A stretch of DNA of 64,000 nucleotides, from contig JAPOWQ010000049.1 of the NCBI GenBank assembly GCA_026707585.1, positions 25,845 to 89,844 on the forward strand, written 5' to 3'. A program made the position numbers and the translations under genes. Below, piece by piece: positions 1 to 64,000 of this stretch. Source of the DNA: Chloroflexota bacterium (GTDB lineage: Bacteria; Chloroflexota; UBA11872). Positions within the stretch are counted from its first letter, which is position 1, and every line of letters starts with the position of its first letter. Under the pieces are notes generated by a model. It was not told the origin of the DNA. It did no database searches and saw only the letters and a program-made list of their open reading frames with translations.

Positions 1-2292
1 CCTTCGTTCAGCGGCGCGGCGGCGTGCTGCCGAACCGCGGCGTGGGCGGTCAGCACTTCGGCTACCACCGCGCGTAGGGCACCCGTGCCCTTGCCGTGGA
101 TGATGCGCAGGGTCGCGGCGCCCTGACGCAGCGCATCGTCGACGCTGCGTTCCGTCATTTCAGCCGCTTCTTCGGCCCGCATCCCGCGAATATCGATCTC
201 CTGTGTCCCGCCGCCAGTGGCCACGCGGCGCGGACGGCGCTTCGGTCGGGGTGGCGCCTGGACCACGCGCTGAAGCCGAGCGCGGCCGAAGGTGGCGCGA
301 GCGCTGCCGATGGCGACCTCCACGGACTGATCCGTGATTCCCAGCACCACGGCGCGGCCGCTAAACCCATCGGCCTCCACTTCGTCGCCCACACGCACGT
401 CAAGTGGGCCAGGCTCGGCAGGTTCGTCTGGCGGCGGCGACCCAGGGGCCAGCCGTTTTTCCGCTGCGTCGAAGCTTCCACGCGCCGCACGCCGGGCGTC
501 GGGACGACCTGATCGGGCCGCGCGCCTGGCCGCCTGAAGAGCCTGGCGTGCGTCGCGTAGCAGTTCGCGGGCCTCACGCCGTGCGTCACGCAGCAGTGTG
601 TCGCGGTCGCGCTCCAGTTCGTCGATCTGGTCGTCAAGCTCGCGGCGCGATTGTTCGGCGGCGTTGCGCGCCTGCGCGCTGGCCGTGCGTTCGCGCTCCG
701 CGGCCGCTCGTTCGCTTTGCGCGTCGAGGATGGCGCGTTCCAGGTCCAGCGCCCCCTTCGACATTCGCGCGCGAGCGTCGTCGACAATCGTGGCCTCAAG
801 CCCGAGCCGGTCCGCGATATCCAGGGCATTGCTGGATCCCGGAATCCCCAGGCGCAGGCGGTAGGTCGGGCGCAGGGTGGCGTGGTCGAACTCCACGCTG
901 GCGTTCCGGGTCGCCGGATGCGATGCGGCAAATGCCTTGAGCGCCGGGTGATGGGTGGTGGCCACCACGGTTGCGCCTCGCTCCAGCAGCTCGGCAATGA
1001 CCGCCTGGCCCAGGGCGGCGCCTTCGTCCGGGTCGGTGCCCGCGCCGATCTCGTCCGCCAGCGCCAGCGCGCCGGGCCCGGCCGCCTCGACCATGGCTCG
1101 CAGGTTGCGTACGTGCGAGGCAAACGTGCTGAGGCTGTGTTCGATGCTCTGCGCATCCCCGATGTCGGCCACGACACGCTCGAACACGGCCACCCGCGAT
1201 CCCGCTTTGGCGGGGACATGCAGTCCGCAAGCCGCCATCAGGTGCAGCAGGCCTACCGTCTTGAGGGCGACGGTCTTGCCGCCCGTATTGGCGCCCGTGA
1301 TCACCAGCGCCCGGGCCTGCGCGCCGTCCAGATGCACGTTGATGGGCACGGGCTTATCCAGCAGGGGATGCCGCGCGGCTTGCAGGTCGAACGAGGTGTC
1401 GTCGCTTACCGCGGGCGCCACCGCCTTGGTGGCCGTCGCGTAGCGCGCCACCGCCAGGGTCCGATCCAGGTCCGCCAGCGCCTGCACGGCGGCGTTGAGG
1501 GCCAGTCGCTCCGCGCCCACCGCCGCGGAGAGTTCCAGCAGGATGCGCTCGACTTCGCGTCGTTCGGCCACTTCCAGCGAGCGAATCTCGTTGCCCGCTT
1601 CGATAACCGCCAGGGGCTCCATGAAGACCGTGGCTCCGCTGGCCGATACGTCGTGCACCACGCCTGGAAAGTCCCGCTGCCGTTCGCGCCGAACGGGAAC
1701 CGTCAACCGGCCGCGGCGCTCCGTGACCAGGCGTTCCCGCAGGACGTCCGTGGAAACTTGCTGGATCATGCGTTCCAGCAGGCGCGTGAGGCGTCCGCGG
1801 GCGCGCGCCAGCATGCGTCGCAGACGCGTCAACTCCTCGGATGCCGAATCCCGAACCTCAGCGTCCTCATTGATCGCCGCCGCAATCCGACCCTCCAGGT
1901 CCGGCGGATCGCTGGCAGCCTCCACCAGCGACCACAGCGCGGGAACCTCGGCCGCCTGCCTGGCAACCGCAGCCACGGCCAGGCGCGTGGCTCGCAGGTG
2001 ATCGTGGACGTCCAGCAGGTCGGCGGGATCCAGGGATGCGCCCCGCGCGGCTCGTTCGGCCCGGTCGCGCACGTCGCGCGCGCCGCCCACCGTGAACGAT
2101 GGGCTGACGTCAAGAAACTGGCGGCCTTGCGCGGTGAGTTCCAGCCGGGCGCTCACGGTCGCGCGGTCAGCGACCGGACGCAGCGCCAGCACCTCGGCTC
2201 GCGCGGCCGAGAACGAGGCGAATCGGGCGACGCGCTCCAATATCGCTGGCAGTTCCAGCAAGTTGCGCGTCTGGGCGTCGGCGACGGTCATG
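1..2292 (-). CDS. mutS2: Endonuclease MutS2 (MutS domain + C-terminal Smr domain); 3' end runs off the window start
   Basis: Reverse-strand translation gives the Walker A motif 'LVITGANTGGKTVALKTVGL' and a C-terminal Smr motif '...IDIRGMRAEEA...IIHGKGTGALR'. ATG is at ~2292 (RC of 'cat') with an in-frame stop just upstream. The six-frame track misses it because no stop falls inside the window. Confidence 0.85.
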
Positions 2293-2459
2293 TGTGGGTC
2301 AGCGGCCGTCAGCTGATCAGTGGGTTCGGTCACAGCAGCAAACTTAGCCTTACGTCGCCAATCCGCAACGTAAGGGCGCGTCGCCAGGATGCGAGCCTGG
2401 TCAATTCAGAGGGCGAAACTCGTGCGAGAGGCCCCTGCCGTCGAAGCGAGGGTGCGCGT

Positions 2460-2765
2460 CTAGTCGTACAGGCGAAACGGCGGATACCGGTCGGTCACGC
2501 TCAAGAAGTAGGCGTTCACCCGTAGATTCCAGCGAAGGACTCCAACCTGGAAGTCATAAAGGCCGCGCGGGTAGTAGCCAACGATCAGGATTGCAATCCA
2601 GCCAATCAGCGTCGCGAAATAGGCGACAAATCCAAGAACCATCAACACCAGAATGTGCGGAAGTATCAGCAGGATCTTGAAGACGGTGAGCAACCCCGCC
2701 AGCGCCAGCAGGCGCGAGCTTTGCTCGGGGTATTCCGCACTAATATCAACCGGGTAGTCATCCAT
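2460..2765 (-). CDS. DUF4389-like small membrane protein
   Basis: 101 aa with two hydrophobic helices ('LLILPHILVLMVLGFVAYFATLIGWIAILIVGYYPRGLYDF'), typical of the DUF4389 family. Confidence 0.55.
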   Translation of the reverse strand: MDDYPVDISAEYPEQSSRLLALAGLLTVFKILLILPHILVLMVLGFVAYFATLIGWIAILIVGYYPRGLYDFQVGVLRWNLRVNAYFLSVTDRYPPFRLYD

Positions 2766-2919
2766 CGTCGCACCTCAACTCCGAGCCCGCGTCCACACCG
2801 ACCGGCGAGTCTACAGAGCCGGAATTCTTGAAGTGATTGTCCGGCGATGCGGTCTGAACAGTGGTGGGACGGATGAGTCGGCCAGCCTCGATTGCTGAGC
2901 GAACGGGAAGCGCCGCCGC

Positions 2920-3594
2920 TTAGTTTCGCCGCGCGTCCAGTTTCTCTTGCAGCCGGCGCAGCGCCTGTTCGATCCGCAGGTCCAGCAGCTCGCGCTCCAG
3001 GGCCAGCAGGTCGGCCAGCGAATCGGCCTCCAGCAGGCGCTGGGCGCTGCCGGGACCGGTCGGAACGCCGGCCGCGATGAGATGGGCCAGTTGCAGTGGA
3101 TCCGCCGGCAGTTCGAATTCCGGCATGTAGCCCGCCTGGATTTCGATCATCAGCGTCACCAGGCGCTCGAACCGCTCGCGGACATCCTCGGCGCCCTGCA
3201 AGGTTGACACCGTGGCGTCGGTCTGCATGGGCGCCAGTTCCACCTCGCCGACCACGTGGGGTTCCTCGGCCACGATGCGCTCGATTCGGAACCGCGTTTC
3301 GCCAACGGCCAGCAAATTGAAGCGCCCGTCCGGCAGGTATTCCACCTTCTCGACACGCGCTGTCGTCCCGATCTTGTACGGAATGGCGGCGGGGCCGACC
3401 TCTTCGCCCTCGGCGATCAGGACTACGCCGAAGACGCCCTCGGTCTCGATGCAGCGCCCCAGCATCGCCCGGTAGCGCGGCTCGAAGATGTGCAGGGGCA
3501 GGCGCATGCCGGGGAATAGGACGGTATTGAGCGGAAACAGGTCCAGCCGCATGGCGCAGTTTAGGCGGTGGGGAACGGCCGTAGTGTTTGCCAC
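2920..3594 (-). CDS. LON N-terminal (substrate-binding) domain protein
   Basis: 'MRLDLFPLNTVLFPGMRLPLHIFEPRYRAMLGRCIE...' matches the Lon N-terminal domain. The true start is probably the internal Met (~3552). Confidence 0.6.
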   Translation of the reverse strand: MANTTAVPHRLNCAMRLDLFPLNTVLFPGMRLPLHIFEPRYRAMLGRCIETEGVFGVVLIAEGEEVGPAAIPYKIGTTARVEKVEYLPDGRFNLLAVGETRFRIERIVAEEPHVVGEVELAPMQTDATVSTLQGAEDVRERFERLVTLMIEIQAGYMPEFELPADPLQLAHLIAAGVPTGPGSAQRLLEADSLADLLALERELLDLRIEQALRRLQEKLDARRN

Positions 3595-3692
3595 ATAGCT
3601 CCAGCAGGCGTACTGCTAGAGTGAGTCGCCCAAACCACGAGAACCCATTGGACAGCCGCCCGAGGGCGCGAGCGGGGGGTGTCCGGGCCGAC

Positions 3693-4583
3693 ATGAGCGA
3701 CACCGCCATCCAGACCTGGGGCCTGACCAAGCACTACGGCGACGTCGAGGCCCTTTCCGACCTTGACCTCGAAGTCCGCTCGGGCGAGATCTTCGGCTAC
3801 CTCGGCCCCAACGGCGCCGGTAAGACCACCACCATCCGACTGCTTATGGGGTTGATGCGGCCGACGCGCGGACGCGCCGAAGTGCTGGGGATTGACGTCC
3901 ACCGCGACGGCCCCACCGCCCGCAATTCGATGAGCTTCCTGCCCAGCGACAGCAGCCTCTACACGTTTATGAAAGTGGGTCAGTACCTGGAGGCCTTCGG
4001 CGGCCTGACCAACGCGCCGCGCAAGCGGCGCGACGAGTTGACCGAACGGTTGGAGCTGGACACCTCCCGCAAGATCGGCGACCTCTCGATGGGCAACCGC
4101 CAGAAGGTGGTCGTCGTGCGGGCCCTGCAGGAAGACGTTCCGGTCTACGTCGTCGACGAGCCAACCCGCGGCCTCGACCCGCTGGTGCAGCAGGAGTTCG
4201 GCAAGATCATCAGCGAGCTGCGCGACGAGGGGCGCACGGTGCTGCTCTCCACCCACGTGCTCTCCGAGGCCGAAGCGCTCTGCGACCGCGTCGGCATCCT
4301 GCGCCTGGGGCGGCTGGTTCAGGTGGATACCGTCGCCGATCTCAGCGTCGCTCGCATGCGGCGCGTCACCGTCACGTTTGACGGGGAGGCGCCCGCGGAC
4401 CTGACCATTCCGGGCGTTAGCGACATCAGCGTTGAAGACGGTACGGCGCGCTTTGAAGTCAGCGGCTCGATCGATCCGGTCATCAAGGCGCTGGCGCGGT
4501 ACACGGTGGTCGACCTGGAGACCGACGAGCCCAGCTTCGAGGAATCGTTCCTGCAGCACTACGAAAGCGAGGGCGGCGCATGA
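3693..4583 (+). CDS. ABC transporter ATP-binding protein
   Basis: Walker A 'GPNGAGKTTT', ABC signature 'LSMGNRQKV' and Walker B 'VYVVDEPTRGLD'. Start moved to the internal ATG preceding 'MSDTAIQTWGLTKHYGDVEAL'. Confidence 0.85.
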   Translation: MSDTAIQTWGLTKHYGDVEALSDLDLEVRSGEIFGYLGPNGAGKTTTIRLLMGLMRPTRGRAEVLGIDVHRDGPTARNSMSFLPSDSSLYTFMKVGQYLEAFGGLTNAPRKRRDELTERLELDTSRKIGDLSMGNRQKVVVVRALQEDVPVYVVDEPTRGLDPLVQQEFGKIISELRDEGRTVLLSTHVLSEAEALCDRVGILRLGRLVQVDTVADLSVARMRRVTVTFDGEAPADLTIPGVSDISVEDGTARFEVSGSIDPVIKALARYTVVDLETDEPSFEESFLQHYESEGGA

Positions 4584-5389
4584 GCCTCAGCGTCATCCGC
4601 CTGACCCTGCGCACGCGTCGGTTGGCGATCTTCTGGTTTGATTTCGGGATCCTGGCCCTCGGTTTGCTCATCATGGGCCTGTGGCCGTTGTTCGCCGAGA
4701 ATTGGGACGACCTCACCCAGGCCATGGGCGGGAGCGAGGTCTTTGGCGGGACCCAGGTTGAGGGGGCCTCGGCCCAGCAGAACACGTTCTACAGCTATTT
4801 CAGTTCGCAATACACCAGCACGCTCATGCTGGTGCTGGCCTATTTCGGTGTCTGGTTCGGGGCCGGGCTGATCACACGCGACTTTGGAACCGGCACGCTG
4901 GACGTGTTGCTGGCCGCGCCGATGAGCCGCACGCGCTTCCTGCTGTCGCGCATTGCCGCCCTGCTGGTCCTCACCACCGTGGTCATTGCCGCGTCATATG
5001 TCGCAATCCTGGTCGGCGCGGCCATCTGGGCCAGGGAGGTCGACCTGGGCGCGCTCGAATTGCTGGTGGTCCACCTGCAGATGCTGGTCTTTACGCTGGC
5101 CGTGGCCGGCGGCGGACTGCTGCTGGCGACGGTGATCCTGCAGCCTGGCCGAACCTACGGCCTGGCCGCCGGCATCATCGTGATCATGTTCGTGCTGCTG
5201 ATCGTGGCGGACATCGCGTCCAACCTGGAGTGGCTGGAGAAGATCAGCATCTTTGGCTACTGGAACCCGGTGGACCAGCTGGGCCCCGGTGACTTCATCT
5301 GGCGAGACACCCTGGTGTTGGGCGTTACCGCACTGGTTACGGCGGCCATCTCGCTCATCATCTTCCGGCGTCGCGATATCGTCGCCTGA
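4580..5389 (+). CDS. ABC-2 family transporter permease
   Basis: Polytopic membrane protein with a 4-nt ATGA overlap onto the upstream ATPase stop, giving a two-gene exporter operon. Confidence 0.7.
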   Translation: MSLSVIRLTLRTRRLAIFWFDFGILALGLLIMGLWPLFAENWDDLTQAMGGSEVFGGTQVEGASAQQNTFYSYFSSQYTSTLMLVLAYFGVWFGAGLITRDFGTGTLDVLLAAPMSRTRFLLSRIAALLVLTTVVIAASYVAILVGAAIWAREVDLGALELLVVHLQMLVFTLAVAGGGLLLATVILQPGRTYGLAAGIIVIMFVLLIVADIASNLEWLEKISIFGYWNPVDQLGPGDFIWRDTLVLGVTALVTAAISLIIFRRRDIVA

Positions 5390-5467
5390 GGTCAGGCTGC
5401 CGCGAACGCGCGGCATTGCGATACTCAGGGTTGCGTCACTCGTCCAAATACTCACGAAAGTCCTGCT

Positions 5468-5974
5468 GTGCCCCGTGCCGAGGGCTCCGAAACGCTCGGG
5501 CTCGGAGATCCCGCGCCCCGCTTCACCTTGCCGCTGGCTTCGGATCCCGAACAGCTCTGCGACATTCCGGCCCGCCGCCAGTGGCAACTGCTGATCTTCC
5601 TTCGCCATACCTGGTGACCGAACTGCCGGAGATATCTGGCGCAGCTCGCGGGCGAGCTGGAGGAGTGGGAACGGCGCAAGGTCGCCATCACGGGCGTCTA
5701 CGGCCAGGGGCCGGAGGGGGTGCGGCGCTTCGCCAAGGGCCTCTCGCTGCCGTTCCCGCTGCTGGCGGATGCCGACCGCGCCGCCATCCGCCGCTATGGC
5801 GTCTACGTCCGCGTCAACTTCGAATCCTGGAACATCGCCCGCCCCAGCGTCTTCCTGGTCGATCCCATGGGCCGCATCCGCTTCATCAGCGTCGGCTCCC
5901 ATCAGCGCGACTGGCCTGACTCCGCCAACCTGTTCGCGGTCATCGACAACGCCCAACCTCATATGCCGCCATAG
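5468..5974 (+). CDS. Thioredoxin-fold redoxin (AhpC/TSA/TlpA-like) with an in-frame TGA at the active site; candidate selenoprotein (W-U-P-N-C)
   Basis: The same frame upstream of ORF 5720..5974 reads '...LGLGDPAPRFTLPLASDPEQLCDIPARRQWQLLIFLRHTW-TGA-PNCRRYLAQLAGELEEWERRKVAITGVYGQ...LPFPLLADADRAAIRRYGVYV...PSVFLVDPMGRIRF'. The TGA (5615-5617) replaces the first Cys of WCxxC. The only in-frame start after the upstream stop (5387-5389) is GTG 5468. Confidence 0.65.
5615..5617 (+). other. In-frame UGA, putative selenocysteine codon
   Basis: It sits at the first redox-active position (UxxC) of the redoxin motif. Homology continues uninterrupted on both sides in the same frame. Confidence 0.6.
5624..5664 (+). 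promoter_or_regulatory. Candidate bacterial SECIS element (two hairpins just 3' of the UGA)
   Basis: The first hairpin is 'ugccgga-gaua-ucuggcg', ~7 bp including G.U pairs, starting 7 nt after the UGA. The second is 'cagcucg-cggg-cgagcug', 7 bp with a G-rich apical loop ~25-45 nt after the UGA. Confidence 0.4.
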
Positions 5975-6081
5975 GCCCGGAGCACGGCTGGCCGCTCGGG
6001 GAATGTGAGACTTGCGCGCCTGGCGCCGGACGTTGGCCGCTCCAGGTCAGGGCGGTCGGCCGCTAAGGCGCGCGCTGCCTG

Positions 6082-6522
6082 CTAGGCGCTATCGACTGCG
6101 CCCAGGCCGCCCCGCACGTGCTCGCTCGTAATCTCGCGTCCGGTCAGGCTGAATGATTGACCGCAACCGCAGACGGACTGGGCTCGCGGATTGAGCACCT
6201 TGAAGCCGCCGTCCATCAGGGAGTCGCTGTACTCCAGCGTCGAACCGCGCAGGAGGTCGGCGCTCTCCTGGTCGACGACCACCGTGACCCCATGGGCCGG
6301 AATGCTCTGATCGCCATCGCGCGGTCCAGGCTCGATGCCCATGGCGTAGCGAAAGTCGCCGCAGCCGGAGTCCACGATCACGCGCACCCGCAGCACGGCG
6401 TCGGGCCGGTTGCGCTTGGTCCGCATCCGGTCAAACTCGGCGGCGGCCGACGGTTGAACCCTGAGGATGGGCGCCTCGGCCAGCGGGAGACCCATCAACT
6501 CAAGCATGTCGCCTGTAGCCAC
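6082..6522 (-). CDS. Fe-S cluster A-type carrier protein (HesB/IscA/SufA/ErpA family)
   Basis: The C-terminus carries 'CGCGQSF' and an upstream conserved Cys ('VIVDSGCGDFRY'). Confidence 0.8.
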   Translation of the reverse strand: MATGDMLELMGLPLAEAPILRVQPSAAAEFDRMRTKRNRPDAVLRVRVIVDSGCGDFRYAMGIEPGPRDGDQSIPAHGVTVVVDQESADLLRGSTLEYSDSLMDGGFKVLNPRAQSVCGCGQSFSLTGREITSEHVRGGLGAVDSA

Positions 6523-6633
6523 GTCGGCGTTCCTTAGCTTCGAGACGCGTCGCGGGCATTCCCACGCGACACCCTGAGCCTACGCAACCCGGCGAGGGCT
6601 CGCCACATGTTTAGTCGAGTGTGGTGCGCAGAG

Positions 6634-6876
6634 CTAAGGCTGTGCGGATAGGCCGTCGACTCGCGCGTTAAGGCCATCGACACGAGCATTGAGGGCATCA
6701 ATCCGCGCGGCAAGCTCGCCGTGCTGGCGGCTGTTCTCCTCTCGAAACTGGCGCACGTCGCTGCGGAGTTCGCTATGGAGCCGCGGACTCAGCCCGACAA
6801 TCAGCCCGCCGAGCCCTAACAGGCCAACGAGCAGCGTCACGCCAACGCTAAGGATGCCTATCAATTCGGGCGACAC
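6634..6876 (-). CDS. Small membrane protein with a C-terminal repeated coiled-coil segment
   Basis: N-terminal TM helix 'LIGILSVGVTLLVGLLGLGGLIVGL'. The C-terminus carries the tandem repeat 'ARIDALNARVDGLNARVDGL'. Confidence 0.4.
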   Translation of the reverse strand: MSPELIGILSVGVTLLVGLLGLGGLIVGLSPRLHSELRSDVRQFREENSRQHGELAARIDALNARVDGLNARVDGLSAQP

Positions 6877-6958
6877 GATTACTCCTGTCCGCCCGAGAGA
6901 AGTTTCCAGCTTCTACGACCTGAAGTCGTGGTAGGCACATGGTGGTGGTCAAATCGGG

Positions 6959-8131
6959 CTAGTGCGCCGCGGCCGATATACGTGCCCGGCGCAATCGCGG
7001 TACTAACGCGTGCAACACCTCCAGCGTCCGCTCAACCTCCGCTTCGGTGTTCCCGCGTCCGGTCGTCAGTCGCAGGCTGCCTGCGGCCAGATCCGGTTTG
7101 ATGCCCAGAGCCAGCAGAACGTGCGAAGGCTCGAGTGAGGCCGATGTGCAGGCCGATCCACTGGACGCCGCGATTCCGGCAGCGTCGAGCCCCATCAGCA
7201 GCGATTCGCTGTCCACGCCCGCGAAGCAGACGTTGACGTTGTTCGGCAGCCGCTGGCGGTGGGGCCCGTTCAGGCGGCTTTCGGGAATGGCTGCGATTCC
7301 CTCGATCAGCCGGTCGCGCAGCCGCGCGTCGTGCGCCGCCGAGGTCGGGCGCTCGGCCTCGGCACGTCCCAGCGCAACGCTCAGTCCTACCGCAAAGGCC
7401 ACGTTCTCGGTTCCGGCGCGCCGATTCCGCTCCTGCGATCCCCCGACGATCTGCGGGCTCAGCCGCGCGCCGCGCCGCACGAACAGCGCGCCGACGCCCT
7501 TTGGCCCGTAAAACTTGTGCGCCGCGATGCTGAGCAGGTCCACGCCCAGTGCCGGAACGTCGATGAGCAAGTGGCCCGGGGCCTGCACGGCGTCGGTATG
7601 AACCAGCGCGGGGTGGTGGCGCAGCGCCGCCGCGATTTCGGCAACCGGCTGGATGGCCCCAATTTCGTTGTTGGCGTACATCACGCTTACCAGAGCGGTG
7701 TCTGGGCGAACGGCCGCCACCACCGCGTCGGGATCAACCAGTCCCACAGCGTCCACGGGAATCACCGTGACCTCGAACCCGTGGCGCTGCGCCAGCAGCT
7801 GCACGGTGTGCAGGACCGCGTGATGCTCCACGGCCGTGGTCACCAGGTGACGCCGCCCTTCCCGGGCCGCCGCGAATGCCGTGCCTCGAATCGCCAGGGC
7901 CGCGCCTTCGCTGCCGCCGCTCGTGAACACAAGCTCGCCCGGATCGGCCAGGAGGACGTCGGCTACCTGGGCCCGTGCGCCGTCCAGCGCGTCCCGCGCC
8001 GCCCGGCCCTCCGCATACAGCGAGCTCGGGTTACCCGGCAGGTCCTCCAGCGTCGTCACAATCGCATCGCGCACCACCGGGTCCAGCGGCGTGGTCGCCG
8101 CGTGATCCAGATAGATGCGGGATGCCGCCAT
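6959..8131 (-). CDS. iscS: Cysteine desulfurase, group I (IscS/NifS type)
   Basis: 'YLDHAATTP', a PLP-lysine region 'SIAAHKFYGPKGVGALF' and the group-I active-site loop 'SSGSACTS'. Confidence 0.85.
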   Translation of the reverse strand: MAASRIYLDHAATTPLDPVVRDAIVTTLEDLPGNPSSLYAEGRAARDALDGARAQVADVLLADPGELVFTSGGSEGAALAIRGTAFAAAREGRRHLVTTAVEHHAVLHTVQLLAQRHGFEVTVIPVDAVGLVDPDAVVAAVRPDTALVSVMYANNEIGAIQPVAEIAAALRHHPALVHTDAVQAPGHLLIDVPALGVDLLSIAAHKFYGPKGVGALFVRRGARLSPQIVGGSQERNRRAGTENVAFAVGLSVALGRAEAERPTSAAHDARLRDRLIEGIAAIPESRLNGPHRQRLPNNVNVCFAGVDSESLLMGLDAAGIAASSGSACTSASLEPSHVLLALGIKPDLAAGSLRLTTGRGNTEAEVERTLEVLHALVPRLRRARISAAAH

Positions 8132-8161
8132 GGACGTCGAGACGATTCCCTCGCGCCGCGT

Positions 8162-8818
8162 TCAGGTCGTGATGGGTGAGGCCTGCGGCAGCGCGGACTG
8201 TTCCTGGATTGCGTATGTGCAAGCGCAGCCCTCGCGCGGACCCACTTCCAGCGGAGTGACCTCAGCCTCAACGAGCCGTCGAATCAAGCGCAATTCGGAG
8301 TCGCAGCCGGCTCGGCAGGTGGCGGCCACGTCCCAGATCGGACAGTGATGCGCCGATAGCACGTATCCCGTTTCGGTTCGGTCGACACGCGGCATGAAGC
8401 CGCACTCGTCCATGATGCGCCTGAGCTCTTGGACGCGGGCGTGAAAATCCAAGCCCGCCAGGCGCGGCGCAAACCGGTGGTATTGCTTGTCCTCGTGGTG
8501 AGTCAGGATTCGCTTCAGGAGATCGTGCCCGCCGAACGCCAGCACGGCCTCCACGAAGTCTTTCGCAAACTCGCCGTAGCCCTGGGGAAACCTCGCGTGC
8601 CCGGCACTGGTCAGCTCATATTGGTGCCGTGGTCGCCCCGGTCCGCCGCGCACCGCCTGCACGCGCACCAGTCCCTCGGCCACCAGCCGGTCGAGGTGGG
8701 GTCGGACGGCCGACAGGCTGCTGCCAATAACTTCGGCAATCGCCCGAACCTGAAGCGCCCCTTGCATTTTCAGGGCGTGCAGGATCTGTTCGCGGGGATT
8801 CGCGGATTGCTCGGACAT
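8162..8818 (-). CDS. SufR/DeoR-like winged-helix transcriptional regulator with a Cys-rich C-terminal sensor domain
   Basis: N-terminal HTH ('REQILHALKMQGALQVRAIAEVIGSSLSAVRPHLDRLVAEGLV') and a C-terminal cluster of Cys ('HHCPIWDVAATCRAGC...REGCAC'). It lies directly upstream of iscS and the A-type carrier. Confidence 0.65.
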   Translation of the reverse strand: MSEQSANPREQILHALKMQGALQVRAIAEVIGSSLSAVRPHLDRLVAEGLVRVQAVRGGPGRPRHQYELTSAGHARFPQGYGEFAKDFVEAVLAFGGHDLLKRILTHHEDKQYHRFAPRLAGLDFHARVQELRRIMDECGFMPRVDRTETGYVLSAHHCPIWDVAATCRAGCDSELRLIRRLVEAEVTPLEVGPREGCACTYAIQEQSALPQASPITT

Positions 8819-9014
8819 GCGCCGCCAGCGCCGGGTCGTTGATCGAACCTACCACCGCGGGACAGCCCCTACCAACTGACTTCAGGACGTCCCGGGCCGA
8901 TTTCAGGCCGTTTAAACGATTTAGACGGAATTATCTGGAAAAACGTGTATACTCACGGCATCGGATGACAGGCGACCGCCGTTGATCGTTGCCGCACCCT
9001 CCGATGAGGCATGA
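8819..9014. promoter_or_regulatory. Divergent promoter region (lower GC) between the Fe-S regulator operon and the sigma factor gene
   Basis: AT-richer tract 'ttaaacgatttagacggaattatctggaaaaacgtgtatactcacgg' with a -10-like 'tatact' and -35-like 'ttagac/ttaaac'. A 'ttcagg' motif appears twice around a 'gacgtc' palindrome. Confidence 0.3.
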
Positions 9015-10004
9015 ATGCACGCGACCGACGTGGCCTACGAACCCTCGCCCACGCTAGGCCATTGGGCGAACGATTTGGCGTCGATTGATCGTCGCCAGGA
9101 AGCCACAACCCAGGCAACGGGCGCGCCGGACACGGCGCGCGCCACCGGCGACGCGTCGATCGAGGACACCATGCGGCTCTATCTGAACGAGATCAACCGC
9201 ATCCCGCTGCTGACGGCCGCCGAGGAAGTCGCCCTCGCCAAGCGTGTGGAAGCCGGCGACGCCGCCGCCCGCCAGCGCCTGGTGGATGCCAACCTGCGGC
9301 TGGTCGTCAACGTCGCCAAGCGCTACGCCGCGGGCGGCCTGCCGCTGCTGGATCTCATCCAGGAAGGCAACCTGGGGCTCATGCAGGCCGTGGAGCGCTT
9401 TGACTGGCGTCGCGGGTTCAAGTTCAGCACCTACGCCACCTGGTGGATACGCCAGGCCATCACGCGCTCGCTCTCCAACGATTCGCGCACCGTCCGTCTG
9501 CCCGTGCACGTGGTCGAAGCGCTCCGCAAGATTCGAAAGCTGACGCCCGAGCTCGCTCAGGAAATGGAGCGGGAACCCACGCCCGCCGAATTGGGCGAGG
9601 TCCTGGGCATGGCGCCGGAGCGGGTCGTTGAAATCGTACGTGCCGGCCGCGCGCCCACGTCCCTGGAACAGCCCGTCGGTGAGGACGGCGATGAGTCACT
9701 ATCGGACTTCGTGGAAGACCCCGATCCCGATACGGCCGACCGCGCTCTGCTGGCCGGAACCCTTCGCGACGACCTGCACCGCGCCCTGGCCATCCTTCCC
9801 GATCGCCAGCAGACCATCCTGGTGCGACGCTTTGGCCTGGACGGTCAGGAACCCTGGACCCTGGACCAGATTGGCACGCACTTCGGGGTGACTCGCGAGC
9901 GCATCCGGCAGTTACAGGTCGAGGCGTTGCGCAAGCTCAAGCGCTCCAGCGTCTCCCGCGATCTGCGCGACTACCTGAGCGTGCCCGGCATCGGCCTCAA
10001 CTAA
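9015..10004 (+). CDS. RNA polymerase sigma-70 family factor (RpoD/SigA-like, groups 1-2)
   Basis: Region 1.2 'MRLYLNEINRIPLL', region 2 'LIQEGNLGLMQAVERFDWRRGFKFSTYATWWIRQAI' and region 4 'TLDQIGTHFGVTRERIRQ'. Confidence 0.85.
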   Translation: MHATDVAYEPSPTLGHWANDLASIDRRQEATTQATGAPDTARATGDASIEDTMRLYLNEINRIPLLTAAEEVALAKRVEAGDAAARQRLVDANLRLVVNVAKRYAAGGLPLLDLIQEGNLGLMQAVERFDWRRGFKFSTYATWWIRQAITRSLSNDSRTVRLPVHVVEALRKIRKLTPELAQEMEREPTPAELGEVLGMAPERVVEIVRAGRAPTSLEQPVGEDGDESLSDFVEDPDPDTADRALLAGTLRDDLHRALAILPDRQQTILVRRFGLDGQEPWTLDQIGTHFGVTRERIRQLQVEALRKLKRSSVSRDLRDYLSVPGIGLN

Positions 10005-10028
10005 CCGCCCGGGTTCGCAAGCTCCGAG

Positions 10029-11129
10029 CTAGCCGATCTCCAGCATCCGGTCGATCGAGCGTCGGGCACGCACGCGGATGTCTTCCGGCACCTCGATTTG
10101 CTCGCGGTTCTCCCGCAGCGACGCCAGCACGTGCTCCAGCGTGATCTCGTTCATGTGCGGGCAGCGCACGGAGCAGAGCCGCACCATGTCCTTGTCCGGC
10201 GCCTCGGCGGCGATGTTGTCGCCCATGCTGCACTCGGTCAGCAGCAAGTAGCGCGGCGCTTCCACTTCGCGGACGTAACGGGTCATGGCGGCCGTCGAGC
10301 CTGAGAAGTCCGACACGTCCACCACCTCCGGACTGCACTCCGGATGGGCCAGTACAACCACGTCGGGGAACTGCTCGCGTACCGCCTGGACATCTTCCAC
10401 CGTGAACTTCTCATGCACCTCGCAGCGTCCGGTCCAGCCCACGATGTCGTAGTGCAGGCCGTTGCCGGCGGCCTCGGCGCGCGCGTCCGCCGATACCGGC
10501 GCGGCGCTGGGCAACACGATGGTTTTGCCCGTCTCCCGCGCCACGTTCTTCGCCAGATACTCGTCGGGCAGGAAAATCACGACGTCCGAATCCAGCGACT
10601 CCACAACCTTGGCGGCGTTGCTTGACGTGCAGCACACGTCCACCTCGGCCTTCACGTCCGCGTACGTGTTGATGTAGGCCACGATCGGTGCGTCGGGGTA
10701 CCTCGCCCGCAACCCGCGCACGTCGTCGGCCGTAATGGACTCGGCCAGTGAGCAACCGGCGCGTAGCGCCGGCAGCAGCACCGTGCGTTCGGGGTTCAGG
10801 ATCTTGGCGGTTTCGGCCATGAAGCGAACCCCGCAAAAGACGATCGGGTCCGCCTCCGTGGTGGCTGCCACCCGGCTCAGTTCCAGCGAGTCGCCCGTGT
10901 AGTCGCATACGGAGTGGAAGAGCGCCGGCTCCATGTAGTTGTGACCCAGGATCACGGCCCCGCGTTCGGCCTTCAGCCGGTTGATGCGGTACGCCAACTC
11001 CGCTTTCAGGTCTACTTCGAAGTCGGGCACGATGCCGTGCAGCTTGGCGCGCAGCGCGGCCCGCGTGGATTCCAGGGTGGCCGTATCCAGAGTCATGACA
11101 ACCGCTGGCGCGTCGCGGCGACCAGCCAC
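10029..11129 (-). CDS. nadA: Quinolinate synthase NadA
   Basis: 'ILGHNYMEPALFH', conserved Cys ligands and a three-repeat architecture. 366 aa. Confidence 0.85.
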   Translation of the reverse strand: MAGRRDAPAVVMTLDTATLESTRAALRAKLHGIVPDFEVDLKAELAYRINRLKAERGAVILGHNYMEPALFHSVCDYTGDSLELSRVAATTEADPIVFCGVRFMAETAKILNPERTVLLPALRAGCSLAESITADDVRGLRARYPDAPIVAYINTYADVKAEVDVCCTSSNAAKVVESLDSDVVIFLPDEYLAKNVARETGKTIVLPSAAPVSADARAEAAGNGLHYDIVGWTGRCEVHEKFTVEDVQAVREQFPDVVVLAHPECSPEVVDVSDFSGSTAAMTRYVREVEAPRYLLLTECSMGDNIAAEAPDKDMVRLCSVRCPHMNEITLEHVLASLRENREQIEVPEDIRVRARRSIDRMLEIG

Positions 11130-11265
11130 GACGAAGTCCCGAGAAGGGTGAGCGAGCCTACGGCCCGAGCCGTGGGAGTGGTCAAGAGCGCCAGCCCGAC
11201 CAGATAGGTGTCAGGGATTCTCGCACATGCTGCCCGTCTATGGGCAAGCGATTCAGCGGCTGCGG

Positions 11266-12369
11266 CTACGCGAAGAGGCTGAGCAGCTCCAGGTACGAGT
11301 CGTCCAAAGGGCGGGTCTTCCCGGCGATGTCGACCAGCGGCACGGGATGGATATGCGGACCTTGCTGGGCGGCCATCTGACCGCGCTGTCCGGCGGCCAG
11401 ATATCCGACGGCGGCCGCGCCCAGTCGCGTGCCGAGCACCCGGTCGAATGTTGTCGGCGTGCCGCCCCGCTGCAGGTGCCCCAGGACGCTCGAGCGCGTC
11501 TCGATCCCGGTGGCTTCCTCGATGGCGCGGGCCAGGCTCTCGCCCACGCTGCGCGCGGCCAGCACGATATGGCCGAACTCGTCCGTGGCCTGCACGCCGG
11601 CTTCGCCGACTTCCAGCCCGTCGATTTCGGCGCCTTCCGCCACCACGACGATGCTGTACGTGCGTCCCTGCTCGTAGCGCCGTTGGACGTGCGCCACAAA
11701 CTCGTCGCGCGCGCTGCGCCGCTCGGGCACGGCAATGAAGTCGGCGCCGCCCGCCAAACCGCCCACCGCCGCCAGCCAGCCCGCCTGTCGGCCCATCGTC
11801 TCCACCACCGTCGCCCGGTGATGCGACATAGTCGTGGTGCGCAGGCGTGCGATCGATCCCGCAATCGTCTCCACGGCGGTGTTGAACCCAATGCACATGT
11901 CGGTACCCGGCACGTCGTTGTCGATTGTCTTGGGAATACCGACAACGGGAAGCCCGTCCCCGGCCAGCGCGCCGGCCACGGACAGCGTGTCGTCGCCCCC
12001 AATAGCAACCAAACCGTCCAGGCCCATGTCGTCGAAGACCGCCGCCGCCTGCGCGTAGCTCTCGGGCGTCCGCAGCGGGTTGGTGCGTGAGCTGCCCAGC
12101 AAGGTTCCGCCGACGTCCAAGAATCCGTCGGTGTTCTCAATCGTCAGCGGCGTCCCGTGGCGCGCCAGCACGCCGGCCCATCCGTCATGCAGGCCCGTGA
12201 CCGACCAGGCGCGCTCCAGGCTTGCGCGCGTTACGGCCCGAATCGCGGCATTCAGGCCGGGGCAGTCGCCGCCGCCGGTCAGAACTCCGATGTGCACAGC
12301 CGAACCTCGCGCGCCAACGCTCTGATTCAACCATAACCGCCCGCGCCGCGGCGGCGCGCCCGATACCAT
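11266..12369 (-). CDS. pfp: 6-phosphofructokinase with a PPi-type residue signature (GGDDT...PKTIDND)
   Basis: 'IGVLTGGGDCPGLNAAIRAV', 'AIGGDDTL' and 'GIPKTIDNDV'. The true start is probably GTG near 12296 ('VHIGVL'). Confidence 0.75.
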   Translation of the reverse strand: MVSGAPPRRGRLWLNQSVGARGSAVHIGVLTGGGDCPGLNAAIRAVTRASLERAWSVTGLHDGWAGVLARHGTPLTIENTDGFLDVGGTLLGSSRTNPLRTPESYAQAAAVFDDMGLDGLVAIGGDDTLSVAGALAGDGLPVVGIPKTIDNDVPGTDMCIGFNTAVETIAGSIARLRTTTMSHHRATVVETMGRQAGWLAAVGGLAGGADFIAVPERRSARDEFVAHVQRRYEQGRTYSIVVVAEGAEIDGLEVGEAGVQATDEFGHIVLAARSVGESLARAIEEATGIETRSSVLGHLQRGGTPTTFDRVLGTRLGAAAVGYLAAGQRGQMAAQQGPHIHPVPLVDIAGKTRPLDDSYLELLSLFA

Positions 12370-12401
12370 GATGGTCGTCCGCCATCCGTGAAACGAACGG
12401 T

Positions 12402-12980
12402 ATGGACGTCTACACAGCTATCCGCGGCCGCCGCAGCATCACGGGGCTAACTGAGGATGCCCCGTCCCGCGCGGCGATCGACCGAATCATCCAGGCTTCT
12501 GTTTGGGCGCCGAATCACCACCTCACCGAACCCTGGCGCTTTCACGTCCTGCGCGGCGCGGCCCGCGACGAGATGGGCGCCATGGTTGCCGATCGCCTGG
12601 AATCTGAACTAGACCCGGACGATCCGGCTTCGGCCCCATCCATCCGCTCGGCGCGCGTCCGGCTCCGCCGGTCGCCCGTGGTGATCGTCGTCAGCCAGGT
12701 CTGGTCGGACGATCCCGTCACAAACCTTGAAGACTATGCCTCCGTCTGTTGCGCGACCCAGAACCTGATGCTGGCAGCGCACGCTGAGGGTCTCGCCACC
12801 AAGTGGCGAACCGGGGAAATGTGCGACTTTGCGGCCTGCAAGGACTTCCTGGGCCTGGATCGGAAGGACCGCATCGTCGGGTACATCTATCTCGGACATC
12901 CATCACCCGCGATCGGGCCGGATCGGCGCGAACGTCAGCCGGCCAAGGTCGAGTGGCTCGGATGGGACGACGAGGGCTGA
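12402..12980 (+). CDS. Nitroreductase family protein
   Basis: 'IRGRRSI...AIDRIIQASVWAPNHHLTEPWRFHVL', the typical nitroreductase fold signature. Confidence 0.75.
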   Translation: MDVYTAIRGRRSITGLTEDAPSRAAIDRIIQASVWAPNHHLTEPWRFHVLRGAARDEMGAMVADRLESELDPDDPASAPSIRSARVRLRRSPVVIVVSQVWSDDPVTNLEDYASVCCATQNLMLAAHAEGLATKWRTGEMCDFAACKDFLGLDRKDRIVGYIYLGHPSPAIGPDRRERQPAKVEWLGWDDEG

Positions 12981-13012
12981 TCGAGCCCAGGCGCTCCTAA
13001 GGAGGGCGACGC

Positions 13013-14440
13013 ATGGTCCCGGGTAACGAACTCGCCCGCCTGTCGATAACGGAAGTCGGGGCGCTGATTGCCGCCGGCGAGGTGAGCCCGGTTGAGGCCA
13101 CCCGGAACTCGCTGGATCGGCTGGACCGTTATGCCGGCCCCTTGGGCGCAACCACGGCAGTCCTGCACGACGCGGCGCTGGCCGACGCCCGCCGAGCCGA
13201 ACGCGAAATCCTCGCCGGCGACTACCGTGGGCCGCTCCACGGCGTACCGCTCGGCATCAAGGATCTGGCCGACGTGGCCGGCTCGGTAACGACCGCCGGC
13301 TCCACCGTCTTCGGCAACGAACCGGCCAGTGTGGACGCCGAGTTGGTCAGAGGTCTCCGCAGGGCCGGCGCAGTGATCGCCTGCAAGCTGAACTGCGACG
13401 AGTTCGCCTACCATCCGACGGGCGCGACCTCGCAGTTTGGCCCCTCCCGCAATCCGTGGAACACCCAGATTGTTTCTGGCGGATCCAGCGGCGGCACCGG
13501 CTCGGCTGTTGCGGCCGGCCTGGTCTATGGGGGACTCGGTACCGACACCGGCGGCTCGATCCGCCTGCCAACGGCCCTGTGCGGTTTGGTCGGCATCAAG
13601 CCGACCTACGGTCGGGTGAGCCTCGACGGCCTGCGTTTGCTCAGCCCGAGCTTTGACACGCCGGGGCCTATGGCGCGTACAACCCGGGACGCCGCCGTGA
13701 TGCTGCAAGCGATGGCCGACCCGGTCACCGACGAGACTATCGCCACAGCCAATCGCGCGGCACACCTCACCAGCGAGATGCCGGTTGGCCTGGAAGGCCT
13801 GCGCGTGGGCGTGCCGTCCAACTACTTCTTCGAAGACCTGGATCCCGAAATTGAGCGCATAGTCGGCGCCGCCGTGGACGCTTTGGCGATTCTCGGCGCC
13901 GACCTGGTACACGTTGGCATGCCGTCGGTACCCGATCTGGCGCTGTCGCAGCGCGGCATTCTCACCATCGAGGCCTACCAGAACGTGCTCGGCGCCACCG
14001 GTGGCGACGTTACCAGGGTCAATCCCACCCTGCGCTCGCGGCTCAAGCTTGGCCTGGATGAAGCCATGCGTCCCGGCGAGGACATTCAGATCACCCTTGG
14101 TCGGCTGCGCAGCCAGCGGGACGACGCCCTGGCCGCCTTCCGGCGGGCCATCGGTACTGTCGACGTGCTCGTGGCGCCGGTCTTACAGCGACCGCCGCCC
14201 CGCATTGACCAGGCGCTGACCGACTACCACTGGATGCCCAACCTAACCCGGCCATTCAATGCCACGCATCAGCCGGTGGTCGCCGTGCCCTGCGGCTGGA
14301 CGGAGGCTGGACTCCCTGTCGGCTTGCAGATCGTGGCCGCCAAGTACCGCGAGCGCACGGCCCTGCGCGTGGCTTACGCCTACGAGCAGTCGGAGCAGGC
14401 GCCCGAACGCCGCTGGCCACGCCTGCACGAGGCGGTCTGA
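13013..14440 (+). CDS. Amidase signature family enzyme (GatA-like)
   Basis: 'GGSSGGTGSAVAAGL...GTDTGGSIRLPTALCGLVGIKPTYGRVS' is the amidase signature. There is no gatB/gatC context. Confidence 0.8.
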   Translation: MVPGNELARLSITEVGALIAAGEVSPVEATRNSLDRLDRYAGPLGATTAVLHDAALADARRAEREILAGDYRGPLHGVPLGIKDLADVAGSVTTAGSTVFGNEPASVDAELVRGLRRAGAVIACKLNCDEFAYHPTGATSQFGPSRNPWNTQIVSGGSSGGTGSAVAAGLVYGGLGTDTGGSIRLPTALCGLVGIKPTYGRVSLDGLRLLSPSFDTPGPMARTTRDAAVMLQAMADPVTDETIATANRAAHLTSEMPVGLEGLRVGVPSNYFFEDLDPEIERIVGAAVDALAILGADLVHVGMPSVPDLALSQRGILTIEAYQNVLGATGGDVTRVNPTLRSRLKLGLDEAMRPGEDIQITLGRLRSQRDDALAAFRRAIGTVDVLVAPVLQRPPPRIDQALTDYHWMPNLTRPFNATHQPVVAVPCGWTEAGLPVGLQIVAAKYRERTALRVAYAYEQSEQAPERRWPRLHEAV

Positions 14441-14599
14441 GGGCCGCAAACGAGCCCCTGCCGACAGCGCGCTTGCAGGACGTTTCAGTGTGACTCGTGA
14501 CCCGTCGACGCACGATTCCCCTGATTTACCGCCTACAATCAGGCCCGGTCCTCCGCTGCGTTACGCGGCCCCGCCCGACGAGGGCGAGTTGGCTGCGCG

Positions 14600-15610
14600 G
14601 TGGGCTGCCTGATCTGTACTTCACGCACGGAGGTTGGCGTGCCATTGAAGCGGCGCCGGCGCATGCGCCAGACCGAGAAGCCCGCGTCCCAGGCTGCCGC
14701 CGTGCAACCGACGCGGCGTCGCTTCGCCAGCGTGCGGCGCTGGCTTCGGCGCTCCAGGCTCACCGAGGCCGACTGGGACGAACTGGAAGAAGTGCTGATC
14801 GCCGCGGATTTGGGCCCGGTGCTGGTGATGGAGGTGCTGGAGGAACTGCGCGAAACGGTCCAGGCCGATGGAGCTTCCGATCCGGAAGCCGCGCGCCGGC
14901 TGCTGACGGCGCGACTCAGCGACGCGCTGGGCGCACACGACGAACCGTTCGCCGATGGCCCGCCCCCGCAGGTGGTGTTCGTGGTCGGAGTCAACGGCGC
15001 CGGCAAGACCACCTCCATTGCCAAGCTCGCCCATCTCCTGCGTTCCAATGGACGTGACGTGCTGTTGGCGGCCGGCGACACATTTCGCGCCGGGGCCATC
15101 GACCAGTTGCAAGTCTGGGCCGAGCGCGTCGACGTCCCGGTGATCGCGCACCAGCCCGGCGGCGATCCGGGCGCTGTCATTTACGACGCGCTGGACGCGG
15201 CGCAGGCCCGCGGTACCCACTATGTGATTGCCGACTCCGCGGGCCGGCAGCACAACAACGTGAACCTCATGAACGAGCTGGCCAAGATGCACCGCGTGGC
15301 CCAGCGCAAGGCGCCGGGAGCGCCCCACGAGGTGCTGCTCGTTTTGGACGCGCTGACGGGCCAAAATGGCCTGCACCAGGCGCGGGGGTTTCTTGACACT
15401 GCCAGTGTGACCGGCATTGTGCTCACCAAGCTGGACAGCTCGGCTCGCGGCGGTGCCGCGTTTGCCGTCACGCGCGCCACCGGCCTCCCGATTAAGTTTG
15501 TCGGCACCGGCGAGCGGCTGACCGACTTTGAGCCGTTCGACCCTGACCGGTTCGTTCAGGCGCTGCTGGCGCCGCGGCCGGGCGACGCCAACGGTGAGGA
15601 GGAAACGTGA
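14600..15610 (+). CDS. ftsY: Signal recognition particle receptor FtsY
   Basis: 'VVFVVGVNGAGKTTSIAKLA...DTFRAGAIDQLQVWA...DSAGRQHNNVNLMNEL...TKLDSSARGG'. The start may be an internal Met (~14671). Confidence 0.85.
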   Translation: MGCLICTSRTEVGVPLKRRRRMRQTEKPASQAAAVQPTRRRFASVRRWLRRSRLTEADWDELEEVLIAADLGPVLVMEVLEELRETVQADGASDPEAARRLLTARLSDALGAHDEPFADGPPPQVVFVVGVNGAGKTTSIAKLAHLLRSNGRDVLLAAGDTFRAGAIDQLQVWAERVDVPVIAHQPGGDPGAVIYDALDAAQARGTHYVIADSAGRQHNNVNLMNELAKMHRVAQRKAPGAPHEVLLVLDALTGQNGLHQARGFLDTASVTGIVLTKLDSSARGGAAFAVTRATGLPIKFVGTGERLTDFEPFDPDRFVQALLAPRPGDANGEEET

Positions 15611-16362
15611 AAGGCGTCATTCTGGCAGGTGGCACCGGCTCCCGTCTGGACCCAATTACCCGGGTCACCAACAAGCAACTGCTGCCCGTCTACAACAAGC
15701 CGATGATCTTCTACCCCATCGAGACGATGGTGAACGCCGGCGTCACCGATGTCCTGATAGTCACCAGCGGGGCCAGCGCCGGAGACTTTCTACGCCTGCT
15801 GGGTAACGGCGAGGCGCTGGGGGTGCGGCACCTCAGCTTTACCTATCAGGAAGGGGCGGGGGGCATCGCCGAGGCAATATCGCTGGCGCGGCCATTCGTT
15901 GGGGACGACCGGATGATTGTGATCTTGGGCGATAACGTCATCGGTGGGAACATTATCGAACCCGCCCGGCGATTCGCGGCGCAGCGGCAGGGCGCCAAAG
16001 TGCTGTTGAAAGAGGTCGAAAATCCCAGCGCCTACGGGGTGGCCGAATTGGACGGCGATCGCGTCGTGCGCTTCGTGGAGAAGCCAAAGGACCCGCCCTC
16101 CAATCTGGCGGTGACAGGTATCTACTTCTATGACGCGCAGGCCTTCAACCTGATCGAGCGGTTGGATCGTTCGGATCGCGGCGAACTGGAAGTGACCGAC
16201 CTGAACAACGCGTACCTGGAACGCGGCCAGATGACCCACGACGTGCTTGACGGCTACTGGGCGGACTGCGGCGAGTCCATCGATCACTACCTGCAGGCAT
16301 GCAATCTGGTGGCCAGGCACGGTGCCAATCGAATAGGGAACGACGAATCTCTCGGCCCCTAG
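15607..16362 (+). CDS. Sugar-1-phosphate nucleotidyltransferase (RmlA-like glucose-1-phosphate thymidylyltransferase family, short form)
   Basis: 'MKGVILAGGTGSRLDPITRVTNKQLLPVYNKPMIFYPIE'. GTG start overlaps the ftsY stop (GTGA). Confidence 0.75.
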   Translation: MKGVILAGGTGSRLDPITRVTNKQLLPVYNKPMIFYPIETMVNAGVTDVLIVTSGASAGDFLRLLGNGEALGVRHLSFTYQEGAGGIAEAISLARPFVGDDRMIVILGDNVIGGNIIEPARRFAAQRQGAKVLLKEVENPSAYGVAELDGDRVVRFVEKPKDPPSNLAVTGIYFYDAQAFNLIERLDRSDRGELEVTDLNNAYLERGQMTHDVLDGYWADCGESIDHYLQACNLVARHGANRIGNDESLGP

Positions 16363-16407
16363 CTGGGGGTTGCCTGACTGCGGGGGCTGTCTGTCGGAGT
16401 CCGACGC

Positions 16408-17499
16408 CTAGTCAAGACGCGCTCGGCCGTAGGCCTCCATGGTCTGCAGGGCGATCCGATCCCAGCCCAGTTCGTCGGCGACGGCGTGGGCGGCCTGCGT
16501 TCGCTCGGCGAGGTTCCAGCCCTGGGCGTCTTGCATGGCGGCGCGTATGGCTTGCACGTCGCCCGGCGGTACCAGGACGCCAGCGCCGGTGTCGTCAAGT
16601 AGCTCGGGGATGCAGCCGACGCGGGTGGCGACGATGGGGCAGCCGAAGCCGAGGGCGGTGATGATGGCGCCGCTGGTCAAGGCGTCGCGGTAAGGGAAGA
16701 CGGCCACGTCGCCGGCGTGGAAGTAGACCTGCAGCTTGTCGATGGGGACCTTGCCCTCGTGCATGAGGACGCGGGGATCGCCGACGGATTCGTTGCCGAC
16801 GACGCCCTCGTAGAACTGGTGGCGCTGCCCGGCGACGACGAGGCGGAGGTGGTCGCCCTCCAGGCCCTTGAAGGCTTCCAGCATGTCGTCGTGGCCCTTG
16901 TAGCCGCGGATGTTGCCGAAGGAGGTGTAGACGAAGGCGTCCTTGGGAATGCCGAGTTCGCGGCGGGCTTGCTGGCGGGTGACGTTGGCGGGGTAGGCGT
17001 TGCGGAAGTCGCCGTGCGGGATGACGAAGAGATTGCGGCGGCGGATGAAGCGGCGGGTGTAGGCGCGGGCGGCGTACTCGCAGTGGCAGATGATGGAGTT
17101 GGCCAGCAGGGCCATGACGTAGCGGCCGACGACGTCGACGCCCCAGTGGGGGCGTTCGTGGGGGAGCATGTTGTGGAGCGTCCAGATGACGCGGTAGCCC
17201 AGGACTCGCGCCAGGAGCAGGGCGAATGTAAAGGCCCCCATCTGGAGCCAGGCTTTGGTGGCGGTTTCCGTATTGGTGATGCCCTGCAGCCAGTGCAGAT
17301 GGATGCCGTGGACGCGACCGCGATTGCGCCACACCCAGCCAGGAGTAACGCCTTCGATGTCCCCCGTGGGATTGAGGCTGATGAGTTCGAACGAGTAGCC
17401 GTGACGCTGGAGGGCCTCGACCAGCAGGCCGCCATAGGGGTTGCCGAGCATGTTGCGGTAATTGAAGAGGCTCGGGTCCCAGCTAAAGGCAACGTGCAT
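16408..17499 (-). CDS. Glycosyltransferase family 4 (GT-B fold)
   Basis: C-terminal 'EGFGCPIVATRVGCIPELL'-type motif. 363 aa. Confidence 0.7.
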   Translation of the reverse strand: MHVAFSWDPSLFNYRNMLGNPYGGLLVEALQRHGYSFELISLNPTGDIEGVTPGWVWRNRGRVHGIHLHWLQGITNTETATKAWLQMGAFTFALLLARVLGYRVIWTLHNMLPHERPHWGVDVVGRYVMALLANSIICHCEYAARAYTRRFIRRRNLFVIPHGDFRNAYPANVTRQQARRELGIPKDAFVYTSFGNIRGYKGHDDMLEAFKGLEGDHLRLVVAGQRHQFYEGVVGNESVGDPRVLMHEGKVPIDKLQVYFHAGDVAVFPYRDALTSGAIITALGFGCPIVATRVGCIPELLDDTGAGVLVPPGDVQAIRAAMQDAQGWNLAERTQAAHAVADELGWDRIALQTMEAYGRARLD

Positions 17500-17553
17500 G
17501 ACTAGTTGCTCTCCGGCAGTGGCTGCGACCGGGATGCGGCGCGCGTCTCGATT

Positions 17554-18408
17554 TCAGGCATACGCGGCCTGGATGAGTTCGTTCAGTTCGGCGAATTCGT
17601 GCTTGGCCGCCGAGACTGAGCTGTCCCAGTCCGGCCACGAGCACTCGGATTCATTGGCAATCCAGCCCGCGTAGCCGCCGGCCGCCAGCTGGCGCAGCGT
17701 CTCGCCGTTGCGCACGTCCCCTTCGCCCAGCGGAACGTGGACGTAGTAGCGGCCGTCCACTTCGAGAGTGTGACCCTGGGCGTCCGGAAGGCCGCGCATG
17801 TCCTTGACGTGGACATCGAAGATTCGTGCACCGAGCTGCGTGACGTCGTCCGCGCCGACGGTCGTGGCGGCGGCGTGCAGGTTGCCGGTGTCCAGGGCGG
17901 CGCCGAGGTTGGGGTGGTCGATGGCGTCGACCAGGCGGCAGGTGGCGGGAGTGCTGGAAGCGAGGCCCTGGGCGTGGACCTCGATGGTGACGCGGACGCC
18001 GGCGTCCGCAGCAACTGTGGCGGCTTGGTTGTACCAGGCTGCGGCGGCGGCCAGATCGTCGGCGTTGTCGACCGACATGCCGTCGGCGCCCCCCCAGAGT
18101 CGGAGCAAGCCGGCGTCAAGGATGTTGGCGGCCTCGAGGGCGCGGCGCACGCCATCCAGTTCGGCGCTGGCGGGCGCACCGCCAAAGGACTCGGGGCGGC
18201 CCAGGCCGGAAGCGAGGCCGACGATCTGGAGGCCGGCGTCGGTCAGGACTTGCGAGCCGGCGCGGGCGGAGGGGCCGGGATTGTCAAGGTCGAGATGCGG
18301 GGGCCGGCACATGAGGGCGACGCCGGCGTAGCCGATCTCACGGGCGACCGGCGCCACGCGGTGCAGGGGATAGCTGCCGAACATGAGGGTGTGTAGCGCC
18401 GCTCGCAT
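17554..18408 (-). CDS. Sugar phosphate isomerase/epimerase (xylose isomerase-like TIM barrel)
   Basis: 'HTLMFGSYPL...IEVHAQGL...ALDTGNLHAA'. The long ORF is trimmed to the internal ATG at ~18408, because the upstream 110 codons are low-complexity and non-protein-like. Confidence 0.65.
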   Translation of the reverse strand: MRAALHTLMFGSYPLHRVAPVAREIGYAGVALMCRPPHLDLDNPGPSARAGSQVLTDAGLQIVGLASGLGRPESFGGAPASAELDGVRRALEAANILDAGLLRLWGGADGMSVDNADDLAAAAAWYNQAATVAADAGVRVTIEVHAQGLASSTPATCRLVDAIDHPNLGAALDTGNLHAAATTVGADDVTQLGARIFDVHVKDMRGLPDAQGHTLEVDGRYYVHVPLGEGDVRNGETLRQLAAGGYAGWIANESECSWPDWDSSVSAAKHEFAELNELIQAAYA

Positions 18409-18568
18409 GGCCGGGCCTCCTGGCCGCACGCGAGGCAAGGGTAACGCTTCGGGCGAGAGCAAGGGTCTGAAGCCGGTCGTGTGGTCGCTTGGTGGCGCGT
18501 GGGGAACGCGGCGCGTTACATTGACTGATTGAAGCCAGCAACCAGCGGCTAACCCTGGGGGACGGAGT

Positions 18569-19135
18569 ATGAAAATGTCGCTGCGCCGAGGACTCATCGG
18601 CGCTCTGGCGGTCGCGCTTGTCGCGCTCGTCGTACTTGCGGCCTGTGAGCCTCCCGGAACGACCGAGTTTCCGGAACCGGCGTGTGCCGCCGCGGGCACC
18701 TGTCCTGCAAATCCATGCCCCGACACCGAGGCCGTCATGGCGGAAGGCGAGCAGCTCTATTTGACGGTCTGCGCCACCTGCCACGGCTACGCGGCCGATG
18801 GTTTCGGTCCGCAATACCAGCTGTACTCGCCTCGACCGGCCAGCTTTAAGGCGGAAGAGTTCCAGGCGCAATTGGCGAGTGACCCGGGCGCCATCTTCCT
18901 GAAGGCCTGGCACGGCAACACGGCGATCGGCGAAGACGACCGGGGCGACGTGCCGCACAGCATCCCGGCGGAACTGGGCGCTCCACACACTGAGTTCAAG
19001 GCGGCGTCCCAGGTTCGCGAGAAGATTCGAGAGCAGTGCATCGCGGGCGCCGACCAGCCGCAGGAAACCGGCGGCATGACCGAGGAAGAACTCTGGAAGG
19101 TCGTGCTCTTCCTCCGCACCGCACCGTCCCGCTAG
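18569..19135 (+). CDS. c-type cytochrome lipoprotein
   Basis: Signal peptide with lipobox 'VLAAC' and a single haem-binding motif 'CATCHG'. RBS 'ggacggag' lies upstream. Confidence 0.75.
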   Translation: MKMSLRRGLIGALAVALVALVVLAACEPPGTTEFPEPACAAAGTCPANPCPDTEAVMAEGEQLYLTVCATCHGYAADGFGPQYQLYSPRPASFKAEEFQAQLASDPGAIFLKAWHGNTAIGEDDRGDVPHSIPAELGAPHTEFKAASQVREKIREQCIAGADQPQETGGMTEEELWKVVLFLRTAPSR

Positions 19136-19426
19136 CCGGCTGAGCACGCCGCGGGGGCCGGGATCGCTCCGGCGCCCCGCGCGCTCGGGCGTCAACCAAT
19201 CCTCGGGTGCGAGCCCGGTCAGGCGCCGGCAGACCGCGCGTAGACATCCCAAGGCGGCGTTGCGATGGCGACGCCAGTGCCGTGACTGGCCCGCCGACCG
19301 CCGCGCACCGCGGCGGTGGGCGAAACCGACCACCGCGGCATCGTCAGCCCAACCCCGAAGGCCACCGGATTCGGGCTAGCATTGACGGCGCGCCGTCGCG
19401 CAACCTGGGTCGGGTTACGGCGCCAA

Positions 19427-19507
19427 GCCGGGGTGGCGGAACGGTAGACGCACGGGACTTAAAATCCCGGGACTTCGGTCGTATGGGTTCGAATCCCATC
19501 CCCGGTA
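19427..19507 (+). tRNA. tRNA-Leu (anticodon UAA), type II with long variable arm
   Basis: Acceptor stem 'gccgggg/ccccggu' (G1.U72). Anticodon stem-loop 'cggga-cuUAAaa-ucccg'. T-arm 'augggTTCGAAUcccau'. Discriminator A, with no encoded CCA. Confidence 0.75.
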
Positions 19508-19655
19508 CCGCGGATCGGTGGTCAGTGGACAGTCGATGGTGAGTGGCCGTGAAACCCTGCCGTGGTCCAGGCGTTGCACCCTGCACTTGGTCGCGCCCCT
19601 TCCCCCGATCCGCTCGGCCTCTTGGCGTCGCGCCTGAGCGCTGCAAATAACTCAT

Positions 19656-20072
19656 GTGACCGACCGTAAACGCGCCCTCGTCGCGCTCACTGCGCTGGGC
19701 GACGCACTGGTCTTCGTGCTGTTCGTGGCGCTCACCCCCATCGAGCACGGCAGCGTTGAGATCGCGGCCTTCGGGCGCACCGCCCTCCCGTTCGCGGCCG
19801 TCTGGTTCTTCGGGTCGCCCTGGTTGGGCGCTTTTCGCACCTCCACCTTGACCCGCCTGCGCATCGCCGCCTGGCGGGTCCCGCTGATCTGGCTCGGCTG
19901 TGGGATCTTGGCCGTGATGCTGCGCGTCTGGTTGACCGACCGCACATTCTCGTGGGCGTTCACCATCGCCTCCATCAGCCTCGTCGCCGCCCTGCTGGTC
20001 GTCTGGCGCATCGCCCTGATCCTCGCGGCCCGCCGCATCACCCGGCGGCCCAGGCGCAGCCCGCCAGCCTGA
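19656..20072 (+). CDS. DUF3054-like integral membrane protein
   Basis: Four predicted TM helices and a GTG start. The C-terminus is basic. Confidence 0.5.
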   Translation: MTDRKRALVALTALGDALVFVLFVALTPIEHGSVEIAAFGRTALPFAAVWFFGSPWLGAFRTSTLTRLRIAAWRVPLIWLGCGILAVMLRVWLTDRTFSWAFTIASISLVAALLVVWRIALILAARRITRRPRRSPPA

Positions 20073-20327
20073 CGCCCCGCCCGGGACCATCGGTCACCCC
20101 GTCACGCCTCGCGCCTCCGTTGCAAAGGTGTTGAGGCGGCAAGTCCTGGCTGGCCGTGCCGACCGTCCCATCGGATCGTCTGAAACCCACCCGTCTATTC
20201 GGACCTGCGGCGGCCAACCACCGTCCCCGCCCACAGCCCCTCACCGGCGGTCGCGGGCACCCCCCAAAGACCCGCGCCTTGAGCCGCCAGCGGCAACCCT
20301 CATCCACCTCGGCCCGTTTACACTGGC

Positions 20328-20558
20328 ATGGATGCAGCAAGCTGCGGAGCCGGTGTGACGGCCAATCTCAACCCCACCGGAGCGCCCCGCCATACAGGGC
20401 GTCGCTACCTGCCCGAGGGATCGGGCGTCAGCGTGCTCAGCTACGTCCTGGTCACCGCCGTCTTTGTCATCGTCCTGATCGTGGTGCTGACCTCCCTCGG
20501 CAACAGCATCGGCGAGGGTCTGCAAGACCTCGTCGACCAGATCCCCATCAGTCTTTGA
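20328..20558 (+). CDS. Small hydrophobic protein, Flp/Fap-type pilin-like
   Basis: Charged leader, then 'G-VSVLSY' resembling a Flp prepilin G/xxxxEY cleavage motif, followed by a single hydrophobic helix 'VLVTAVFVIVLIVVLTSLG'. It ends 16 nt before the clpC start. Confidence 0.35.
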   Translation: MDAASCGAGVTANLNPTGAPRHTGRRYLPEGSGVSVLSYVLVTAVFVIVLIVVLTSLGNSIGEGLQDLVDQIPISL

Positions 20559-20573
20559 GGAGGCGCCAGGTCC

Positions 20574-23081
20574 GTGGAACGCGAACCCGACGAATACGCC
20601 CCGGTCGAGTATCTCCGCCGCCTCACCGGCCGTGGTCGCCGCGTGATCCAGCATGCCGAGCTCGAAGCCGCCCGCCTCGGCCACGACGCCGTCGGCCCGG
20701 GCCACGTCCTTCTGGCCATCCTCGAGTCTCCCCAAACAGCCGCCGCCCGCGTCCTGCGCGACTCCGGGGTCGACCTGGCGCCGCTCCGCCAGACGCTCGT
20801 CGACACCCTGCCTCCCGGCTTTGCGCGCGACGATGGTCGCCGACCGCTCTCGGCACAGGGCCGCAACGTCCTCCGCTCCGCCGCGCTGGAGGCGGAACGC
20901 ATGGGCGTCCGCTTTATCGGCACCGAGCACTTGCTGCTCGGCGCGCTGGCCAATACCGGTCGCCTGACGTCCAGCGCGCTGGCCGCCGCCGGCGTCGAGT
21001 TCCGCTCGCTTCGCCGTCGCGTCGAAGCGGCCTACCAGCCGGGCTCTCCCGGCCGCGGCCGCCGCCGGCGCGGACGGTGGCGGGGTCGCGGGCGGCGCAG
21101 CAAGCCGCGCAGCATGCTGGCCGAGTACGGCAGCGACTTCACCAACGCCGCTCGCACCGGCGACCTGGACCCCGTCATCGGCCGCCAACTTGAGATGGAC
21201 CGCGCCATCGAGGTTCTGCTGCGGCGCACCAAGAACAACCCGGTGCTCGTAGGCGACGCCGGTGTCGGAAAGACCGCCATTGTGGAAGGCCTGGCCCACC
21301 GCATCGTCAGGGGCGACGTGCCGGCAGAGCTGCTCAATCAGCGGCTGGTTTCCCTCAGCCTCCCCGGCATGATCGCCGGCGCCAAGTATCGCGGCGAGTT
21401 CGAGGAGCGTGTCCAGCAGCTCATTGCCGAGGTCCGCAAGAGCGGTGACGTCATCCTTTTCATCGACGAGCTGCACACGGTCATCGGCGCCGGCGGCGCG
21501 GCGGGTTCGCTGGACGCCGCCAACCTGCTGAAGGGCCACCTCGCCCGCGGCGAGGTCCAAGTCATCGGCGCGACCACCTGGCGCGAATACCGCCGCTACA
21601 TCGCCAACGACAAGAGTCTCACCCGCCGCTTCCAGCCCATCGACGTTGACGAACCCAGCGACGACGACGCCATCGAGATCCTCAAGGCCCTGCGCCCGAT
21701 TTACGAGTCATATCACGGCGTCGAGGTGACCACCGAAGCCGTTGACGCTTCGGTTCACCTGTCGCGCCGCTACGTCACATCGCGCCAGCTGCCCGACAAG
21801 GCCATTGACCTGGTGGACGAGGCCGCCGCCCGGGCCAAGGTGCAGCGCCAGACCCCGCCCACCCGAATTCTCGAACTGCTGCGTCGCATCAAGGAGTTGG
21901 ACGCCGAAATCGCGGCAGAGCCCGAATCGCCGGACGACCCGGCACATCCCCCAGCCGCTAGGCGTCGCGTACGCGACCAGGTCGCTGACGAGCTCCGCGA
22001 CGAACGGGCCGCCTGGGAAGCCGAGGTCGGTATGGACCGCCCCGTCATCACGCCGCACGAAATCGCGGAGGTCCTCTCGTCCTGGATTGGCGTACCGCTG
22101 CCCGCCCTGGCCGAGAACGAATCCGACCGCTTCCTGCACATGGAAGACGATCTGCGCAAGCGTGTCGTCGGTCAGGACGACGTACTCGCCGAACTCGGTC
22201 GCGCCCTGCGCCGGGCCCTGGCCGGCATGCGAGACGAGCGCCGACCGATCGGCTCATTCCTGTTCCTTGGCGAATCCGGTGTCGGCAAGACCGAGACAGC
22301 CAAGGCCTTAGCCGAGTTCGTCAGCGGCACCGACGACAACCTGGTCCGCGTCGACATGTCGGAGATGTCTGAGTACCACAGCATCTCCCGGCTGATCGGT
22401 TCGCCGCCGGGCTACGTTGGCTTTGACGAAGCTGGTGGGCTCACCGAGGCGGTGCGCCGCAATCCGTACTCGGTCGTCCTATTCGACGACGTGGAGAAAG
22501 CCCACCCGCGGACGTTGCAGGTGCTGCTGCAGATCCTGGAGGACGGCCTGCTCACCGACGCCAACGGTCGCCATGTTGACTTCCGCAACACCATCGTCGT
22601 GCTGACCTCGAATCTTGGCGTCGACCAGGTCACGGGGCCGTCCATCGGGTTCGAATCCTCGTCCATCTCCGCGCGCCGCCATACCGCGTACGAAGCCCGC
22701 ATCCGCGAGTACGCCCGCCGCCAGCTTCCTGGGGAGTTTCTGAACCGGCTCGACCGCCTCGTCGTCTTCCGCGCGCTCGAAGAGGAGGACATCCGAGAAA
22801 TCGCACGTCGGACGCTCTCGGACGCCATCCTGCGCGCCGAGAGCCTCGGCATCCGGCTGCACATCACGTCCGACGCGCTGGACTACATCGTTAACGTAAC
22901 CCTGGGGCGTCGAGCCGGAGCTCGACCAATCGCGCAGTTGGTCGGCGAGTACGTTGATCAGCCGCTCACCGACCACGTGATGCAGGATTCCGCGGAGGAA
23001 CGCGAGTTTGAGTTGCGCGTGCAAGACGGCAATCCCGCGGTTGTCGAAACCGCTCCAAGCCCGGCGGGCACTGCCGGCTAG
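20574..23081 (+). CDS. clpC: ATP-dependent Clp protease ATP-binding subunit ClpC (Clp_N x2, two AAA+ modules, short middle domain)
   Basis: GTG start preceded by 'gaggagg'. '[15 protein letters not shown]', '[14 protein letters not shown]' and '[19 protein letters not shown]'. An Arg-rich linker '[21 protein letters not shown]' follows the N-domain. Confidence 0.85.
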
Positions 23082-23099
23082 TCCGATGCGCGTGTCCTA

Positions 23100-23903
23100 G
23101 TGGCGAGATCCGCTCCGCCCGACCGAAGCCAGGGCGGGGCGGTGGTGTGCGGCTTCGCCCAATCCGCCGTCGAGGGCATTCGCAGCGCCGGCCGGGCTCT
23201 TGCCACCGCCCTCTTCCCGCCGCGCTGCGCCGCCTGCGGCCGTCCCGGGCCCGCCCTGTGCCAACCGTGCCTTGCAACCGCGACAGTTCTCGCCCGGCCC
23301 CATTGCCGGCAATGTACTCGCCCGCTCAGGTATGGCGATCAGTGCGCCCGCTGCCGCCACGAAGGACGCCGCGTCGATCACCTCTACGTCCCCTACGCCT
23401 ATACCCCGCCAATCCTCCAAGCAGTCCAGCGCTTCAAGTACGCCAACAAGCGGTACCTCGCCGCCGACCTGGCCGCCCTCGCCATATCGGCTCTTCCACC
23501 TGATCTGCAGGTCGACTTCGTGGTCCCGGTTCCGCTCGCGCGGAGCCGTGAGCGGCAGCGCGGCTATAACCAGGGCCGCCTACTCGCCGCCGAAGTCGCG
23601 CGGCGCCTGGACCTGCCCCTGGATGCCGGCGTCCTCATTCGGCTGCGTGACACGCCGGCGCAAACCTCGCTTCCCCGCGCGCGGCGCATCCACAACGTCC
23701 GCGGCGCCTTTCGCGCGCGGCGCAGATTGTCGGGCGCCCGCATCCTCCTGGTGGACGACGTCACCACGACCGGCGCGACCATCGACGCCGCAACTCGTGC
23801 TCTACGGCGTCGGGGCGCCGTCTGGGTTGGGGCCCTGGCGCTCGCTCGAACTCCCGAGGAGCGTCGTGACGTTCCCTCAAATCCGTCCGATTTACTCCTG
23901 TAG
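23100..23903 (+). CDS. comF: ComF family protein (phosphoribosyltransferase domain, N-terminal Cys4 finger)
   Basis: 'CAACGRPGPALCQPCL...CRQCTRPL' and a PRTase motif 'ILLVDDVTTTGATIDAA'. Confidence 0.75.
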   Translation: MARSAPPDRSQGGAVVCGFAQSAVEGIRSAGRALATALFPPRCAACGRPGPALCQPCLATATVLARPHCRQCTRPLRYGDQCARCRHEGRRVDHLYVPYAYTPPILQAVQRFKYANKRYLAADLAALAISALPPDLQVDFVVPVPLARSRERQRGYNQGRLLAAEVARRLDLPLDAGVLIRLRDTPAQTSLPRARRIHNVRGAFRARRRLSGARILLVDDVTTTGATIDAATRALRRRGAVWVGALALARTPEERRDVPSNPSDLLL

Positions 23904-23976
23904 CGCTGATATACTCCGGCAATCTTGCGGTTGGGAGGCCCGCCCCCCGAGCCGCGTCGTCCCAAGCGCTTAAGGG

Positions 23977-24867
23977 GTGCGCCGGATGGCCGTCAGGCGC
24001 CGCGGCGGAGTGCAAAACTACCCGGATGTCCCGGTGGACCTCTGGGTCACGTGCCGCAAATGCGGCGGCATGCACTACCGCCCAGAGTTCGAGGCCGCGC
24101 TGCGTGTGTGTCCGTCGTGCAACTATCACGACCGCCTCGACGCCGCCGAACGCATCGTCCTTCTGCTTGACGACCCCGGCCATTTTCGTGAGCTCGACGC
24201 CGATATCACGGCCGCCGATCCACTCGAATTCAGCCGGCCCAACGGTTCCTACGTCGACCGCGTGGCGAAGGCCCGCGCCCTGACCTCGCGCAATGAGGCC
24301 ATTGTGTGCGGCGTGGGCCCCCTGCAGGGCCGGCCGGTTGCCCTGGGCGTGATGGAGTTCGGCTTCATCGCCGGGAGCATGGGCTCGGCCACCGGCGAGA
24401 AGATCACGCGACTGTTCGAGCACGCGCTGCGCCATCGCCTGCCGGTCATCACCGTCACGGCCTCTGGAGGTGCCCGCCAGGACGAGGGGCTGTTCGCGCT
24501 GATGCAGATGGCCCGCACGACGGCGGCGTCCGCTCGCCTGAGTGAAGCCGGGCTCCCCCACATTTGTGTGATGGCCGACCCGACCCTGGCGGGAGTCACC
24601 GCCAGCTTCGCGGCCGTAGCGGACATCATTATCGGCGAGCCGGGCGCAACCATTCGCTTCGCCGGGTCCCGCGTGGTGCAGGGCACGCTGCGCCGCCGCG
24701 CACCGGTCGAAGACCACACCGCCGAATGGGTGCTTCGGCAGGGCATGATTGACTTGGTGATCCCGCGCCGCGAACTGCGCGAGACCGTGGCTCGCGTGAT
24801 CGATCACCTTGCCCCGGCGCCTGCGATGGCTGCGGCGCCGGCCGCCACCAGGGCCGCTCGCGTCTGA
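23977..24867 (+). CDS. accD: Acetyl-CoA carboxylase carboxyltransferase subunit beta
   Basis: Zinc ribbon 'CRKCGGMHY...CPSCNYH' plus 'GFIAGSMGSATGEKITRLFEHA'. Confidence 0.85.
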   Translation: MRRMAVRRRGGVQNYPDVPVDLWVTCRKCGGMHYRPEFEAALRVCPSCNYHDRLDAAERIVLLLDDPGHFRELDADITAADPLEFSRPNGSYVDRVAKARALTSRNEAIVCGVGPLQGRPVALGVMEFGFIAGSMGSATGEKITRLFEHALRHRLPVITVTASGGARQDEGLFALMQMARTTAASARLSEAGLPHICVMADPTLAGVTASFAAVADIIIGEPGATIRFAGSRVVQGTLRRRAPVEDHTAEWVLRQGMIDLVIPRRELRETVARVIDHLAPAPAMAAAPAATRAARV

Positions 24868-24882
24868 GCGCGGGGCGTCTCC

Positions 24883-25842
24883 GTGCTTGAATTCGAGCGC
24901 GACCTCGACGAACTCCGCGACCACATCGCTGAACTGGAGCGTGACGCCGGCGCGGACTCAAACTCCCATGTCGCGCGCGAACTCGCCGTCCTGCAGCTAG
25001 AACTTGAGGCGCGCACCGCCGACATCTTTGCCCACCTCACCCCGTGGCAGCGTGTCCAGGTGGCCCGCCACCCGCAGCGTCCCCACACCCAGGACTATAT
25101 TGACCGCCTCTGCTCGGACTTCACCGAACTGCACGGCGACCGCCGCTACGCCGACGATCCCTCGGTTGTTGCCGGACTTGCGACATTCGAAGGCCGCAGC
25201 GTGATTGTCGTGGGCCACCAGAAGGGCCGAAGCACCACTGAAAACGTTGAGCGCAACTTCGGCATGGCCCATCCCGAGGGTTTTCGCAAAGCGCTGCGTC
25301 TGTTCGACATGGCCGAACGCTTTGGGCGGCCAGTTCTGACCTTCCTGGACACGCCCGGCGCCAGCCCGAGCCTTGACGACGAGAAGCGCGGCCAATCCTG
25401 GGCGATCGCCGAGAACATGGCTCGGCTTGCCCGGTTGCGCGTCCCTGTAATCGTCACCGTGATCGGCGAGGGCGGCAGCGGTGGCGCCCTGGCCCTCGGA
25501 GTTGGCGACCGGGTGCTGATGCTGGAACACGCCATCTACTCCGTGGCGTCGCCCGAGGCCGCCGCCGCCATCATCTGGCGGGACTCGGACCACGCCGAGG
25601 AAGCCGCCGTCGCGCTGCGTCTGACGGCACCCGACCTGCTGCGCGCCGGACTCATAGACCGCGTTGTACCGGAACCCGACGGCGGCGCTCACCGAGACCT
25701 CGACGCCGCCGCCACGAATCTCCGCGCCCAACTGGCCCCCATGCTGCAGGAACTCTGCGCCGAGGACATCGACGACCTGGTCAACGCCCGCTACGCCAAG
25801 TTCCGCGCCATGGGCGAACATCAGCACGTGCCAACCGGCTAG
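24883..25842 (+). CDS. accA: Acetyl-CoA carboxylase carboxyltransferase subunit alpha
   Basis: 'TFLDTPGASPSLDDEKRGQSWAIAENMARLARLRVPVIVTVIGEGGSGGALALGVGD'. GTG start. Confidence 0.85.
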   Translation: MLEFERDLDELRDHIAELERDAGADSNSHVARELAVLQLELEARTADIFAHLTPWQRVQVARHPQRPHTQDYIDRLCSDFTELHGDRRYADDPSVVAGLATFEGRSVIVVGHQKGRSTTENVERNFGMAHPEGFRKALRLFDMAERFGRPVLTFLDTPGASPSLDDEKRGQSWAIAENMARLARLRVPVIVTVIGEGGSGGALALGVGDRVLMLEHAIYSVASPEAAAAIIWRDSDHAEEAAVALRLTAPDLLRAGLIDRVVPEPDGGAHRDLDAAATNLRAQLAPMLQELCAEDIDDLVNARYAKFRAMGEHQHVPTG

Positions 25843-25935
25843 CGTCGGGAATTGAAACAGGAAACGGGTGGCCGGACGTCTGGTTGACACGTCGGGGCCG
25901 TCTGCAATTCTGCGGAGACCTGAGAGCACGACGCT

Positions 25936-26793
25936 TTGCCAGCACGCATCTCGTTTTCCAGACGCGCGCTAGACGTGAAGCTCCCGAGGAACGTCTCCCT
26001 GGGCCATCAGGCGCCGCTAACGGTTCAGTATCGGCTGCCCACAGCTCGGCTGCCCACAGCAATCGAGTCGCTCAGGATCCTGCTCGTTACCGACCTGCAC
26101 GTAGGCGGCCGACCGCATGATTCGCTAAGCGCACTAGACCGACTCGCCGACGCTCGTCCCGATCTGCTGATCGCGGCTGGCGACCTGGTGGAGCACGAGC
26201 GCTACACATCCGACGTTGGCGAGCGCCTGGCGCGGATTGACGCCCGCCTGGGCAGCTTTGCCGTCTGGGGCAACCACGATGCGTTGGGCAAGCCGCAGGG
26301 CCAGGTCCCAAGCTGGCTGCGCGACGAGACACGGTCGCTCCCGAATATGGAAGCCGTCCTGGCCGCACACGGCATTGAGACGCTGACCAACCGCTCGGTT
26401 CGTCTCAGCGTCAACGGCGCCCCGCTGCAGATTGTTGGGTCGGGCGATACGCATTTGGGTCTCTGCGACCTGGACGCCGCGTTTGCGGACGCGGACTGCA
26501 GGGTCTTCACGATCCTCGCCGCCCATAGCCCGGACACCGCATTTCAGCTGGAAGCGCACCGCGTGGACCTGACGCTCAGCGGCCATACGCACGGCGGGCA
26601 GATTTCGATTCCTTTCTTCGGCCCACCGACCCTGCGCACGCGCCACCGGCTTCCCCAACCCTCCGGATTGATGTACGTGCGCGGGCGTCCACTGGTTGTG
26701 TCTGCCGGCGTGGGCACGGTGGGCGTGCCGCTGCGCTTCAACGCGCCGGCGGATGTGGTCGATCTACGTTTGGTGCGGGTTGGCAGCCACTGA
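25936..26793 (+). CDS. Metallophosphoesterase (calcineurin-like)
   Basis: 'LLVTDLHVGG...GDLVEHE...GNHD...GHTHGGQI'. Confidence 0.75.
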   Translation: MPARISFSRRALDVKLPRNVSLGHQAPLTVQYRLPTARLPTAIESLRILLVTDLHVGGRPHDSLSALDRLADARPDLLIAAGDLVEHERYTSDVGERLARIDARLGSFAVWGNHDALGKPQGQVPSWLRDETRSLPNMEAVLAAHGIETLTNRSVRLSVNGAPLQIVGSGDTHLGLCDLDAAFADADCRVFTILAAHSPDTAFQLEAHRVDLTLSGHTHGGQISIPFFGPPTLRTRHRLPQPSGLMYVRGRPLVVSAGVGTVGVPLRFNAPADVVDLRLVRVGSH

Positions 26794-27999
26794 CAGGCGG
26801 CTCAGCGCGTCATAGGTGAACTGCCAGAGGGTCCACATGCCCGGCAGGAACGAGCCGAGCAGCACGGGCGGTGACAGGTCGGGCGCGGAGAGTTGCGCGT
26901 GCTGAATTACGTCCAGGACGGCCAACTGGGCGCGTGGCTCCCCGCCCAGTTGGTCGTAGATGCGTCGCGACTCTCGTGCCGGCACGTACAGGTCGCCGCG
27001 GTCGTGCAGCAGCGCCGCCGGAGCTCGTAGGCTGGCGATATGAGCGTCGGGCGAGATTGACTCAAGCACTCCCGGCATCTCGCTACGCACGCGGTCCATG
27101 AGCGTGCCCACCACTGCTGGGTCGCGATTGGTGAAGAGATTGAATACGTGCCGTGCCGCCGGGCCGAGCTTATCCGGGTGGTAGCTAGGCAATGCCTCGG
27201 GGTCCGGGTCCGGCGTCTCCAACGCGAAGAGATGGAACAACGCCTCCTGATCGCGGACGTCCGGAATGGCCGAGAGCAACGTGTTGCGCGTCACCAGCCA
27301 GACATAGCTGTCGGGCTGGTATGGCTCGAACCGGTCGTCAACTTGCACGGTAGAGGTCGTGACGGCCCGCAGCATCGCGTCCAGCGAGTAGTAGGCGCCA
27401 ATGGTCGCAATCAGGGCCACGTCGTCGGCAATCTCGGGGTCGGCGGCGGCAACCATTGCCAGCGATCCCCCCATGCTGAATCCGATGAACCCGACACGGT
27501 CGGGGTCCACGGACGGCCGGTCCTGGAGCACCTGGAAGCCGCGCACGAGGGCGCCGATGTCTTCCGGAAAAACTCGGTAGTTGCCGTAGTCGAGTGCGTC
27601 TGGAACCAGCACCACGAACCCGGTGCGCGCCAACCCGTCCGCAAAGTCCACGAGTGGCTGATATCCGCGGCCCTCCGGCACCACACCGTTGACGAGCAGG
27701 ATGGCCGGCAGACTTGAGGCATCGGATGGTTCATACAGATCCGCCAGCAACTCGTAACCCTCGCGGGTCGTGTAGGCCAGGGTGGTGACGCGGGGCGGCG
27801 GCCGCAACTTGAGCGGCGTGGGCGGGCTTCCCGGAACCACGGACGCCAGCGCCGAGGCCGTACGAAGACCCGGTCCAAGTTCATCCCGGGCGCCGACCAC
27901 AAACCCCAGCGCCGCCAGTGCCAGCCCGAAACCGATAAACGTGCGGGCTGCGATCATTGCTCCGTGCTCAATGGCTTCTGGCGGGCAGACAGCAGCCAC
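26764..27999 (-). CDS. Secreted alpha/beta hydrolase (dienelactone hydrolase/S9-like)
   Basis: Signal peptide 'MIAARTFIGFGLALAALGF' and a nucleophile elbow 'GFSMGG'. Confidence 0.65.
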   Translation of the reverse strand: MAAVCPPEAIEHGAMIAARTFIGFGLALAALGFVVGARDELGPGLRTASALASVVPGSPPTPLKLRPPPRVTTLAYTTREGYELLADLYEPSDASSLPAILLVNGVVPEGRGYQPLVDFADGLARTGFVVLVPDALDYGNYRVFPEDIGALVRGFQVLQDRPSVDPDRVGFIGFSMGGSLAMVAAADPEIADDVALIATIGAYYSLDAMLRAVTTSTVQVDDRFEPYQPDSYVWLVTRNTLLSAIPDVRDQEALFHLFALETPDPDPEALPSYHPDKLGPAARHVFNLFTNRDPAVVGTLMDRVRSEMPGVLESISPDAHIASLRAPAALLHDRGDLYVPARESRRIYDQLGGEPRAQLAVLDVIQHAQLSAPDLSPPVLLGSFLPGMWTLWQFTYDALSRLSVAANPHQT

Positions 28000-28025
28000 A
28001 GTGTGAGCGCAGCACGATTCGCAGG

Positions 28026-28670
28026 CTAGGCATCATCAGCATCTGCCGGGACCAGCGGCAGATTCGTTCGCTCAATTTCGGTTTGCTCGCGTCGGCGCCG
28101 CGACTCATTAATGGTGTCCAGCATTTCCTGGACGCCACCCTCGCCAAAGTAGCCCGACGCGTAACGTACGTAGGTGACCTCGTCGAGGGTGACCAAGCGC
28201 TCCATGACCAAGCCGGCGATGTGCTTCGATGGTACGTCTAGGGTGTCACGACCGAGCAGCTCGTTCTCGATTTCGATGGCGGCCTCGTCTGCCCAGTTGC
28301 TGGAGACTGGGCGCTTCGTCCCGGCGATCATGATCGAGCGATAGAGCTTGCCGCGGTTGAAGGGCTCGCTTCGACCGTCGTCCTTGATCACGCGGATGTC
28401 CATACGCGCCAAACGCTCCAGCGTCTGATAGCCCAGCCCGCAATCAGCGCAGCGGCGGCGGCGGCGCATGGTTCCCTGCGATGTTAATTCCCACGTCTCC
28501 ACTCGCGCTTCGTCGTGTCCACAGTGCGGGCACGTGTAGATTTCACGACGCTCGTAGGTCGTAAAACGACGGCCGCATTCCAGGCAGGCGCGGCGGCGGC
28601 GGGTGGCATCGGCGGCCTCACGCGTGTCTACTACCTGCAATCGTCCTGACGAGCAAGATGGACACCGCAT
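28026..28670 (-). CDS. nrdR: Transcriptional repressor NrdR with a tandemly duplicated N-terminal zinc ribbon and C-terminal extension
   Basis: First ribbon 'MRCPSCSS...RRRRACLECGRRFTTYER'. Second ribbon 'YTCPHCGHD...RRRRRCADCGLGYQTLE'. ATP-cone 'RVIKDDGRSEPFNRGKLYRSIMIAGTKRPVS...'. Confidence 0.8.
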   Translation of the reverse strand: MRCPSCSSGRLQVVDTREAADATRRRRACLECGRRFTTYERREIYTCPHCGHDEARVETWELTSQGTMRRRRRCADCGLGYQTLERLARMDIRVIKDDGRSEPFNRGKLYRSIMIAGTKRPVSSNWADEAAIEIENELLGRDTLDVPSKHIAGLVMERLVTLDEVTYVRYASGYFGEGGVQEMLDTINESRRRREQTEIERTNLPLVPADADDA

Positions 28671-28748
28671 ATCGCGCTTTCTCCGGAGACTCTGCGGGGA
28701 GCCGTATCACGCGCCCACTACATATAGCATGTCAGGGCTCAAGGCCGA

Positions 28749-29225
28749 ATGGGTAGTCGACATCTCTCGGCACAAGCCGACCACCGGCCAAGCAGGAAAC
28801 CAATGTCACACGAATCTGTCGGCCCGCGACGTCTGGCGCCCACGCGTCTCGATCACGTGGCGATCAACGTGCGGGACCTCCACCGGAGCGCCGCGTTCTA
28901 CGCCCGTGTCTTCAACCTGATGCCGCAGGCGCGTTCGACGTTTCGCCACGTACTCTCGGCGCCCGGCTTCTTGCTTCACTTGTTCCAGGCGCCGGCACGG
29001 CGACCGGAAGCTGGCGCCCGCGACTGGCGGCGACTGGGCGTGCAACACGTGGCGCTGGCGTTGGGCGAGGCTGAGTTCGAACGCGCCGCCGAGGTCATTG
29101 TCGCCGCCGGATCGGCAGTCGAGGGACCCACGGAAGACCCCAAGGGTCGTTCCCTCTACTTTCGAGATCCGGATGGCAACGTTATCGAATTGCGCAGCGC
29201 GTGGGATCCAGCCCGAGTTGCGTAA
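28749..29225 (+). CDS. VOC family protein (glyoxalase/bleomycin-resistance/dioxygenase fold)
   Basis: 'LDHVAINVRDLHRSAAFYARVF...LYFRDPDGNVIEL'. The start is probably the internal Met (~28803). Confidence 0.7.
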   Translation: MGSRHLSAQADHRPSRKPMSHESVGPRRLAPTRLDHVAINVRDLHRSAAFYARVFNLMPQARSTFRHVLSAPGFLLHLFQAPARRPEAGARDWRRLGVQHVALALGEAEFERAAEVIVAAGSAVEGPTEDPKGRSLYFRDPDGNVIELRSAWDPARVA

Positions 29226-29330
29226 CACCGCTGCCACGCTCCCGATTGGCGTGATCAGCTTCGTAGCAGCCCATTCCTATAATCGTCCGTCGCGGCGCCA
29301 GGCGCCCGTGATGCCCTGGAGGTCGGCTGC

Positions 29331-30038
29331 GTGTACGCCGTCTTGATTGCAGGAGGTCGCGGTGAACGCTTGCGGCCGCTGACGACCAACATGCCCAAGC
29401 CCATGGTCGCCGTTGCCGGCAAGCCGATCATGCAGCACCAGGTGGAGTGGTATCAGGCCCAGGGCGTCACTCATTTCGTTATCTCGTGCGGCTACTTGCA
29501 CGAAGTGATCGAGAGCCACTTTGGCGACGGCTCGGCCTTCGGCGCCAGCTTCAGCTACGCGGTCGAGGACACGCCCATGGGTCGCGGCGGCGGCCTGCGC
29601 CTGGGCATGCAGCAGATTCCCCGCGACGAGCCGATCGTGATGGCCTCCAACGCAGACATCCTGACGGAGCAGCGGCTGGCCCCAATGCTCGATCAGCATC
29701 GGGACGACGGGAATCTGGCAACCATCCTGCTTACGCCCTACGTCAGCCAATACGGGATTGTGGAAGTCGAAGGCCGCAAGGTCAGCCAGTTCAGCACGAA
29801 CCCGGTGCTGCCTCACTGGATCAACGGCGGCGTGTACGTGTTGGACCGGTCGTTTGAAGACCACTTGCCCGAGATTGGCGACCACGAGGACAGCACGTTT
29901 CCGGAACTGGCTGCGGCGGGCCGCCTGGGCGCCTTCCAGTCCGAAGCTCGCTGGCGCGGCATGGACAGTGTGAAAGACCACGCCAATCTCGAAGACGAAC
30001 TGGCCACAGCGCCCCTGAACTACGCCGGCGCCGACTGA
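29331..30038 (+). CDS. Sugar-phosphate nucleotidyltransferase (NTP_transferase domain)
   Basis: 'AVLIAGGRGERLRPLTTNMPKPMVAVAGKPIMQHQVE'. GTG start. Confidence 0.75.
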   Translation: MYAVLIAGGRGERLRPLTTNMPKPMVAVAGKPIMQHQVEWYQAQGVTHFVISCGYLHEVIESHFGDGSAFGASFSYAVEDTPMGRGGGLRLGMQQIPRDEPIVMASNADILTEQRLAPMLDQHRDDGNLATILLTPYVSQYGIVEVEGRKVSQFSTNPVLPHWINGGVYVLDRSFEDHLPEIGDHEDSTFPELAAAGRLGAFQSEARWRGMDSVKDHANLEDELATAPLNYAGAD

Positions 30039-30065
30039 TGTCGCCGGCCGCGCGCCGGCCCTGAC

Positions 30066-30875
30066 ATGCGACGGCCCCGACTGGTCACGCCCCCGCCGTT
30101 TCGCGAAACCGGCTACGACCCGGCCGCGCAGGTCTACGACCTGGAGTACCCGGAGTGCGATGGAGCGGAGTTGGACTTCTGGATCACCGAGGGGCGCCGC
30201 TTCGGGCCGCGGCTGCTGGAATTCGCCGTCGGCACCGGCCGCATGGCGGTTCCTCTGGCCAGGCAGGGTTTCCAGATCACCGGCGTGGATACCTCAGCCG
30301 CCATGCTGAAGCGGGCCGCGGCACGCCGCGCCGCATCAGGGCGGTCAACCAGCGCGCGTCTCGGGCTGCAACGCGGCGACATGCGTACGTGCCGGCTGAC
30401 GGACGTCTATGACCTGGCGCTGGTGGGCTTCAACTCATATCTGTTGCTGCCGGATCAATCGGCTCGCCAGCTGACCCTGGAGAACGCCGCCGCCCACGTG
30501 CGGCCGGGCGGGGCCGTGGCCGTGGACGTGTTCTCGGCCACGCCGCTTGACGCCACGCCGGACCACGAGGAGGTCGAGTTTCTGGAACGCGACCCCTCGA
30601 CCGGCCGGCGCATAACCCGCGAGCGTTTCTACACGTACGACGAGGCCACGCATCGCGGTTGTAGCACTCTCATCTACCGCTACTACGACGGCCCGTTGTT
30701 GGTCGACGAGCGTCGGCTGGGTTACAGCCTGGCGCTGGTGACGCGTGACGACGTGGTGGCGGAGTTCGTGGCGGCCGGGTTGCAGATTGACGCGGTGTAC
30801 GGCGATTACACGCGCCGGCCGTGGCGCGACGACTCGCCGAACTTGATCGTCATCGGTCGCACCGCCACTCGTTGA
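30066..30875 (+). CDS. Class I SAM-dependent methyltransferase
   Basis: Motif I 'LLEFAVGTGRMAVPLARQGFQITGVDTSAAML'. Confidence 0.7.
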   Translation: MRRPRLVTPPPFRETGYDPAAQVYDLEYPECDGAELDFWITEGRRFGPRLLEFAVGTGRMAVPLARQGFQITGVDTSAAMLKRAAARRAASGRSTSARLGLQRGDMRTCRLTDVYDLALVGFNSYLLLPDQSARQLTLENAAAHVRPGGAVAVDVFSATPLDATPDHEEVEFLERDPSTGRRITRERFYTYDEATHRGCSTLIYRYYDGPLLVDERRLGYSLALVTRDDVVAEFVAAGLQIDAVYGDYTRRPWRDDSPNLIVIGRTATR

Positions 30876-30924
30876 CACAGGGCGGGCGCGCTCTTCACAA
30901 TCGCACCCAAGCCAGCCGGGCCGT

Positions 30925-31251
30925 TTGGGCCCACGACAAGAAACCCGTATGACCAGCAAGCCCCGTCGGCACATCCGCGTATCCGAGTTCCGGTTTCAGA
31001 TTCCCCGCCGTAGCGGCGAGGGATCCTTTCCGGTGCCGCGCCACCAGCTCGCCTGGACCGACGCCTTCATTGACGAGGAAACCGGCGATCGCTACGAACT
31101 GGCCTATGTGCTTGAGCACTTGGAAACCCAGGGCTGGGACGTGCACGATCTGCTGAAGGGGCGTGGGACGTTCCGTGAGACCGTGGAACGACTTCCGCTC
31201 CCGTACGGCGGTCAGTTTGCGCCCGGAGACCCCACCACCCGCGACGCATAG
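30925..31251 (+). CDS. Hypothetical protein
   Basis: Non-repetitive ORF with plausible codon usage sitting between the methyltransferase and oxidoreductase genes. No family recognised. Confidence 0.35.
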   Translation: MGPRQETRMTSKPRRHIRVSEFRFQIPRRSGEGSFPVPRHQLAWTDAFIDEETGDRYELAYVLEHLETQGWDVHDLLKGRGTFRETVERLPLPYGGQFAPGDPTTRDA

Positions 31252-31313
31252 GCCGCGGCGCCTGCGGATCGGCGCGTTGACGTAGACTTCCGCCCGTCTG
31301 CGCACACTGCACG

Positions 31314-32318
31314 ATGTCCATGCCATACCGACTAGGCGCCATTGGCGTTGGCGGCAACTCCGCCGGCCACCTGCGGCGATTCCTCGCGATGCCAGAGGTT
31401 GACGTGGTTGGTATGGCAGATCCGTCTGACACGTCAATCGCGAACGCGCGGGCAAATGTTGAAGGCCTGGACGAAGTTCCAGCATACGCCGACTGGCGGG
31501 ACCTCCTGGCCGCGACCGATCTGGAGCTAGCGCTGGTCTCCACCCCGCACACCCTTCACCACGAGCATGTCATGGGCGCCCTGGACGCCGGCTTACACGT
31601 GCTCTGCGAGAAGCCGCTCGCCCACACCCCCGAACTGGCCCAAGAGATCGCCGATCACGCCAAGGCTCTAGGCCAACACGTCGTGGTTGGCTTCCAGCGT
31701 CGATTCAGCCCCGGCTACACCTATATGCGCGATCGACTGCAGAGCAGCGACATGGGCGACATCACCCACGTCCAAGCCAGCCAGTGGCAGGCCTGGATCG
31801 GCGCCGCCCGAGGCAAGTGGCGAAGCACGCTGGCCCTGGGCGGCGGCGGTCAGTTGAGCGACTCCGGCAGCCACCTCATGGACATGCTGCTTTGGACTAC
31901 CGGCTTGCGCATCGTCGAAGTGGACGCGCGTATGCGTACCTACGACCTGGAAGTTGAAGTTGACGGCGCGGCCGTTTTGCTCTTCGAGAACGGCGCCATC
32001 GGCACGTTGTCCATCATTGGTACCGGTCACACGTTCGGCGAGCGCCTGGCGGTGGTTGCCGGCGGCGGCGCCATCCGCGCGGACTGGGCCTCAGGCGGCG
32101 TGGAAGTGATCCTGGAAGACGACCTCGAGGCCAAGGTCACGCGTGAAGTGGAAGGACTCGCAGGCGGAAGCAATCCCGACGAACACTTCCTGGAGGTCAT
32201 CAACGGCACTGCCCCCAACGGCTCACCGCCCGAAGACAGCGTGCACCTGCTGGAGGTATTGGCGGCGATCCGGCAGTCCTCGGTTTCCGGGCAACGCGAA
32301 GTGGTAAACCGGACCTAG
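31314..32318 (+). CDS. Gfo/Idh/MocA family oxidoreductase
   Basis: N-terminal Rossmann 'LGAIGVGGNSAGHLRRF...VVGMADP' and 'EKPLAHTPELAQEI'. Confidence 0.8.
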   Translation: MSMPYRLGAIGVGGNSAGHLRRFLAMPEVDVVGMADPSDTSIANARANVEGLDEVPAYADWRDLLAATDLELALVSTPHTLHHEHVMGALDAGLHVLCEKPLAHTPELAQEIADHAKALGQHVVVGFQRRFSPGYTYMRDRLQSSDMGDITHVQASQWQAWIGAARGKWRSTLALGGGGQLSDSGSHLMDMLLWTTGLRIVEVDARMRTYDLEVEVDGAAVLLFENGAIGTLSIIGTGHTFGERLAVVAGGGAIRADWASGGVEVILEDDLEAKVTREVEGLAGGSNPDEHFLEVINGTAPNGSPPEDSVHLLEVLAAIRQSSVSGQREVVNRT

Positions 32319-32323
32319 TCCCA

Positions 32324-34525
32324 ATGGGCAGCGGTCTGCCCGCTCGCTGGCGCCGCGCAGCCCGGCTTGCCGGCGCTCTGCTCTGCGGCGGCCTGCTCCT
32401 CGGTGGCTCGCCGACGCCAGATATCGCGGTTCATCTCGATCAACCTTCGACGGGATTCGCGCAGTCGCTGGATTTCAGGCTGGGCACCAACGAAATCGTC
32501 GATCTCTACCGAGACGGCGGCATCGACCGAGCCGCCCAGTTCGGAGCCGATCTCGTACGCGTGTGGGTGGGGCATCGCTTTCTGGGAGCGGCGGCGGGCA
32601 GTTCACCCGCCGAGTTTGAATGGAGCCGGCTGCATGCCTTCGTGCAGCGAGTCCTCGACGCGGGCGCGACGCCGATGGTGAGCTTTGTCGCCGCGCCGGC
32701 ATGGGTGACTGCCGCTGACGGCACCCCAAGTTCGCAGCACGAGAGCGAACGCTTCAACACCGCCGGCGTCAGGGGGTATGCCGAGTACGTGGCGGACGCC
32801 ATTGAGCGATTGCGTGATCACTTCGGTCCGGTTGCGTTGAGCTGGCCGTACACCATCTGGAACGAGCCGAACAATCACCAGAACGCCGGTCAGCACTACG
32901 CCTGCGGCAGCGGCGCAGCGTATGCGGAACTCTATGCTGCGGCCCGTGCCGCCGTGGCCACGCGCTTCGGCTCCGGGGTGGTGGCTATGGGGGGACCCTC
33001 GCTCGACGCAATCGACACCGGTACCACGCTCAATCCGGACGGTAGCCGGACCTGCGGGAATGTGCCGGACGTGGACTGGGCAACCTACCTGCGCTCCGTG
33101 GACTCAGCGTCGTTCCACGACTTCCTGACGTGGCACTGGTACGGGATGCATCGCGTGGGTGAGACAACCTCGGCCGAGGTCCTTCGCACGCGTCTCTCGT
33201 GGTTTGAAACCCGCGTGCGCCTGATTTCAGGAATTGCCGCCGGACGGCCGCACTATGTGGAAGAAATTAACTTTAACGGCGATCTCGCGGTCGATCCCTT
33301 GGTTCAGGCGCCGATAAACGGCGCGTTTCTGGCCTCCGCCACCCTGCGCGCCGTGCGCCAGGGCGCCAGCGGGCTGCTGGTATACAAGGGAACGCGCGAC
33401 CCATCGGGCAAATCGCCTCGCGGTGAACCGGACTTTGGCCTGTGGTCCAGCGCGATTGCCGACCCGCCAGCGCCGGCATTTGGGGTGATGCAGTTGGTGC
33501 GTCGGTTTGTTGCGGGTTCGGGACGACTCACGCGGGTGGACGTCCGCGGACCGGACCTTGACGCGCTTGTCGTGGACACCGATCAAGGACCGCGCACGGC
33601 CGTCGTGAATCTATCGCCAAGCCACCGAACTGTGCGCGTGTCCGGGCTGCCGGCAGCGCCGGCAGCCGCCGTTAGCGGTGAGACGGCCTGGACGCCTGGC
33701 TGGTTCGACGGGACGTCCATCGTCGTTCCAGGCTTTGGATTGGCTGTGATTGACGGCTCGCTGGGCGGGCTACCTGCGCTTCCGACTGTCGAGCGCGGAC
33801 GCCGGACGTATGACACGCAGTGTTCGTCTTGTCACGGCGTCACACCCTCGGGTGCGCATGCGCCGGGACTGGCCGGCGCTCCTCGAGCCGCGGTTGACGG
33901 CTCGCACGCCGCAGGCCGTCTCACGAACGGCGAGCGGATCAATCTGACTGGCTTCTTGTCGGGCTGGCGAATCGCTGGCCGCGTGGTCACTGGCATCGTG
34001 CAGGACGCGAATGGGACGCCGATCTCGGGTGCCCTGGTGATTGCCGCCGGCTTCGACTCCGGCACCGCAGCGTGGACTGATGCCGCGGGGCATTTTCAAT
34101 TGCGCACCTCCGATCCGCTGGCGAGTGTCGCCGCGACCCCGCGACGGCTCATGGCTCTCCACGCCGACCATGCAGTTGCCCACGCGCCGATCAGCCTTGG
34201 GGCGATTCCATCCGGGCCCACGGTGACATTCGCGCTGCACGCGCCACCGACGGGCCAGCGACCTGCCCTAGCATCCAGTTATGTGGTCGATACAGGCAAC
34301 GGCATCTATCGGCTGGGCACGGCAAGCGCGGGCGCCTCGGAGATATGGGCCGTGGCGGCGGGCGGAGGTCTCGCTCGCCGACTTGCGCCGGAGCCGGAGT
34401 CCGCATTCGGTGTTCGGATGACGCACCTGGCGGCCGCAGACGCATCGACCGCAGCGGGCAACTGGGTTGTGGCCGCTATCGGCTCAAATGGCGCGGTGGC
34501 GCTGCGACGCGTGGCCATCGACTGA
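32324..34525 (+). CDS. Secreted multidomain protein: clan GH-A glycoside hydrolase (GH39/GH5-like, 'WNEPN') + CxxCH haem-c-like segment + CarbopepD_reg-like beta-sandwich
   Basis: Signal peptide, then 'YTIWNEPNNHQ', then 'YDTQCSSCHGVTPSG', then 'GRVVTGIVQDANGTPISGALVIAAGFDSGTAAWTDAAGHFQL'. Confidence 0.6.
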   Translation: MGSGLPARWRRAARLAGALLCGGLLLGGSPTPDIAVHLDQPSTGFAQSLDFRLGTNEIVDLYRDGGIDRAAQFGADLVRVWVGHRFLGAAAGSSPAEFEWSRLHAFVQRVLDAGATPMVSFVAAPAWVTAADGTPSSQHESERFNTAGVRGYAEYVADAIERLRDHFGPVALSWPYTIWNEPNNHQNAGQHYACGSGAAYAELYAAARAAVATRFGSGVVAMGGPSLDAIDTGTTLNPDGSRTCGNVPDVDWATYLRSVDSASFHDFLTWHWYGMHRVGETTSAEVLRTRLSWFETRVRLISGIAAGRPHYVEEINFNGDLAVDPLVQAPINGAFLASATLRAVRQGASGLLVYKGTRDPSGKSPRGEPDFGLWSSAIADPPAPAFGVMQLVRRFVAGSGRLTRVDVRGPDLDALVVDTDQGPRTAVVNLSPSHRTVRVSGLPAAPAAAVSGETAWTPGWFDGTSIVVPGFGLAVIDGSLGGLPALPTVERGRRTYDTQCSSCHGVTPSGAHAPGLAGAPRAAVDGSHAAGRLTNGERINLTGFLSGWRIAGRVVTGIVQDANGTPISGALVIAAGFDSGTAAWTDAAGHFQLRTSDPLASVAATPRRLMALHADHAVAHAPISLGAIPSGPTVTFALHAPPTGQRPALASSYVVDTGNGIYRLGTASAGASEIWAVAAGGGLARRLAPEPESAFGVRMTHLAAADASTAAGNWVVAAIGSNGAVALRRVAID

Positions 34526-34580
34526 ACAAAATCGACGGACCGGCGGGATGCCGAGTTCCCCGCGCTGCGCGGCCAAGAGC

Positions 34581-35087
34581 CTAGGACTTGCCCAGATCGT
34601 CCAGGTCGAGTTGGTTAATGAACTCGCGAAATACTTCGAGCTTTTCTTCCGCCACGGGCTCGCCCTCACCAGACTCCTCGCCCGAAACGTCCGGCTCGAA
34701 CCCGGCCTCGTTGAGCACTGACGGCTCAACCAGGATCGGCGCGTTCGCTCGCACCGCCAGGGCAATGGCGTCGCTCGGCCGCGAGTCGAGTTCGCAGCGG
34801 CGGCCGTTCATGTCAAGCACGATGGTTGCAAAGAACGTCGTGTCCACGAGGTCGGTTACCACCACGCGCTCCACCGACCCTTGTACCGATTCGATGAGTT
34901 GCTTGAGGAGGTCGTGTGTCAGCGGCCGCGGAACCTCATGGTCTTGCAGCTTCACGGCAATAGCGTCGGCCTCGCCCTGGCCGATTACGATCGCGAGGTA
35001 GCGCGGTCCATCCCGTTCCTTCAGCACCACCACGCGGCTGGGGCTGATCAGGTTCACCCGTACGCTGTCCACGATCATTTCGATCAT
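34581..35087 (-). CDS. Bifunctional nuclease family protein (DUF151)
   Basis: 'VVLKERDGPRYLAIVIGQGEADAI...SRPSDAIALAVRANAPILV' with an acidic C-terminal tail. Confidence 0.7.
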   Translation of the reverse strand: MIEMIVDSVRVNLISPSRVVVLKERDGPRYLAIVIGQGEADAIAVKLQDHEVPRPLTHDLLKQLIESVQGSVERVVVTDLVDTTFFATIVLDMNGRRCELDSRPSDAIALAVRANAPILVEPSVLNEAGFEPDVSGEESGEGEPVAEEKLEVFREFINQLDLDDLGKS

Positions 35088-35182
35088 GTCGCTATCGCCA
35101 CTCCCGCTCCAAGCGACGTTCTAACAGGTTTGGCGCGCGCCTTCATGGTACCAGCGGCCATCCACGGAACGAACGCGCGGCG

Positions 35183-36415
35183 TCACTGAGCGTCCGGAGC
35201 GCTGAGATCAAATTCGGCGTGAAGCAACTCGGTCGCACGCGCCACCTGCGACTTGTCCACCAAGCACGTAAGGCGGATTTCGCTGGTTGTAATGCTCACG
35301 ATGTTGATCCCTGCGGACGCCAGAGCTCCGAACATCCGGGCCGCAATTCCGGGCGTACTTTGGATGCCGACACCGACAATGCTCACCTTGCCCAGCTCAG
35401 TCGAGGCCGCGACGTCACGCGCGCCAATCTCAGCCGCCACGGGACGGATGAGGTCGAGGGTCGAGTCGAGGTCTGTTTCGCCGACGGTGAATGACAGGTC
35501 CGTCACGCCGCCGTCCGAGACGTTCTGCACGATTACGTCGATGTTGATGTGCCGGTCGGCAAGCGGCTGGAAGAGGGCGTGCGCCAAACCCGGCCGGTCA
35601 CTGACGCCGCGAATGGTGACGCGCGCCACATCGGTGTCGTGCGCGACGGCGCGCACTCGCTGCATGGTCTCGATTGGAACCGCTGATTCAGCCACGATTT
35701 CCGTCCCTGGTGCATCGCTGAAACTGGAACGTACCACCACCGGCATGCCGAAGTGTTCGGCAATTTCGACCGCGCGCGGATGCATGACACGCGCGCCGAG
35801 CTTTGCCATCTCCAGCATTTCGTCGTAGATCACCAGATCGAGCTTGCGCGCGTCCGGCACGATGCGCGGATCGGCCGTAAAGATGCCGTCCACATCGGTG
35901 TAGATCTCGCACCGGTCGACTCCCAAAGCCACGGCCAGGGCCACGGCGGACGTGTCCGACGTTCCCCGGGCAAGGGTCACGATGTCGCCATCAGGCCCCA
36001 AGCCCTGAAACCCGGCCATGACCGGCACACGTCCGGCCTCGAGTTCGGCACGGATTCGCGTCGGCTCGATTTCGGTGATGCGGGCGCGACCGTAGCGCCC
36101 GTTGGTGCGGATACCGGCCTGTGGGCCCGAGAGTGCGACCGCATCGCGCCCAAGTTCATGCAGGGCCATGGAGGTCAAAGCCGCAGATACCAGTTCGCCG
36201 GTAGACAGCAGGAAGTCGAGTTCCCGCGAGTTCGGGCGAGTGGCCAAGCGCTGGGCCGCCGCAATCAGATCGTCGGTTGTGTCGCCCATCGCCGACACGA
36301 CCAGGGCGACTCGATCACCTTGCGACAGTGAGTCATGTATCCGCTCGGCCACGATTCGGATTCGCTCGCTGGTTGCGAGCGACGAGCCGCCAAACTTCTG
36401 GACAAGTAGTGCCAC
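35183..36415 (-). CDS. lysC: Aspartate kinase
   Basis: 'LVQKFGGSSL' and C-terminal ACT domains. 410 aa. Confidence 0.85.
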   Translation of the reverse strand: MALLVQKFGGSSLATSERIRIVAERIHDSLSQGDRVALVVSAMGDTTDDLIAAAQRLATRPNSRELDFLLSTGELVSAALTSMALHELGRDAVALSGPQAGIRTNGRYGRARITEIEPTRIRAELEAGRVPVMAGFQGLGPDGDIVTLARGTSDTSAVALAVALGVDRCEIYTDVDGIFTADPRIVPDARKLDLVIYDEMLEMAKLGARVMHPRAVEIAEHFGMPVVVRSSFSDAPGTEIVAESAVPIETMQRVRAVAHDTDVARVTIRGVSDRPGLAHALFQPLADRHINIDVIVQNVSDGGVTDLSFTVGETDLDSTLDLIRPVAAEIGARDVAASTELGKVSIVGVGIQSTPGIAARMFGALASAGINIVSITTSEIRLTCLVDKSQVARATELLHAEFDLSAPDAQ

Positions 36416-36492
36416 GTCGTACCCAGATATCGAAGGCGCGAATCTCCGATGTTAGCAACCAACGCGCGCCGCTTGGCACGAGATGTCTCAGT

Positions 36493-38091
36493 TCAGTTGA
36501 GTTGACTCCAAGCCTCAGCGGCTCCCGCGCGGTTGCGGTTGCCGTCCATAACCTCAAGGGCCAGACCCATAATCCGCCGCTGATAGTTGGCCAGCGACCA
36601 GCGCGTCGCGCGTCGTCTGGCCGCCTGCGCCATCTCCAAGCGACAGCGGCCATTCCGAGCCAGCGCCAGGGTAAGGTCGGCCAATTCGTCCAGGGTGCGC
36701 CAGCGAAACCCGCTGCGACCGGGTTGAACGATCTCGCGCAGGCCGCCCCCGTCAAACACGACGGGCACGGCACCGGACGTCATGAGTTCGGCGACCGCCA
36801 TGCCAAAGTGCTCGAATCGCTCAGGCGTTCGGCGTTCCGACTCGCCGAATCCCGTGGCGTGCCAGCCGATAGCTGCGTTCGTGCGCAACCTGTTCACGGT
36901 TGCTTCATCAGCGTTGGCATAGAAATCGATGGGCAAGCCGTGAGCCGCCTGCTGCACCGTCCGCAGATATGCCGAGTCCGCCGGTCGCTGACCCACGCCT
37001 CCGACCAGCGCCAGGCGCCAGCCAACCAGCCCGCGATCGCACAACGTGCGAAAGGCGCGCACCATAGCCAGGTGCTTCTTGTTATGGCTGCCGACGAAAA
37101 AGCGCCCGATCGATACGATCAGCGGCTGCCGGGTCTCCTGGCGTTGCGCGTCAGCGACGACTGGCGGCTCAATGACAGGCCCGGAAACTCCCCAGCGCCG
37201 ACGAAGCCACGATGCGGTGAAGTGTGAATTGGGCGTTACGGCGCCGTACGAGCGCAGCGCCCGAGCGTACTGATTCGCGCGATCGTCAGCCGCGCAGGCT
37301 CCAAGTGCAGGAGCAAGCCGCCGCGTCGCGCGCTGAAACAGGCGCCGCGCCGGTGGTCCCTGCTCCTCGATTGAGCCGAGGGCCAACCCCAGGAGCCGAC
37401 TCTCCCGCTGGTTGCTTCCCACGGACGCCGCCGAATGGACGACGAGTTCGCCGCACCCGCGAGGGATTTCGACCCACGGACTTGGCGCAAAGTCGCTCCT
37501 GGCCCCCGCCAGGCCCTCGGCCAGGGTTTGGCCCGCGCCGGTCTCGACGGTATAGGCCCGTTCAGCATGATTCATCGCGCTCAGCCACAGTCGTACGTGC
37601 GCGCCCTCGCGAACATCGATGCGCCCGGCGCCGCTGGATTGGCGGTAGTGGACGCCGTGGTGCACCTCGGTGCCGTACCAGCCGGACCGCTCGCAGGCCG
37701 CGCCGAGCCCTTGGCCGAGCTGTCGTAGCGCACGTCCAGCCATGCGCCGTGTGCGACTCGCGGGTTGCGCCGGAAAGTAGACGAACCGAATTGACGGCAG
37801 GCCGCAGCCATCGACCAAACTGTGATGCGTCCCATTGACAAAGAGATCCGCATCACCGGCCACCTGGCGTCCGGATAACTCGGGCCGCTCCGGGAGCGTG
37901 TCGAATCTCACCCCATCCAGATCGACGGCGGCGCGCTCCACCACGGTGGCCCACTGAATCGGACGGTGGGACACAACACGAACCGAACCCAGCGACCGCA
38001 ACGCGCTGGCCGCGCTGAGCACCTGGCGTTCGCCACCACCCAGGGTCTCCAACCAGCCGTCGAAGACGACGATCTTTGCTTCCCTTGACAT
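36493..38091 (-). CDS. Glycosyltransferase (GT4-type C-terminal domain with extended N-terminal domain)
   Basis: 'EHFGMAVAELMTSGAVPVVFDGGGLREIV'. 532 aa. Confidence 0.6.
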   Translation of the reverse strand: MSREAKIVVFDGWLETLGGGERQVLSAASALRSLGSVRVVSHRPIQWATVVERAAVDLDGVRFDTLPERPELSGRQVAGDADLFVNGTHHSLVDGCGLPSIRFVYFPAQPASRTRRMAGRALRQLGQGLGAACERSGWYGTEVHHGVHYRQSSGAGRIDVREGAHVRLWLSAMNHAERAYTVETGAGQTLAEGLAGARSDFAPSPWVEIPRGCGELVVHSAASVGSNQRESRLLGLALGSIEEQGPPARRLFQRATRRLAPALGACAADDRANQYARALRSYGAVTPNSHFTASWLRRRWGVSGPVIEPPVVADAQRQETRQPLIVSIGRFFVGSHNKKHLAMVRAFRTLCDRGLVGWRLALVGGVGQRPADSAYLRTVQQAAHGLPIDFYANADEATVNRLRTNAAIGWHATGFGESERRTPERFEHFGMAVAELMTSGAVPVVFDGGGLREIVQPGRSGFRWRTLDELADLTLALARNGRCRLEMAQAARRRATRWSLANYQRRIMGLALEVMDGNRNRAGAAEAWSQLN

Positions 38092-38187
38092 TCCTCCGTC
38101 GCCGCTTCTATGGATGCCGCCTGGCTCCCTACGCCGGCGGAACGCGACCGCTAACCGGCTGCGTCGCGCATAGGACCCGTGCGGGGA

Positions 38188-39009
38188 TCAGTCGTATGAC
38201 CCACGCGCCACGTGCCAGCGTACTCTCAACACATCGAGCAGCATCAAGACGGCGTCCGCCAGGGGGCGCACCTTACTGATGGGCACGTGCCGCCACTCGA
38301 TGGGAATCTCAACGACCTGCCAGCCACGCCTACGCGATATGGCCAGCAGTTCCACGTCGAAGGCCGTGACTCGTTCGCCCTCAATTGTGCGTCCGCCAGC
38401 CGGATAGAGACGAACCCGATTGAACACGTCCTCCGCCGCATCGGCCGAGAAGCCCTTGAATCCGCACTGGGTATCGCTGAATCCGCCGACGCCCAGGCAG
38501 CCAATGAGCCAGTTGAAACCTCGTCCAAGTGCATGACGACGCCACGGCTCGTCGAAGCGTTGGGATTGCGCCAGTTCCCGCGAGCCAATCACCACGTCGG
38601 CGCCGCGCCGAATCTCTTCGACGATCCGCTCGACGAATACGAGCGGAACCGCCAGATCGGCGTCCATAAACAAACGTACAGCGCCGCGTGCCGCCAGCAT
38701 GCCGCGCGCCACGGCCGCGCCCTTGCCACGGTGCGGTTCGGCCAGCACGACCGGGAGGCGGTGTGACACGCCGACTTCCGCTTGTGCCCAGGTCCGAGCG
38801 ACGTCAAGGGTGGCGTCTGTGGATCCATCGTCTACGACCACAACTTCAAGCAGCCCGTCACGGCTGGCCGCCCACTCGTCGATCGCGCGCAGCGTGCCTC
38901 CGAGGCGAGCTTCCTCGTCGTACGCCGGAATGACGATTGACAGTTGCAGCGGCACCTGGGGTGGTGCACCTAACGGTCGATTTGCATCCGCCGAACGTCT
39001 GCCCTTCAC
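38188..39009 (-). CDS. Glycosyltransferase family 2 (polyprenyl-phosphate sugar synthase-like)
   Basis: 'LSIVIPAYDEEARLGGTL...VVVVDDGSTDAT...FMDADL'. Confidence 0.75.
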   Translation of the reverse strand: MKGRRSADANRPLGAPPQVPLQLSIVIPAYDEEARLGGTLRAIDEWAASRDGLLEVVVVDDGSTDATLDVARTWAQAEVGVSHRLPVVLAEPHRGKGAAVARGMLAARGAVRLFMDADLAVPLVFVERIVEEIRRGADVVIGSRELAQSQRFDEPWRRHALGRGFNWLIGCLGVGGFSDTQCGFKGFSADAAEDVFNRVRLYPAGGRTIEGERVTAFDVELLAISRRRGWQVVEIPIEWRHVPISKVRPLADAVLMLLDVLRVRWHVARGSYD

Positions 39010-39015
39010 GCGGCG

Positions 39016-40467
39016 TCAGACGTCCGCCTGGGCAGGCGCCGCAGGCTGTAACGCGGCCGGAAGGCCTCGGGCTACAAGATTCTGCACATGTTCGCGCTGC
39101 CAGTGCAGCCAGCGATTGGCGCGCCCGGCCTCTTCGCGCACCCGGGCTGGCGCGGTTCCGCCAAGCGAGGTGCGGCGCGCGACGGCCCGCTGAAGGTCCA
39201 ACCTGTCGCGCACGTCCGCTGAGAGCCTTGTGTCGGCTGCCGCAAATGCAGCGTCATCGAGATCCGCCAGTTCGATGCCCCGATCCTCGGCCACGCGAAC
39301 CAGTCGACCGACAGCCGCATGCGCGTCGCGAAACGGCACGCCCTGCTCGGTCAAATAGTCGGCTATCTCGATGGCTGTGGGATGCCCCAGACTCGCAACA
39401 GTCGCCATGCGCTTCCGGTTAACTGCGAGCGTACTCAGAGCGCCTGTGAGCGCCTGCAGTGCCGCGAGCACGTCGTCCTCCACTCTGAATACGGCGCGCT
39501 TGTCTTCCTGCATGTCCAGGGCGTACGTCATCGGCACCCCTTTGAGCGTCGCCTGCCAGCCCGCGGCCGCGCCCGCAACCGCGCCAGCCTTTGCGCGCGT
39601 GAGCTCCGCCACGTCCGGGTTGAGTTTTTGGGGCAGCATGCTGCTGCCGGTCGCAAAGGCGTCGTCAAATCGAACCATGCCGTACCCGGGCGACGCCCAG
39701 ATCACCAAGTCTTCCGCCCAGCGCGACAGGTGACCACCGAGCGTCGCGCAGGCCTGCAGCACAGCGCTCACAAAGTCTCGGTCGGACACCGCATCCAGGC
39801 TGTTGCGCGCAACCTGACTGAAGCACAGTGCCTCCGCCACAGATTCCCGATCGATGTCGAAAGACACGCCTGCCAACGCGCCCGCTCCCAGTGGACACAC
39901 GTCGGCCACAGTGTGGGCGTACAGGATGTTGTCCACGTCGCGTCGGTGCATTTCGAACAGGGCCAGGAAGTAGTGCCCAAGCGTGACCGGCTGCGCGACC
40001 TGCAAGTGCGTGAATCCCGGCGCAATCGTCTCCGCCTCCTCTTGAGCCCGCTGCACCAGCACGCCGAGTAGATCGAGCACCGCGATTGCCAAGCGTAAGC
40101 AGAACCCCTTGCAGTAGAGACGGAAGTCCGTCGCCACCTGGTCATTACGGCTGCGCGCGACGTGTAACCGTCGGCCGTGGTCTCCGATTCGCTCCGTTAG
40201 CACCCGCTCGACGTAGCTGTGCACATCCTCATCGTCAGCGTCCGCCGGAGGGCCGCCAATCTGATCGAGTTCAGCCAGCAGTGAGTCGAGCGCCGCTGTC
40301 AGCGCCTTCGCGCTGCCTGCTGGAATAATCTCCTGTTGGCCCAGCATCGCGGCATGCGCGCGACTGGCCACGATGTCCTCGCGGTACATGCGACGGTCGA
40401 CGGGAAACGAGCGGGTATAGGCACGCGCGACATCCGCCGGCGGTTTGTCGAACCGGCCGCCCCACAT
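39016..40467 (-). CDS. argH: Argininosuccinate lyase
   Basis: 'MWGGRF' N-terminus and fumarate-lyase signature 'GSSMLPQKLNPD'. Confidence 0.9.
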   Translation of the reverse strand: MWGGRFDKPPADVARAYTRSFPVDRRMYREDIVASRAHAAMLGQQEIIPAGSAKALTAALDSLLAELDQIGGPPADADDEDVHSYVERVLTERIGDHGRRLHVARSRNDQVATDFRLYCKGFCLRLAIAVLDLLGVLVQRAQEEAETIAPGFTHLQVAQPVTLGHYFLALFEMHRRDVDNILYAHTVADVCPLGAGALAGVSFDIDRESVAEALCFSQVARNSLDAVSDRDFVSAVLQACATLGGHLSRWAEDLVIWASPGYGMVRFDDAFATGSSMLPQKLNPDVAELTRAKAGAVAGAAAGWQATLKGVPMTYALDMQEDKRAVFRVEDDVLAALQALTGALSTLAVNRKRMATVASLGHPTAIEIADYLTEQGVPFRDAHAAVGRLVRVAEDRGIELADLDDAAFAAADTRLSADVRDRLDLQRAVARRTSLGGTAPARVREEAGRANRWLHWQREHVQNLVARGLPAALQPAAPAQADV

Positions 40468-40507
40468 GGTCGCGGGCTACCTCAGGCGAGGGTGCGCTGA
40501 GATTTCG

Positions 40508-41686
40508 TCAGGCGCCCCGCGCGGCGTCGAGTGCATCCAGCCCTTCGTCGAGTTCGGCCGTAGTGATGGTCAGTGGCGGAACGATACGGATCGTCTCCGG
40601 CCCGGCCTTGATCAGCAGCAGACCGTTGCTCCGAGCCTTTTCCACTACCTCGGTCGCTGTGTCCTCGGACTCCAGGTCGAATCCGACCATCAGCCCCAGG
40701 CCGCGCACGTCGGTAATTCGCGCACCGTTCTCGGCGCTAGCCCGTAGGCGCGCGCGCACGTGCGCGCCCTTCGCCCGCACTTCGTCCAAGAACCCGGGAG
40801 CCGTCACGCGATTCAGCACCACGCGGGCCGCGGCGCAGGCAACCGGACTTCCGCCAAATGTGGACCCGTGCTCGCCTGGCGCCAGCACGCTCACGGCCTC
40901 GCTGCTTAGCACGGCACCGATGGGCAGCCCGCCGCCCAGCCCCTTGGCCAGACCGATGAGGTCGGGCGTGACATCAAAGTTCTCGTAGCCGAACAGGCGG
41001 CCGGTTCGCCCGATGCCGGTCTGGACCTCATCGAAGATCAGCAGTACGCCATGCTCATCGCAGACCCGTCGCAGGCCCTGCACGTAGTCCACGTCCGCCA
41101 TGCGCACGCCGCTCTCGCCCTGGACCAGTTCCACCATGACGGCGGCGGTGGACGACGAAATCGAGTCGTCCACCGCATCCAGGTCGTTCAGCGGAACGTG
41201 CGTGAACCCTGAGGGCATGGGTGCGAACGGTTCCTGGTAGGCCGGCGTGCCGGTGGCCGCCGTGGTGGCGATCGTGCGGCCGTGGAATCCGTGCTCAGCG
41301 GTGATGACTTCGTATGCGCCATCTCGCTGCGTTCGACCCCACTTGCGGGCGATCTTCAGGCAGGTCTCGCTGGCCTCCGCGCCGCTGTTCACGAAGAAGA
41401 CGCGGTCCAGCGCTGAGTCCTCGACCAGGCGCTGCGCCACCTCAAGCTGCGGCGTCGTGTAGAACAAGTTGGAGATGTGTGCCAGCGACCGCACCTGGTC
41501 GGCCACCGCGTCGCACAGCTCGGGATCGCCGTGTCCCAGCGTGGTTACGGCAATGCCAGCGGTGAAGTCCAGGTACGAGTTGCCCTCGTCGTCCCACAGG
41601 CGCGACCCCTCACCGCGCACCAGCGTCACCGGAAAGCGGCGAAACGCCTGGTGGTAGTAGCGCGCTTCTAGCTCTTGCCAGCCCAT
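40508..41686 (-). CDS. argD: Acetylornithine aminotransferase
   Basis: Class III aminotransferase with 'LLIFDEVQTGIGRTGRLF' and a PLP lysine 'LIGLAKGLGGG'. Confidence 0.85.
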   Translation of the reverse strand: MGWQELEARYYHQAFRRFPVTLVRGEGSRLWDDEGNSYLDFTAGIAVTTLGHGDPELCDAVADQVRSLAHISNLFYTTPQLEVAQRLVEDSALDRVFFVNSGAEASETCLKIARKWGRTQRDGAYEVITAEHGFHGRTIATTAATGTPAYQEPFAPMPSGFTHVPLNDLDAVDDSISSSTAAVMVELVQGESGVRMADVDYVQGLRRVCDEHGVLLIFDEVQTGIGRTGRLFGYENFDVTPDLIGLAKGLGGGLPIGAVLSSEAVSVLAPGEHGSTFGGSPVACAAARVVLNRVTAPGFLDEVRAKGAHVRARLRASAENGARITDVRGLGLMVGFDLESEDTATEVVEKARSNGLLLIKAGPETIRIVPPLTITTAELDEGLDALDAARGA

Positions 41687-41738
41687 GCGTCGTTCAGCCT
41701 CGCGAGGGATCGAACGGCAGTCGCCGCTCCGACCCGGA

Positions 41739-42533
41739 TTATAGGGACGCGGCCTTGGCCCTCACCTGCGTACCGCCACCGGCCGGGTCAAGGGCACGCC
41801 GCAAGGCGTGGCGTCGCGAACCGTTGGCAATGCAGACCCGGCCCACGTCGCCAAGCAAATCGACCGCGGATCGAACCTTCGGAACCATGCCGCCCGCGAT
41901 TACCTCATCCTGGATCAGGCGCTCGGCGCCATCCGGGTCCAGTTGTGCGAGAACGTCGCCGTCGGCGCCCCGTACTCCGTCCACGTCGGTCAGAAACACG
42001 AGGGCGGCGGCTCGCGTCGCACGCGCCAGCGCCCCGGCAATGTCGTCGCCATTCACGTTGTATAGCGCGCCATCCCCATCAACCCCCAGCGGCGAAACCA
42101 CCGGCACGTGTCCCGCGCACGTCAGGTCATCGAGAACCCGCGTGTTCACCGCCCGGACGTGACCCACCCAGCCAAGATCCGGGGACGCCTGCCGAACACG
42201 CACCACGCCGCCATCCGGCCCGCTGATGCCCACCGCAGAGACCCCGGCATGCTGCAACGCGCCCACGACGGCCGGCGCCACCAGGCCACGAAATACCAGT
42301 ACGGCGTCGTCTCGCGTCTGATCGTCGGTTACGCGCAGGCCGTTGTGCCAGGTTGTCTTGCGATTCCTGGCCGCTTGCCAGGCGGTCAGTTCGTCGCCGC
42401 CGCCATGAGCAATCACGACCCGGACGCCGGCATCGACTAATGTCCGCACGTCGGCGCCGATGAGACCGGCGGCCATGTCCGCCGTCCCGCCGATCTTCAC
42501 GACCACATAGCGGCCCGACAGGCCCAATGCCAT
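41739..42533 (-). CDS. argB: Acetylglutamate kinase
   Basis: 'VVVKIGG...VIAHGGG...NVNGD'. Confidence 0.85.
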   Translation of the reverse strand: MALGLSGRYVVVKIGGTADMAAGLIGADVRTLVDAGVRVVIAHGGGDELTAWQAARNRKTTWHNGLRVTDDQTRDDAVLVFRGLVAPAVVGALQHAGVSAVGISGPDGGVVRVRQASPDLGWVGHVRAVNTRVLDDLTCAGHVPVVSPLGVDGDGALYNVNGDDIAGALARATRAAALVFLTDVDGVRGADGDVLAQLDPDGAERLIQDEVIAGGMVPKVRSAVDLLGDVGRVCIANGSRRHALRRALDPAGGGTQVRAKAASL

Positions 42534-42562
42534 TGTCTCGGCGGACGCGGAGTCCCCGGCGC

Positions 42563-43792
42563 TCAGGTCATGTACTCCGCGTTAATCGCCACGTATTCCG
42601 CCGAGAGGTCTCCGCCCCAGGCCGTCGCACTGGCCTCGCCCTGGTTCAGCGCTACCTCGATCGTCACGTCGGCCTGCCGGAAGTGCTCGGCAACCATCGC
42701 CTCCTCGTAAACCGCGGGCGCTCCGTCGCGAACGACCTGCGTATAGCCGATCCAGATGTCGAGCAGGTTCGGATCGAAGTCCGCGCCGCTATTGCCGAGA
42801 GCCATGACGATCCGGCCCCAATTCGGGTCGCCGCCGTGAATCGCCGTTTTTACCAGCGACGACGTCGTGACCGCGCGCGCCGCCGTACGCGCTGTGGCGT
42901 CGTCCGAGGCTCCGCGCACTGTCACGGCGAAGACCTTCGTCACGCCCTCGCCGCCCCGCACAATCTCCTGTGCCAGCCACCGGCACACCGCCCGCAAACC
43001 GCGGGTAAACGCTTCCGCGTCCGGCGTGCCTTGCTGGATCGAGCCGGTTTCGCTTGCCCCGTTGGCCAGCAGCAGGGCCGTGTCGCTCGTCGATTGGTCG
43101 CCGTCGATGCTGAGCAGATTGAACGAGTTGGCCACCGTCTCGCTCAGCAGCCGCTGCAACGTGCCTCCTTCCAGATCGGCATCCGTCGTCATGAAGACGA
43201 ACATCGTCGCCATGTTCGGATGCACCATGCCGGCGCCCTTCGCGGCGCCCCCAATCCGAATGGTGCCGCCGGTCACCGGAACCTCAATGGCCAGCGTCTT
43301 TGGGCCGATATCTGTGGTCATCATGGCCCGCGCGACTGCCTCGCCGGCGTCGGGCGACAGCTCAAGGGACTCAACGCCCGCCAGGACTTTGGGCATCGGC
43401 AAATGGAATCCAATCACGCCCGTCGACGCAACCAGGATCTCATCGGCCGGCACGCCGAACCGGCCGGCAAAGGCGTTGATGAACGCCAGGCCGTCGGCCC
43501 GCCCGCGCGCTCCGGTGAACACGTTGGAGTTCCCGCTGTTGAACACGATGCCGCGGGCCGGCCTTTTGCTCAGGCGCTCCTTGTTGATGGTCACGGACGC
43601 GCCGCACACGCGGTTGGTCGTAAAGGTCGCCGCCGACCGACAGGGCGTGCGCGTGCTCAGGATCGCGCCCAGGTCCAGCGCCCCGGTAGCCTTGATCCCG
43701 GCGGCCACGCCCCCGCCCACGAATCCGCGCGGCGCCAGCGTGCCGCCCGGAACGACCCGAAAGCCATCAAGTTCCGCGGGCGGCTCGTGCAT
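42563..43792 (-). CDS. argJ: Bifunctional glutamate N-acetyltransferase / amino-acid acetyltransferase ArgJ
   Basis: 'ATMFVFMTTDA' autoproteolytic Thr region. Start moved to 'MHEPPAELDGFRV', whose ATG overlaps the argC stop (TAATG). The longer ORF, 43978 down, is a low-complexity extension. Confidence 0.8.
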   Translation of the reverse strand: MHEPPAELDGFRVVPGGTLAPRGFVGGGVAAGIKATGALDLGAILSTRTPCRSAATFTTNRVCGASVTINKERLSKRPARGIVFNSGNSNVFTGARGRADGLAFINAFAGRFGVPADEILVASTGVIGFHLPMPKVLAGVESLELSPDAGEAVARAMMTTDIGPKTLAIEVPVTGGTIRIGGAAKGAGMVHPNMATMFVFMTTDADLEGGTLQRLLSETVANSFNLLSIDGDQSTSDTALLLANGASETGSIQQGTPDAEAFTRGLRAVCRWLAQEIVRGGEGVTKVFAVTVRGASDDATARTAARAVTTSSLVKTAIHGGDPNWGRIVMALGNSGADFDPNLLDIWIGYTQVVRDGAPAVYEEAMVAEHFRQADVTIEVALNQGEASATAWGGDLSAEYVAINAEYMT

Positions 43793-44829
43793 TACGGGTG
43801 ACTCGGCGGAATCGCCAGGCCAACCTGTTCGTCGATTCCCGCCATGACGTTCGCGTTCTGGACTGCGCTGCCGGCCGCGCCCTTGCCCAGGTTGTCGATC
43901 GCCGCCATCGCCACCAGCGTCTGCGTCGCCTCGTCCACGGTCCAGTGCACGAAGGCGTGATTGCCGCCGGACGTCCACTTGGTGTGCGGCGGAACGCCCG
44001 CCAGGTGAACGAACGGCTCGTCCTCATAGGCGTCGCGGTACGCCTGCTCGACCCGCGACGGGGCGACATCCTCACGCAGCGCCCCGTAAGCCGTGATCAG
44101 AATGCCGCGCGTCATGGGCACCAGGTGCGGGGCGAACGTCACCTCGACCGGTGAGCCGCCGATGTCGCTCAACTCCTGCGCGATCTCCGGACTCTGATAG
44201 TGGTCCGCCACCCGATAGGCCGACGAATCTTCATTGATCTCCGAGAAGCCATACGCGGCCGACGCCGAACGACCCGCTCCCGAGACGCCGGTCTTCGAGT
44301 CCACCACTACGTGGCCCGCGAGCAGTCCGGCGCTCGCCGCCGGGGCCAGCGCCAGCGCCGCCGTGATGGCGTGACAGCCGGGGTTTGCTACCAGCTCAGT
44401 CTCGCGGATCTGGGCGCGATGCCACTCCGTCAGCCCGTATACGCCTGAGTCGATCCACTCGGGCGCCGCATGCTCCACCCCGTGCCAGCGCAGGTAGTCC
44501 GCCGGATTGCGCAGCCTGAAATCGGAACTGACGTCGATGCAGCGGATCCCATCGTCGAGAAACGGAGCCAGCTGGGCCGCCGACGCCTTGTGCGGCAAGC
44601 ACGAGATCACCAGGTCGGCGCTGCCGTTCAGCTCGGGCGTCAATTCCAGGTCGGCGTAGGCGGCGCGGCCGCTGGCGCGCATCCATGGAAACACCTCGTG
44701 CAGACGGCGTCCGGCCTGGCTGCGCGCAGTCGCGCCGACGATCTCGAACTCGGGGTGTACGGCCAGATAGCGAATCAGTTCGCCGCCGGAATAACCCGTC
44801 GCGTTGAGAATCCCTATGCGCATATTCAC
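43792..44829 (-). CDS. argC: N-acetyl-gamma-glutamyl-phosphate reductase
   Basis: 'IGILNATGYSGGEL' and active-site Cys 'NPGCHAT'. GTG start. Confidence 0.85.
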   Translation of the reverse strand: MNMRIGILNATGYSGGELIRYLAVHPEFEIVGATARSQAGRRLHEVFPWMRASGRAAYADLELTPELNGSADLVISCLPHKASAAQLAPFLDDGIRCIDVSSDFRLRNPADYLRWHGVEHAAPEWIDSGVYGLTEWHRAQIRETELVANPGCHAITAALALAPAASAGLLAGHVVVDSKTGVSGAGRSASAAYGFSEINEDSSAYRVADHYQSPEIAQELSDIGGSPVEVTFAPHLVPMTRGILITAYGALREDVAPSRVEQAYRDAYEDEPFVHLAGVPPHTKWTSGGNHAFVHWTVDEATQTLVAMAAIDNLGKGAAGSAVQNANVMAGIDEQVGLAIPPSHP

Positions 44830-44882
44830 CTCGCCTGGGAGACGCGATTATATGGACGGTTGACGTTCGCGCTGCCGGATTT

Positions 44883-45692
44883 TCAGGCGCGTAGCGTCAG
44901 CAACAGGATCAGCGCCAGGGTGCCGGCAGCCACGCGGTAGACCGCAAATGCCGCCAGACTGTGGCGCGCAACGAAGCTCAACAGCCAACGCACGGCCGCT
45001 GTTCCGACCACTGCCGCGACCAGCGTCGCCCCGATCAGCAGCGGGACGTCGCCGATCGACTGGCCGCTGATCGCTAGGTCGACGAACTGAACCAACCCCG
45101 CGCCAGCCACCGCCGGCGCCAGTAGAAACAGCGAAAACCTCGCGGCGGCCTGACGCTCCACACCCAGACCTCGCGCCACCGTCATCGTGATACCCGCGCG
45201 GGAAACCCCGGGAACCAGCGCCGCGAATTGCGACAGTCCAATCGCAACCCAGAATGCGAATGGCGTGGAGGTGAGATCGCGGCGGCCCGTCCCAAACCGA
45301 TCCGCCGCCGCCAGACCCAGCCCAAAGACGATGAGCAGCACCGCTGCCAGCGTGGGATCGCGAAGTGTCGTCAGCCAGCCGCGCAGCGGCAGCGCAATTA
45401 GACCGATCAGTAGAGTCGATCCCACCACCGCCACCAGCAGCCGACGGGCCAATTGGACGGAAGGCCCTCTGCCGACCACGCCGCGGGCCAGCCACACCCA
45501 ATCGGACCAGAGCGCAATCATCAGGGCCAACCCCGTCCCCACGTGCAGCGCCACCGACAGCGTCAGCCCCGTCAGAAACGGATCGGTCCAGCCCGCCAGG
45601 GCGGGAACCAGTACCAGATGACCCGAGCTACTGACCGGCAGAAACTCGGTCAGCGCCTGGACCGCCGCCAGGACGATCACCTCGCCCCACAT
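44883..45692 (-). CDS. uppP: Undecaprenyl-diphosphate phosphatase
   Basis: 'LTEFLPVSSSGHLVL' plus 8 TM helices. Confidence 0.85.
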   Translation of the reverse strand: MWGEVIVLAAVQALTEFLPVSSSGHLVLVPALAGWTDPFLTGLTLSVALHVGTGLALMIALWSDWVWLARGVVGRGPSVQLARRLLVAVVGSTLLIGLIALPLRGWLTTLRDPTLAAVLLIVFGLGLAAADRFGTGRRDLTSTPFAFWVAIGLSQFAALVPGVSRAGITMTVARGLGVERQAAARFSLFLLAPAVAGAGLVQFVDLAISGQSIGDVPLLIGATLVAAVVGTAAVRWLLSFVARHSLAAFAVYRVAAGTLALILLLTLRA

Positions 45693-45754
45693 GGGTCAGG
45701 CGACCCAGCGAGACGCCGACGCGCACCCTGGCGGGCGGCCCAGTGTCAAAGCAG

Positions 45755-47938
<2,184 letters not shown>

Positions 47939-48005
47939 CTACGAAACCTCCCTGCGAACCATGCGTCGCATTGGCTGAGTGCATGGTGAAGCGTCCAAAA
48001 TCGAC

Positions 48006-49091
48006 CTAGACATCGGCGCAGTCCTCGCCGTTTCGAACCGGTCCAACCGCCAGGATCTCGCCAAGGACCTCCAGTAGCGTCCGCATATCCGCGTCCGAAC
48101 CAATCGAGACGCGCAGCGCGTTGGCATGGCGGGGCTCCTCGGCGAAGCGGCGAACCAGGATTCGACGGTCGGCGAGTTCACGCTGAATGACGCCCGCATC
48201 GTGGGGCGCGCACTCAACGAACACAAAATTCGCTTCGGATGGATAGACCTGGAGATCAAAGCGTCCGCGGAGCTCCTCTGCAAATGCGTCCCGCCGGACG
48301 CGAGTTGCCTCCCAGTGCGCCTCCGCCCACGCGATTTCGTCACAGGCTGCCACCCCGGCAACCTGCGCAAGCCGGCTGACATTGTACGAGTCCTTGACAC
48401 GGTGCAAGACGTCGATGAACGCGGGATCGCCCACCGCATATCCCAGGCGGATCCCTGCCAGACCAAACGCTTTGGAAAACGACCGCGTCACGCACACGTT
48501 CGGCAGCGTCCGCGCCAGGTCCATCCGGTCGCTCGACGCGAACTCCACGTACGCCTCGTCAATCACCAGCAGGTTCGTCCGCTCCGCTAGCCAGCGCAGT
48601 TCATCGGCTCCGTAGTGCGTGCCGGCCGGATTGTTGGGGCTGGCCACGAAGGTCACCGCGCCGCGAGCGGCCGCGAGTTGCCGAACCGGTAACGCGAACC
48701 CCGGCCCCAGGGGACAGTGCACCATGCGCGCGCCCTGAATCTGCGTCAGCACCGGGTAGAGCGAATAGCTCGGATGCGGTGCGACGACGCGGGCGTCGGG
48801 TGCGCAGACCGCGCGAATGATCAGATTGAGCACGTCGTCGGACCCGTTGCCCACGATGATGTGCGCGGGCGTCACGTCGTGGCGCGCCGCCAGACGCCCC
48901 CGTAGCTCCTCGCTCGTCGGATTCGGATAGAGCCGCACATCGTCGGTGACGGCCTCCCGCAGGCGCGTGAGCACGCCGGGCGCCACCGCCGGACTTTCAT
49001 TCGTGTTCAGCTTGATCCAGCCGCCTTCGCTCGGCTGGTGGCCCGGCGTATAGCCGTGCAGCGCGGCGATCTCGGGGCGTATTTCAACCAT
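48006..49091 (-). CDS. hisC: Histidinol-phosphate aminotransferase-like class I/II aminotransferase
   Basis: 'KLNTNESP' and a PLP lysine 'SFSKAFGLAGIRLGY'. Confidence 0.75.
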   Translation of the reverse strand: MVEIRPEIAALHGYTPGHQPSEGGWIKLNTNESPAVAPGVLTRLREAVTDDVRLYPNPTSEELRGRLAARHDVTPAHIIVGNGSDDVLNLIIRAVCAPDARVVAPHPSYSLYPVLTQIQGARMVHCPLGPGFALPVRQLAAARGAVTFVASPNNPAGTHYGADELRWLAERTNLLVIDEAYVEFASSDRMDLARTLPNVCVTRSFSKAFGLAGIRLGYAVGDPAFIDVLHRVKDSYNVSRLAQVAGVAACDEIAWAEAHWEATRVRRDAFAEELRGRFDLQVYPSEANFVFVECAPHDAGVIQRELADRRILVRRFAEEPRHANALRVSIGSDADMRTLLEVLGEILAVGPVRNGEDCADV

Positions 49092-49177
49092 TGGTGGGGT
49101 CAGAGGCCGTCGCGCGCTACGCGGACATTCGGAGGCGCATGCTACCTACTGGCCGCGGGTTCCGCCCGCAGCCTGCG

Positions 49178-49738
49178 TCAGCCCTCCCAGCCAAGATCGG
49201 GAAACGCTGCCCGCACCCGGGTATATGTCGCCAGTGAACCCAGGTCACGGATGGACCCCTCGGCAACCAGCCCGGGCAATCGGGCGAGCGGAGTCATGAC
49301 TACCTCGATCTGTTCAGTCTCCTCGGGCTCAGGCTCGCAAACCTGCTCGGCGTCCAAAACGACGAAAACATGAGCCAGATTGCGGTTGCGTGAAGGACTG
49401 GTCAGCAGCGTCCCGGCGCAATGCATGCGACCTGCGTAGCCGGTCTCTTCGATTAATTCGCGGGCAGCGGCGGCTTCCGGCGTCTCGTCGTCTTCCACCA
49501 ACCCCGCGGGAAACTCCAGCACCACGTCACGGGCACCGTGCTTGTACTGGCGCACCAGAGGGACCTCGCAGGCGGGCGTGACCGCCACCATCAAGCAGAA
49601 GTCGTTCTGATTGAGCACGTGGTACTGCGAAATCTCCAGGCCGCTCGGGAGCCGCACGTGCTCCAGCGTGTGAGTCAGCCAGCGGTCGCTGGAGACTGTG
49701 CGCGATCCCAGGATCTTCCAGGGCCGGAGGTCAGGCAT
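49178..49738 (-). CDS. NUDIX hydrolase (ADP-ribose pyrophosphatase-like)
   Basis: Nudix box 'GLVEDDETPEAAAARELIEETG'. Confidence 0.8.
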   Translation of the reverse strand: MPDLRPWKILGSRTVSSDRWLTHTLEHVRLPSGLEISQYHVLNQNDFCLMVAVTPACEVPLVRQYKHGARDVVLEFPAGLVEDDETPEAAAARELIEETGYAGRMHCAGTLLTSPSRNRNLAHVFVVLDAEQVCEPEPEETEQIEVVMTPLARLPGLVAEGSIRDLGSLATYTRVRAAFPDLGWEG

Positions 49739-49803
49739 GCCGGCCCAGCCTCGTTGGGATCAACGCGCGGCGAGCTTTCGGTGCTTTCCCTACGAGCATA
49801 AGG

Positions 49804-50940
49804 TTGAGCGCTGCGTGGGCGGCGTTAGAGGATGAGCTCATCTCCGCCATTAACTGCCCGAGGACTTGTTCCGTGACTGATCCCCGCGTGGAAGCGCTTG
49901 CCGACATCCTAGTGCAGCACTCGACCGAGGTCGGCCCCGGCGACCTGGTCGTGATCGACGGCACCGCCAACGCTCAACCGCTCCTGATGGCCTGCTACCG
50001 GCGCGTGCTGGCGGCCGGCGGGCACCCCCGGCTCAATGTCGGCTTTGAGGAAGCGCAGGAGGTATTCCTGTCAGAAGCCAACGACGACCAGCTTGAGTTC
50101 CTGGACCCGATTGCCAAGTTCCAGGCCGACTCAATCCAGGTCGCCATTCGCATCCGCTCCACCGAGAACACGCGTGCCCTGGCCAATGTAGACCCGTCCA
50201 GGCTGGCCAAAACGATGATTGCCCGCCGCCCTGTCATGGACCAGATCATCGAAAACGTGCGCTGGGTCCTTTGCGACTACCCCACCAATGCGCTCGCCCA
50301 AGAGGCCGAGATGTCGCTGAGCGAGTACGCCGACTTCCTCTACGGCGCCACCAACATCGACTGGTCGGAAATGACGGCGCGGCTGGCGTCGCTGAAGACG
50401 CGGCTCGAAGCGGGTACGGAAATCCGCATCGTTGGACCCGACACGGACCTCACGCTTCGGACCGCCGGACGCACTTGGGAGCCGGCCGACGGCAAAAAGA
50501 ACATGCCCGACGGCGAGATTTTTACGGCGCCCATCGAGGACAGCGTTAACGGCCGCATCACCTACGAGTTCCCCGCCATCTACCAGGGCCGCCAGGTGGA
50601 CGGCATCACGCTGACCTTCAAGGACGGCCTGATCGTCGAAGCCACCGCCGAACGCGGCGAGGACTTCCTCAACGCCATCCTCGACACCGATCCCGGCGCG
50701 CGACGCCTGGGCGAGATCGGCATTGGGACCAACGACGGAATCAAGCGCCACACCAAGAACATCCTCTTCGACGAAAAGATGGGCGGTACGGTGCACCTAG
50801 CCGTCGGACGCGCCTATGAATTCACTGGAGGCAAGAACCAGTCCGCCGTGCACTGGGACATGGTCAAGGATCTGCGCACCGACGCTGCCCTCTATCTCGA
50901 CGGCGAGCTACTGCAGGAGAACGGAGTTTTTCTCGAGTAG
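49804..50940 (+). CDS. Aminopeptidase, M29 (AmpS/PepS) family
   Basis: Typical M29 architecture. Conserved 'EIGIGTN' and 'HLAVG' metal-binding regions. Confidence 0.7.
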   Translation: MSAAWAALEDELISAINCPRTCSVTDPRVEALADILVQHSTEVGPGDLVVIDGTANAQPLLMACYRRVLAAGGHPRLNVGFEEAQEVFLSEANDDQLEFLDPIAKFQADSIQVAIRIRSTENTRALANVDPSRLAKTMIARRPVMDQIIENVRWVLCDYPTNALAQEAEMSLSEYADFLYGATNIDWSEMTARLASLKTRLEAGTEIRIVGPDTDLTLRTAGRTWEPADGKKNMPDGEIFTAPIEDSVNGRITYEFPAIYQGRQVDGITLTFKDGLIVEATAERGEDFLNAILDTDPGARRLGEIGIGTNDGIKRHTKNILFDEKMGGTVHLAVGRAYEFTGGKNQSAVHWDMVKDLRTDAALYLDGELLQENGVFLE

Positions 50941-53184
<2,244 letters not shown>

Positions 53185-53194
53185 CGATCCACAC

Positions 53195-54211
53195 ATGACG
53201 GCCGCCGCCGAGAGACCGGCCATCGCCCTGGATGTCATGGGTGGTGACCGGGCGCCGGAGGCCACTATTGAGGGAGCCATCGGCTGGGCCAGGTCAACCG
53301 GCCAACGCGCCATCCTGGTCGGCGACGTCGACGTCATGCGCGGCCTGCTGTCGAGCGGCGGCGAGGACCCCTCGGCTTGGCGCCTGGAATCGGGGCCGAC
53401 CACCATCGGCATGGACGAACACCCCGTGCAGGCGGTGCGATCCACCCGGGACGCCTCGATCCGGCGCTGCGCGGAGCTCGTTCGCTCCGGGGAGGCACAG
53501 GCCCTTGTATCGATGGGGAACACCGGCGCCACGATGGCGGCTGGCGTCCTGGTCGTCGGGCGTGCGGCCGGCGTGGACCGGCCCGGTCTGGCGGTCCTCA
53601 TCCCCGGTCGCGAAGCCCCGACGCTGCTCATTGACGTCGGTGCCAACTCCGAGGCCCGCCCCGAACACCTGCGCGACTTTGGCTTGATGGGCGAGGTCTA
53701 CCTGCGCCAGGTGCTCGGGACGCCGAATCCCCGCGCCGGGGTGTTGAGTATCGGCGAGGAGGCCACCAAGGGCAGCCCGCTGACCCTCGCGGCCGCCGAA
53801 CTCCTGGCGGCCTCACCACTCGACTTTGTCGGCAATATCGAGCCGGGCGGGCTCTTCAATAGCAGCGCTGATGTGGTGGTCTGCGACGGCTTCACAGGCA
53901 ACCTGGTCCTGAAGTCCTTCGAGGCCACGGCTGAGTTTGCGGTGGGTGAACTTCGCGCCGCCGTCCGACGCCGTCCCTACACCCTTCCCGGGGTGGTTTT
54001 CATGTATCCGGCGTTCCGCGCGGTACGGCGTCGCACCGACTACGCGCAATACGGCGGGACACCGCTGCTTGGCGTAAACGGCGTGGTCATCATCGGACAC
54101 GGACGATCGAACGCCATGGCGGTCGAAAACGCGCTCAATGCCGCGGCGCGTGCCGTCGAGTCCCGCGTCGTCGAGCGCGTCTCGGACGGACTAGCCTTAA
54201 CGGACCGGTAA
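53195..54211 (+). CDS. plsX: Phosphate acyltransferase PlsX
   Basis: 'IALDVMGGDRAPE...GNTGATMAAG...GHGRSNA'. Confidence 0.85.
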   Translation: MTAAAERPAIALDVMGGDRAPEATIEGAIGWARSTGQRAILVGDVDVMRGLLSSGGEDPSAWRLESGPTTIGMDEHPVQAVRSTRDASIRRCAELVRSGEAQALVSMGNTGATMAAGVLVVGRAAGVDRPGLAVLIPGREAPTLLIDVGANSEARPEHLRDFGLMGEVYLRQVLGTPNPRAGVLSIGEEATKGSPLTLAAAELLAASPLDFVGNIEPGGLFNSSADVVVCDGFTGNLVLKSFEATAEFAVGELRAAVRRRPYTLPGVVFMYPAFRAVRRRTDYAQYGGTPLLGVNGVVIIGHGRSNAMAVENALNAAARAVESRVVERVSDGLALTDR

Positions 54212-54237
54212 CCCCGCCCAAGCGGTCGGCGGCAATC

Positions 54238-55272
54238 TTGCACACGTTAGAGACAGTTCCGCCCATATCCGCGCCGATACGTCGCCTCCTGCTCCTTCGC
54301 CCTGGGCGAGAGGGTTGGGGCGAGGATCCCGGGCTCCCGCGCCGCCGATTGCTTGGCCTGCTCGCGGCCAGCTCCACCGCCCTGGCCCTGAGCGCCTGCG
54401 ATGTTTGGAACCTGGTTGGGCGGCCCAACGACCGAAGTCCCGGCGGGTCACCGCTCTCGATTCCCGCGCTGCGCGCGCGCAACTTTCCGCCCTCGGAGAT
54501 TCGCCTGCACAAGGTGGCGGCGCGCCACGACGATTACACCTCGTACGTCATGAGCTACAACTCCGACGGCCTGCACATCACGGGCATGGCCACCATCCCG
54601 ACCGGCCGGGGCCCCTTTCCGGTCGTCCTGCTCAATCACGGCTACGTGCTGCCAAGCCAATACGCCACCGGCGTGGGCACGCGCGTCATGGCTGACGCCC
54701 TGGCGCGGCGCGGCGTGGTGACCCTTGCAACGGACTATCGCGGGCTCGGCGGTTCGCAAGACGACTCGCGGCTCAACATCGGCGCTCGGCTGGAATTTGT
54801 GATCGACGTTCTCAACCTGGCGTCCGCGTCGCGGGAATTCCCCGAAGCTCAGCCGGGTCGCATTGGCATTTGGGGGCATAGCCTCGGCGGCGAACTGGCT
54901 ATCCGCGCCGGCGTCGTGGATCCCCGGATTGGCCCGATAGCTCTCTGGGCGCCGCTCAGCGTCTGGCTTGACGACATCTCCGACTACTACCGGGTCCCAA
55001 CTTCCAGCTCAAGCGACCAGTTGCGCGCCGCCCTGTCCGCAGGCAACTATCTCGAAGGGCTGACCGGCCCGGTAGACATTCACCAGGGCGGGAACGATCT
55101 CGCGGTTAACCCGGCGTGGGCGTCAAAGCTCCGGCTGGCTCTGGGGGAGGCCGGCGTGGCAAGTAATCTCTATCTCTACCCCGGCGTGGGACATTTGCTC
55201 AACGCCAGCGCTCAGACCGTCGTCCGCAACAGCGCCGAATTCTTGCGGCGAAATCTGCCGACAACGCGCTAG
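54238..55272 (+). CDS. Lipoprotein alpha/beta hydrolase (S9/dienelactone hydrolase-like)
   Basis: Lipobox 'LALSAC' and nucleophile elbow 'GIWGHSLGG'. Confidence 0.65.
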   Translation: MHTLETVPPISAPIRRLLLLRPGREGWGEDPGLPRRRLLGLLAASSTALALSACDVWNLVGRPNDRSPGGSPLSIPALRARNFPPSEIRLHKVAARHDDYTSYVMSYNSDGLHITGMATIPTGRGPFPVVLLNHGYVLPSQYATGVGTRVMADALARRGVVTLATDYRGLGGSQDDSRLNIGARLEFVIDVLNLASASREFPEAQPGRIGIWGHSLGGELAIRAGVVDPRIGPIALWAPLSVWLDDISDYYRVPTSSSSDQLRAALSAGNYLEGLTGPVDIHQGGNDLAVNPAWASKLRLALGEAGVASNLYLYPGVGHLLNASAQTVVRNSAEFLRRNLPTTR

Positions 55273-55284
55273 GAATCTCGGGCC

Positions 55285-56757
55285 GTGCCCGCGCTGTCTC
55301 AGGCCGTCGAGCAGGTGTCCTTCAACGTCGGCCGACGCATAGACGCGGCGCCCGCCGCCGCGATCCTGGCCATTATCGCGCTGGCCGCCGCCCAGCCGCT
55401 GGACGCCGACCTCTGGGTCCACCTCAACAACGGTCGCTTCATCGCCAGCCGGGGCGAACTCCCCTATCCCGATCCATTCACCTTCAGCGCCGGGGACGCG
55501 GTCTGGACGGTCCACGAGTGGCTTCCCGCCCTGATCATCTTTCAACTGGTCGACCTCGGCGGAGTCATAGCCGCGGTCCTGGGCATAGCCGCCGTCTACG
55601 CCCTCATCTGGGGCCTGCTCGAACGCACGCTGGCCGCCCACGGCGTCGGCCCATGGATGCGAACTGCCGCGCTGGTGACGGCATCCCTGCCGCTGTTTCC
55701 ATTCGCGGGCATCCGTCCGCTGGCATTCGGACTACTGGCCGCCGTTCTGGCGGCCGTCCTGGCGTCGCATCACCGGCGCACCGGCTCGCGTTGGGTGTGG
55801 CTGCTGCCGCTCGTGTTCGTCATCTGGGGCAACCTCCACGCGTCGTTCCCCATCGGCTTCGCCCTGCTCGGAGCCCTCTTCTTCGAAGCCCTCTGGGCAC
55901 GGTCCCGGCTGCCTTTCATCGGTCCAAGCCCCCGCACACGCCTTGGACCCTTCGCCGCCGTCACGGCCTTGTCGGTCGTCGCACCGGCCCTCAATCCGTC
56001 GGGATTCCGCCTGCTCGCCCAGCCGTTCTTTCAATGGGGCGGCGAGTTTCGTCGCTTCAACAGCGACTGGCGACCGCCCGAGGCCTTCAGCGAGACCTGG
56101 TGGTTTTTCGCGGCCTTTCTGGTTCTGACCGGTCTGCTGCTCGTCCTGCGACGCGGTCGTATCGCCCCTACCGATGTCCTGGTGCTGGTCGTCGTGGTGG
56201 CTGCCGGCTACAGCACACGCAAAGTCATGCCCTTCGCCGCGGTCCTGGCGCCGTTGCTGCTGACTGGCCCGCTGGCCCTTACCGGCGCCCCACGCCTGCA
56301 TCCTCCGGTCTGGGCGGTCCGTATCGCTGGGGCGCTGGTCGTGGCCTCGGCTATTGGCGTTGCCGTCGCCATCAGCCCGCGCACGCTCGATGGACCCACC
56401 GTGGTGCCTATGCCGGCCGTCGCCCGTGACCTCGCCGCTTTGTCCGGAGCGACTCGAATCTTGAGTACCTACCATTGGGGCGCGTACCTCTCCTGGACCC
56501 TCTGGCCCGACGCCCTGGTGTACATCGACGGCCGGTTCGATCTCTTCGTCCCCGACAAGCTCGGGGACTACCTGACCGTCATCAGTCTCGGGGCCGACTG
56601 GCGCCAGGTGCTCACCGACATCAACCCCAACGCTCTGGTCATCGAGACCGATTCCCCCCTCGCACGCCAGCTCGGCCACCCCGATTCAGGCTGGCGAGAC
56701 GCCGGCGGCGACGCTATTGCCCGCCTGTTTCTCCCCGGTGCGGCTACACCCGCATGA
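55285..56757 (+). CDS. Polytopic integral membrane protein, possible GT-C-type glycosyltransferase (family unassigned)
   Basis: About 12 predicted TM helices, with a conserved-looking loop 'LWVHLNNGRFIASRGELPYPDPF' after TM1. Confidence 0.4.
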   Translation: MPALSQAVEQVSFNVGRRIDAAPAAAILAIIALAAAQPLDADLWVHLNNGRFIASRGELPYPDPFTFSAGDAVWTVHEWLPALIIFQLVDLGGVIAAVLGIAAVYALIWGLLERTLAAHGVGPWMRTAALVTASLPLFPFAGIRPLAFGLLAAVLAAVLASHHRRTGSRWVWLLPLVFVIWGNLHASFPIGFALLGALFFEALWARSRLPFIGPSPRTRLGPFAAVTALSVVAPALNPSGFRLLAQPFFQWGGEFRRFNSDWRPPEAFSETWWFFAAFLVLTGLLLVLRRGRIAPTDVLVLVVVVAAGYSTRKVMPFAAVLAPLLLTGPLALTGAPRLHPPVWAVRIAGALVVASAIGVAVAISPRTLDGPTVVPMPAVARDLAALSGATRILSTYHWGAYLSWTLWPDALVYIDGRFDLFVPDKLGDYLTVISLGADWRQVLTDINPNALVIETDSPLARQLGHPDSGWRDAGGDAIARLFLPGAATPA

Positions 56758-56814
56758 CATCGCGCCAGTCATTCACATGAGGCGCTCCCCTCAAACGTCG
56801 GTCCGCGGCCCTCA

Positions 56815-57369
56815 ATGACCCGCAAGCACCGCGGCGACCGGGGCCAGACCAGCCTCTTCGACGGTGCGCGCGTGTCGAAGACGAACGCGCGCATCGCGGC
56901 CCTGGGCGCCGTTGACGAACTCAACTCCGCCCTCGGAGTCGCCATGAGTTCGTGCCCGGCCGGCGATCACCTGGACCGATTGGCCTGGATGCAGACTCGC
57001 CTTTTCACCCTGGGCTCGGATCTGGCCAATCCGGGCGGAAGGGCCCGTGGCGACCGCATTACGTCGGCGGACACAGCGACGCTGGACACTTGGCTGGACG
57101 GCTACCGGGTGGACCTGCCGCCGCTTCAGCACTTCATCCTGCCCGGCGGCACGCCAGCGGCGGCCAGCGTGAACCTGGCCCGAACCGTCTGCCGCCGCGC
57201 CGAATGCGAAGTCTTTCGTCTCGCTTCCGAAGCGCTCGTCAGCCCGGATGTCCCAGTCTTCCTGAACCGTCTGAGCGACGTGCTCTTTGAGCTTGCGCGC
57301 GCCCTCAATCATGAGGCAGGCGTCCCCGAGAACGTTTGGCTCGGACCGCGCGACCGTCCTGACGGCTGA
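56815..57369 (+). CDS. PduO-type ATP:cob(I)alamin adenosyltransferase
   Basis: 'TRKHRGDRGQTSLFDGARVSKTNARIAALGAVDELNSALG', the characteristic N-terminus of the PduO/MMAB family. Confidence 0.8.
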   Translation: MTRKHRGDRGQTSLFDGARVSKTNARIAALGAVDELNSALGVAMSSCPAGDHLDRLAWMQTRLFTLGSDLANPGGRARGDRITSADTATLDTWLDGYRVDLPPLQHFILPGGTPAAASVNLARTVCRRAECEVFRLASEALVSPDVPVFLNRLSDVLFELARALNHEAGVPENVWLGPRDRPDG

Positions 57370-57487
57370 GCGAACCCTGGTGCGCTCGCAGCCCCCGCTG
57401 CGAACCGCGCACGTTTGACAAGCTCGATCCGAGTCGTCAGCGTCACGGTATTGGGCTGGCTAACACTCGGTCGAAGGGATCGGCGCA

Positions 57488-58315
57488 ATGTATCGATCAG
57501 TCCGCGCGGCCGCTCTGTCTATTAAGCCAAAGAAGTGGGACAAGGCCGCCAATGCCGACAAGCTGGAAGACTTTGTGCGCCGGGCCGCGGCGCAGGGCGC
57601 GGAACTGGTGGTTGCCCCGGAGGGATTCCTCGAGGGCTACGTCGTCATGGACGTCATAGAGGATCCCGACCTCCGCGCCGACATGTGGGAGATCGCCGAG
57701 CCGCCGGATGGTCCCTGTCTCCAGCGTTTCAGCAACCTCGCGCGCGAACTGAGCATTGTTCTCTGCTTCGGCTACGCCGAACGGCGCGACGACGGGGTTT
57801 ACAACGCGGCGATCATTTTCGGGCCCGAGGGCGAGCACTGCGGGACTTATTACAAGACGCAGCTCGCCGAGGGTTCCTGCGACGACTGGGACTTCAACCG
57901 CATCGGCGCCGACCTGCGGGCCATCGACACCGCGGTGGCGCGCGTCGGCACGATGATCTGCAACGACCGCTGGAACCCGCTGATCGCCCGCGCCCAGGTG
58001 ATGGACGGCGCCCAGGCCATTTTGATCCCGTCTTATGGCTCACGCAGCCGCGAGCAGAATCTGGCTGTGATCGCTCGAGCGCGCGAAAACGGCGTGCCGG
58101 TGGTTGAAGCCAACGTGGGCGTTAACCTGATCGTGAGCAAAGGTGAAGTCGTGGCCTACGTCTGGGGAACGGACCGTATATCCGTGGCCACGATCGAGAT
58201 ACCCCTGCCGCCGTCCGCAGACAACGCCCGCGCGGTGGAGCAGGAATTCATGGCCTGGCGCGTTCCCGAAATGCAGCGCCGTTACGAACGCACGATGGAG
58301 CGGGTTGGCAACTAA
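57488..58315 (+). CDS. Carbon-nitrogen hydrolase family protein (nitrilase superfamily)
   Basis: The E-K-C triad context: 'LVVAPEGF', 'YYKTQL' and 'GTMICNDRWNP'. Confidence 0.75.
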   Translation: MYRSVRAAALSIKPKKWDKAANADKLEDFVRRAAAQGAELVVAPEGFLEGYVVMDVIEDPDLRADMWEIAEPPDGPCLQRFSNLARELSIVLCFGYAERRDDGVYNAAIIFGPEGEHCGTYYKTQLAEGSCDDWDFNRIGADLRAIDTAVARVGTMICNDRWNPLIARAQVMDGAQAILIPSYGSRSREQNLAVIARARENGVPVVEANVGVNLIVSKGEVVAYVWGTDRISVATIEIPLPPSADNARAVEQEFMAWRVPEMQRRYERTMERVGN

Positions 58316-58323
58316 CGACTTTT

Positions 58324-58662
58324 CTACGGTCGCTGGGTCTCGGTCCGCTCCGCAAGCTCGCGCAGCATCTCCCACGGATAGATACCCGTGCTGTGACTAT
58401 CGCTCCAGTCGAAGGTGAGCGCGTAGTTCCCAACCGGCGCGATCCGGTAGGCGCGAATGTCGGTCGGAATCGTGGCCGGATCCAGCAGCGGCGCGCCGGT
58501 CAGTTCGTCGCGGCAGACGGCGCAGCCGCAGGCCAGCCGAATCTCCCGCAGCGGAATCACGGAAGCTGATCCGTCGGCCCAGTCAATGCCGAGCGCATCG
58601 TCCCCTTCACGACGGATATCCACCGCAGTGACCCGCGCCGGCACGCCTGATTGGGCGCTCAC
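58324..58662 (-). CDS. DUF971 family protein
   Basis: '[14 protein letters not shown]...[21 protein letters not shown]', matching the gamma-butyrobetaine hydroxylase-like N-terminal fold. Confidence 0.65.
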
Positions 58663-61127
58663 TGGGCGGCGCTGGCGACCAAGTGCTCGATTTCGTCGGC
58701 GAGCGACGCCGCCGCCACCGGGCCCTCACCCTCCGCCATCACGCGGAACACCGGCCGGTCGTCGTCAGGCACCACGACTGCGCGATCGGAGCCTTCCCCA
58801 AATACGACCCCATCAATTTCGCCCTCGTCGCTGCGGTCGGGATGGGAGTTGAGGACGCGCATGAGCTGCGCGCGCCGCTCCCAGGCCACCGAAACCTCGC
58901 GGTGCGCCAGCGTAAAGGCTGGCAACGAACCGACCCGCGCCGACACCGACAAATCACTCAACGCCTGCGCGCTGATCAGATGCACCAGGGTTGCCATGGC
59001 GTCAGGACCTGGATGCAGATTCGGAAACGCCAGCGCATTTCGGCCGTTCGCCGCCACCACCGCCCGTTGGCCGTCACTCACTTGCATCATGTTGGCGACG
59101 TTGGCCTGGGTGCGGATTGACGTAAAGCCCAACTCGCTGGCATAGGACGTGAGGCTATTTGGCACCGTGAATGGCACGGCCAGCGGACCGGAGATTCCTC
59201 GCGCCCTCAGCCCGTCCAGGACCAGCGCAATGACGGTCAGGCTGTCGATCGGCGCTCCTTGCTCGTCCACCAGCCAGATGCGATTTCCGTCCGGACCCAC
59301 CACGGCGCCAAACGTGGCGCCCACGGCGGTAACGATTCGTCCCAATCGGGCCAACCGTTCCTCGATCGCCATTCCGCCGGAGCCAACGTCAACCGGCGAG
59401 GCATCCACGGCGGTGTCGCGCACGCCCAGGCGGGTCAGCACGCTGAGCAGCGTCTCGCCGCAGGTTCCGTCGCTGTAGTCCACCACCACGCCGACATGTC
59501 GGTGCGTTACCTCTGAGTTGGCCACCACGCGCAGCAGTGCTTCCTGATATGCCTCGACGGCGGCCGCCACGGTGATCTCCGCAATCGACTCAGAGCCCAC
59601 GCGCCGAAAGTCCTCGCGCATGAACGTGGCTTCAATCTTTCGCTGTTCGGTTGGCCGGATGTCCACGCCGCGTGGGTTCGTGAAGCGCACGTCCACAGCC
59701 GCCGCGTCGTACGGCGAGGTACGCACGTGGGTCGTGCCCTCTGCCTCAAACCGTGCGCACGCAAAGCGACCGACCGGAAACGGCGTAGCGCCGATGTCGA
59801 TCACGCGCACGCCGACCGAGGCGAGACCTGCCATCAAGGCTCGCTTGACCATGCGAGCCGGCCGTGTCTGGTCTCGGTTCGCCACGACAGACGCGCCAAC
59901 CGGCAGCGTGCTTCCCCAGGCGGCGCCCAGGCGTGCCGCGAACTCGGGCGTGAGTTCGAAATTTGCCAGCCCGGCCACGCCGCCGTGCGTGAAGATCGTC
60001 CGCCGAGCCTGCGGCGCATGGATCAGGCTCCGGTCCACGACCACGCCCTCGTCTACGAACTTGCGCGGCCAGATGCGCACGCCGGGTCGAACCGATGACC
60101 CATCCGCCAGCGTGCTGCGGTCACCGATCACCACGTCTTCGCGAATGGTCACGCCGCGCCCGAGGTTGGCGTGCCGCGCCACGATGCACTGCGCCAGGCT
60201 GGCGCCGACCCCAACCACGACGTTTCCGCTGATCACGGCTTCGCTGATCTCGGCACGTTCGGCGATCAGGGTGTTGTCGCCGATCGCCGCGGGCCCGTTT
60301 ATCACGGCGTGCGCGTGAACCTCGCTTCCTCGTCCCACGTACACCGGCCCCCGCATTTGCACCGTGGGATCGACCCGAGCCGTCGAATCCACCGTCGGAC
60401 CGTCTGGTCGATAGGTGGGGCCGTCATACGTACGCACCCCTCCTGATACGAGGTCGGCGTTCGCGGCCCGGTAGGCGTCAAGCGTGCCGATATCCGTCCA
60501 ATACCCGTCCGCGATGTGCCCGTAGAGAGGTCGCCCGCCGGCCAGCATGGCCGGGAAGACGTCCATGGAGAAGTCGACTTGCCGTCCCGGCGGAATCAAG
60601 TCGAACACGGCTGGATCCAGCATGTAGATGCCCGTGTTGGCGGCGTCGCTCAACACCTCGCCCCAGGACGGCTTCTCCTGAAAGCGGAGTATTCGACCGT
60701 CGTCCGCGGTCACCACCACGCCGTATTCCAGCGGATTGGGAACCCGGGCCAGAAGTAGCGTGGCTTCGGAGTCACAGGCCTCGTGCGCGGTTGCCAGGGC
60801 CGTCAGGTCTACGTCGGTCAGCGCGTCGCCGGAGATCACCAGAAACGGCTCGGTCAACTGATCGCGGGCCAGCGCCACACTGCCAGCGGTGCCCAATGGC
60901 TCGTTCTCGTAGGTGTACGTGATTCGCAGCCCGAAGTCTTCGCCCGACTGGAAGTAATTCTCGATCGTGGAGCCAAGGTAGTGCAGCGTCACGATCACGT
61001 CGGTGAAGCCGTGCGCGCGCAGCAGCCGCAGGATGTGTTCCATGACGGGTGCGTCGCCCAGCATGGCCATTGGCTTGGGGCGCTCAATGGTCAGCGGCCG
61101 CAGCCGGGAGCCTTCGCCGCCGGCCAT
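58659..61127 (-). CDS. Bifunctional sugar-1-phosphate nucleotidyltransferase (mannose-1-P guanylyltransferase-like, with left-handed beta-helix) / phosphomannomutase-phosphoglucomutase
   Basis: The N-terminus '[20 protein letters not shown]' is an NTP-transferase. The C-terminal half carries all four PGM/PMM domains. 822 aa. Its stop overlaps the DUF971 start. Confidence 0.8.
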
Positions 61128-61526
61128 GACTACGGCGTGTGTGGGGATTCGGGTAGACCGCCGCGCGTGTCGCGCTTTCAGTCTACGGGCGGCCTATCGC
61201 GTGTCAACGCCGCGATCAGGCCGGGCTTGGGTCGGTCGATCGAGACCGACCACTGTGGCGCGCCCTGAACCCGTGGAGCCCGGCCGGTCACTCGTATCTC
61301 GTGTACGCCTAGTCCGGATCCACCGCTCCCAGCCCGGGCCTGGCGATTTCGCCTCGTGGGCCTGTTCCAGCAGCTCCTGGCCCGCTTCAGCGCTTCCTGG
61401 TACGCCGCTGGATAACGCGAGCCCCCTTCACCCCCAAGCTGGAATCATCACCTGCTCGCCGGCGAGCGCGACAAGCTGCCGCAGGGCGCGTAGTCTCAAC
61501 GAATATCGCGGGAGATCGAGGCACAG

Positions 61527-62909
61527 ATGCAAGACGTGAAGTTGTCGGGTACGCCAATCACCGAAACCTATCCGGGCCTGCGCAACCTGGTTGTCGACTT
61601 CAACCAGATGAAGACCTTCCTGGACGACCCGCTGGTGCTGGTTGAGGGCGACGGCGTACGGATTCGCGATCACACGGGACGCTGGTACATCGATGGGCTA
61701 TCCGGCGTCGCGGCCGTGCAGTTGGGGCACCGCAACCAGGGGATCATTGAGGCGATGCGTGGGCAACTCGATCGCATTGCGCTGGCGCTGCCCCTCTACG
61801 CGTCGACCGAGCCGGCCATCGCGCTGGCCGAGCGCCTGGCGGACGTGACGCCCGTGCCACTGACCCACGTCAAGTTCACGACCGGTGGCTCGGAAGCCAA
61901 CGAAACCGCCTTCAAGCTGGCCCGTCAGTACCACGCCCAAACCGGCAACCCGGGCAAATACAAGGTGATCTCGCGCTACAAGAGCTATCACGGGGCCACG
62001 ATGGGCGCGTTGGCCGCCAGCGGCGGGGCGTCACGCAAGCTGCCGTACGAGCCCTTCCCTACCGGCTTCGTGCATGTGCATCCGCCGGATTGCTACCGCT
62101 GTCCGTTCGGGATGACCTACCCCGACTGCGGCGTGCGCTGCGCGCAAATCGTGGACGAGGTGATTCTTGGCGAAGGCCCCGAGACTGTTGCCGCCCTGAT
62201 TGCAGACCCGGTCGTCATGTCAGCGGAGGGACTAATCGCGCCGCCGCTGGAGTATTTCAAGATCCTGCGCGAGATCTGCGACCGCCACAACGTGCTGCTG
62301 ATCTTTGACGAGATCATCACGGGCTTTGGACGGCTCGGGGAGTTGTTCGCGGCAGAGGTTTACGAGACGTGCCCGGACATCATGTCGGTGGGCAAGGGCA
62401 TCAGCGGCGGATACGCGGCCCTGGCGGCCGTAATGATGACGGAGCGCGTGGCCACCGCCTTCTGGGGCGACCTGGCTGACGGGGTGCACTTCAACGCGGG
62501 GCATACCTACTCCGGGAATCCCGTGGCGTGTGCGGCGGGACTGGAATCCGTGCGGCAGATCGTGGACGGCGGCGCGCTGGACAACGGCCGCGAGCGAGGA
62601 AAGCAACTCCGCGCGGGTCTGGACGAATTGGAAGCCCGCTACGAGCAGATCGGGCGCGTGGCCGGCCACGGCATGTTGCAGGGCGTCGAGTTCGTCAGCG
62701 ACCGAGCATCGCGCTCGGCGTATCCCGCCTCCAACCTTCTGTGCCGCGCGGTGGGCCAAACCGCCAAACGCAACGGACTGATCGCGCGCATGGGTGACCA
62801 CACCTACGTGCTTGCTCCTCCCCTGGTTTCAACAGAGGAAGAGATCGACGAGATGCTGGACATCCTGGACGCGTCAATCGCGGAGACCCTGGAAACCTTC
62901 GAGGAGTGA
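61527..62909 (+). CDS. Class III (omega-type) aminotransferase
   Basis: 'LLIFDEIITGFGRLGELF' and a PLP lysine 'IMSVGKGISGGY'. Confidence 0.8.
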   Translation: MQDVKLSGTPITETYPGLRNLVVDFNQMKTFLDDPLVLVEGDGVRIRDHTGRWYIDGLSGVAAVQLGHRNQGIIEAMRGQLDRIALALPLYASTEPAIALAERLADVTPVPLTHVKFTTGGSEANETAFKLARQYHAQTGNPGKYKVISRYKSYHGATMGALAASGGASRKLPYEPFPTGFVHVHPPDCYRCPFGMTYPDCGVRCAQIVDEVILGEGPETVAALIADPVVMSAEGLIAPPLEYFKILREICDRHNVLLIFDEIITGFGRLGELFAAEVYETCPDIMSVGKGISGGYAALAAVMMTERVATAFWGDLADGVHFNAGHTYSGNPVACAAGLESVRQIVDGGALDNGRERGKQLRAGLDELEARYEQIGRVAGHGMLQGVEFVSDRASRSAYPASNLLCRAVGQTAKRNGLIARMGDHTYVLAPPLVSTEEEIDEMLDILDASIAETLETFEE

Positions 62910-63646
62910 GCCAGGCGGCGTTTGACGACCGCGTGGCCGCCTACGCGCAGTCACCCACTCATCGCGAAGGCCCGACGCTGGACCTCACGCGTGAGTTTGC
63001 CCAGGCGCGTCCGGGCGACCTGGTACTGGACGTGAGCACGGGCACCGGCTTTACCGCCCATGCCATGGCCATTATCCCCGCTCGCGTCGTGGCGGCGGAT
63101 ATCGCACCCAACATGCTGCGGCACACGCGTGCGACGGCGCCGAATGAGTTGCGGGTGGTTCAGTCGGATACTCACACCCTGGCGTTCGCCAACCGAGCAT
63201 TTGACGTCGTGACGTGCCGCCATGCGTTCCATCACTACCAGAACGGGCGCACCGCCCTAGGCGAAATGGCGCGTGTCGTTCGGCCGGGCGGCCAGGTGGT
63301 GATAACCGACACGATCTCGCCAGACGACCCAGACGTGGCCGCGGCCATGCACGAAATCGAGTCGCTCCGCGACCCTTCACATGTCTGCAACCGGTATGCC
63401 GGCCAAATCCTTGAATTGATGACGGAAGTTGGCCTAAACATTGCGCGCAGCACACGCACGCGTACCGAGCAAGATTTCGACGGCTGGTGCGGTCGAACAG
63501 GCGTATCCGACGCTCTTCGGCAGCAGCTGTGGCGGGCCTTTACCGAAGACGAAGAGGTCCGCGCGGCGTTCGATGCGCGCGAAACCGATAACGGCCGATG
63601 GTTCTACTGGCCGGTTCTGGTCGCGGCCGGCGTACGGCGCGCCTAG
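62906..63646 (+). CDS. Class I SAM-dependent methyltransferase
   Basis: Motif I 'VLDVSTGTGFTAHAMA', with a 4-nt overlap onto the aminotransferase stop. Confidence 0.7.
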   Translation: MSQAAFDDRVAAYAQSPTHREGPTLDLTREFAQARPGDLVLDVSTGTGFTAHAMAIIPARVVAADIAPNMLRHTRATAPNELRVVQSDTHTLAFANRAFDVVTCRHAFHHYQNGRTALGEMARVVRPGGQVVITDTISPDDPDVAAAMHEIESLRDPSHVCNRYAGQILELMTEVGLNIARSTRTRTEQDFDGWCGRTGVSDALRQQLWRAFTEDEEVRAAFDARETDNGRWFYWPVLVAAGVRRA

Positions 63647-63691
63647 GCTCCGATACGATACAGACGGAGTCGGGCTCCGGGGGAAAACGAC

Positions 63692-64000
63692 ATGGCAACG
63701 GCGCCGCTGAGAGTTGGGTTTGTGGGTTGTGGTGGGATTTCCCGCCTGTACACGGACATCTACCTCGGGCTACACGAACTGGCGCACGTGGTCGCCGTAG
63801 CCGACCTGGTGCCGGAGTTGGCACGCGATCGGGCCGAGGGGCTGACGCACGGCTATCGGGCCGAGGCCGCACGTGAACATGCAATCGCCACGGGTGCCCG
63901 CAGCGACGCCGAGCGTGACGAGGCCCTGGCACGCGCTGAGTCGGCTGAGGATGCGGCCTCAAACGCGATCCAGCGCTTCGCGAGTCACAGCGAGTTGCTT
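63692..64000 (+). CDS. Gfo/Idh/MocA family oxidoreductase, N-terminal part (runs off the window end)
   Basis: 'LRVGFVGCGGISRLYTDIY...VVAVADL' Rossmann N-terminus. No stop before position 64000. Confidence 0.65.
   Translation, partial: MATAPLRVGFVGCGGISRLYTDIYLGLHELAHVVAVADLVPELARDRAEGLTHGYRAEAAREHAIATGARSDAERDEALARAESAEDAASNAIQRFASHSELL

What the first reader, a model, noticed from the sequence alone, without database searches (positions are those of the whole stretch)
5390..5974. Redoxin gene broken by an in-frame TGA exactly at the WCxxC active site: candidate selenocysteine (W-U-P-N-C)
The ORF caller finds only the C-terminal half (5720..5974) of an AhpC/TSA/TlpA-type thioredoxin-fold redoxin ('LPFPLLADADRAAIRRYGVYV...PSVFLVDPMGRIRF'). 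Reading the same frame upstream gives the matching N-terminal half ('LGLGDPAPRFTLP...RRQWQLLIFLRHTW'). It runs without frameshift into TGA (5615-5617) and resumes 'PNCRRYLAQLAGELEEWERRKVAITGVYGQ'. The TGA therefore occupies the first redox Cys of the W-C-P-x-C motif, which is the position where known bacterial Sec-containing thioredoxin-fold proteins carry U (UxxC). The only possible start between the upstream stop and the domain is GTG 5468, so the gene is otherwise intact. The two overlapping called ORFs in other frames (5253..5594, 5416..5919) carry no family signal.
Basis: partly seen in the sequence, partly recalled or inferred. Interest (0 to 1): 0.85.

Follow-up and report, generated by a model that had tools for sequence, protein, structure and literature searches.

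The report
Selenocysteine peroxiredoxin-like redoxin gene, mis-called as fragment
The "broken" redoxin gene is almost certainly an intact selenoprotein gene of a Chloroflexota bacterium, with TGA encoding selenocysteine at the first position of a U-x-x-C redox motif. This is a well-known class of bacterial selenoprotein that gene callers routinely truncate, so it is real but ordinary.

Summary
One reading frame runs from GTG 5468 to TAG 5974 (168 codons) and is interrupted only by TGA 5615-5617. With that codon read as Cys, Pfam AhpC/TSA matches across it (E 1.6e-23).

- **Conservation of the TGA:** all 29 orthologue and paralogue loci from Chloroflexota genomes and metagenomes (50-94% identity) carry TGA in this column.
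- **Sec/Cys pattern:** more distant homologues carry either TGA or TGC/TGT there, as W-[U/C]-P-N-C.
- **Both halves are coding:** pN/pS is 0.32-0.39 on each side of the TGA. No internal start codon is conserved, and the first codon is ATG, GTG or TTG in all 22 sequences checked.
- **RNA signal:** two hairpins follow the TGA (5624-5641 and 5642-5659). Synonymous divergence drops about threefold there. TGA forms have stronger hairpins than Cys forms.

The motif is a thioredoxin-like U-x-x-C, with U at the Thr position of the peroxiredoxin T-x-x-C motif. That defines the published "Prx-like" selenoprotein family.

Not shown: selA, selB, selD and tRNA-Sec. They are absent from the window, and the rest of the genome could not be reached. 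Chloroflexota are documented selenocysteine users.

Verdict: a real selenoprotein gene and a new member of a known kind. Minor new points are the conserved link to an ABC-2 transporter and the distal hairpin.

The parts
5468..5974 (+). Complete selenoprotein gene of 168 codons: a Prx-like AhpC/TSA-domain redoxin with a W-U-P-N-C motif
   Evidence: Pfam PF00578 spans residues 13-139 across the TGA. Orthologues are colinear over the whole length. pN/pS is 0.32-0.39 on both sides of the TGA.
5468..5470 (+). GTG start codon
   Evidence: It is the only start codon in the frame before the domain. The same column is ATG, GTG or TTG in all 22 Chloroflexota sequences, and most have a conserved cgaaagtcctg just upstream.
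5615..5617 (+). In-frame TGA, read as the selenocysteine codon (residue 50, first position of U-P-N-C)
   Evidence: TGA is found in all 29 Chloroflexota orthologue and paralogue loci. Homologues from other groups carry TGA or TGC/TGT. The column aligns with the N-terminal Cys of the ResA CxxC motif.
5624..5626 (+). TGC codon for Cys53, the partner (resolving) cysteine of the U-x-x-C motif
   Evidence: Invariant in alignment A1. It aligns with the peroxidatic Cys of Aeropyrum BCP.
5624..5641 (+). Proximal hairpin H1 (UGCCGGA-GAUA-UCUGGCG), starting 7 nt after the UGA
   Evidence: 98.6% of cells are paired in 21 distinct sequences, with one compensatory pair (A-U to G-C). It is partly broken only in L004.
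5642..5659 (+). Distal hairpin H2 (CAGCUCG-CGGG-CGAGCUG), starting 25 nt after the UGA. This is the best candidate for the SelB-binding SECIS stem-loop.
   Evidence: 100% of cells are paired, and the only changes are to G-U. Codons +8 to +13 show no synonymous variation in 20-22 sequences. pS is 0.17 here against 0.46-0.57 elsewhere. The sequence occurs only once in the window.
5972..5974 (+). TAG stop codon of the gene
3588..4583 (+). ABC transporter ATP-binding protein (DrrA-like), first gene of the conserved three-gene unit
   Evidence: NCBIfam TIGR01188 E 6e-58, below its cut-off. It is syntenic with the redoxin in Chloroflexota loci L001-L025, L028 and L029.
4580..5389 (+). ABC-2 type permease, second gene of the unit. 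Its TGA stop is an ordinary stop.
   Evidence: Precomputed Pfam ABC2_membrane families are recorded for the identical protein. Synteny is kept down to 41% identity. The spacer to the redoxin is 0, 6, 77, 78 or 79 nt, so it is not a read-through fusion.
5385..5429 (+). Conserved intergenic stem-loop that includes the permease stop codon. Its role is unknown, and it is only possibly part of the unit.
   Evidence: RNAalifold consensus of -17.3 kcal/mol in 15 sequences, with no compensatory pairs.

Best explanation
Window 5468-5974 is one intact gene for a cytoplasmic, peroxiredoxin-fold thiol/selenol oxidoreductase. UGA 5615-5617 is recoded as selenocysteine.

Inferred decoding: SelB carrying Sec-tRNA(Sec) binds an mRNA stem-loop just downstream of the UGA. 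The most likely site is the invariant hairpin at 5642-5659. The proximal hairpin at 5624-5641 would largely be unwound inside the ribosome when the UGA sits in the A site. SelB then delivers Sec in competition with RF2.

Inferred chemistry: Sec50 lies at the N-terminal cap of helix alpha-1 and acts as the nucleophile of a thioredoxin-like U-P-N-C motif. It attacks an oxidised substrate (a disulfide, or possibly a peroxide), forms a selenenylsulfide with Cys53, and is re-reduced by a thioredoxin-type donor.

In this Chloroflexota clade the gene is the third member of a conserved unit (ABC ATPase, ABC-2 permease, redoxin). This suggests, but does not show, a role connected to that exporter.

Shown here: the gene anatomy, the Sec/Cys column, purifying selection on both halves, the conserved hairpins, the suppression of synonymous change, and the fold. 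Inferred: actual Sec insertion, which hairpin is the SECIS, the substrate, and the link to the transporter.
For: 1. One frame with a single TGA. Pfam AhpC/TSA spans it at 83.4 bits, against 56.7 bits for the C-terminal part alone.
2. 13 of 14 database homologues are 92-109-aa C-terminal fragments. The one full-length homologue has WCPNC.
3. On their contigs and in 23 species-level Chloroflexota genomes, every orthologue and paralogue has TGA in the same column, with both flanks conserved: W-U-P-N-C, W-U-L-N-C, L-U-L-N-C, W-U-L-S-C.
4. Among Acidobacteriota homologues 16 have TGA and the others TGC/TGT. Brevibacillus, Terriglobia and other Chloroflexota subfamilies have Cys.
5. pN/pS is 0.39 upstream of the TGA, 0.38 for codons +17 to +34 and 0.32 for the C-terminus. 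L014 and L029 have no in-frame start codon within 45 codons after the TGA. The start column is ATG/GTG/TTG in 22 of 22 sequences.
6. Two hairpins are 99.3% paired across 21 distinct sequences. Codon entropy is zero at +8 to +13. pS is 0.17 against 0.46-0.57 elsewhere.
7. TGA forms have stronger downstream hairpins than Cys forms: -13.0 against -9.5 kcal/mol. Within one clade at equal GC content the values are -13.65 against -10.0. Other clades have unrelated hairpins at +11 to +15 with loops GUU, GGU or GUC.
8. TGA is an ordinary stop for roughly half of the genes in the window, so this is not an altered genetic code.
9. U50 aligns with the N-terminal Cys of ResA's CxxC, and C53 with the peroxidatic Cys of BCP. 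The AlphaFold model of Cys homologue P0008 (pLDDT 83.5) puts that Cys at the N-cap of helix 45-56. The nearest folds are BCP/PrxQ, Prx6 and ResA.
10. [quoted passage not shown] Prx-like 1 (pfam00578, UxxC) had 225 Sec sequences in the GOS data (PMC2398784). Chloroflexota MAGs with 46-49 selenoproteins are recorded (PMC13326102), as is a Chloroflexi tRNA-Sec (PMC5389517).
Against: - No selA, selB, selD or tRNA-Sec lies in the 64-kb window or in about 0.5 Mb of fetched loci.
- No Rfam family matches the region.
- Hairpin support is mostly conservation. There is only one compensatory pair, and the Sec-versus-Cys hairpin comparison is not phylogenetically independent.
- The distal hairpin's loop lies about 31 nt from the UGA, further than in the E. 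coli fdhF paradigm. Which hairpin is functional is unresolved.
- There is no experimental evidence of selenium incorporation.
Confidence: 0.93

Rival explanations
1. The gene is a pseudogene, or the TGA is a sequencing or assembly error in what was a TGC/TGT codon.
For: Gene callers emit only fragments. No Sec machinery was seen in the window.
Against: The identical TGA column occurs in 29 independent assemblies, including complete long-read chromosomes. Both halves are under purifying selection, and no orthologue has frameshifts or further stops.
Confidence: 0.01
2. The UGA is read through, or terminates, without selenocysteine. Either a near-cognate tRNA inserts Trp or Cys, helped by the downstream hairpins, or translation mostly stops and yields a 49-aa peptide.
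For: The Sec machinery is not demonstrated for this genome. Downstream hairpins can also stimulate non-Sec read-through. The hairpin spacing is not the textbook one.
Against: The column is the catalytic Cys in homologues and switches only between TGA and Cys codons, never Trp or others. This is the pattern of known Sec/Cys pairs (PMC1088965, PMC2398784). Independent clades keep differently sequenced hairpins with G-containing small loops at bSECIS-like positions. The phylum is a documented Sec user (PMC13326102).
Confidence: 0.04
3. The gene is split. The N-terminal 49-aa peptide and a separately initiated C-terminal protein (for example from GTG 5720) are made as two chains.
For: GTG 5720 exists and is present in many close relatives.
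Against: Residues +1 to +34 between the TGA and GTG 5720, including the invariant Cys53, are conserved at protein level with pN/pS 0.38. L014 and L029 have no in-frame start at all in that stretch, and L004 and L015 have different ones. A C-terminal fragment would lack the whole redox motif.
Confidence: 0.02

Closest known systems
Prx-like thiol:disulfide oxidoreductase selenoproteins (called 'Prx-like protein' in the Sargasso Sea study and 'Prx-like 1', pfam00578, UxxC, in GOS; example WP_010940744.1 cited in PMC13188914)
   Same: It has a PF00578 domain and only distant homology to peroxiredoxins. The motif is a thioredoxin-like U-x-x-C, with U replacing the Thr of the Prx T-x-x-C motif. Cys homologues are widespread. 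A hairpin with a small G-containing loop follows the UGA (PMC1088965, PMC2398784).
   Different: This sub-lineage (F-L-R-H-T-W-U-P-N-C, with an N-F-E-S-W-N-[IM]-A-R-P signature) reaches no curated NCBIfam cut-off. In Chloroflexota it is fixed as Sec and sits behind an ABC-2 transporter.
PrxQ/BCP peroxiredoxins (for example Aeropyrum pernix BCP, PDB 2cx3/4gqf)
   Same: Best sequence match in the PDB (E 3.6e-11) and best fold match for the Cys homologue (TM 0.72-0.86). Cys53 aligns with the peroxidatic Cys. There is no signal peptide.
   Different: The Pro and Thr of the P-x-x-x-T-x-x-C motif are replaced by Arg46 and Sec50. Scores fall far below the BCP model cut-off (36 bits against 140). Sec-containing true Prx carry T-x-x-U, not U-x-x-C (PMC1088965).
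ResA/TlpA/DsbE extracytoplasmic thiol-disulfide oxidoreductases
   Same: The W-C-x-x-C motif aligns residue for residue with W-U-P-N-C, and the fold is similar.
   Different: There is no membrane anchor or signal peptide (N-terminus MPRAEGSETLGLGDPAPRF). NCBIfam ResA scores 30 bits against a 170 cut-off. No cytochrome-c maturation genes are nearby.
SelL / SelL-related redox proteins (NCBIfam NF040769)
   Same: Best NCBIfam hit (E 1.6e-15), and also a Prx-like redox family with Sec forms (PMC2398784 calls SelL 'a Prx-like protein').
   Different: The score is 57 bits against a 120 cut-off and covers only residues 35-112. Cys homologues of this family also stay below the cut-off.

Membership tests
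Bacterial selenoprotein gene (UGA recoded as Sec) | The in-frame UGA aligns with a Cys, usually a catalytic one, in homologues | tested here: met
   W-U-P-N-C against W-C-P-N-C in P0008 and in 34 Cys-form loci. It also aligns with the N-terminal Cys of the ResA CxxC.
Bacterial selenoprotein gene (UGA recoded as Sec) | The UGA is conserved in orthologues, and the sequence on both sides evolves as coding sequence | tested here: met
   TGA in 29 of 29 Chloroflexota orthologue and paralogue loci. pN/pS is 0.39 upstream and 0.32-0.38 downstream. No internal start codon is conserved.
Bacterial selenoprotein gene (UGA recoded as Sec) | A SECIS-type stem-loop with a small G-containing apical loop lies shortly downstream of the UGA | tested here: met
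   Two conserved hairpins at +7 and +25 with loops GAUA and CGGG, 99.3% paired, and synonymous change suppressed. Which one binds SelB is unresolved. No Rfam model exists or matches.
Bacterial selenoprotein gene (UGA recoded as Sec) | selA, selB, selD and tRNA-Sec are present in the same genome | not testable with these tools
   Absent from the 64-kb window and from all fetched loci. The remainder of the genome could not be read. The only support is at phylum level from the literature (PMC13326102, PMC5389517).
Bacterial selenoprotein gene (UGA recoded as Sec) | Selenium is physically incorporated at the UGA position | not testable with these tools
   This requires 75Se labelling or mass spectrometry.
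Prx-like UxxC selenoprotein family (PF00578) | AhpC/TSA (PF00578) domain above the gathering score | tested here: met
   83.4 bits against a 26-bit cut-off.
Prx-like UxxC selenoprotein family (PF00578) | A thioredoxin-like U-x-x-C motif in place of the Prx T-x-x-C(U) motif | tested here: met
   In the BCP alignment U50 falls on the Ser/Thr position and C53 on the peroxidatic Cys. This matches the definition given in PMC1088965.
Canonical peroxiredoxin (including Sec-Prx, T-x-x-U) | P-x-x-x-T/S-x-x-C(U) active-site motif with Sec or Cys at the peroxidatic position | tested here: not met
   The motif here is R46-H-T-W-U50-P-N-C53, with Pro replaced by Arg and Thr by Sec. BCP and PrxQ models score 36 and 24 bits against cut-offs of 140 and 260.
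ResA/TlpA/DsbE thiol-disulfide oxidoreductases | Extracytoplasmic location (signal peptide or membrane anchor) and a score above the family model cut-off | tested here: not met
   The N-terminus has no hydrophobic segment. The ResA model scores 30 bits against 170.
SelL-related redox protein (NF040769) | Score above the curated cut-off of 120 bits | tested here: not met
   57.1 bits. Cys homologues score 36-60 bits.

The most novel reading that the evidence does not exclude
In this Chloroflexota clade, selenocysteine insertion may be directed by a non-textbook, bipartite element. It would consist of a proximal hairpin that must melt in the ribosome and an invariant distal hairpin whose loop lies about 31 nt from the UGA. 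The selenoprotein may also be a dedicated redox partner of the co-transcribed ABC-2 exporter. That would make it a previously undescribed selenoprotein-transporter module rather than a generic antioxidant.
Probability: 0.15. Interest if true: 0.45.

Novelty: new member of a known kind. Interest (0 to 1): 0.3.

Why it matters
The practical value is for annotation. The gene is listed in public gene calls only as an 84-109-aa fragment, so the active-site half and the selenoprotein status are lost for a whole clade of uncultured Chloroflexota. It adds a clean Sec/Cys family, with Sec fixed in one clade and mixed in Acidobacteriota, that could be used to study Sec/Cys exchange. It also supplies a set of natural SECIS variants. 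It does not change what is understood about selenoproteins.

Tried and rejected
- **Permease-redoxin fusion by read-through of the permease TGA.** The two genes are in frame in the window, but the spacer is 77 nt in L016 and 79 nt in L019, so this is rejected.
- **Altered genetic code (TGA as a sense codon).** Rejected, because TGA ends about half of the window's genes.
- **Other selenoprotein genes in the window.** A codon-score scan for coding sequence on both sides of a TGA found only TGA 20556. That is a small family-less ORF just upstream of the ClpC-type gene. The scan is crude: the redoxin's own upstream half scores below its threshold.
- **ORF 55285-56757 running into 56758-57369.** The downstream part is a separate PduO-type adenosyltransferase that starts inside it.
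- **Sec machinery.** No tRNA-Sec or Rfam hit in the window or in 44 loci. Pfam and NCBIfam scans, or reading by eye, of about 50 window ORFs found no SelA, SelB or SelD. A blind database search with a remembered E. coli SelD was considered. It was not run, because it would rank enterobacterial hits first and could not be tied to this genome.
- **Rfam at a permissive threshold on 5400-6100.** It returned only a chance miRNA hit.
- **The intergenic hairpin as a supported RNA element.** It is conserved but has no covariation.

Full report
**Observation**

The sequence at 5606-5626 reads cat acc tgg TGA ccg aac tgc, which is H-T-W-stop-P-N-C. The frame that starts right after the upstream stop (TGA 5387-5389) is open to TAG 5972-5974 except for TGA 5615-5617. 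The mechanical ORF list gives 5468..5617 (49 aa, GTG start) and 5720..5974 (84 aa). GTG 5468 is the only start codon in the frame before the domain.

With the TGA read as Cys, the 168-residue product matches Pfam AhpC/TSA over residues 13-139 (profile positions 2-123 of 124; 83.4 bits; E 1.6e-23) and also matches Redoxin. The part after the TGA scores 56.7 bits on its own. The three overlapping ORFs in other frames have no Pfam match. The gene proper is 5468-5974.

**Homologues and the TGA column**

A search of the large protein collection returned 14 relatives. Thirteen are 92-109 residues long and cover only the C-terminal 52-63% of the query. The one full-length relative (P0008, 170 aa, 43% identity) carries W-C-P-N-C exactly where the window has W-TGA-P-N-C.

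On the contigs that encode the fragments, the same frame continues upstream through a TGA into a conserved N-terminal half. This includes an NCBI MAG and a 3.0-Mb chromosome. A later look-up showed the same arrangement in two more divergent lineages.

A scan of one genome per species found 75 loci:
- All 23 Chloroflexota orthologue and paralogue loci (50-94% identity) have TGA in this column, as W-U-P-N-C, W-U-L-N-C, L-U-L-N-C or W-U-L-S-C.
- Among Acidobacteriota homologues, 16 have TGA and the rest TGC or TGT.
- Brevibacillus, Terriglobia and a more distant Chloroflexota subfamily have Cys.

Counting the metagenome contigs as well, 29 Chloroflexota orthologue and paralogue loci carry the TGA. 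This is the classical Sec/Cys pair pattern. It excludes a sequencing error or a recent pseudogene.

**Is the whole frame translated?**

Across 22 Chloroflexota sequences the mean pN/pS values are:

| Region | pN/pS |
|---|---|
| 48 codons before the TGA | 0.39 |
| Codons +17 to +34 | 0.38 |
| C-terminal 77 codons | 0.32 |

No in-frame start codon is conserved after the TGA, and L014 and L029 have none within 45 codons. Residues directly after the TGA, including the invariant Cys53, are conserved. The first codon column is ATG, GTG or TTG in all 22 sequences. TGA ends roughly half of the ordinary genes in the window, so the organism uses the standard code.

**RNA signal downstream of the TGA**

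Two adjacent 7-bp hairpins follow the TGA:
- H1, 5624-5641 (UGCCGGA-GAUA-UCUGGCG), starts 7 nt after the UGA.
- H2, 5642-5659 (CAGCUCG-CGGG-CGAGCUG), starts 25 nt after the UGA.

In 21 distinct sequences, 99.3% of cells are paired, against 29-45% when the pairing partners are slid by 1-3 columns. H1 has one compensatory pair (A-U to G-C) and is partly broken only in L004. H2 is paired in every sequence, and its only changes are to G-U.

Codons +8 to +13 (A-Q-L-A-G-E, mostly four- or six-fold degenerate) use a single codon each in 17-22 sequences. Comparable codons elsewhere have entropies of 1-1.6 bits. Synonymous divergence is 0.17 in codons +1 to +16 against 0.46-0.57 elsewhere.

As a control, TGA-bearing genes have stronger local hairpins downstream than Cys-bearing homologues: means of -13.0 against -9.5 kcal/mol. 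Within the F-H-R-G-T-W clade at equal GC content the means are -13.65 against -10.0. These sequences are related, so the p-values overstate independence.

Other clades carry unrelated hairpins at +11 to +15 with loops GUU, GGU or GUC. [quoted passage not shown]

H1 begins only 7 nt from the UGA, so it would lie inside the ribosome during decoding. This is an inference from the known ribosome footprint. I regard H2 as the likelier SelB-binding element. This is not resolved.

**What the protein is**

- **PDB sequence matches:** the best are Aeropyrum BCP/PrxQ (E 3.6e-11) and B. subtilis ResA.
- **Residue alignments:** in the ResA alignment, W-C-P-H-C lies on W-U-P-N-C, so Sec50 takes the place of the N-terminal, nucleophilic Cys. 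In the BCP alignment, Cys53 lies on the peroxidatic Cys and Sec50 on the Ser/Thr of the P-x-x-x-T-x-x-C motif, while the Pro is replaced by Arg46.
- **Structure model:** an AlphaFold model of the Cys homologue P0008 (pLDDT 83.5) places that Cys at the N-terminal cap of helix 45-56 after strand 34-39. This is the canonical thioredoxin-fold active site. Its nearest solved folds are BCP/PrxQ, Prx6 and ResA.
- **Location:** the N-terminus has no signal or anchor sequence.
- **Curated models:** no NCBIfam model reaches its cut-off. The best is 'SelL-related redox protein' at 57 bits against 120.

The protein is therefore a cytoplasmic, peroxiredoxin-fold redoxin with a thioredoxin-like U-x-x-C motif. 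The likely mechanism is nucleophilic attack by the selenolate, formation of a selenenylsulfide with Cys53, and re-reduction by a thioredoxin-type donor. This mechanism is inferred from the families involved.

**Genomic context**

The window is ordinary chromosome from a Chloroflexota bacterium (66% GC). It encodes RpoD, NadA, FtsY, ClpC, AccAD, arginine biosynthesis genes and GyrB, among others.

The redoxin follows an ABC ATPase (3588-4583) and an ABC-2 permease (4580-5389). This trio, usually preceded by a divergent LON-substrate-binding-domain gene, is kept in the orthologues down to 41% permease identity. It is not kept in the paralogues L026 and L027 or in Acidobacteriota. The spacer between permease and redoxin is 0, 6, 77, 78 or 79 nt, so it is non-coding. 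The downstream Fe-S genes (IscA-like, NifS, SufR-like) lie on the other strand and are not conserved neighbours.

**Sec machinery**

No tRNA-Sec, SelA, SelB or SelD was found in the window or in any fetched locus.

Indirect support:
- One MAG carries two TGA-containing paralogues (L018 and L027).
- A Chloroflexi tRNA-Sec has been described (PMC5389517).

**Comparison with what is known**

[quoted passage not shown] The GOS study lists 'Prx-like 1, pfam00578, UxxC' with 225 Sec sequences (PMC2398784). A 2026 review lists 'Prx-like thiol:disulfide oxidoreductase, PF00578, UxxC' among high-confidence families (PMC13188914).

The window gene meets those defining features. It fails those of canonical Prx, ResA/TlpA and the SelL-related model. 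It is a new, currently mis-annotated member of a known kind. Public gene calls for the window's own contig list only the 84-aa fragment.

**Verdict**

Confidence that this is a Sec-encoding gene is about 0.93. Novelty is low, and interest is about 0.3. The interest rests mainly on annotation value, on a clean Sec/Cys family, and on two minor open points: the link to the ABC-2 transporter and the distal hairpin.

Noticed in passing
window 5385-5429: A conserved stem-loop lies in the spacer between the ABC-2 permease and the redoxin, and the permease's TGA stop is itself paired within it. It is conserved in 15 relatives (RNAalifold -17.3 kcal/mol) but has no compensatory changes. It is not followed by a T-run, so it is not a classical terminator.
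   Followed up: partly
window 55285-56757 (+): A 490-aa ORF with a good coding signature has no Pfam or NCBIfam match. It is immediately followed, in the same frame, by a PduO-type cob(I)yrinic acid a,c-diamide adenosyltransferase gene (56758-57369).
   Followed up: partly
window 20283-20558 (+): A 91-codon segment with a strong codon-usage score ends in TGA 20556. It is in frame with the ClpC-type ATPase gene and lies 15 nt upstream of its start (GTG 20574). It has no significant family, and I treated it as a separate small ORF rather than a second recoding site.
   Followed up: partly
L018 and L027 (MAG JAJEDE01); L026, L027, L084: A paralogous TGA-containing copy (W-U-L-S-C, about 52-56% identity) exists in a different genomic context without the ABC-2 genes. 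It keeps both hairpins, with loops GCUA or GUUU and AGGU. One MAG carries both copies.
   Followed up: partly
L082 2818-3327 and L083 (JGI metagenomes): A more distant clade (G-R-G-T-W-U-P-S-C) has a hairpin of quite different sequence (GUAUAUG-GUC-CAUAUAC) 15 nt after the UGA. Gene callers there output two fragments of 54 and 108 aa. Its neighbours are HpaB-like and DUF1722 genes.
   Followed up: partly
window 1-2525: Long overlapping ORFs on both strands (651..2525 + and 155..1219 -, plus an open-ended minus-strand frame) have similar GC3 content, and their translations are Arg/Gly-rich and low-complexity. The real gene there was not identified.
   Followed up: no
window 6082-8818 (-): An Fe-S assembly cluster (IscA/ErpA-like, an 80-aa coiled-coil ORF, NifS-type cysteine desulfurase, SufR-like regulator) lies directly downstream on the opposite strand. 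NifS-type enzymes can also act on selenocysteine. However, this neighbourhood is shared only with the closest relatives (L009, L085, L086) and not with more distant orthologues, so no functional link is claimed.
   Followed up: partly

What the first reader, a model, noticed from the sequence alone, without database searches (positions are those of the whole stretch)
5618..5670. Hairpins immediately 3' of the UGA consistent with a bacterial SECIS element
Bacterial Sec insertion needs a stem-loop within ~10-40 nt downstream of the UGA inside the coding sequence. Here 'cugccggagauaucuggcg' forms a ~7-bp hairpin (with G.U pairs, GAUA loop) beginning 7 nt after the UGA. A second, very stable hairpin 'cagcucg cggg cgagcug' (7 G/C-rich bp, G-containing apical loop) lies ~25-45 nt after it. 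Such structure inside an ORF, exactly where SelB would need it, supports recoding rather than termination.
Basis: seen in the sequence. Interest (0 to 1): 0.6.

Follow-up and report, generated by a model that had tools for sequence, protein, structure and literature searches.

The report
SECIS hairpins in a Prx-like selenoprotein gene
The two hairpins just after the in-frame UGA are real and conserved, and they mark an ordinary bacterial selenocysteine-insertion signal in a known family of redox selenoproteins that gene callers routinely truncate.

Summary

**The gene.** Window 5468-5974 (+) encodes a 168-residue AhpC/TSA (PF00578) thioredoxin-fold protein. TGA 5615-5617 sits at the first position of a UxxC redox motif (HTW-U-PNC).

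**The codon.** The aligned codon is TGA in all 66 close relatives, never TAA or TAG. It is TGC/TGT in 43 sister homologues and Thr in distant Prx/BCP.

**The hairpins.** Hairpin 1 (5624-5641) and hairpin 2 (5642-5659) fold in nearly all clade relatives.
- Codons +3 to +13 after the UGA are almost frozen at synonymous sites (0.06 against 0.50 elsewhere).
- Synonymous recoding of the window sequence rarely gives a fold as stable (7 of 2000).
- Hairpin 1 shows compensatory changes.

**Which hairpin is the SECIS.** Hairpin 2 meets all four published bacterial SECIS consensus criteria. Hairpin 1 lies 3 nt too close to the UGA. A G[G/U]-loop hairpin 16-37 nt after the codon is present in 45 of 45 unique Sec forms and 0 of 39 Cys forms. 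Hairpin 2 is therefore the likely SelB-binding core, and hairpin 1 a clade-specific accessory helix.

**Novelty.** The family, Prx-like thiol:disulfide oxidoreductase with UxxC, is already described, so this is a new member of a known kind. The Sec machinery could not be checked.

The parts
5468..5974 (+). Selenoprotein gene: a 168-residue Prx-like thiol:disulfide oxidoreductase with an AhpC/TSA fold and an internal UGA. The GTG start at 5468 is inferred from the position of the start in orthologues, which begin M/V-PRA(E/Q)GS.
   Evidence: Translation. Pfam PF00578 at E = 1.6e-23 and PF08534 at E = 4.5e-13. Orthologue translations. Public gene callers report only the 84-residue tail, window 5720-5974.
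5615..5617 (+). In-frame UGA, residue 50, read as selenocysteine. It is the first position of the UxxC redox motif HTW-U-PNC.
   Evidence: The aligned codon is TGA in 66 loci, TGC/TGT in 43, and Thr in distant Prx/BCP. It is never TAA or TAG.
5624..5626 (+). UGC codon of the resolving Cys53 of the UxxC motif. It also forms the first three nucleotides of the 5' strand of hairpin 1.
   Evidence: The codon is TGC in 21 of 21 clade representatives.
5624..5641 (+). Hairpin 1: 7 bp (UGCCGGA/UCUGGCG) with loop GAUA at 5631-5634, placed 6 nt after the UGA. It is a clade-specific accessory helix. It fails the SECIS spacing criterion, with 13 nt from the UGA to the loop.
   Evidence: Fold energy -9.8 kcal/mol. 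0 of 2000 synonymous recodings are as stable. It uses the rare codon AGA (1% of Arg) and TAT (25% of Tyr). 91.3% of cells are paired in 23 sequences, with A-U to G-C in 5 sequences and G-C to U-A in 1. It is degraded in L081-84, register-shifted in L104, and absent in L108/109.
5642..5659 (+). Hairpin 2: 7 bp (CAGCUCG/CGAGCUG) with loop CGGG at 5649-5652 and 31 nt between the UGA and the loop. This is the best candidate for the SelB-binding SECIS core.
   Evidence: Fold energy -11.4 kcal/mol. It meets all four bSECIS consensus criteria. 97.5% of cells are paired, and changes are only G-U-compatible. Its codons are frozen at synonymous sites: CGG 16/16, CTC 20/21, GCG 17/17, GGC 16/16, GAG 20/20. 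The same stem with a GGU loop forms the only hairpin in the Sec form L049.
5624..5656 (+). Run of codons +3 to +13 with nearly no synonymous variation among relatives. This is the footprint of RNA-level selection and covers both hairpins.
   Evidence: Pooled synonymous difference is 0.061 here against 0.50 in the rest of the gene. It is the lowest window in the gene, and 0 of 100000 random column sets are as low.

Best explanation
Window 5468-5974 encodes a cytoplasmic Prx-like thiol:disulfide oxidoreductase whose attacking redox residue is selenocysteine, in a UxxC motif encoded by UGA 5615-5617.

The mRNA directly downstream (5624-5659) carries the bacterial SECIS. Hairpin 2 (5642-5659, loop CGGG) is most likely the stem-loop that the C-terminal domain of SelB binds. 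SelB would then deliver Sec-tRNA(Sec) to the UGA in the ribosomal A site in competition with RF2.

Hairpin 1 (5624-5641) is a conserved accessory helix specific to this Chloroflexota clade. It occupies the 24-nt spacer. Its base lies 6 nt after the UGA, so it can sit at the mRNA entrance when the UGA is in the A site and hold hairpin 2 next to the ribosome.

**Shown here:**
- the fold family;
- the Sec/Cys pairing at this codon;
- conservation of the TGA;
- the existence of both hairpins, their conservation and their synonymous-site constraint;
- consensus compliance of hairpin 2.

**Inferred:**
- SelB binding;
- the division of labour between the two hairpins;
- the presence of selA, selB, selC and selD elsewhere in the genome.
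For: **Protein family**
- PF00578 at E = 1.6e-23.
- The closest solved structures are BCP, ResA and AhpE. U50 aligns to the Ser/Thr and C53 to the peroxidatic Cys of the T/SxxC motif.

**Recoding**
- 13 of 14 database homologues are 92-109-residue C-terminal fragments, that is, calls truncated at the stop.
- The aligned codon is TGA in 66 of 66 close relatives, Cys in 43 sister forms, and never TAA or TAG.
- The N-terminal part is conserved as protein.

**RNA**
- Both hairpins fold in 12 of 12 genome orthologues.
- Pairing is 94.4% against 28-44% in slid controls, with two compensated pairs in hairpin 1.
- Synonymous difference is 0.061 in codons +3 to +13 against 0.50 elsewhere, and 0 of 100000 random sets are as low.
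- Recoding test: 7 of 2000 as stable. The rare AGA codon is used.
- Recoding z-scores average -1.8 for this Sec clade against -0.11 for Cys forms.

**Assignment of hairpin 2**
- It meets the published criteria for loop size, stem length, loop G, 16-37-nt spacing and energy.
- G[G/U]-loop hairpins at that spacing occur in 45 of 45 unique Sec forms against 0 of 39 Cys forms.
- L108/109 lack hairpin 1 but have a GGUU-loop hairpin at +23 to +38.
- The sister Sec clade has a single GGU-loop hairpin at +18 to +34. Its rare codons are frozen (ATA 19/19), and L126 carries a compensatory A-U to G-C change.
- L049 has the same CAGCUC/GAGCUG stem with a GGU loop.

**Family already known**
- The family is described as a selenoprotein family in PMC1088965, PMC2398784 and PMC9312934.
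Against: - No selA, selB, selD or tRNA-Sec gene was found in the window. Only tRNA-Leu is present, and 20 of the 57 predicted genes were scanned. The Sec-decoding trait of this genome is therefore assumed, not shown.
- Hairpin 2 shows no double compensatory change. Its stem encodes the conserved peptide (Q/R)-L-A-G-E-L, and 71 of 2000 synonymous recodings are as stable. Its support rests on frozen synonymous sites rather than on covariation.
- The window's loop is CGGG and has no U. The E. coli and sister-clade loops are GGUC/GGU.
- Hairpin 2 starts 24 nt after the UGA. That is further than the 11 nt of the E. coli minimal element.
- Hairpin 1 is also under selection, so it cannot be excluded as the SelB site.
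- Generic shuffle z-scores for longer windows are not significant.
- Rfam has no match, even at E <= 10.
Confidence: 0.78

Rival explanations
1. Hairpin 1 (5624-5641, loop GAUA) is the SelB-binding SECIS. Hairpin 2 is a secondary or incidental structure.
For: - Hairpin 1 is the element with true compensatory changes: A-U to G-C in five sequences and G-C to U-A in L110.
- None of 2000 synonymous recodings is as stable.
- It uses the rare codon AGA.
- Its loop begins with G in the window and in most close relatives.
- L104 replaced it with a register-shifted hairpin rather than losing it.
Against: - Only 13 nt separate the UGA from the loop, outside the 16-37 range of the consensus.
- The loop sequence is not conserved: GAUA, GGUA, GCUA, GCAC, GACCAA, AACCAA and AAUCAA all occur. 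It usually lacks G[G/U].
- The hairpin has two mismatches in L081-84 and is absent in L108/109, although these keep the TGA.
- No equivalent exists in the sister Sec clade, or in L049 and L069.
Confidence: 0.12
2. Both hairpins act together as one obligate bipartite SECIS. They stack coaxially because they abut with no spacer. Neither suffices alone, making this a distinct SECIS class in this Chloroflexota lineage.
For: - The synonymous-site freeze spans both hairpins without a break, from codon +3 to +13.
- The hairpins are directly adjacent at G5641/C5642 in all clade members that have both.
- Reviews state that some bacterial SECIS elements do not fit the consensus and that distinct classes probably exist.
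Against: - Relatives within the same clade keep the TGA with hairpin 1 degraded (L081-84) or absent (L108/109).
- Hairpin 2 alone already satisfies the consensus.
- There is no evidence for tertiary contacts.
Confidence: 0.08
3. The UGA is a real stop: a pseudogene, a split gene or an assembly error. On this view the hairpins are by-products of GC-rich codon usage and of the conserved peptide CRRYLAQLAGEL.
For: - Longer-window folds are no more stable than shuffles: z = -0.68 and -0.10.
- Cys-form homologues also show chance hairpins, for example GAACU...AGUUC.
- The number of SECIS-like structures predicted by bSECISearch rises with genome GC content (PMC12013277).
- No Sec machinery was seen in the window.
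Against: - The TGA sits at the identical codon in 66 independent loci, never TAA or TAG, and exactly where homologues have the redox Cys.
- Protein-level conservation continues upstream of the stop.
- Synonymous sites are frozen only in the 11 codons after the UGA.
- Recoding z-scores are negative in Sec forms but about 0 in Cys forms.
- G[G/U]-loop hairpins occur in 45 of 45 Sec forms against 0 of 39 Cys forms.
Confidence: 0.02

Closest known systems
Bacterial SECIS consensus model (the bSECISearch model of Zhang and Gladyshev, as summarised in PMC13188914 Fig. 2 legend)
   Same: - Both are stem-loops inside the ORF, immediately 3' of the Sec UGA.
- Hairpin 2 has a 4-nt loop and a 7-bp stem.
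- Its second loop position is G, followed by another G.
- 31 nt separate the UGA from the loop.
- Its energy is -10 to -11 kcal/mol.

All four criteria are met.
   Different: - A second conserved hairpin (hairpin 1) fills the spacer between the UGA and the consensus hairpin. The model does not include such a feature.
- Hairpin 1 itself misses the spacing criterion by 3 nt.
E. coli fdhF SECIS (40-nt element; minimal 17-nt upper stem-loop 11 nt from the UGA, with bulged U17 and loop G23/U24)
   Same: - Both are an in-ORF hairpin downstream of the UGA with guanosines in a small apical loop.
- The presumed mode of action is the same: tethering SelB.
- Relatives L009-L011 and L110 read GGUC at the loop-stem junction of hairpin 2. 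The sister clade has a GGGUC loop at +24 to +28.
   Different: - The spacing is 6 nt (hairpin 1) or 24 nt (hairpin 2) rather than 11 nt.
- Neither stem has a bulged U.
- The window's loop is CGGG, without the U.
- There are two abutting hairpins instead of one long, interrupted stem.
Prx-like thiol:disulfide oxidoreductase selenoprotein family (pfam00578, UxxC/UxxU; 'Prx-like 1' of the GOS survey; reference WP_010940744.1)
   Same: - It has the AhpC/TSA domain.
- It has a thioredoxin-like UxxC motif in place of the TxxC/TxxU motif of peroxiredoxins.
- Cys-containing homologues are abundant.
- The function is predicted, not tested.
   Different: - This is a Chloroflexota subfamily, with the flanking motif FLRHTW-U-PNC.
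- The reference sequence could not be compared directly.
- The closest NCBIfam model, SelL-related redox protein NF040769, scores below its cutoff: 57 bits against 120.

Membership tests
Bacterial SECIS (published consensus model) | A stem-loop within the coding region, immediately downstream of an in-frame UGA that is conserved as TGA and pairs with Cys in homologues | tested here: met
   Hairpins lie at 5624-5659, 6 nt after UGA 5615-5617. The aligned codon is TGA in 66 loci and Cys in 43.
Bacterial SECIS (published consensus model) | Apical loop of 3-9 nt and an upper stem of 4-16 bp | tested here: met
   Both hairpins have a 4-nt loop and a 7-bp stem. The criterion is taken from PMC13188914.
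Bacterial SECIS (published consensus model) | At least one G in the first two loop positions, mostly as G[G|U] | tested here: met
   The hairpin 2 loop is CGGG: G at position 2, followed by G. Across the clade it is CGGG, AGGU or CGUG. The hairpin 1 loop is GAUA: G comes first but is followed by A, and the loop is not conserved in the clade.
Bacterial SECIS (published consensus model) | [quoted passage not shown] | tested here: met
   Hairpin 2 has 31 nt and meets the criterion. Hairpin 1 has 13 nt and does not.
Bacterial SECIS (published consensus model) | MFE <= -7.5 kcal/mol | tested here: met
   Hairpin 2 scores -10.0 (hairpin evaluation) and -11.4. Hairpin 1 scores -9.1 and -9.8.
Bacterial SECIS (published consensus model) | Binds SelB and directs Sec insertion, and the genome encodes selA, selB, selC and selD | not testable with these tools
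   The only tRNA in the window is tRNA-Leu. None of the 20 scanned genes is a sel gene.
E. coli fdhF-type SECIS | A minimal 17-nt stem-loop placed 11 nt from the UGA, with bulged U17 and loop G23-U24 | tested here: not met
   The spacing is 6 or 24 nt, there is no bulge, and the loops are GAUA and CGGG. The features are taken from PMC8659212.
Prx-like thiol:disulfide oxidoreductase selenoprotein (pfam00578, UxxC) | AhpC/TSA (PF00578) domain | tested here: met
   E = 1.6e-23 and 83.4 bits against a cutoff of 26, covering residues 13-139.
Prx-like thiol:disulfide oxidoreductase selenoprotein (pfam00578, UxxC) | A UxxC motif with Sec at the position of the Prx Thr and Cys at the position of the peroxidatic Cys, plus Sec/Cys pairs in homologues | tested here: met
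   The window motif is W-U-P-N-C. It aligns to TPGC/TPVC in BCP/Prx and to WCPNC in Cys forms. The family definition comes from PMC1088965 and PMC9312934.
NCBIfam NF040769 SelL-related redox protein | Score at or above the curated cutoff of 120 bits | tested here: not met
   The score is 57.1 bits, with a partial match of residues 35-112.
Any Rfam 15 RNA family | A covariance-model match | tested here: not met
   No match at gathering thresholds in the region. No match at E <= 10 in 5540-5740.

The most novel reading that the evidence does not exclude
In this Chloroflexota lineage the SECIS is a tandem, two-hairpin element. A spacer hairpin is selected for at the RNA level and starts 6 nt after the UGA, the distance at which frameshift-stimulating structures sit at the ribosome's mRNA entrance. 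It positions, or kinetically assists, a distal G-loop hairpin that binds SelB. This would be a SECIS architecture not covered by the single stem-loop consensus.
Probability: 0.25. Interest if true: 0.4.

Novelty: new member of a known kind. Interest (0 to 1): 0.25.

Why it matters
**Annotation.** Public gene calls give only an 84-109-residue tail for this gene and its relatives. The N-terminal third, with the catalytic UxxC site, is lost. Correct annotation restores a redox selenoprotein and marks these Chloroflexota MAGs as Sec users.

**SECIS biology.** The data give a clean natural comparison within one protein family. Two Sec clades have different SECIS solutions: a single GGU-loop hairpin at +18 to +34, or a tandem pair with the G-loop at +35 to +38. 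Cys-containing sisters lack any such hairpin. This set could serve to train or test bacterial SECIS predictors, which reviews describe as incomplete.

The finding does not change current understanding of Sec decoding.

Tried and rejected
- **Rfam.** Searches at gathering thresholds and at E <= 10 found nothing in the region. This is uninformative, because no Rfam model matched here.
- **RNAalifold.** On the 23-sequence alignment it kept hairpin 2 but replaced hairpin 1 with a weak 5-bp helix pairing UGGUG (the Trp codon plus the UG of UGA) with UGCCA. I set this aside. It contains two invariant G.U pairs, is dictated by the W-U and C-Q codons, and would sequester the UGA itself.
- **Generic shuffles.** Dinucleotide-shuffle z-scores for 71-nt and 141-nt windows were not significant. 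I replaced them with coding-aware tests.
- **Sec machinery.** The only tRNA in the window is tRNA-Leu. Twenty of 57 predicted genes were scanned, including all those of SelA, SelB or SelD size, and none is a sel gene.
- **Other selenoprotein genes.** A screen for further in-frame TGA candidates in the window found only gene junctions and antisense frames.
- **SelL-related family.** Membership in NCBIfam NF040769 is rejected because the score is below the cutoff.
- **Genome-wide TGA reassignment.** Rejected because TGA ends 28 of 57 predicted genes and gyrB matches its equivalog profile end to end.
- **Homology between clades.** The window hairpins are not positionally homologous to the sister-clade SECIS. 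That loop, at +24 to +28, falls on the 3' strand of hairpin 1.

Full report
**What is in the sequence.** The frame containing TGA 5615-5617 is open from 5390 to the TAG at 5972-5974. With the GTG at 5468 as start, it encodes 168 residues. The start is inferred from orthologues that begin M/V-PRA(E/Q)GS.

Six nucleotides after the TGA comes hairpin 1, UGCCGGA-GAUA-UCUGGCG (5624-5641), with 7 bp of which two are G.U. Directly abutting it is hairpin 2, CAGCUCG-CGGG-CGAGCUG (5642-5659), with 7 Watson-Crick bp. RNAfold returns exactly these two hairpins for 5615-5660. The energy is -21.2 kcal/mol with z = -2.80, and 1 of 200 shuffles folds as well.

Longer windows are no more stable than shuffles (z = -0.68 and -0.10). 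In this 66% GC DNA, thermodynamics alone does not show that the structure is more than chance.

**What the gene is.** With Cys in place of the stop, the product matches Pfam AhpC/TSA (PF00578, E = 1.6e-23) and Redoxin. The best solved relatives are BCP thiol peroxidase, ResA and AhpE. In the BCP alignment the stop aligns to the Ser/Thr, and Cys53 to the peroxidatic Cys, of the (T/S)xxC motif. The motif is therefore HTW-U-PNC, a thioredoxin-like UxxC. The closest NCBIfam model, SelL-related redox protein, scores below its cutoff (57 bits against 120).

**Evidence for recoding.**
- A search of 5.8 billion proteins returned 14 homologues. Thirteen are 92-109-residue fragments that begin just after the stop, and one is a full-length Cys form, TWCPNC.
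- I fetched the DNA of relatives from genomes, metagenomes and assemblies and mapped the codon aligned to residue 50 by tblastn.
- That codon is TGA in all 66 close relatives and never TAA or TAG. It is TGC/TGT in 43 sister homologues (F.RGTWCPNC) and Thr or Ser in distant Prx/BCP.
- The protein sequence upstream of the stop is conserved.
- TGA is otherwise the commonest stop in the window, ending 28 of 57 predicted genes. A reassigned genetic code is therefore excluded.
- The public gene call for this very locus is the 84-residue tail.

This is the standard Sec/Cys signature of a selenoprotein.

**Evidence that the hairpins are selected at the RNA level.** The window belongs to a Chloroflexota clade with the motif FLRH.W-U-..C...LARLAGELEEW. 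The clade aligns without gaps over 126 codons.
- **Synonymous sites.** Among 21 representatives with 50-94% protein identity, the fraction of same-amino-acid pairs that use different codons is 0.061 in codons +3 to +13. In the rest of the gene it is 0.50. This is the lowest window in the gene, and none of 100000 random column sets is as low.
- **Frozen codons.** They include non-preferred ones: CGG 16/16, CTC 20/21 and GCG 17/17.
- **Rare codons in the window.** Hairpin 1 uses AGA (1% of Arg codons) and TAT (25% of Tyr codons) to make the A5630-U5635 pair.
- **Recoding the window.** Recoding the 15 codons after the UGA synonymously with the window's own codon usage gives a mean MFE of -14.1 +/- 2.9, against the observed -21.2. 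Only 7 of 2000 recodings are as stable. For hairpin 1 alone the figure is 0 of 2000, and for hairpin 2 alone 71 of 2000.
- **Recoding the groups.** The same test gives a mean z of -1.8 for this Sec clade and -0.11 for the Cys forms.
- **Pair counts.** On a 23-sequence alignment, 94.4% of cells pair, against 28-44% when partners are slid.
  - Hairpin 1 pairs in 91.3% of cells. Two of its pairs changed on both sides: A-U to G-C in five sequences and G-C to U-A in L110.
  - Hairpin 2 pairs in 97.5% of cells. Its only changes are G-U-compatible and one-sided.

**Which hairpin is the SECIS.** The published bacterial consensus requires four things (PMC13188914):
- a 3-9-nt loop on a 4-16-bp stem;
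- G in the first two loop positions, mostly as G[G|U];
- 16-37 nt between the UGA and the loop;
- MFE <= -7.5 kcal/mol.

Hairpin 2 meets all four: loop CGGG, 31 nt and -10.0 kcal/mol. Hairpin 1 fails the spacing criterion with 13 nt, and its loop is not conserved (GAUA, GGUA, GCUA, GCAC, GACCAA, AACCAA).

I applied the criteria to all unique sequences. A hairpin of at least 5 bp, with a G[G|U] loop at 16-37 nt, occurs in 45 of 45 Sec forms and 0 of 39 Cys forms at E <= -3. At E <= -7.5 the counts are 22 of 45 and 0 of 39.

Relatives help to separate the two elements:
- L081-84 keep the TGA and hairpin 2, but hairpin 1 has two mismatches.
- L108/109 have no hairpin 1. They carry a different hairpin with a GGUU loop at +23 to +38.
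- L049, a Polyangiaceae Sec form, has only CAGCUC-GGU-GAGCUG at +18 to +34. This is the same stem as the window's hairpin 2.
- The sister Sec clade (FGRGTW-U-PHCREYMGHI) has a single hairpin, GUAUAUG-GGU-CAUAUAC, at +18 to +34. Its rare codons are frozen (ATA 19/19, GGT 15/16, TAT 19/19). L126 carries a compensatory A-U to G-C change.

The universal element is therefore a G-loop hairpin, which in the window is hairpin 2.

Hairpin 1 is clade-specific but clearly selected. L104 even replaced it with a register-shifted hairpin. Its base lies 6 nt after the UGA. That is the spacing at which downstream structures abut the mRNA entrance when the preceding codon is in the A site. This point comes from established knowledge of frameshift stimulators, not from a test here. 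I therefore infer that hairpin 1 compacts the 24-nt spacer and presents hairpin 2 next to the ribosome. This inference is not demonstrated.

**Comparison with known systems.** The protein fits the Prx-like thiol:disulfide oxidoreductase selenoprotein family (pfam00578, UxxC). That family was first noted in the Sargasso Sea survey and is listed as 'Prx-like 1' in GOS and in later reviews (PMC1088965, PMC2398784, PMC9312934, PMC13188914). Chloroflexi were already known to include Sec users (PMC1794560).

The RNA works like a bacterial SECIS and satisfies the consensus. It is not an E. coli fdhF-type element, which has 11-nt spacing, a bulged U17 and loop G23/U24. None of these is present in the window.

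**Limits.**
- The Sec machinery could not be examined. The window has only tRNA-Leu. None of the 20 genes scanned, including all those of SelA, SelB or SelD size, is a sel gene.
- Hairpin 2 lacks double compensatory changes, and its stem encodes a conserved peptide. Its RNA-level support therefore rests on frozen synonymous sites and on the Sec-versus-Cys contrast.
- SelB binding is inferred.

**Verdict.** The refinement is that hairpin 2 is the probable SelB-binding core and hairpin 1 a conserved accessory helix. This is a new member of a known selenoprotein family with a consensus-type SECIS, and it is of modest interest. The tandem-hairpin architecture is the only feature that might prove to be a variant worth testing.

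Noticed in passing
window 5720-5974; L179 4141-4395; P0001-P0014: Public gene callers annotate this selenoprotein and nearly all its relatives as 84-109-residue C-terminal fragments. Sometimes a separate 47-54-residue N-terminal ORF is also called. The catalytic UxxC site is missing from the protein databases.
   Followed up: yes
L111 742, L112/L113 742 (metagenome contigs Ga0315281_10013834, Ga0209881_1000045, Ga0209840_1000016): These Sec-containing relatives have lost the resolving cysteine, reading W-U-PNS and W-U-PNA instead of UxxC. They keep the GGU-loop hairpin. This suggests a one-Sec mechanism in these members.
   Followed up: no
L011 (OZ253587.1) about 3220 onwards: This orthologue keeps the TGA and both hairpins. 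The reading frame breaks about 25 codons downstream and the protein similarity is lost. This is either a frameshift pseudogene or a long-read assembly indel.
   Followed up: no
L049 3112 (Polyangiaceae MAG) and L069 3028 (Acidiferrales MAG): These are two further AhpC/TSA proteins, only about 30% identical to the window protein, with TGA at the same position (W-U-PFC). Each has a single hairpin at +18 to +34 built on the same CAGCU/AGCUG stem as the window's hairpin 2.
   Followed up: partly
window 3588-5389 (+) and 2920-3594 (-); L081-L083, L092-L093, L179: The genes upstream are an ABC ATPase, an ABC-2 permease and a LON substrate-binding-domain protein. This upstream synteny is kept in relatives about 55% identical. 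In those relatives the downstream genes are MarR plus two ABC exporters rather than the window's arrangement.
   Followed up: partly
window 6082-8131 (-): Immediately downstream, on the opposite strand, lie an IscA/HesB-type Fe-S biosynthesis protein with a C-terminal CGCG motif, an 80-residue ORF with no family, and a class-V aminotransferase of the cysteine desulfurase / selenocysteine lyase type. HesB-like proteins are a known selenoprotein family, but this copy has Cys.
   Followed up: partly
window 651-2525 (+) and 55285-56757 (+): Two long ORFs with good coding signal, 624 and 490 residues, have no Pfam or NCBIfam match at the thresholds used.
   Followed up: no
L104 (PVBE012789037.1) nt +7 to +32 after the TGA at 748: A Gln-to-Thr codon change (CAG to ACU) creates a 10-bp hairpin with loop AUCAAC. 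It replaces hairpin 1 in a shifted register and overlaps the first 5 nt of hairpin 2.
   Followed up: partly
window 19427-19509 (+): tRNA-Leu(UAA) is the only tRNA in the window. There is no tRNA-Sec.
   Followed up: yes

What the first reader, a model, noticed from the sequence alone, without database searches (positions are those of the whole stretch)
28026..28670. NrdR repressor with a tandemly duplicated zinc-ribbon and an extra C-terminal tail
Canonical NrdR is ~150 aa: one Cys4 ribbon plus an ATP-cone. This 214-aa protein has the usual ribbon (CPSC...CLEC, ending RRFTTYER) followed immediately by a second complete CxxC...CxxC unit ('YTCPHCGHD...RRRRRCADCG'). Then come the ATP-cone and a ~35-aa charged C-terminal extension. 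A duplicated DNA-binding module could change operator spacing or oligomer geometry of this nucleotide-sensing repressor.
Basis: seen in the sequence. Interest (0 to 1): 0.5.

Follow-up and report, generated by a model that had tools for sequence, protein, structure and literature searches.

The report
NrdR repressor with two zinc ribbons
This gene encodes a real, conserved variant of the bacterial repressor NrdR, which shuts off DNA-building-block synthesis; it carries two zinc-ribbon modules instead of one, and the extra copy appears to have kept its pairing surface but lost its DNA-reading residues.

Summary
ORF 28026-28670 (-) encodes a 214-aa NrdR with two complete NrdR-type Cys4 ribbons (aa 1-44 and 45-90). 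Each ribbon passes Pfam's cut-off alone. An ATP-cone and a C-terminal helix plus tail follow.

It is not an artefact. About 37 protein clusters in a probably Chloroflexota clade share the architecture, down to 36% identity. Ribbon 2 is under purifying selection (dN/dS 0.11-0.15).

The same architecture is standard in Pirellulales (Planctomycetota), with at least 118 clusters, and seems to have arisen there independently.

In both lineages ribbon 1 keeps every DNA-recognition residue. Ribbon 2 keeps the four Cys and the ribbon-ribbon salt-bridge residues, but loses the base-reading pair and varies at the DNA-facing arginines.

The best NrdR-box match in the 64-kb window lies 60 nt upstream of the gene. 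Close orthologues carry two boxes 40 bp apart.

My reading: a working nucleotide-sensing repressor in which ribbon 1 reads canonical boxes and ribbon 2 is a pairing/spacer module. Whether it changes operator spacing is untested, because I could not reach any ribonucleotide reductase (RNR) promoter.

I found no paper describing tandem ribbons in NrdR. Verdict: new variant of a known kind, moderate interest.

The parts
28026..28670 (-). nrdR coding sequence (214 aa plus stop codon), double-ribbon variant
   Evidence: ORF list. TIGR00244 144.4 bits against cut-off 124.65. PDB NrdR chains match at E 2e-21.
28539..28670 (-). Zinc ribbon 1 (aa 1-44), the canonical DNA-reading ribbon: C3, C6, C29, C32; D15, R17, R24-R27, R35, E40
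   Evidence: PF22811 60.4 bits alone. All DNA-recognition residues are conserved in the clade apart from one outlier sequence, and in 118/118 Pirellulales sequences. pLDDT 92-95.
28401..28538 (-). Zinc ribbon 2 (aa 45-90), the diverged copy: C47, C50, C74, C77; R56, R70, R72, E85 invariant; T59 and E61 replace D15 and R17
   Evidence: PF22811 36.6 bits alone. Invariant columns. Residue table. dN/dS 0.11-0.15. Three strands, pLDDT 84-92. In PDB alignments and Foldseek this ribbon plus the cone superposes on whole E. coli NrdR.
28149..28397 (-). ATP-cone (aa 92-174), the nucleotide sensor
   Evidence: PF03477 52.2 bits. Aligns to E. coli and S. coelicolor NrdR cones. Foldseek hit 9fxk_F with TM 0.81 normalised to the target.
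28029..28148 (-). C-terminal helix (aa 180-202) and tail; conserved motif N203-L-P-L-V-P208 (nt 28047-28064) followed by an acidic end
   Evidence: AlphaFold2 helix 180-202, tail pLDDT 46-57. L206 invariant and P208 at 90% or more in the clade. Tail comparison.
28715..28730 (-). Proximal NrdR box (minus-strand read ATGCTATATGTAGTGG), -60 to -45 from the ATG
   Evidence: Best-scoring of 96 box cores in the 64-kb window. It sits at the same position, -60 or -61, in all seven orthologous promoter sequences. In their alignment the only invariant columns are C, A, A, T, T, G, which match the six highly conserved box positions C4, A6, A8, T9, T11, G13 (PMC13584703).
28755..28770 (-). Distal, degenerate NrdR box (CCGAGAGATGTCGACT; C4 replaced by A), 40 bp upstream of the proximal box
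   Evidence: Aligned to full boxes at -100 or -101 in orthologues L002, L093/L094 and L095. It keeps 5 of the 6 key positions. Read directly from the sequence.
28701..28709 (-). Possible extended -10 element (TGATACGGC; TGnTATGAT in orthologues), 5 nt downstream of the proximal box
   Evidence: Inferred from sequence conservation. The consensus promoter scan found nothing here.

Best explanation
This is a functional NrdR, the nucleotide-sensing repressor of ribonucleotide reductase genes, built as ribbon 1 - ribbon 2 - ATP-cone - C-terminal helix and tail.

Ribbon 1 is the DNA reader and recognises canonical NrdR boxes, including one or two at its own promoter, which implies autoregulation. 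Ribbon 2 is a folded, zinc-binding copy that occupies the position the single ribbon has in ordinary NrdR. It has kept the surface by which NrdR ribbons pair with each other and has lost the base-reading surface.

I infer that ribbon 2 pairs with the ribbon 2 of another chain and holds the tetramer together as usual. The ribbon 1 pair would then sit on top as the reading head, on a longer and stiffer arm. This should change the distance or angle between the two DNA-binding heads.

Shown: the architecture, its conservation, the selection on ribbon 2, the residue pattern, and the box at the promoter.

Inferred: which ribbons pair, and any effect on operator spacing.
For: Family membership: TIGR00244 above its cut-off, two PF22811 hits and an ATP-cone, and NrdR as the top sequence and fold match in the PDB.

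Real and conserved:
- About 37 clusters of 201-235 aa, down to 36% identity, in independent short- and long-read assemblies that include circular 3-4 Mb contigs.
- Ribbon 2 dN/dS is 0.11-0.15. Ribbon 1 is 0.07-0.12 and the cone 0.06-0.10.

Residue split (residue roles from papers):
- Ribbon 1 keeps D15, R17, R26-R29, R37 and E42 in 118/118 Pirellulales sequences. In the 36 Chloroflexota-type sequences, R26-R29 are kept in 36/36 and D15 and R17 in 35/36. R37 and E42 score 30/36; the other six carry a one-residue deletion that shifts the count, and the alignment shows both invariant.
- Ribbon 2 keeps the four Cys, R27, R29 and E42 in 36/36 Chloroflexota-type and 117-118/118 Pirellulales sequences.
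- In ribbon 2, position 15 is D in none of the five commonest Chloroflexota-type residues and in only 9/118 Pirellulales sequences. Position 17 is mostly E, and R is absent from the commonest residues listed. Positions 28 and 37 are variable.

The same split is seen in two lineages that appear to have duplicated the ribbon independently. That argues for selection on the pairing surface.

The linker from ribbon 2 to the cone has the same length as in E. coli. Ribbon 2 plus the cone superposes on E. coli NrdR at rmsd 3.0 A over 148 columns.

Operator evidence:
- The top-ranked NrdR-box match in the 64-kb window is at -60 from the ATG.
- In the alignment of seven orthologous promoter sequences, only the six key box positions are invariant. 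Both half-sites (C4 and G13) are conserved, which implies two reading ribbons per box.
Against: - No RNR gene lies in the window or in any fetched locus of either lineage. The real regulon and its box spacing are therefore unseen.
- Monomer AlphaFold2 models cannot say which ribbons pair. pTM is only 0.51 and 0.56.
- Ribbon 2 keeps R56, the equivalent of residue 12, which is a phosphate contact in S. coelicolor. Pirellulales ribbon 2 also keeps R26. Ribbon 2 may therefore still touch the DNA backbone.
- The 40-bp spacing is effectively one evolutionary observation, because the promoters are orthologous. It also lies inside the range single-ribbon NrdRs tolerate.
- More distant clade members have one box or none at nrdR.
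Confidence: 0.55

Rival explanations
1. Ribbon 2 is a second DNA-binding module. Each chain would contact DNA twice, widening the footprint or requiring extra half-sites or a new operator layout.
For: Ribbon 2 keeps an Arg-rich strand and the invariant R56, equivalent to phosphate-contacting residue 12. In Pirellulales R26 is also kept in 114/118 sequences. Box pairs at orthologous nrdR promoters are 40 bp apart instead of the usual 31-32 bp.
Against: The base-reading residues D15 and R17 are lost from ribbon 2 in both lineages and are often replaced by acidic residues. R28 and R37 are variable. No extra conserved sequence flanks the boxes: only the six canonical box positions are invariant. 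A 24-bp spacer is already within the range of single-ribbon NrdRs.
Confidence: 0.2
2. The two ribbons of one chain pair with each other, internalising the ribbon dimer. A dimer, rather than a tetramer, would then carry two DNA-binding heads.
For: Both ribbons keep the R27, R29 and E42 salt-bridge residues needed for ribbon-ribbon pairing. The ribbons are joined by only about 5 residues, and the model shows a continuous strand 35-44.
Against: Each head would hold only one base-reading ribbon. Yet both half-site positions C4 and G13 of the proximal box are invariant across orthologues. The very short linker may not allow the head-to-head intertwined geometry. The pTM of 0.56 gives no confident packing in cis.
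Confidence: 0.12
3. Ribbon 2 is a regulatory lid or docking site. Its acidic replacements at the former DNA face would mask the basic face of ribbon 1 in the off state, or recruit a partner protein.
For: Position 17 is E in 27/36 Chloroflexota-type sequences and E or D in 64/118 Pirellulales sequences. Position 15 is E in 103/118 Pirellulales sequences. In canonical NrdR the off state works by burying the DNA face of the ribbons between tetramers.
Against: There is no direct evidence. The acidic residues are not invariant. The strictly conserved residues are those of the pairing surface, not the former DNA face.
Confidence: 0.1
4. The second ribbon is an assembly or annotation artefact, or a decaying duplicate without function.
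For: Some database entries do look like artefacts. P0298 and P0301 contain exact internal repeats. The 125-aa and 147-aa 'cone only' clusters exist.
Against: The same architecture appears in dozens of independent assemblies and in two phyla. All four Cys of ribbon 2 are invariant. dN/dS is 0.11-0.15. In the one 'cone only' cluster checked (P0024, 125 aa), the calls are start-codon miscalls with intact ribbons upstream in frame.
Confidence: 0.02

Closest known systems
Canonical NrdR (E. coli PDB 9FXK, 9FVR, 9GEX; Streptomyces coelicolor 7P37)
   Same: Same family by the equivalog HMM. Same ribbon fold and same ATP-cone. Same DNA-recognition residues in ribbon 1. Same box sequence at its own promoter. 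Ribbon 2 plus the cone superposes on E. coli NrdR.
   Different: Canonical NrdR has one ribbon of about 45 aa joined to the cone by 4-7 residues. Here a complete extra ribbon is present, and the copy next to the cone has lost the DNA-reading residues.
Double-ribbon NrdR of Pirellulales (Planctomycetota), present in databases only and labelled plain 'transcriptional regulator NrdR'
   Same: Same ribbon-ribbon-cone layout. Same split of conserved and lost residues in ribbon 2.
   Different: Its cone and both ribbons resemble single-ribbon Planctomycetes NrdR: cone 67% identical, against 41% to the Chloroflexota-type. It keeps the long ribbon loop and lacks the L-V-P tail motif. It therefore seems to be an independent duplication.
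Long-spacer NrdR operators of Streptococcus pneumoniae (24-26 bp between boxes)
   Same: Orthologues of this gene have box pairs 40 bp apart, a 24-bp spacer of about four helical turns. As in the S. pneumoniae nrdDG promoter, the downstream box lies over the presumed -35 region.
   Different: S. pneumoniae NrdR has a single ribbon. The long spacer there needs no extra domain.
Two-zinc-ribbon transcription proteins (RNA polymerase I subunit RPA12 and its relatives)
   Same: Two zinc ribbons in one chain. They appear as weak Foldseek hits.
   Different: No sequence relationship and a poor superposition (rmsd about 27 A). This is an analogy only.

Membership tests
NrdR (TIGR00244) | Whole-protein score above the curated equivalog cut-off | tested here: met
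   144.4 bits against a cut-off of 124.65.
NrdR (TIGR00244) | N-terminal Cys4 zinc ribbon of the NrdR type (PF22811) | tested here: met
   Present twice. Alone, the ribbons score 60.4 and 36.6 bits against a cut-off of 27.2.
NrdR (TIGR00244) | ATP-cone directly after the ribbon | tested here: met
   PF03477 at aa 92-174. The linker from ribbon 2 to the cone is as long as in E. coli.
NrdR (TIGR00244) | DNA-recognition residues D15, R17, R26, R28, R37 (E. coli numbering) | tested here: met
   All are present in ribbon 1 and conserved in both lineages, apart from one outlier sequence and six sequences with a one-residue deletion. D15 and R17 are absent from ribbon 2, and R28 and R37 vary there.
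NrdR (TIGR00244) | Single ribbon plus cone, about 140-160 aa before any tail | tested here: not met
   There are two ribbons and 214 aa in total. This is the variant feature.
NrdR (TIGR00244) | Pairs of 16-bp NrdR boxes in promoters of RNR operons | not testable with these tools
   No RNR gene is in the window or in any locus of the clade. The genomes outside the fetched flanks could not be read.
NrdR (TIGR00244) | NrdR boxes at its own promoter (frequent, not universal) | tested here: met
   There is a full box at 28715-28730 and a degenerate one at 28755-28770. Orthologues at 75-86% identity carry full pairs.
NrdR (TIGR00244) | ATP/dATP-dependent switching between oligomers, with DNA binding only when loaded with dATP plus ATP | not testable with these tools
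   This needs biochemistry. Only the sequence integrity of the cone was checked.

The most novel reading that the evidence does not exclude
The extra ribbon has been fixed at least twice independently, in Chloroflexota and in Pirellulales, because it rewires NrdR's quaternary geometry. It could lengthen the arm so that the repressor prefers four-turn operators. It could instead internalise the ribbon pair so that a dimer does the work of a tetramer. Either way this would be a distinct architectural class of NrdR with its own operator grammar.
Probability: 0.2. Interest if true: 0.7.

Novelty: new variant of a known kind. Interest (0 to 1): 0.5.

Why it matters
NrdR is present in most bacteria, controls an essential pathway, and has been proposed as an antibacterial target. 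Recent work asks what sets the allowed spacing between its two operator boxes, and points to the ribbon-cone linker (PMC12051234).

A natural variant that inserts a whole ribbon at that junction is a ready-made test case for two questions: how ribbon pairing builds the tetramer, and how head-to-head distance sets operator spacing. In this variant the insert keeps only the pairing residues, and it has been selected in two phyla.

It also matters for annotation. These proteins are labelled plain NrdR, and some are miscalled as 'ATP-cone only' proteins.

Tried and rejected
1. An exact-sequence look-up of the window protein found nothing on record.

2. A genome-contig scan with the clade alignment was swamped by canonical NrdRs. 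L031, which looked full-length, turned out to be a canonical NrdR with upstream read-through.

3. I tried to find the clade's RNR genes by searching with the class II reductase from the Chloroflexota locus L056 and matching contig lengths to the clade genomes. Only Anaerolineae relatives were returned.

4. A tblastn search with class II and class III RNR sequences against all double-ribbon and Planctomycetes loci gave no hit.

5. The Planctomycetes loci had no convincing NrdR-box pairs, so they gave no spacing information.

6. A search for the idealised box with up to 3 mismatches found nothing in the window. A weighted score and the published regular expression were needed.

7. The consensus promoter scan found nothing upstream of the gene.

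8. A Foldseek search of the two-ribbon unit found no solved tandem arrangement.

9. The Rfam scan of the window found only one tRNA.

Rejected readings: assembly artefact; ribbon 2 as a degenerate linker; the tail as a feature tied to the duplication.

Full report
**Observation**

Pfam reports the NrdR zinc ribbon (PF22811) in two stretches and an ATP-cone at aa 92-174. The NCBIfam NrdR equivalog scores 144.4 bits against a cut-off of 124.65.

Scanned separately, ribbon 1 (aa 1-44) scores 60.4 bits and ribbon 2 (aa 45-91) scores 36.6 bits. The cut-off is 27.2. Solved NrdR structures align to aa 47-183, that is, to ribbon 2 plus the cone.

AlphaFold2 models both ribbons as three-stranded units. 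Mean pLDDT is 82 for the whole protein and 90 for aa 1-92, but inter-domain confidence is only moderate, with pTM 0.51 and 0.56. The best fold match is E. coli NrdR: TM 0.81 normalised to the target, rmsd 3.0 A over 148 columns. No solved structure contains the tandem unit.

**Not an artefact, and not unique**

A search of 5.8 billion proteins found about 37 clusters of 201-235 aa with the same layout, down to 36% identity. Canonical NrdRs of 145-168 aa follow in the ranking.

These clusters come from independent assemblies, including circular long-read contigs of 3-4 Mb. Local gene order is conserved: glyoxalase, nucleotidyl transferase and methyltransferase on one side, and a dienelactone-hydrolase-like gene on the other.

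The only cluster that carries an organism name is labelled Chloroflexi or Chloroflexota. The phylum of the window itself is therefore inferred, not shown.

Against the three closest orthologues, dN/dS is 0.11-0.15 for ribbon 2, 0.07-0.12 for ribbon 1 and 0.06-0.10 for the cone.

I checked one of the 'ATP-cone only' clusters, the 125-aa P0024. It is a gene-call artefact: both ribbons are intact in frame upstream, and the position of the start codon reads ATA.

**A second lineage**

An exhaustive HMMER search with aa 1-92 turned up a different double-ribbon NrdR, P0437. Its relatives number at least 118 clusters of 193-264 aa. Several are named 'transcriptional regulator NrdR [Pirellulales bacterium]'.

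A metagenome scan showed that other Planctomycetes have ordinary single-ribbon NrdRs of 155-166 aa with the same cone motif, GLEKACWKRP.

- In a neighbour-joining tree of the cone, the Pirellulales double-ribbon proteins nest with single-ribbon Planctomycetes. Mean identity is 67%, against 41% to the Chloroflexota-type.
- Their ribbon 2 is closest to the Planctomycetes single ribbon (56% identity) and has the long loop of that lineage.
- Both ribbons of the window clade have the shorter loop seen in two of the three single-ribbon Chloroflexota NrdRs examined.

I read this as two independent tandem duplications. A single origin followed by domain exchange is not excluded, because these are short alignments and a distance tree.

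**Which ribbon does what**

Published structures assign D15, R17, R26, R28 and R37 (E. coli numbering) to DNA recognition (PMC9110341; PMC12176259). They assign R27 and R29, pairing with E42 of the partner chain, to the ribbon-ribbon dimer (bioRxiv 10.1101/2025.03.28.645925).

I counted residues at these positions in 36 Chloroflexota-type and 118 Pirellulales sequences.

| Position (E. coli numbering) | Ribbon 1 | Ribbon 2 |
|---|---|---|
| Four Cys | kept; 6 of 36 Chloroflexota-type sequences lack the fourth | kept, 100% |
| Residue 12 (phosphate contact in S. coelicolor) | Q, R or K | R, 97-100% |
| D15 | kept (35/36; 118/118) | replaced by S, K, V, T or E |
| R17 | kept (35/36; 118/118) | mostly E; R not among the commonest residues |
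| R26 | kept, 100% | partly kept (19/36; 114/118) |
| R27, R29 | kept, 100% | kept, 99-100% |
| R28 | kept, 100% | variable (R in 13/36; 21/118) |
| R37 | kept | variable (R in 15/36; not seen in Pirellulales) |
| E42 | kept | kept, 99-100% |

In the window protein the ribbon 2 residues are R56; T59 and E61 at the former D15 and R17 positions; R70 and R72; and E85. R56, R70, R72 and E85 are invariant across both lineages.

Along the Arg-rich strand, the partner-facing arginines are therefore frozen while the DNA-facing ones drift. The same pattern appears in both phyla. This is the main basis for calling ribbon 2 a pairing or spacer module rather than a second DNA reader.

**Operator evidence**

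No RNR gene lies in the window or beside any double-ribbon nrdR. The gene's own promoter is informative instead.

- The best NrdR-box match among 96 box cores in the 64-kb window is at 28715-28730, which is -60 from the ATG.
- A box sits at -60 or -61 in all seven orthologous promoter sequences I examined, whose proteins are 59-100% identical to the window protein.
- In their alignment the only invariant columns are C, A, A, T, T, G. These match the six positions reported as highly conserved in NrdR boxes (PMC13584703).
- Orthologues at 75-86% identity have a second full box 40 bp upstream. In the window this distal box (28755-28770) has lost C4.
- More distant members have one box or none.

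As a control, the same scoring applied to single-ribbon loci gave mostly 31-33-bp start-to-start spacing: 9 of 13 pairs, including a Dehalococcoidia nrdR-nrdJ operon at 31 bp.

A 40-bp spacing equals a 24-bp spacer. That is the lower edge of the 'four-turn' class, which single-ribbon NrdRs also bind (PMC12051234). The spacing fits a longer arm but does not prove one, and it amounts to a single evolutionary observation.

**Mechanism**

I conclude that this is a working NrdR. Ribbon 1 reads canonical boxes. The conservation of both half-site positions implies two reading ribbons per box, so ribbon 1 pairs with the ribbon 1 of another chain.

Ribbon 2 sits where the normal ribbon sits relative to the cone. 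It most likely pairs with another ribbon 2 and keeps the tetramer together. The result would be a two-tier arm.

Three alternatives remain open:
- ribbon 2 acts as an extra clamp on the DNA backbone;
- ribbon 1 and ribbon 2 of one chain pair with each other, converting the functional unit to a dimer;
- ribbon 2 acts as an acidic lid or docking surface.

All three need multimer modelling or experiments to separate.

**The tail**

Residues 180-202 form the helix that follows the cone in other NrdRs. Beyond it, the clade conserves N/Q-x-x-L-V/I-P followed by acidic residues.

Similar motifs close the tails of many single-ribbon NrdRs from several phyla: QPELF, QLGLW, QLALL, QFVLIP. A post-hoc pattern hit 18 of 76 tails, against 0.36 expected from shuffles. 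The Pirellulales double-ribbon proteins lack the motif. The tail is therefore independent of the duplication.

From my own knowledge, the motif resembles the bacterial sliding-clamp-binding motif QL[SD]LF. I found no paper that links NrdR to the clamp. The NrdR papers call the C-terminal part 'of unknown function'. This is a lead, not a finding.

**Novelty**

The NrdR papers I could search describe one ribbon plus a cone and give a length range of 140-220 residues. None mentions tandem or duplicated ribbons, Chloroflexota or Planctomycetota variants. The sequences themselves are abundant in databases under the plain NrdR name.

I file this as a new variant of a known kind, of moderate interest.

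Noticed in passing
window 28047-28064 (aa 203-208, NLPLVP); also the tails of P0027-P0041, P0043, P0046, P0068, P0087, P0099, and of the NrdR genes in L006, L013, L016, L019, L031, L036, L039, L063: Many tail-bearing NrdRs from several phyla end in a short motif, Q/N-x-x-L-[FWLIV](P), followed by charged residues. A post-hoc pattern hit 18 of 76 tails against 0.36 in shuffles. It resembles the beta-sliding-clamp-binding motif QL[SD]LF. No paper found links NrdR to the clamp.
   Followed up: partly
P0020-P0023 (relatives at 49-52% identity); locus L090 10001-10642: In this subclade ribbon 1 has a one-residue deletion and lacks the fourth Cys (C-x-N-G-H instead of C-x-x-C-G-H). A His may serve as the fourth zinc ligand. 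Ribbon 2 keeps all four Cys.
   Followed up: no
L179 and L180, about 1233-1500, upstream of the called 125-aa gene (P0024): The 'ATP-cone only' gene call is an artefact. Both ribbons are intact in frame upstream. The codon at the position of the start reads ATA in two independent assemblies, and a GTG lies three codons further upstream.
   Followed up: yes
P0377 (384 aa), P0364 (124 aa), P0430 (893 aa): NrdR-type ribbons occur in other contexts. P0377 has two tandem ribbons inserted in an FGE-sulfatase domain protein. P0364 has two tandem ribbons and no cone. P0430 is a complete NrdR (one ribbon plus cone) fused to a class III anaerobic reductase.
   Followed up: partly
P0298 (179 aa), P0301 (261 aa): These database NrdRs contain exact or near-exact internal repeats of the ribbon, or of ribbon plus cone. 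They look like assembly artefacts or very recent duplications, unlike the diverged ribbon 2 studied here.
   Followed up: no
P0041 (235 aa): This double-ribbon member has an 18-residue insertion just after the first CxxC of ribbon 1, and a 5-residue insertion at the same place in ribbon 2.
   Followed up: no
L092 about 9860-9935, upstream of nrdR: A run of the 7-mer CCACAAT, at least four copies, lies immediately upstream of the NrdR box in this orthologue.
   Followed up: no
L019 9922-9968: A single-ribbon Dehalococcoidia nrdR-nrdJ operon has a textbook NrdR-box pair 31 bp apart, just upstream of nrdR. It served as a positive control for the box scoring.
   Followed up: yes
window 19427-19509; 20574-23081; 45755-47938; 51229-53184: The surroundings are ordinary housekeeping genes: tRNA-Leu(TAA), a ClpB-type chaperone, an H+-pyrophosphatase and GyrB. 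Nothing here links to nucleotide reduction.
   Followed up: partly

What the first reader, a model, noticed from the sequence alone, without database searches (positions are those of the whole stretch)
32324..34525. Secreted glycoside hydrolase fused to a single-haem CxxCH segment and a CarbopepD_reg-like domain
The N-terminal ~420 aa look like a clan GH-A retaining glycosidase ('WNEPN' acid/base strand, GH39/GH5-like). The protein then continues into 'TYDTQCSSCHGVTPSGAHAPG', a canonical haem-c attachment motif. After that comes a beta-sandwich segment matching carboxypeptidase-regulatory-like domains ('GIVQDANGTPISGALV...TDAAGHFQL') and ~130 aa with no recognisable family. Covalent haem on an extracellular carbohydrate-active enzyme is unusual, resembling the planctomycete-type cytochrome C fusions. 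It hints at a redox-assisted or electron-shuttling polysaccharide-degrading function.
Basis: partly seen in the sequence, partly recalled or inferred. Interest (0 to 1): 0.5.

Follow-up and report, generated by a model that had tools for sequence, protein, structure and literature searches.

The report
GH39-like glycosidase with haem-c domain
A group of marine and sponge-associated Chloroflexota bacteria all carry an exported sugar-cleaving enzyme with a tiny, unusual cytochrome c domain built in; this pairing is rare, has never been studied, and its purpose is unknown.

Summary
ORF 32324-34525 (+) encodes a 733-aa protein with these modules:
- an N-terminal export signal or anchor;
- a roughly 60-residue shortened class I cytochrome c domain (487-546);
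- a CarboxypepD_reg-like beta-sandwich and a second, unclassified beta-sandwich.

The same architecture is kept in about 50 protein clusters and 21 species-level genomes, all Chloroflexota, at one syntenic position in a housekeeping region.

C500, C503, H504 and H528 are invariant in 38 of 40 aligned members. The segment has no conserved Met. The one sub-lineage that deleted the haem motif also changed H528 to Gln, while every catalytic residue stayed intact. This points to a His/His haem that hydrolysis does not need.

Not supported are the Met ligand it expected, the planctomycete-type resemblance, and the redox-assisted polysaccharide degradation. There is no polysaccharide-utilisation locus, LPMO or redox partner nearby.

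Precedent is thin: the CjX183 cytochrome domain of Cbp2D, and one uncharacterised [GH9][X183] protein. I class this as a new variant of a known kind, of moderate interest.

The parts
32324..34525 (+). Whole ORF, 733 aa: signal/anchor, GH39-like hydrolase, mini cytochrome c, and two beta-sandwiches
   Evidence: The same architecture is found in about 50 protein clusters at 44-100% identity.
32324..32413 (+). Residues 1-30: basic n-region (R8, R10, R11, R14) plus a roughly 14-residue hydrophobic stretch. This is a Sec-type signal peptide or an N-terminal membrane anchor.
   Evidence: The feature is conserved across the family. AF2 predicts helix 7-25 followed by a low-confidence tether. No twin-arginine motif or lipobox is conserved. 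The cleavage site was not predicted with a dedicated tool.
32423..33508 (+). Residues 34-395: (beta/alpha)8 barrel of a GH39-like, clan GH-A retaining glycosidase
32861..32869 (+). N180-E181-P182: predicted acid/base glutamate E181 after strand beta4
   Evidence: Invariant. It aligns with WNEPN of XynB (1px8). Coordinates verified.
33263..33265 (+). E314: predicted nucleophile at the end of strand beta7 (V-E-E-I-N)
   Evidence: E313 and E314 are invariant. The strand is predicted at 310-316. By eye the motif corresponds to 'LNEWN' in the Clostridia GH39 relatives. The choice of E314 over E313 is inferred.
33134..33142 (+). H271-W272-Y273: the His-x-Tyr motif on strand beta6 that is typical of clan GH-A
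   Evidence: Invariant. It lies inside DFLTWHWYG, which is shared with GH39 relatives.
33521..33754 (+). Residues 400-477: beta-sandwich packed on the barrel, the GH39-type accessory domain
33782..33961 (+). Residues 487-546: shortened class I cytochrome c domain (helices 487-499, 521-531 and 535-546)
   Evidence: Block pLDDT 74-92. A profile of this segment alone matches 277 PDB cytochrome c chains; the best is 44.6 bits. The class I spacing G492-x3-Y496-x3-C500 and L545 in the C-terminal helix are conserved. dN/dS 0.14-0.48.
33821..33835 (+). C500-S-S-C503-H504: haem c attachment motif with the proximal His
   Evidence: Invariant in 38 of 38 motif-bearing members. Covalent attachment is inferred, not shown.
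33905..33907 (+). H528 (motif D-x-S-H-A-A): proposed distal haem ligand, occupying the usual Met slot
   Evidence: Invariant in 38 of 38, and changed to Gln only in the two CxxCH-less members. It sits just before the helix that follows the Met loop in QcrC and CcoP.
33977..34243 (+). Residues 552-640: CarboxypepD_reg-like (transthyretin-like) beta-sandwich
34271..34516 (+). Residues 650-731: second beta-sandwich with no assignable family
   Evidence: pLDDT 84-93. Only generic Ig-like matches. No Pfam or NCBIfam hit.

Best explanation
The gene encodes an exported, multi-domain enzyme that defines a family confined to one Chloroflexota lineage. It is either anchored by its N-terminus or released after signal cleavage.

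Hydrolase module. Residues 34-477 are a divergent GH39-like retaining glycosidase. It should cleave a glycosidic bond in an extracytoplasmic glycan by the standard double-displacement mechanism, with E181 as acid/base and E314 as nucleophile. The substrate is unknown. This chemistry does not need the haem.

Cytochrome module. Residues 487-546 are a cut-down class I cytochrome c. It most likely carries one covalently bound haem on C500 and C503, ligated by H504 and H528. That would make it a His/His haem, probably of lower potential than His/Met cytochromes.

Stalk. Two beta-sandwich domains follow and probably act as a spacer or binding stalk.

Proposed role of the haem. I consider the haem domain a real, selected accessory redox module. 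The role I commit to is a tethered one-electron relay next to the hydrolase, comparable to the CjX183 cytochrome domain of Cbp2D, rather than a participant in hydrolysis.

What is shown: the architecture, its conservation, the catalytic signature, and the link between H528 and the haem motif.

What is inferred: haem attachment, His/His ligation, the low potential, the relay role, and the substrate class.
For: Hydrolase:
- Pfam GH39 above cut-off in the window protein, and matched by 39 of 40 members.
- Invariant R79, N180-E181, H271-x-Y273, E313/E314 and W374.
- dN/dS about 0.09.

Export:
- A basic-plus-hydrophobic N-terminus is conserved across the family.
- The family has only four core cysteines. 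Two (C194, C244) lie in the barrel and are invariant, consistent with a disulfide.

Cytochrome:
- Pfam Cytochrom_C above cut-off.
- The segment profile matches dozens of solved class I cytochromes in two ordered pieces: helix 1 plus CxxCH, then the C-terminal helix.
- The class I hallmark G-x3-aromatic-x3-C-x2-C-H and L545 are conserved.
- The segment is predicted as a confident compact helical fold.
- C500, C503, H504 and H528 are invariant in 38 of 38 members, although the domain is only 38% identical between clades.
- Of 153 highly conserved columns, only H504, G505, H528 and two Gly/Ala swaps differ in the two haem-less members.

Real fusion, not an artefact:
- Found in 21 species-level genomes, including complete chromosomes, always at the same syntenic position.

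Precedent for a relay role:
- CjX183 reduces LPMOs (PMC8981238).
- Extra cytochrome c domains fused to enzymes recur in Chloroflexi (PMC8756737).
Against: - No haem, activity or localisation data exist for any member.
- No cytochrome c maturation gene, other c-type cytochrome, LPMO or oxidoreductase with an export signal is present in the 64-kb window or in the syntenic blocks. A relay therefore has no identified donor or acceptor.
- A hydrolase needs no electrons.
- The cytochrome segment evolves 2-5 times faster than the barrel.
- One sub-lineage lost the haem site with no other change. The haem is therefore dispensable, which fits a structural or vestigial role equally well.
- The co-loss of CxxCH and H528 is a single evolutionary event: the two sequences are 79% identical to each other.
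Confidence: 0.5

Rival explanations
1. Structural or vestigial haem. The mini-cytochrome is only a rigid spacer between the hydrolase and the beta-sandwich stalk. Its haem serves as the hydrophobic core of a domain too small to fold without it, and there is no electron transfer of physiological relevance.
For: - dN/dS of 0.14-0.48 is in the same range as the two C-terminal beta-domains (0.13-0.33) and far above the barrel.
- Conservation is concentrated on the four haem-binding residues plus the helix-packing residues G492 and L545.
- The haem site was lost in P0032 and P0033 with every catalytic residue intact.
- No redox partner is present in any syntenic block.
Against: - Making a c-type haem only as a structural core is costly. 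In the cases I read, cytochrome c domains fused to enzymes are interpreted as electron carriers (PMC8981238, PMC8756737).
- All four haem residues are invariant across the full divergence of the family.
- A spacer could be replaced by another beta-sandwich, yet this has been seen only once.
Confidence: 0.28
2. Redox or ligand sensor. A hexacoordinate His/His haem senses oxygen or redox state outside the membrane and modulates the attached hydrolase, or binding by the stalk domains. Oxygen fluctuates in sponge tissue, which would give such a sensor something to detect.
For: - Indirect only. c-type haem sensor domains exist in bacteria (established knowledge).
- AF2 gives a high pTM (0.88), suggesting fixed inter-domain packing through which a signal could pass.
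- Many members come from sponge-derived genome bins.
Against: - There is no PAS, GAF or other signalling fold; the domain is class I cytochrome-like.
- There is no output domain other than the hydrolase.
- The family also occurs in non-sponge marine samples, including Tara and a UBA genome bin.
Confidence: 0.1
3. The enzyme belongs to an oxidative-plus-hydrolytic system for degrading external polysaccharides. The cytochrome would feed electrons to an LPMO-like or other oxidative partner, by analogy with the cellobiose dehydrogenase cytochrome domain or Cbp2D.
For: - CjX183 activates LPMOs in vitro (PMC8981238).
- A [GH9][X183] fusion is listed in that paper's supplement.
- Sponge Chloroflexi are described as degraders of dissolved organic matter and carbohydrates (PMC6306507).
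Against: - The gene is single-copy at a fixed position among housekeeping genes: aspartate kinase, the arg operon, NrdR, sugar-nucleotide and glycosyltransferase genes, and BacA.
- There is no transporter, regulator, CBM, second glycoside hydrolase or LPMO nearby.
- The strongly conserved active site (61% identity between clades, against 28-38% for the accessory domains) fits one fixed, possibly endogenous substrate, as with PslG, better than a varied diet.
Confidence: 0.08
4. The CxxCH does not bind haem. It would be a metal site or a redox-active dithiol in a degenerate cytochrome-derived helix bundle.
For: - The Pfam match covers only 35 of 90 profile positions.
- Only 24 residues separate H504 from H528, which is much shorter than in typical class I cytochromes.
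- The maturation machinery could not be shown.
Against: - The N-terminal helix signature and C-terminal helix of class I cytochromes are both retained.
- The His of CxxCH is as invariant as the two Cys residues, and a second His co-varies with the motif. That pattern is expected for haem ligation, not for a dithiol.
Confidence: 0.04

Closest known systems
GH39 beta-xylosidases (XynB; PDB 1w91, 1px8, 6uqj)
   Different: Only 14-17% identity. From established knowledge, those enzymes are cytoplasmic and have no export signal. They have no cytochrome and no C-terminal stalk. This family has its own invariant insertions (SSQHESE 136-142) and a Cys194/Cys244 pair.
PslG of Pseudomonas aeruginosa (GH39, PDB 4zn2)
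   Different: PslG has no cytochrome or stalk domains. The structural similarity is no better than to other clan GH-A families. The gene here is not inside a dedicated exopolysaccharide operon, and its orientation flips between clades.
CjX183 c-type cytochrome domain of Cellvibrio japonicus Cbp2D (PMC8981238)
   Same: A small single-haem class I cytochrome c domain embedded in a secreted multi-modular protein linked to carbohydrate turnover. It is shown to donate electrons to LPMOs.
   Different: CjX183 has His/Met ligation and a disulfide. It is attached to CBM2, X158, FN3 and X132 modules, not to a hydrolase, and comes from Gammaproteobacteria. It is not among the 60 best PDB matches listed for the cytochrome segment. 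No direct comparison was possible.
[GH9][X183] protein AJQ95003.1 of Gynuella sunshinyii (listed in PMC8981238, suppl. S1)
   Same: The only glycoside hydrolase fused to a c-type cytochrome domain that my GH-prefix searches of that list returned.
   Different: Different hydrolase family (GH9, an inverting (alpha/alpha)6 fold, from established knowledge). Different cytochrome type and different phylum. Also uncharacterised.
Cellobiose dehydrogenase (AA3_1 flavin domain plus AA8 cytochrome domain)
   Same: A tethered mobile cytochrome domain on a secreted carbohydrate-active enzyme that shuttles electrons to LPMOs (established knowledge; PMC12485664 appeared).
   Different: It has haem b, not haem c. 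The catalytic partner is itself an oxidoreductase that supplies the electrons, whereas a hydrolase supplies none. It is fungal.
Extra cytochrome c domains fused to enzymes in Chloroflexi (C1-C2-NirS; PMC8756737)
   Same: Same phylum. Short, divergent class I cytochrome c domains fused in-frame to an enzyme, with weak Pfam PF13442 matches.
   Different: There the fusion partner is a redox enzyme with an obvious need for electrons.

Membership tests
Glycoside hydrolase family 39 / clan GH-A | (beta/alpha)8 barrel followed by a beta-sandwich domain | tested here: met
Glycoside hydrolase family 39 / clan GH-A | Acid/base Glu in an N-E-P motif after strand beta4 | tested here: met
   N180-E181-P182 is invariant and aligns with WNEPN of XynB 1px8.
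Glycoside hydrolase family 39 / clan GH-A | Nucleophile Glu at the end of strand beta7, plus His-x-Tyr on beta6 | tested here: met
   E313/E314 are invariant on predicted strand 310-316, and H271-x-Y273 is invariant. Which of the two Glu residues is the nucleophile is inferred (E314).
Glycoside hydrolase family 39 / clan GH-A | Sequence-level family membership (Pfam gathering score; CAZy/dbCAN assignment) | tested here: inconclusive
   Pfam gives 30.9 bits against a cut-off of 26, and 39 of 40 members match. But identity to any GH39 is only 14-21%, and the GH5 model also scores 21.3 bits. dbCAN/CAZy was not available. This could be a distant GH39 subfamily or a sister family.
Glycoside hydrolase family 39 / clan GH-A | Measured glycosidase activity with retention of configuration | not testable with these tools
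   No biochemical data exist for any member.
Class I cytochrome c | CxxCH near the N-terminus, preceded by a helix with G-x3-aromatic-x3-C spacing | tested here: met
   G492 in 38/38, Y or F at 496 in 37/38, and C500, C503 and H504 in 38/38. Pfam Cytochrom_C 23.6 bits, above 21.3.
Class I cytochrome c | N- and C-terminal helices that pack together around the haem | tested here: met
   Predicted helices 487-499 and 535-546 at pLDDT 85-92. The C-terminal 'L-t-x-x-E-x-x-D-l-a-x-F-L' helix aligns with the corresponding helix of QcrC and CcoP. L545 is present in 37/38. Packing could not be checked because no coordinates were available.
Class I cytochrome c | Met as sixth ligand, 35-60 residues after the CxxCH | tested here: not met
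   No Met is conserved anywhere in 481-553. H528, 24 residues after H504, is the only conserved candidate. This is therefore a shortened variant, probably His/His.
Class I cytochrome c | Covalently bound haem, with a maturation system (System I or II) in the genome | not testable with these tools
   No WWD-motif protein and no other CxxCH protein is present in the 64-kb window. The rest of the genome could not be read.
CarboxypepD_reg-like domain (PF13620) | Seven-stranded transthyretin-like beta-sandwich that matches the Pfam model | tested here: met
Planctomycete-type cytochrome C domains (PSCyt) | Match to the PSCyt Pfam models, and association with PSD/DUF1549/DUF1553 modules | tested here: not met
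   No PSCyt family was reported at E <= 10 or among the families matched by the 40 members. No such partner modules are present.
X183 cytochrome modules (CjX183 type) | His/Met haem, C-terminal disulfide, and association with CBM2, X158 and X132 | tested here: not met
   There is no Met ligand and no extra Cys pair; the family has only four core Cys residues. None of those partner modules is present. Direct sequence comparison was not possible.

The most novel reading that the evidence does not exclude
The haem is functionally coupled to glycan processing. In this reading, a low-potential His/His cytochrome c tethered to a cell-surface glycosidase connects the respiratory chain or oxygen to an extracytoplasmic carbohydrate reaction in Chloroflexota. 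It might reduce an oxidative partner, generate peroxide locally, or gate hydrolysis by redox state. This would be the first glycoside hydrolase whose biological function depends on a built-in c-type haem.
Probability: 0.15. Interest if true: 0.75.

Novelty: new variant of a known kind. Interest (0 to 1): 0.45.

Why it matters
Glycoside hydrolases are not redox enzymes. A c-type haem domain kept inside one across a whole bacterial lineage therefore needs an explanation.

If the haem is active, it would extend the idea of tethered electron carriers in carbohydrate turnover. So far that idea rests on fungal cellobiose dehydrogenase and on one bacterial cytochrome domain. It would extend it to hydrolases and to Chloroflexota, a phylum abundant in sponges and the deep ocean with few cultured members.

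The domain is also a very small class I-type cytochrome, with only 24 residues between the two proposed haem ligands and His in place of Met. That makes it a compact test case for minimal haem-c folds.

If the haem proves only structural, the finding reduces to a lineage-specific decoration on an otherwise ordinary GH39-like enzyme.

Tried and rejected
- **Fold search of the C-terminal half against AFDB.** The library was not installed.
- **Profile of the C-terminal module against 1.84 billion representatives.** The listed results were swamped by CarboxypepD_reg repeat proteins and multihaem cytochromes. Only one end-to-end match appeared, from the same family, so no reuse of the module with other enzymes was found.
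- **Second word-index search with the family profile.** It gave no more-distant members.
- **Looking for haem-c maturation genes or other cytochromes in the window.** None were found.
- **NCBIfam naming of the neighbouring genes.** Nothing reached a curated cut-off.
- **Gfo/Idh/MocA neighbour as a functional partner.** Rejected as obligatory. It has no export signal, and it is absent from the distant clade, where the gene is also inverted.
- **Lipoprotein or Tat export.** Rejected. C21 and the RR pair are not conserved.
- **Assembly artefact or gene-fusion error.** Rejected because of conservation in 21 genomes.
- **Literature search for GH39 together with CXXCH.** No papers.
Full report
**1. 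The observation**

Its codon-position GC pattern matches real genes in this 66% GC window. All quoted peptide strings are present at residues 179-183, 495-515, 557-572 and 585-593.

- Glyco_hydro_39, residues 98-338, 30.9 bits (cut-off 26).
- Cytochrom_C, residues 489-521, 23.6 bits (cut-off 21.3), covering only the first 35 of 90 profile positions.
- CarboxypepD_reg, residues 555-597, 26.4 bits (cut-off 32.3).

About 0.001 CxxCH motifs are expected by chance in this protein. It is the only CxxCH in the 54 called genes of the window.

**2. A closed, lineage-specific family**

- A search of 5.8 billion proteins returned 50 clusters, nearly all 715-764 aa, at 44-100% identity and covering the whole query.
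- The named members are "hypothetical protein" from Chloroflexota genome bins. One JGI record calls its member a "mono/diheme cytochrome c family protein".
- Repeating the search with the family profile added nothing more distant. There is a sharp gap between the family members (456 bits and above) and nothing at all down to E = 1e-5.
- In one genome per species, the full-length gene occurs in 21 species, all Chloroflexota. Many are sponge-derived bins, and several are complete 3.1-3.8 Mb chromosomes.
- The only other hits were cytoplasmic GH39 proteins of gut Clostridia. They have about 21% identity over the barrel and share the W-N-E-P and DFL(S/T)WHWYG motifs.

**3. Anatomy**

An AlphaFold2 model built on 40 family sequences is confident (pLDDT 85.6, pTM 0.88). 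It shows:

| Residues | Feature |
|---|---|
| 7-25 | Helix, followed by a low-confidence tether |
| 34-395 | (beta/alpha)8 barrel |
| 400-477 | Beta-sandwich |
| 487-546 | Compact three-helix unit, block pLDDT 74-92 |
| 552-640 | Beta-sandwich |
| 650-731 | Second beta-sandwich |

- The last domain gives only generic Ig-like matches.

**4. The hydrolase looks catalytically competent**

- The clan GH-A signature is invariant across the family: R79, N180-E181, H271-x-Y273, E313/E314 and W374.
- E181 aligns with the acid/base Glu of XynB.
- The barrel is under strong purifying selection. dN/dS is about 0.09, and identity is 61% even between the most distant clades.
- Two invariant cysteines in the barrel (C194, C244) are consistent with a disulfide, which fits an extracytoplasmic location. 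This is an inference.

**5. Export**

Full-length members start with a basic stretch followed by 14-17 hydrophobic residues. Neither a twin-arginine motif nor a lipobox cysteine is conserved. I infer Sec export, which haem-c maturation requires (established knowledge). Whether the N-terminus is cleaved or stays as an anchor was not determined.

**6. The cytochrome segment**

A profile of residues 481-553 alone (alignment A4) matches 277 PDB chains. The best are all class I cytochromes c: CcoP, actinobacterial QcrC, c552, c4 and mitochondrial cytochrome c. The top score is 44.6 bits, and a single-domain protein matches at E = 5e-5.

The match comes in two ordered pieces:
- the N-terminal helix plus CxxCH;
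- more weakly, the C-terminal "L-t-x-x-E-x-x-D-l-a-x-F-L" helix, which in QcrC and CcoP follows the Met-ligand loop.

The classical class I residues are conserved:
- G492 in 38/38
- Y or F at 496 in 37/38
- C500, C503 and H504 in 38/38
- L545 in 37/38

What is missing is the Met. No Met is conserved anywhere in the segment. The only other conserved potential ligand is H528, in the motif D-x-S-H-A-A, 24 residues after H504.

Two family members (P0032 and P0033, 79% identical to each other) have an 18-residue deletion that removes the His of the motif. Of 153 columns that are at least 97% conserved in the other 38 sequences, only five differ in both:
- H504 and G505, deleted
- H528, changed to Gln
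- two Gly/Ala swaps

This links H528 specifically to the haem site. It also shows that the hydrolase signature persists without the haem. It is one evolutionary event, so the evidence is suggestive rather than statistical.

dN/dS in the segment is 0.14-0.48. That means it is constrained, but 2-5 times more loosely than the barrel, and in the same range as the C-terminal beta-domains (0.13-0.33).

**7. Genomic context**

The window is core housekeeping genome:
- ClpB-like ATPase
- sigma-70
- NadA
- PFK
- FtsY
- GyrB
- H+-pyrophosphatase
- the arg operon
- aspartate kinase
- NrdR

The gene always lies between the BFN nuclease/aspartate kinase pair and a block made of a small ORF, a methyltransferase and an NTP-transferase. 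There are two arrangements:
- **Window clade (at least 50% identity).** The gene follows a cytoplasmic Gfo/Idh/MocA gene by 5 bp, and GT4 and GT2 glycosyltransferases lie downstream.
- **Distant clade (45-47% identity).** The gene is inverted in place, and the Gfo/Idh/MocA and GT4 genes are absent.

So there is no obligatory operon partner, no polysaccharide-utilisation locus, and no redox gene. No maturation gene or other c-type cytochrome lies in the window. The rest of the genome could not be examined.

**8. Interpretation**

Well supported:
- an exported, catalytically competent GH39-like retaining glycosidase;
- a cytochrome-c-derived domain whose haem-binding residues are under selection.

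Inferred:
- covalent haem, His/His ligation, and hence a potential lower than His/Met cytochromes (established knowledge about ligation and potential);
- a role for the haem.

Among possible roles I rank them as follows:
- a tethered electron relay, about 0.35 on its own;
- a purely structural or vestigial haem, about 0.28;
- a sensor, about 0.1.

The evidence cannot separate the first two, because conservation of the haem ligands is expected under both.

The substrate is unknown. The fixed single-copy position, the vertical inheritance and the tightly conserved active site lean towards one fixed substrate. That substrate may be the cell's own envelope or exopolysaccharide, as for PslG, rather than a varied external diet. 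This is weak, context-only evidence.

**9. Comparison with what is known**

- The closest functional precedent is CjX183, the c-type cytochrome domain of the CBM2 protein Cbp2D, which reduces LPMOs in vitro (PMC8981238).
- My searches of that paper's module list for GH family names returned a single hydrolase fusion, [GH9][X183] in Gynuella sunshinyii, which is uncharacterised.
- Extra cytochrome c domains fused to enzymes are documented in Chloroflexi, but the partners there are redox enzymes (PMC8756737).
- No paper in the library combines GH39 with CXXCH.
- The planctomycete PSCyt families did not match.
- The complete C-terminal module (cytochrome plus two sandwiches) has no end-to-end match outside this family among the best-scoring hits from 1.84 billion representatives.

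**10. Verdict**

It is a new variant of known kinds: a divergent GH39-like enzyme with an unusual shortened, probably His/His, haem-c accessory domain. It is conserved across a Chloroflexota lineage and is uncharacterised. The functional claim of redox-assisted polysaccharide degradation is not supported by the context. Interest is moderate, at 0.45.

Noticed in passing
window 30925-31251 (+); also L001 10287-10589 (-), L003 10278-10580 (-), L004 6599-6901 (+): A small ORF of about 100 aa with no Pfam or NCBIfam family lies next to the hydrolase-cytochrome gene in every genome examined. It is either directly adjacent or separated only by the Gfo/Idh/MocA gene. It is 54-95% identical across clades and appears cytoplasmic. 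A sigma-70-like promoter match (10 of 12 positions) lies just upstream at 30872-30901.
   Followed up: partly
window 31314-34525 compared with L001, L003 and L017-L022: Between clades the hydrolase-cytochrome gene is inverted in place relative to its unchanged flanking genes. The Gfo/Idh/MocA and GT4 genes are present only in the window's clade, and an endonuclease V gene only in the other clade.
   Followed up: yes
P0032 and P0033 (3.2-3.3 kb metagenome contigs): Two family members have an 18-residue deletion that removes the His of CxxCH, and they have changed H528 to Gln. All catalytic residues are kept. This is a natural haem-less variant that could serve as a control in experiments.
   Followed up: yes
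L041 3091-5080: In one 3.6-Mb contig at about 10x coverage, the gene is broken inside the barrel into ORFs of 286 and 359 aa at the same syntenic position. This is probably a sequencing frameshift or a pseudogene, not a split at a domain boundary.
   Followed up: partly
window 28026-28670 (-): The NrdR homologue is long (214 aa). Its ATP-cone starts at residue 92, and Pfam reports two zinc-ribbon stretches, so the N-terminal zinc ribbon may be duplicated. Lengths of 191-232 aa in related genomes suggest this is a trait of the lineage.
   Followed up: no
window 58659-61127 (-): An 822-aa ORF fuses a sugar-1-phosphate nucleotidyltransferase (with a hexapeptide-repeat domain) to a phosphoglucomutase/phosphomannomutase. 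The two would catalyse consecutive steps of sugar-nucleotide synthesis.
   Followed up: no
window 651-2525 (+) and 8162-8818 (-): Two ORFs with good coding statistics (624 aa and 218 aa) have no Pfam family at E <= 1e-5.
   Followed up: no
L027-L040 (for example L030 9737-11089 and L038 4972-6297): Gut Clostridia carry a cytoplasmic GH39 subfamily of about 445 aa that shares the unusual DFL(S/T)WHWYG motif with the Chloroflexota family. These are the nearest detectable relatives of the barrel.
   Followed up: partly
window 19427-19507 (+): A single tRNA gene is the only Rfam match in the window at gathering threshold.
   Followed up: no
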